Assembly: GCA_033442325.1 (NCBI GenBank)
Contig: JAWQFM010000022.1
Location: 1,150,531-1,161,396 of the forward strand
Source of the DNA: Salpingoeca rosetta
Lineage: Eukaryota; Protista; Choanoflagellata
Direction: 5' to 3'
DNA length: 10,866 bases
In this document: positions 1-10,866 of the stretch, in pieces
Numbering within the stretch: position 1 is the stretch's first letter
Layout of the letters: every line of letters starts with the position of its first letter
Translations under genes and position numbers: made by a program
The notes under the pieces: model-generated
Databases searched by the model: none
What the model saw: the letters and a program-made list of their open reading frames with translations, nothing else
What the model was told of the DNA's origin: nothing

Positions 1-1443
1 TGTACGCAGCAGCTGCACGTGCTGCCGCTGTGTTCTGCGATTGTGCCGCTGGTGGCGTGGTACACGCGCGTTCGCCTGCACTTCCAAGGTAAATTGGCGC
101 GCGACAAGGTGCAGGGCGAGGGCGCCATGACCCACGCGCAAGCAGTAGCAGAGATGCAGGCCGCTGGCGTGGAGGATGCGCAGAGCCGCTTTGACGCGTT
201 TATGGCGGCGTGGAACCGGATCGTTGCGCACCAGGCGCTGTTGTTTGAGGGCGAGACGATGACAGAGGACGGGTCTGTTGTGCAGGACGACGAGGCGCCC
301 CACGGCCGGTTCGAGTGTGAGCCACTGCAGCCCTTCCCGCCCATGTCGCCTGCAGCGCCGCTGGCGTACTCGCTGCTCTCTGACCGGGGAGAGGGGTCCC
401 GCCTCTACATCATGCTGCACCAGCTCACGCACGTGCAGAACCAGCACATGGACCGGGTGGTGAACCTGTGCGAGCCCGGTACTGCGGCGCACCGCGCTGT
501 GCAGCAAGGGCCTGCTGGCCAGGTGCTGGTGCAGAGCGTGGACGTGACCAAGGCGAGGCCGCACCAGGTTGTCTCTGTGGTTGTGGACGACGGTGTGGTT
601 GCGCACGCGTACGCGCACACGGCGCTGGGCCACGGACGGCGCACGATTGTCAACTGGCAGGCCGTGGAGAACATGGTGCTGCAGCACACGTTTGTCGGCA
701 AGGTGAAGTTTGAGCGTGTTGACCCGGCCAAGTGCGGGTTCCTGTTTGGGCAGGAGCAAGGCGTGCCCTTCCTTGAGCTGTGCGACCGGCTGTTCACGGC
801 GCACAAGCAGTACTGCCGCTCCATCACCCCCGAGCGGGTGCGGGCCATGATTGAGTCGTCCAACTTCCAGCCGTCCATCCACGACCTGCGCAGCAAGCTG
901 GAGGTGCTCATGTCGCAGCTCAACGACCACCTGCTTGGCATGGGCGGCGACGCGTCTGGCGTGGGCAACTTGCTGTGCAGGACGACGCTGGCCGAGTTTG
1001 CGCTGATGGCGCGGCCGGTGGATGCCACGTCGCTGGCGCTGCTGCAGTCGTGCGGGTGCCACGACCTGGCAGTTGGGCAGCTCTTTGCGCTCTTTGAGCT
1101 GGTGTACGAGCAACTCATCTTCCAGGAGTCGCGTGGGCACACGCCGCTGGAGGACGAGGCCGATGGCGCCATTGTCCGCGACCTGGGGGAGGCGCAGCGG
1201 GCCGAGCGGTTTGTTCCTGCCGCGGTTATGCACACGCTACGGCGGTTCTACATCACCCACTACGCGCAGTACCAGCACATGGGTGACATGCCGCTTGCCG
1301 ACTTCTGGGGCAGCCTGATTGAGGAGCCCGTGTTTGTCATGGACGACCTGGCGAACCCGCAGCAACAGCTGCAGCTGCCAGACTCGCTGCTCCTGCGTCA
1401 CGTCGTGCCGCTCTACGTCTGGCTGCACCAACTGCCGCAGTGA
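1..1443 (+). CDS. RNF213 (mysterin)-like E3 ubiquitin ligase, C-terminal region; 5'-partial last exon
   Basis: Frame 1 is open from base 1 to TGA at 1441-1443 with GC-ending codon bias. Compared from memory, the translation has blocks colinear with the human RNF213 C-terminus: RFDAFMAAWNRI ~ RITVFLSTWNKL; LLSDRGEGSRLYIMLHQLTHVQNQHM ~ LLPRRRGLGLCATALVSYLIRLHNEIV; QSVDVTKARPHQVVSV ~ YSVDAAEVTELHVISY; NWQAVENMVLQHTFVGKVKF ~ DLEKIQRQIVSRFLQGKPRL; GMGGD ~ TAGGD; LPDSLLLRHVVPLY ~ FPEEILLASCVSVW at the terminus. CAG at 7-9 or 10-12 could be a splice acceptor. Confidence 0.72.
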   Translation, partial: CTQQLHVLPLCSAIVPLVAWYTRVRLHFQGKLARDKVQGEGAMTHAQAVAEMQAAGVEDAQSRFDAFMAAWNRIVAHQALLFEGETMTEDGSVVQDDEAPHGRFECEPLQPFPPMSPAAPLAYSLLSDRGEGSRLYIMLHQLTHVQNQHMDRVVNLCEPGTAAHRAVQQGPAGQVLVQSVDVTKARPHQVVSVVVDDGVVAHAYAHTALGHGRRTIVNWQAVENMVLQHTFVGKVKFERVDPAKCGFLFGQEQGVPFLELCDRLFTAHKQYCRSITPERVRAMIESSNFQPSIHDLRSKLEVLMSQLNDHLLGMGGDASGVGNLLCRTTLAEFALMARPVDATSLALLQSCGCHDLAVGQLFALFELVYEQLIFQESRGHTPLEDEADGAIVRDLGEAQRAERFVPAAVMHTLRRFYITHYAQYQHMGDMPLADFWGSLIEEPVFVMDDLANPQQQLQLPDSLLLRHVVPLYVWLHQLPQ

Positions 1444-3064
1444 TGTGTGCGTGTGTGTGTGTGGGGTGGGGGGCTTGTGGGTTGAGTGTGTGGGTGGGTG
1501 TGGGTGGGTGATTTTTGGGAGTGGGTTGTGGAGGGGGGGGATGTTGGGAGAGGGAGCTGTATGATGTAGATGAGTGTTGCTTTCAGTTCTTTGACAATGC
1601 GTTGTCGTGTTACGTTATTCTCTTGCTTGCCTGTGTTACTGCCATTGGAGGGAGTTGTGTTGTTCAAGATACACACAAGGTCCTAAGGTCTGCATTCATG
1701 GCGCGCCCTTGAAGGTCTTCCTTCCTTCCTTCGACAATCGACGATTCACAACACCACAAAGTGCACAATGCTGACAAACCCACACATCGCTGCTGTCCTT
1801 CGGTGTGTCGAAGGCGGTGAAATTTTCGATTTCGCACGTTTGAGGTGGTTCCGTTGCACACGCACCACCAGCAATATGGCTTCGACTGCTGCGCCTTTGC
1901 TTTGCTTCGCTTCGCTTGCTTGCTTGTGTGTGTGTTATTTTTGGGTGTGCAAGCAGCAAGCAAGCAAGCAAGAAGCAAGCATCAGTGCAGCAAGCAACCG
2001 CACGCACGCACGACAAGCAACACCTTCTTCTCTTGTGTGGGTGATTTGTGACGTGCACACATCCTCTGCTTCTGCTTCTGCTTCTCCTTCATCTCCGCCA
2101 CGTCAAACATTCGACGTTGCACGAGCAGCTAAGGCCAACCACACAGCCAGCCCAGCACAAGGTTTGTCTTTGATTGATGAACATGTGTGAGTGTGTGTGT
2201 GAGTGTGTGTGTAAACGTGTGTGCCAATGTGTGAACATGTGCGTGAGGCGTGTGTCATTTTCCCTTCAACCACAACCACAACCACAACTTGCTTGTGTCG
2301 TTGTCCGCATTCCACACCAGTGCGTTCGCGGTGGGTTGTCCCCCACGCGACAACAGCATCAACACTTGCACCATCATCACCATCAATCCGCCTGCATAAC
2401 GCACGCATACCACTTCTGCCTGTTTCTCGTGTTTGGGTGTCCCACCAACCAACACCCCCAACACACCGTTTTTTTCGCCTTCTCCCCACTCCTGTGCCTT
2501 CCTTCTTTGCTTCTTCCATCCTCCCAACCATTTCAGCGACAGCACGCGCTCGCTGATCGTTGGTCGGCAATCACCGCACCAACAGCACCTCAGCACTCAC
2601 GCTACTCCCTTCTTGTTGTTGTTGCTCGGCCCCCAATACTTTCTCTTCCTGGGTGGTGGTCAAATCAGATCGTTTTCATTTTTTGCGTCGTTCCCGTCGT
2701 TCCTGTCGTCGCTTTCGACTCCAGCAGGTACGTGTATGTGTGTGCATGTATGTCTGTGTGTCAGTTATCGCCAACACCACCACCACACCACGTTGCACGA
2801 GCACATTTGTTTGTTTGTGTGTTGTTCGCAGTCGATAGTCGTGTGTGTTCGCTCGTTCATTTGCCACAACGGGCACTGATACCGTGATATCAGGCCTCCT
2901 TGACCTCTCCCCCCCCCCTTTCCGTTTTGCTGCTTCCATTGCCCGACACACACTGTCACGCACGATCAACAAAAACAACTACTTCCACCACTTCTGACTG
3001 ACACACCACCTCTTACACCGCCTTCGTCCCCTTCTCCTTCCAACAACAACAACACACGCATACG

Positions 3065-4064
3065 ATGAGCAGCGCCTTTGAGTGCCGCAACGCCCGGCCC
3101 GTTGCCCCTTCACCGCCTTCATCGCCAAAGGCACGGAAGAAGAAGCAGACGACCAGCAAGGCCGTCTTCTCGCCTTCCCCCGTCCATTGGTCCACATCAA
3201 CAACAACAACAGCGACAGCAGCCAGAGGCAGCAGCAACAGCTACAACAAGAAGAAGCAAGGTCACAACGGCAGCAGCGCCAACAGCAAGCCAGCACCAGC
3301 AGGTCTCATTGTTGTCAAGCGGAAGAAGAGGTCCACCAGCACCCAGCAACAAACCACCACCAGTGCCCCTTCGCCAGAGCAGGTTCACTCACCGCCCTCA
3401 CCGCTGAGCAGGCCCATTCCCAAGCCATCTTCCACTTACACCACCTCAGCACAGCACCACCAGCAGTTCCAGCAGCAGTGTCACCTCACCACTGCCACTG
3501 CAAGCACCACAGCCGCCGCATCAACAGCGAGGGTTGTTTCCCCAACCGAAACGTCTGCGTTCGTGTCCCTGGAGACCATGCGAAACGCCGGTATTCGCCA
3601 CCCAACACAGCACCACCACAACACCACTGCCACCGCCATGAGTCGCCGTGACAACGCCACAACCAAGCACCAGCAGCAGCACAGCCCAGGCAAGCCCCAC
3701 CACGAGGATGACATGGACGACTGGGTAGAGGCCGAGCTGCGGCAGGTCACCGACCGCATGACATCCGATGTCGCCAACCCATCCAAGACGACGGCAACAG
3801 CGGCGTCCACAGCGGGCAAGGCCGACGTCTCCACCACCGGCAATGGCGACGACAGCGACGAGGAGTTTTCCGATGCCAGCGACGTGCTTCGTCTCGACGC
3901 CACCACCACCACCACCACCATGGCCGAGGCAACAACAACACCAACAGGCAAGACAACGACGACCGCCACAGCAACAACAACAGCCGCCGTGACGTCGCTC
4001 CTGCAAACGCCAACGTCAGGCACCACCAACGTGTGGGCTGCCCGCGCCAACAAGCGTGCTGCGG

Positions 4065-4098
<34 letters not shown>

Positions 4099-4678
4099 TG
4101 GGTCGCCACGCGGGTCTGGCGCCAACAGCCCATATGAGGATCCGAGCAACGAGCGGATCCAGCAGCTGTTGGAGCAGCGGCGGCATGGGGCGTCACCGGC
4201 CATGACGCAACGCGAACACCTGCTCACGTCGCCGTTTGCGCACTTGACCAAGGAGGAGCGCATGGAGCGCGTGGTGAAGCAGGTGCACTTCTACTTTGGT
4301 GACCGGAACTACCCGACGGACAAGTTTCTTCGCAAGCAGGCGAAGAAGTCTGCAAACGGGTGGGTGCCGCTCTCCGTCGTGTGCACGTACAAGAAGATGA
4401 AGAAGATCACAGACGACGTGCCGCTCATGGCGGAGGCCCTCAAGCACTCGGATGTGGTGGAGGTGAACGACGAAGGCACAGCCATTCGCCGGCGCAACCC
4501 GCCGCCAAAGTTCCACCCCGAGGCCATTTGCGCCGCAACGGTGGTCGTCACGTTTGTCAACCCGAGAAAGGTGGACCACGCACGTGCGCAGGAGATTATC
4601 ACCGCCGCCCTCAACCCGTTTGGCCGCATTGTTCAGATCAGGAAGGTCGACACCTACGAAGACGTCCCAGGTGTGTTG

Positions 4679-4736
<58 letters not shown>

Positions 4737-5956
4737 ACTTTTGTGTGTGTGCACTTTTGTGTGTGTGCACTTTTGTGTGTGTGCACTTTTGTGTGTGTGT
4801 GTGTGTGCACCTTGTTTTGTGCACATGCCCATTCCACTTGGATGCACAGCGCTGCAAGCACTCTTCCGCCCACCACCTCCCATCGCTCACCTCATTCCTC
4901 CTCCTCCTCCTCCTTCTTATTCCTCCTCCTTATTCCTCCTCCCCACCAACATTACCTTTGGATGCAGATGAGGTGACGCACTTCTATACGAAGATGCTGA
5001 ACAGCGCCATTCCCGCCAACCTCCTCAACACCTCCCGCGGGCCACGGTACCTCGTGGAGTACGACTATGCCGACGAGGCCCTTGATGCCGCCACGGAGCA
5101 GGACGGCCGCGCCTCTGTCTTCCACCGCACCCTCGGCAACCTGCACATTGCCCTGCTGTACAAGCGCCGCAAGCAGCGTGGCGGCGACGCCTCGGGCAGC
5201 AACCGCTCCAGCGCCGTGCAGACCCCGATGAGCGCGTCCACGTCGCGCGCGCACACGCCCGTGATGTTCCAGCAGATGCCGCGCCAGGGCCACCAGCACC
5301 ACCAGCCGCAGGGCAGCCGGCCACAGCGCGGGTGGGAGGCGCTTGCTGCAGCAGGAGGCGCCAACACGACGACCACAACCACCACAACGACACCGGGCAC
5401 CGCCACGGCGAGGCGGAGCAAAGGCGGCTCACCAGGCCGCAGCAGCAGCGTGGGGCGGGCGCGCGCGTCGTCGCTGGACAACAAGACGGCCCGGGCCATG
5501 CAACAGCAGTACCTGTCGCACGTGGACTCGACGGTGCCGACGCCGCCATCGCAGAGCAGGGGTGGCCGGCAGATGAGCCGCACCCCGGACCCGGCGCAGA
5601 TGCGGCGGCACCGCGCGCACACGGTGGACTCTGCCACGGGCCGCCGCAATGCCATGCAGAAGCGCTCCCCGCTCGGCAAGAGCATCACCAACCTCAACGA
5701 GAGTGGTGGCAGTGGCGGCAGCGGCAGCAACAGCTGGCGCAGCGGGGACCACACGGCTGCTCTGCTTGGAACCCCGCCATCCATGGGAGGCACGACGCAG
5801 ACGGGCGGGAGTGGCCGGTCCAGCCCAGGGTCCTCGCCGCTCAAGTTCTCCCACTCACCGCTCGCCAAGGCCGGCAGTGCCGACAAGCTCGTGGCAGCAC
5901 ACTCCGCACCCCGTGCAGCAGGTACATCATTGGTGTTCCTGTGTGTGCGCGCATTT

Positions 5957-6019
<63 letters not shown>

Positions 6020-6396
6020 TGTGTTGAACTCCACTCAATTCCCGTGGTCGTCTTTCTTGCTTTCTTGCTTTCTTGCTGGCTTTGCTGGTTTTGCTGGTTT
6101 TGCTGGTTTTGCTGGTTTTGGTGTGCCTTGTTCGCCATCGCCCATGCACGTGCTCACCCACCCGCTTCTCCTGCTCCCGTGTATCTGTTGCACGCGACCC
6201 ATGATCACAGAGTCCCCAAGCTGGCGCTCTCGCAGCCAGTCTGCGTCGCCGCTGCCCTCTGTCGGCTGGCGTGCGACGACAAGCAGCCCGCGGCCCGTGC
6301 CTGTCTCTGGCCGCACCACGCCCGCCATGGGCGCTATCAAGCGCCTCCCGCTCGGCCCAGACGGCAGCCGTGGCTTCAAGCTCAAGCGAAGTGAGT

Positions 6397-6459
<63 letters not shown>

Positions 6460-6754
6460 CTGTGTGTGTGTACCTGTGTGTCTGTACCTGTGTGTCTGTA
6501 CCTGTGTGTGTGTCTGTACCTGTGTGTCTGTACCTGTGTGTGTGTCTGTACCTGTGTGTGTGTCTGTACCTGTGTGTGTGTCTGTACCTGTGTTTGTGAA
6601 CGCTCGTGCACACGCCCTGTTTTCTGGATTTGACCGACCATCTCCCCCCCCCCGCCTCTACCGTACCCTTCCAACTCACGCTGTCTCCCACCGTATCATA
6701 CACACACTCTCTCTGTTCTTCCTTTCGTGTTCGCCAGCCCTCGTCAACTACTAA
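3065..6754 (+). CDS. LARP6: La-related protein 6 family RNA-binding protein; exons 3065-4670, 4968-5921, 6211-6390, 6738-6754 (918 aa)
   Basis: La motif [17 protein letters not shown]...[18 protein letters not shown]...[18 protein letters not shown] (about 4247-4507). It is followed by a LARP6-type RRM (FGRIVQIR...[11 protein letters not shown]) and a C-terminal LSA/SUZ-C motif [14 protein letters not shown] (6336-6377). Three phase-1 GT-AG introns join into one frame of 2757 nt ending ...GFKLKRTLVNY*. The start codon is the least certain part. Confidence 0.88.
4067..4096 (+). repeat. (CAG)10 coding repeat, poly-Gln in the LARP6 N-terminal low-complexity region
   Basis: Ten perfect in-frame CAG codons. 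Confidence 0.95.
4671..4967 (+). other. LARP6 intron 1 (297 nt, phase 1)
   Basis: Donor CAG|GTGTGT, (GT)27, pyrimidine tract, acceptor GCAG|AT. Removal gives EDVPDEVTHF within the RRM. Confidence 0.85.
4681..4810. repeat. (GT)27 microsatellite followed by ~16-nt (GT)nGCACTTTT units
   Basis: Directly visible in LARP6 intron 1. Confidence 0.95.
5961..6016. repeat. (GT)28 microsatellite
   Basis: Directly visible in LARP6 intron 2. Confidence 0.95.
6072..6121. repeat. 9-nt tandem repeat (TTTTGCTGG), about 5 copies
   Basis: Visible in LARP6 intron 2. Confidence 0.85.
6391..6737 (+). other. LARP6 intron 3 (347 nt, phase 1)
   Basis: Donor GTGAGT, GT-rich satellite, pyrimidine tract and acceptor CGCCAG before a coding stretch of 17 nt (TLVNY*). 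Confidence 0.7.
6397..6597. repeat. Compound GT micro/minisatellite with (TG)n(TC)TGTACC units
   Basis: Visible in LARP6 intron 3. Confidence 0.9.
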
Positions 6755-6829
6755 ACGGGCCAGGGACCCACCCGTCGATTTCAAGTGCTTGTGCCAGCCA
6801 GCAATGGCGCCATGTCCCACGCCACCCCG

Positions 6830-6964
<135 letters not shown>

Positions 6965-7215
6965 CGCCACTGACACGCTGCCACCCATGGTGGACTTGTC
7001 TTGTCTGTTGTTTCGCTGTGAACCCATTTCAAGACCCACTACAAACGTACATGTGACAAGCGTCGTTGCTTGTCACAGTCTCTCGCCCCTTACACCCCCT
7101 GCAGAGAGCGTGTGGGTTGTCGTAGATAACTGATCCGTCGAATCATCACCAGCATCATCGTGAGAGTAAACGAAAAGGCAAACTGCCACGAATATGCAAC
7201 CAAGGAAGAGCGCGA

Positions 7216-7237
7216 GTGTGTGTGTGTGTGTGTGTGT
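7216..7237. repeat. (GT)11 microsatellite
   Basis: Directly visible. Confidence 0.9.
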
Positions 7238-7329
7238 GCCTACGTTTCCCCATCACCCTTCCCCAACCCCCGTTAACACAACCTCGTGTCGTTGTGACAA
7301 GTGAACCAGCGTTGCATCCAAAAGGGCGT

Positions 7330-7335
7330 TTTATT
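7330..7335 (-). terminator. Probable RPL8 polyadenylation signal AATAAA
   Basis: TTTATT on the + strand, about 50 nt downstream of the RPL8 stop codon. Confidence 0.6.
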
Positions 7336-7386
7336 CATGACAGCAGGAAACAGACGAGAACACACCAACCAGCACGCACAACCAGT

Positions 7387-8667
7387 TTAGTCCCTGTTCT
7401 TGTTCTTGCCACCACGAAGCAGACCGGTACGGCGGGCAGCGACGAGACCAACCTGGAGGGACACGAAACGAAGGAGAAAACAAAAGGCAAAACGAAACGG
7501 GCCGCCATGCGTGAGCGTATCAGCAGTGAAACAAGGCAAGCAAAGCAATTGTTCTGGTGCCAAACACGTGCGAGACATTGGCAGCGTCACACGTATGCAC
7601 GCGTATGCACACATACACATACACACGCCGGGCAATCGCAATCGCAATCGCAATCACCACCACGACCGCAGCCAGCACTGACAACCGACGACGAGAACGC
7701 ACCTTGCGGCCAGGGGGAGTGGCGCGAGCCACAGTCGAGGGGTGGCCAATATGCTGATGGTTACCACCACCGTGGGGATGCTCAACTGGGTTCATGGCAA
7801 CACCACGGACACGGGGCCAGCAGTTGCGCTTGGCAGAGTACTTGTACTTGGCGTTACCGGCCTTGAGGAGGGGCTTGTCGATACGACCACCACCGGCAAC
7901 GAGGCCAATCATGGCACGGCATGTGGAGGGCATCGTCTTCTTGGTGCCAGAGGGCAGCTTGACACGGGTCTTGTTGGCGTCCGTGTTGTGGGCGATGATG
8001 GTGGCGTAGTTACCAGAGGCACGGGCGAGGTTGCCGCGGGAGCCGGGCTTCTGCTCGAGGTTGCAGATGATGGTACCCTCGGGCATCTCGCCAATGGGGA
8101 GGACGTTGCCGACGGTCAGCTTTGCCTTGCGGCCGCAGTAGATGAACTGGCCAGTGTGCATGCCCTCGGCGCAGATGAACAGCTCCTTGCGAAGCTTGAA
8201 GCGGTAAGGGTCACGGAACACAACCGTGGCAAGAGGGGCACCACGGCCAGGGTCATGGATGACTGGCAAGTGCAGACGGTGGGGGTGCGGGAGGCAGAGA
8301 AGAAGTGAGACTTTGTGCGCATGGGCTTGAAAGTGTGGCAACACGTAGTTGTGTCAACAAGGGGCGGGGAACATCGCTTTTGCAACTGTCCCTGATGTGG
8401 GCTTGTTTCTCACAAGCCGAATCACCTCATCCCGTTGTCACAGTCGCTCCCTCTCTCGCAGCCCCCTTCTGTTTGAATCGCTTCTTATCATCCCGCACAC
8501 AAGGACACATGGGCATCAAACTCACTGTCCTTGACGAGGCCCTTGATGTAGCCCTGGCGCTCGGAGAAGTCGAGCGTGCGAAGCTTGGCAGCGCCCTTGC
8601 GGTGCTTCGTGTGTGCGCGGAAGACGGATCCGCGACCCTTACGCTGAACGCGAATAACGCGACCCAT
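7387..8667 (-). CDS. RPL8: 60S ribosomal protein uL2 (L8); exons 8667-8526, 8262-7703, 7452-7387 (255 aa)
   Basis: Spliced translation: [59 protein letters not shown]...[25 protein letters not shown]...[25 protein letters not shown]. This is clearly eukaryotic uL2. Introns 8525-8263 (GTGAGT..CCAG, phase 1) and 7702-7453 (GTGCGT..CCAG, phase 0). Confidence 0.97.
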
Positions 8668-9251
8668 CTACACACACCCAAAGAAAAACAGGAGGGCACG
8701 GAAGCAAGAGGAGAGCAACGTGTGAGTGCATGTGTGAGTGACTGAGAGTGTGCGTGCCCGTTGGTGGTGCGCTGTGCAGTGTGCGCGTGACGGACGTGAA
8801 CAGCACACCCACACGCCTGACACACTCGGCACACAGAATCACACGCAGCGGTGCTGTTGGTGTGAAGGGACGGTGTGGCTGGTGGAGTCACTTGCTGGCT
8901 GGTGTGTCTCATCTCCGCTGCTGGTGAAGCGTTTATCTCCGTTCGCGTGGGGACAGGCACTGGCGGCTTTTCACGTGCGCTGTGCGGGTGATGGCTGGCT
9001 GGGGCTGTGCTGGCTCACTCGCTGCTCACAGCTGTTGCGGTTCTCCCCATCAACACACGACGACCGCACGCACACACGCACACACGCACACACGCACACA
9101 CGCACGCACACGAACACACATATAAACACACACGCATCCCCCGCTTCCTTCCCCCCCCCCCTTTTCCTCCACTCAACACACACACCCACACCACGGGCAC
9201 ACAGGCACACCCGCACGATGCCGCTTGGCGCATGCGCCGATATCCACTCAC
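8668..9251 (-). other. Probable RPL8 5'-UTR intron (584 nt)
   Basis: A pyrimidine tract and TAG sit immediately before the ATG (TGTAG|ATG). There is a consensus donor AGG|GTGAGT at 9251 followed by GT-rich sequence. An additional internal exon cannot be excluded. Confidence 0.68.
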
Positions 9252-9287
9252 CCTGCTGGTGGTTGGTTTGGCTGCACGCGAGGTGGT

Positions 9288-9298
9288 GAGGAAAAAGG
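9288..9298 (-). promoter_or_regulatory. TCT-initiator / 5'TOP-like pyrimidine tract CCTTTTTCCTC at the presumed RPL8 transcription start
   Basis: 11 uninterrupted pyrimidines matching YC(+1)TYTYY, about 45 nt upstream of the first donor. This architecture is typical of ribosomal protein genes. Confidence 0.55.
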
Positions 9299-9470
9299 CA
9301 CGGCGTGCTCTCTCTAATGTGAATCCAGTTGAAAATTGGCGAAAGATCGCTTTACATAGAGTGCACAAATTCGCTGACTCGACAAAAAATCACCCAGCCT
9401 CGCTGTCGCCGGACACAGGCCGAAGACAAAAGAGTTGTTGTTGTGCCACACGACCGCTGGTCTCTGCTGT
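9299..9470. promoter_or_regulatory. Compact bidirectional promoter region between RPL8 and TRMT11
   Basis: Head-to-head genes with under 240 nt between the RPL8 TOP-like tract and the TRMT11 ATG; locally A/T-richer and free of microsatellites. Confidence 0.5.
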
Positions 9471-9539
9471 ATGTTTCCACGACTGCTGCGACTGTTGCGA
9501 CTGCTGCGACTGCTGCGACTGCTGCTGTTGGTGCGATGA
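9471..9539 (+). other. Upstream [25 protein letters not shown] built from a CGACTGCTG 9-mer repeat; its stop overlaps the TRMT11 start (ATGA)
   Basis: ATG at 9471 and TGA at 9537-9539; the main ATG is at 9536-9538. The ORF is directly visible, but its translation is not demonstrated. Confidence 0.5.
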
Positions 9540-10437
9540 GGCTGTTGGGGTCGGTGCTGAAGCGCCCGCTGCCAGAGGGCGACCGGTGGCGTAGATATGT
9601 GATTGAGTTTGTGGACTCTCGTCGCGACTTTCGCCTGGCTGAGATCAAGGCCGTCGCAGAGGTGCTCAACGTCAACTGGGTCCTGCACGATGACAACTAC
9701 GACGACGAGGTATGTGAGTGTGTGAGTGTGCGTGTGTGTGGATGTGTGTGAGTGTGCGTGTGTGTGTGTGTGTGCGTGCGTGTGGGTGTGTGTGTGTGTA
9801 TGTGTGTGTGTGGATATGTGTGCATGTCTGAACGCATGTGTATGTTATGTGCGTGTAAATCATACGAGTGTGTGCGTGTGCGTGTAAATGCATACGAGTG
9901 TGTGTGTACATGAAGTCTATTCTGGTGTGCATGTGCATTTGCGAACGCATGTACTCTCGTTTGCCTTTTCCGCATGCCCCACATCTGATCATTGTTTGTC
10001 ACTGCTCTGGTTTCCTCCTACTCCTGCTCCACTCTCCTTTTTCTTTGCATCACTTGCAGACACTGCATGTGGTGGCAGACTTTGATGGCCCGGAGAGTGT
10101 GATGGTGGATGTGGCGGAACGGTCCATGCTTGTGCGCTACATTGCCGTGCTCTGGGGCTGGGGAACAGACTGGACATCATGCATGCAACACATTAACCAC
10201 GACGCCCTGGTAAATCGATCGACGCTTAGGGTGGTGAAAACCGCCACGCACATGCCCCTTGGGGGGAGGGGGCCAAGAGACGAGATCAGCAAGCCTTGCA
10301 GTGTGTCTGTGTGAGTGTGTACATGTGTGTGCATGTGTGTGTGTGTATGTCTGTGTCTGCGTGCGTGTGTACATGTGTCTGCGTGTGTGTGCTGTGTCTG
10401 TGTGTGTGTGTGTGTGTCTGTCTGTCTGTGTGTGCAT

Positions 10438-10475
<38 letters not shown>

Positions 10476-10629
10476 CGCTCCGATCCCACGTGGATGTTCT
10501 GCCAAGCGTGGGCTGCTCACCGTGCACTATTTTTCCCATGACAGGCACCATACAGGAAAGGTACATTCAAGTGCGACTTTATGTCTCGCTGTCGTAGAAT
10601 AACTTCCTCTCGTCGCAAGAAGATCTTTG

Positions 10630-10631
<2 letters not shown>
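9536..10631 (+). CDS. TRMT11: tRNA (guanine(10)-N2)-methyltransferase, 3'-partial; exons 9536-9709, 10060-10209, 10545-10631, continuing beyond the window
   Basis: Matches to the human TRMT11 N-terminal THUMP region, from memory: [21 protein letters not shown] ~ RYLLLMAQEHLEFRLPEIKSL; [18 protein letters not shown] ~ LMKRTVCAKSIFELWGHG; [12 protein letters not shown] ~ VPFLHSDSTYKI. All introns are phase 0 GT-AG (9710-10059, 10210-10544, 10632->). The SAM-binding domain is not in the window. Confidence 0.85.
9712..9907. repeat. Degenerate GT-rich microsatellite, TRMT11 intron 1
   Basis: Directly visible. Confidence 0.85.
10301..10474. repeat. Degenerate GT-rich microsatellite, TRMT11 intron 2
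   Basis: Directly visible. Confidence 0.85.

Positions 10632-10697
<66 letters not shown>
10632..10697. repeat. (GT)33 starting at the donor of TRMT11 intron 3
   Basis: Directly visible. Confidence 0.95.
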
Positions 10698-10699
<2 letters not shown>

Positions 10700-10820
10700 C
10701 ATGTGGTGGTTGCGGTTGACATGGTTGCGGCTCCCCGTCAATGTTTGCCTCGCATCAATCAGCACACTTGGCATCGCTGCGAACCTGGCCCCTTGTTCTG
10801 TCCCTCCCCATGATCCCGCC

Positions 10821-10826
<6 letters not shown>

Positions 10827-10862
<36 letters not shown>
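10827..10862. repeat. (CA)18 in TRMT11 intron 3
   Basis: Directly visible. Confidence 0.95.
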
Positions 10863-10865
<3 letters not shown>

Positions 10866-10866
10866 T

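Follow-up and report, generated by a model that had tools for sequence, protein, structure and literature searches.

The RPL8/TRMT11 locus and its transcripts

The DNA analyzed here (the window, a stretch of 10,866 nucleotides from Salpingoeca rosetta) carries the beginning of a gene on the plus strand that we assign by protein similarity to TRMT11, and the first exon of RPL8 on the minus strand. A short upstream open reading frame (uORF), built largely on a tandem repeat, lies in the TRMT11 leader and runs into the main start codon. The features to which the text refers are:

9252–9283, minus strand: non-coding first exon of RPL8, 32 nt, RNA starting CCUC... (RNA reads)
9284–9448, no strand assigned: putative promoter region shared by RPL8 and TRMT11, ~165 bp (placed between the two RNA ends)
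9449–9470, plus strand: TRMT11 leader before the upstream ATG (contig end at 9449, stranded read start in the bin 9445–9464)
9471–9539, plus strand: uORF of 22 codons and a stop (sequence reading, translation and codon list)
9480–9536, plus strand: tandem repeat of CGACTGCTG (Tandem Repeats Finder)
9536–9709, plus strand: TRMT11 coding exon 1, 58 codons, MRLLGSVLK... (57% identity to the N-terminus of P0024)
10060–10209, plus strand: TRMT11 exon 2 (64% identity to P0024)
10545–10631, plus strand: TRMT11 exon 3 (52% identity to P0024)

Protein searches and comparisons of TRMT11 were run exon by exon, with no spliced protein. Compared in this way, seven exons are colinear with P0024, a EukProt transcriptome protein, at 52–84% identity. 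An exhaustive protein search with the last exon (L004:6751-6924) gave 23 matches, which led to orthologs, and the full-length matches to this exon carry PF01170. By protein, P0024 is the closest relative, followed by P0006, P0026 and P0025. Both P0024 and P0006 carry PF25904 (Trm11 N-terminal) and PF01170 (UPF0020 methyltransferase), and a word search with P0006 returned proteins with this same pair of domains, the animal members of which are named tRNA (guanine(10)-N2)-methyltransferase TRMT11. Directly after the end of the window at 10866, the central part of TRMT11, with most of its methyltransferase core, is masked by a run of 3916 N (L004:1397-5312), and the C-terminal exons lie beyond this run. 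When the whole genome was searched for PF01170, just two loci were found, neither of them TRMT11; we attribute the lack of a match at this locus to the position of the catalytic core within the N run. Pfam searches of single exons and stop-free stretches of the window found no TRMT11 family above threshold, a word search with exon 1 gave zero candidates, and no Trm11 chain was found in the PDB when exon 1, two C-terminal stretches and full-length P0006 served as sequence queries. Judged by the colinearity with P0024 and by the presence of PF25904 and PF01170 in its relatives, the downstream gene is the predicted ortholog of TRMT11, the tRNA m2G10 methyltransferase, as a first-pass annotation of this DNA had proposed.

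P0024 begins MMRLLG... and aligns from its residue 2 with the MRLLG... encoded at 9536. Because the closest relative begins with the same residues, we take the ATG at 9536 as the main start codon. An N-terminal extension of TRMT11 was considered and discarded: the main frame contains no ATG between the 5' end of the mRNA and 9536, and P0024 starts alike. Exon 1 is followed by a GT donor at 9710, and position 9709 is joined to the start of exon 2 in all four RNA runs. The TRMT11 introns begin with long (GT)n-rich runs (9713–9812, 10301–10474, 10632–10698 and 10823–10862), and (CA)n closes the window. Among protist TRMT11 orthologs, P0004 (711 aa) and P0027 (640 aa; L056:48-1970) carry a C-terminal fusion to an AlkB-like 2OG-Fe(II) oxygenase domain (PF13532), so that one chain combines a tRNA methyltransferase with a dioxygenase.

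The start of the TRMT11 transcript was placed by aligning the raw reads of two stranded RNA-seq runs, together with two older contig sets, to positions 9125–9712. Sense coverage (first mate on the minus strand) begins in the bin 9445–9464 in the two 2026 runs, and a 2011 contig spans 9449–9709 without a difference and continues into exon 2. The 5' end thus lies at about 9445–9449 or slightly upstream, a coverage edge rather than a mapped cap site, and the leader is ~90 nt long. Since both the spliced RNA contig and the reads reach ~9445–9449, the upstream ATG (uATG) at 9471 is present on the mature mRNA; it is the first AUG of that mRNA, ~22–26 nt from the 5' end. Sense depth at 9465–9484 was 2.65 and 4.6 in the two runs, and over the rest of exon 1 it was 23–31 (run X22) and 7–15 (run X21); the main start site is possibly a few bases nearer the uATG. 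Loose read ends were absent from the 5' edge, which set aside spliced-leader trans-splicing. The first-pass annotation had named a transcription start downstream of 9471 as fatal to its own proposal; the RNA reads over 9125–9712 show no pile-up of read starts downstream of that position, and the transcripts begin upstream of it.

The structure of the RPL8 5' end was also visible in RNA. About 400 reads link the patch at 9252–9283 to the reverse complement of the RPL8 start, and splicing out of an intron from 9251 to 8668 (GT...AG) leaves this 32-nt exon immediately before the ATG at 8667. The patch has no second copy in the genome, and many RNA molecules end at 9283. We considered whether the pile of reads on it was a foreign abundant RNA and rejected this, as the unmatched part of the reads is the RPL8 start. 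After splicing, the RPL8 start codon has A at −3 and G at +4, and the CCUC... start of the mRNA is similar to the terminal oligopyrimidine tract with which ribosomal-protein mRNAs of animals begin. Because RPL8 RNA ends at 9283 and TRMT11 coverage begins at ~9445, the two genes are divergent, with ends ~165 bp apart. Farther upstream, a gene with a La domain (LARP-like) occupies 3065–5960 on the plus strand; it has long Thr-, Gln- and Ala-rich low-complexity runs, and Pfam La was matched by 4190–4669 with E = 5.6e-23.

The upstream frame and the tandem repeat beneath it

Positions 9471–9539 read ATG TTT CCA, (CGA CTG YTG)x5, CTG TTG GTG CGA TGA. The 22 sense codons comprise six for Arg, all of them CGA, twelve for Leu (10 CTG and 2 TTG), and one each for Met, Phe, Pro and Val. 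The terminal TGA (9537–9539) shares two bases with the main ATG (9536–9538), so that stop and start together read ATGA. The frame differs from that of TRMT11 and stops at the main AUG, the arrangement of an overlapping uORF, and between 9449 and 9538 there are just two ATGs, at 9471 and 9536. CGA is a rare codon locally, accounting for 1 of 131 Arg codons in the neighboring exons of the window, where CTG is the most used Leu codon (62 of 121). On all of these points the first-pass annotation was right: its sequence and codon counts were reproduced exactly, as were the stop/start overlap and the scarcity of CGA in nearby coding exons.

Two features of the frame were compared with chance. When the leader was shuffled by mononucleotide (n = 20,000), 58% of the shuffled leaders contained a uATG, and in 12.6% of the 20,000 the first uORF ended exactly in ATGA; given that frequency, the ATGA overlap is unremarkable. 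The uATG has U at both −3 and +4, and the main ATG at 9536 has G at −3. By the general eukaryotic start-context rule, the two U residues make the uATG a weak site, and its short distance from the cap makes it weaker still; low use of the uATG is predicted on both counts. The (RLL)n peptide was also considered as a mitochondrial presequence and rejected, since its frame is not that of the main ORF and is closed ahead of it.

The codon content of the uORF follows from a tandem repeat. Tandem Repeats Finder described the CGACTGCTG array with a period of 9, 5.1 copies and 94% matches at 9480–9525, and a reading with an 18-nt period carries it to 9536, up to the main ATG. The array thus consists of ~5 clean copies (9480–9525) and a degenerate tail. 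With 94% matches, it looks young. Every CGA codon of the uORF (6 of 6) lies inside this one array, and because of this the codon bias represents one event copied rather than six choices. The array is also stop-free in all three plus-strand frames, which read RLL, DCC or TAA, so that any upstream ATG would give an extreme apparent bias. For these two reasons, the single array and the three open frames, the statistical weight of the codon bias is small.

Repeats of this type are common in the genome, at ~40 other places. A 27-mer pattern allowing up to 3 mismatches matched 46 times genome-wide and its reversed control 6 times, and BLAST with the repeat found 10 other matching stretches at ~7 distinct genomic sites. 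The array has the head-to-tail copies of a tandem repeat, and the same unit type occurs at many loci; like the genome's other CAG/CTG-derived 9-bp microsatellites, it is built as NNN-CTG-CTG (CAG-CAG-NNN on the other strand) in copies of high purity. It differs from them in position, since it occupies a 5' leader and borders a start codon, whereas the copies sampled elsewhere fall within long open frames, where they read as low-complexity QQS or ATA runs. The last exon of TRMT11 has a 9-bp repeat of this type too, on the opposite strand (L004:7027-7053; G000:C22:1167027-1167053), read as (QQA)n within an acidic, Gln-rich tail.

RNA reads of another expressed locus cross-map onto the array at 9480–9536. 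An apparent C>T at 9504 was seen in reads of which 25 of 26 had the opposite orientation and were cross-mapped from another locus; since nearly all came from other-locus reads on the repeat, we rejected the change as a local variant or RNA edit. Indels in the array were absent from the four RNA read and contig sets, which possibly all derive from one culture lineage.

CGA decoding, leader structure and known relatives of the uORF

The proposal under scrutiny, that of the first-pass annotation, was that ribosome speed on the Arg/Leu run reports tRNA supply or modification and tunes TRMT11 synthesis in the manner of an attenuator leader peptide. Part of this argument was taken from slow decoding of CGA. 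In yeast, CGA is the sole codon read via I:A wobble, which is the basis of its slow decoding, and in yeast reporters uORF variants bearing CGA were the most repressive and were relieved by the matching tRNA (Lin et al. 2019, PMC6755093). S. rosetta has a gene for tRNA-Arg(TCG), at G000:C5:426847-426919, which scored 65.2 bits and has a T run downstream (covariance search and ARAGORN). CGA is consequently neither a wobble-only codon nor one missing its cognate, and because a Watson-Crick decoder, tRNA-Arg(UCG), exists here, the yeast argument does not transfer; slow decoding of CGA, as the first pass had assumed it, is left unsupported. The other tRNA-Arg genes comprise at least five Arg(ACG), one Arg(CCG) and one Arg(CCT). 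The census scored 63 of 498 tRNA candidates, and tRNA-Arg(UCG) was seen once among these. With a single Arg(UCG) gene against at least five for Arg(ACG), a low supply of tRNA-Arg(UCG) is possible, and the six CGA codons could still be slow. The tRNA-Arg(UCG) carries G at position 10; because most tRNAs do so, this gives no specific link to TRMT11.

The second part of the argument, the likeness to an attenuator, was examined by folding. The leader RNA 9449–9560 has a minimum free energy of −34 kcal/mol; shuffled sequences average −35.7 (z = 0.52). As the leader folds no better than shuffled sequences, no attenuator-like hairpin is predicted in 9449–9560, and the alternative RNA hairpins of a bacterial-type attenuator were not found; the analogy drawn by the first pass lacks a structure to support it. 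The bacterial leader peptides trpL, hisL and leuL do share with the uORF a run of particular amino-acid codons in a short leader ORF. They differ in requiring that translation be coupled to transcription and that alternative terminator hairpins form; neither applies to a nuclear eukaryotic gene.

Eukaryotic systems offer other parallels. The fungal arginine attenuator peptide (arg-2/CPA1) and other conserved-peptide uORFs are likewise short uORFs, of which translation could stall ribosomes and reduce initiation at the main ORF when a metabolite is sensed. In contrast to the TRMT11 case, arg-2/CPA1-type uORFs encode a conserved nascent peptide and sense free arginine; the TRMT11 uORF encodes a low-complexity (RLL)n peptide, and its downstream gene is no enzyme of an Arg or Leu pathway. 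The yeast YAP1 uORF library (PMC6755093) likewise places CGA codons inside a short uORF, although without overlap of the main AUG and, unlike S. rosetta with its tRNA-Arg(UCG) gene, with CGA read by I:A wobble. The best fit is with the eukaryotic out-of-frame overlapping uORFs, which start at an AUG in the leader, run in a different frame and stop no earlier than the main AUG, and which are expected to capture scanning ribosomes with little reinitiation. From these the predicted TRMT11 uORF differs in nothing specific; it is an ordinary instance, made by a tandem repeat.

Comparison with orthologous leaders covered the DNA of two distant TRMT11 orthologs, one on an RNA-like contig (L056, with a 47-nt leader) and one on a metagenome contig (L057). 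The ~45 nt ahead of the start contain no ATG in either, which is weak evidence. The sequence header of P0024 places its ORF at nt 73–1479 of the contig, with 72 nt before it, and a word search with the N-terminal part of P0024 matched P0024 itself and nothing else. The literature searched yielded no uORF or ribosome-profiling work on this organism, no paper linking TRMT11 to a uORF of its own, and no natural autoregulatory uORF of a tRNA-modifying enzyme.

Origin and likely effect of the uORF

These data lead us to conclude that the TRMT11 uORF is probably incidental, a mildly repressive overlapping uORF made by a common 9-bp repeat in a short leader. Under this explanation, a CTG/CAG-type 9-bp repeat sitting in the short TRMT11 leader would reach the start codon, and the AUG at 9471 would read through the stop-free array and end at the first stop, the TGA of ATGA. 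Most 40S subunits would scan through the weak uAUG and initiate at AUG 9536. The minority starting at the uAUG would translate 22 codons and terminate atop the main AUG, where the zero intercistronic distance would mostly prevent reinitiation. The prediction is that TRMT11 synthesis would be lowered constitutively and to a modest degree; some nonsense-mediated decay may accompany this. The all-CGA, CTG-rich content is a by-product of 9-mer copying and gives no sign of a selected sensor. Several points count against an incidental origin. Because uAUGs in leaders are generally selected against, a uAUG that has been retained could be functional; this one is truly on the mature mRNA, and CGA is as rare in the nearby exons as 1 in 131. 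The response of yeast CGA-bearing uORFs to tRNA levels (PMC6755093) also speaks on that side.

One alternative accepts the uORF and dispenses with its codons: selection may have kept it as a fixed damper that holds TRMT11 translation low. A low fixed level could matter to a gene with a 165-bp promoter in common with the highly expressed RPL8, whose start lies ~165 bp away and whose patch reaches a depth of 260–380 compared with 7–30 for TRMT11. Moreover, no other AUG precedes the uAUG on the mRNA, the uORF terminates at the main AUG, and repression is the established general effect of uORFs that overlap a main ORF (compare the abstract of bioRxiv 10.64898/2026.07.14.738309). Set against this are the low use of the uAUG predicted from its weak context and cap proximity, and an array that looks young (94% matches) and belongs to a common neutral type; we consider a selected damper unlikely. 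It is also conceivable, though very improbable, that the uORF is largely irrelevant because most transcripts begin at or after the uATG or because the uAUG is too near the cap, with the coverage edge at 9445–9449 marking a minor start site. The rise in depth that follows 9465–9484 would fit a main start at ~9450–9465, but RNA-seq depth always tapers over the first ~100 nt of a transcript. Furthermore, an independent contig from 2011 ends at 9449, both 2026 runs begin in the bin 9445–9464, and read starts do not accumulate downstream of 9471.

The tRNA sensor of the first pass, in which the Arg(CGA)/Leu run gauges tRNA supply or m2G10 and slow ribosomes over the main AUG tune TRMT11, appears to us extremely unlikely. 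It can draw on the presence of the uORF on the mRNA, on the local rarity of CGA, on a tRNA-Arg(UCG) with G10 seen as a single gene among the 63 of 498 candidates scored, and on the dosage response of yeast CGA-bearing uORFs to tRNA (PMC6755093). These points are outweighed in our assessment by the origin of the bias in one copied repeat unit and by the Watson-Crick decoder that CGA has here, unlike in yeast. The Leu part of the run should be fast, as CTG is used more than any other Leu codon (62 of 121); G10 is common to most tRNAs and confers no specificity; the leader fold is not unusual; and no paper on a TRMT11 uORF was found. Loss of Trm11 alone is not known to cause a strong decoding phenotype in yeast, which also counts against a sensor. 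A related scenario, to which we assign a similarly minute probability, is co-option: the uORF would have been born of the repeat, its six CGA codons would depend on a single-copy tRNA-Arg(UCG) that is itself a G10-bearing substrate of TRMT11, and shortage or undermodification of that tRNA would slow ribosomes over the main AUG, giving the enzyme translational feedback from the tRNA pool. If co-option were true, the uORF would be a natural counterpart of the engineered yeast CGA uORFs; a sensor, if real, would be the first natural case of a tRNA-modification enzyme reading the tRNA pool via its own leader, in a close relative of animals.

What stands of the first-pass interpretation is the identity of TRMT11, its start at 9536, the presence of the uORF on the mRNA and the rarity of CGA; tRNA sensing, slow CGA decoding, an efficient uATG and an attenuator fold are left unsupported. 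In particular, the step from codon bias to tRNA sensing lacks support, as a repeat type found genome-wide, with a 9-bp unit, yields that bias automatically. The analysis fixes the local gene structure, with the start codon and 5' end of TRMT11 and the first exon and start site of RPL8. On present evidence its value is mostly that of a caution: once a leader contains a tandem repeat, an open frame whose codon bias is extreme follows automatically, and for that reason such bias is in itself no evidence of selection.
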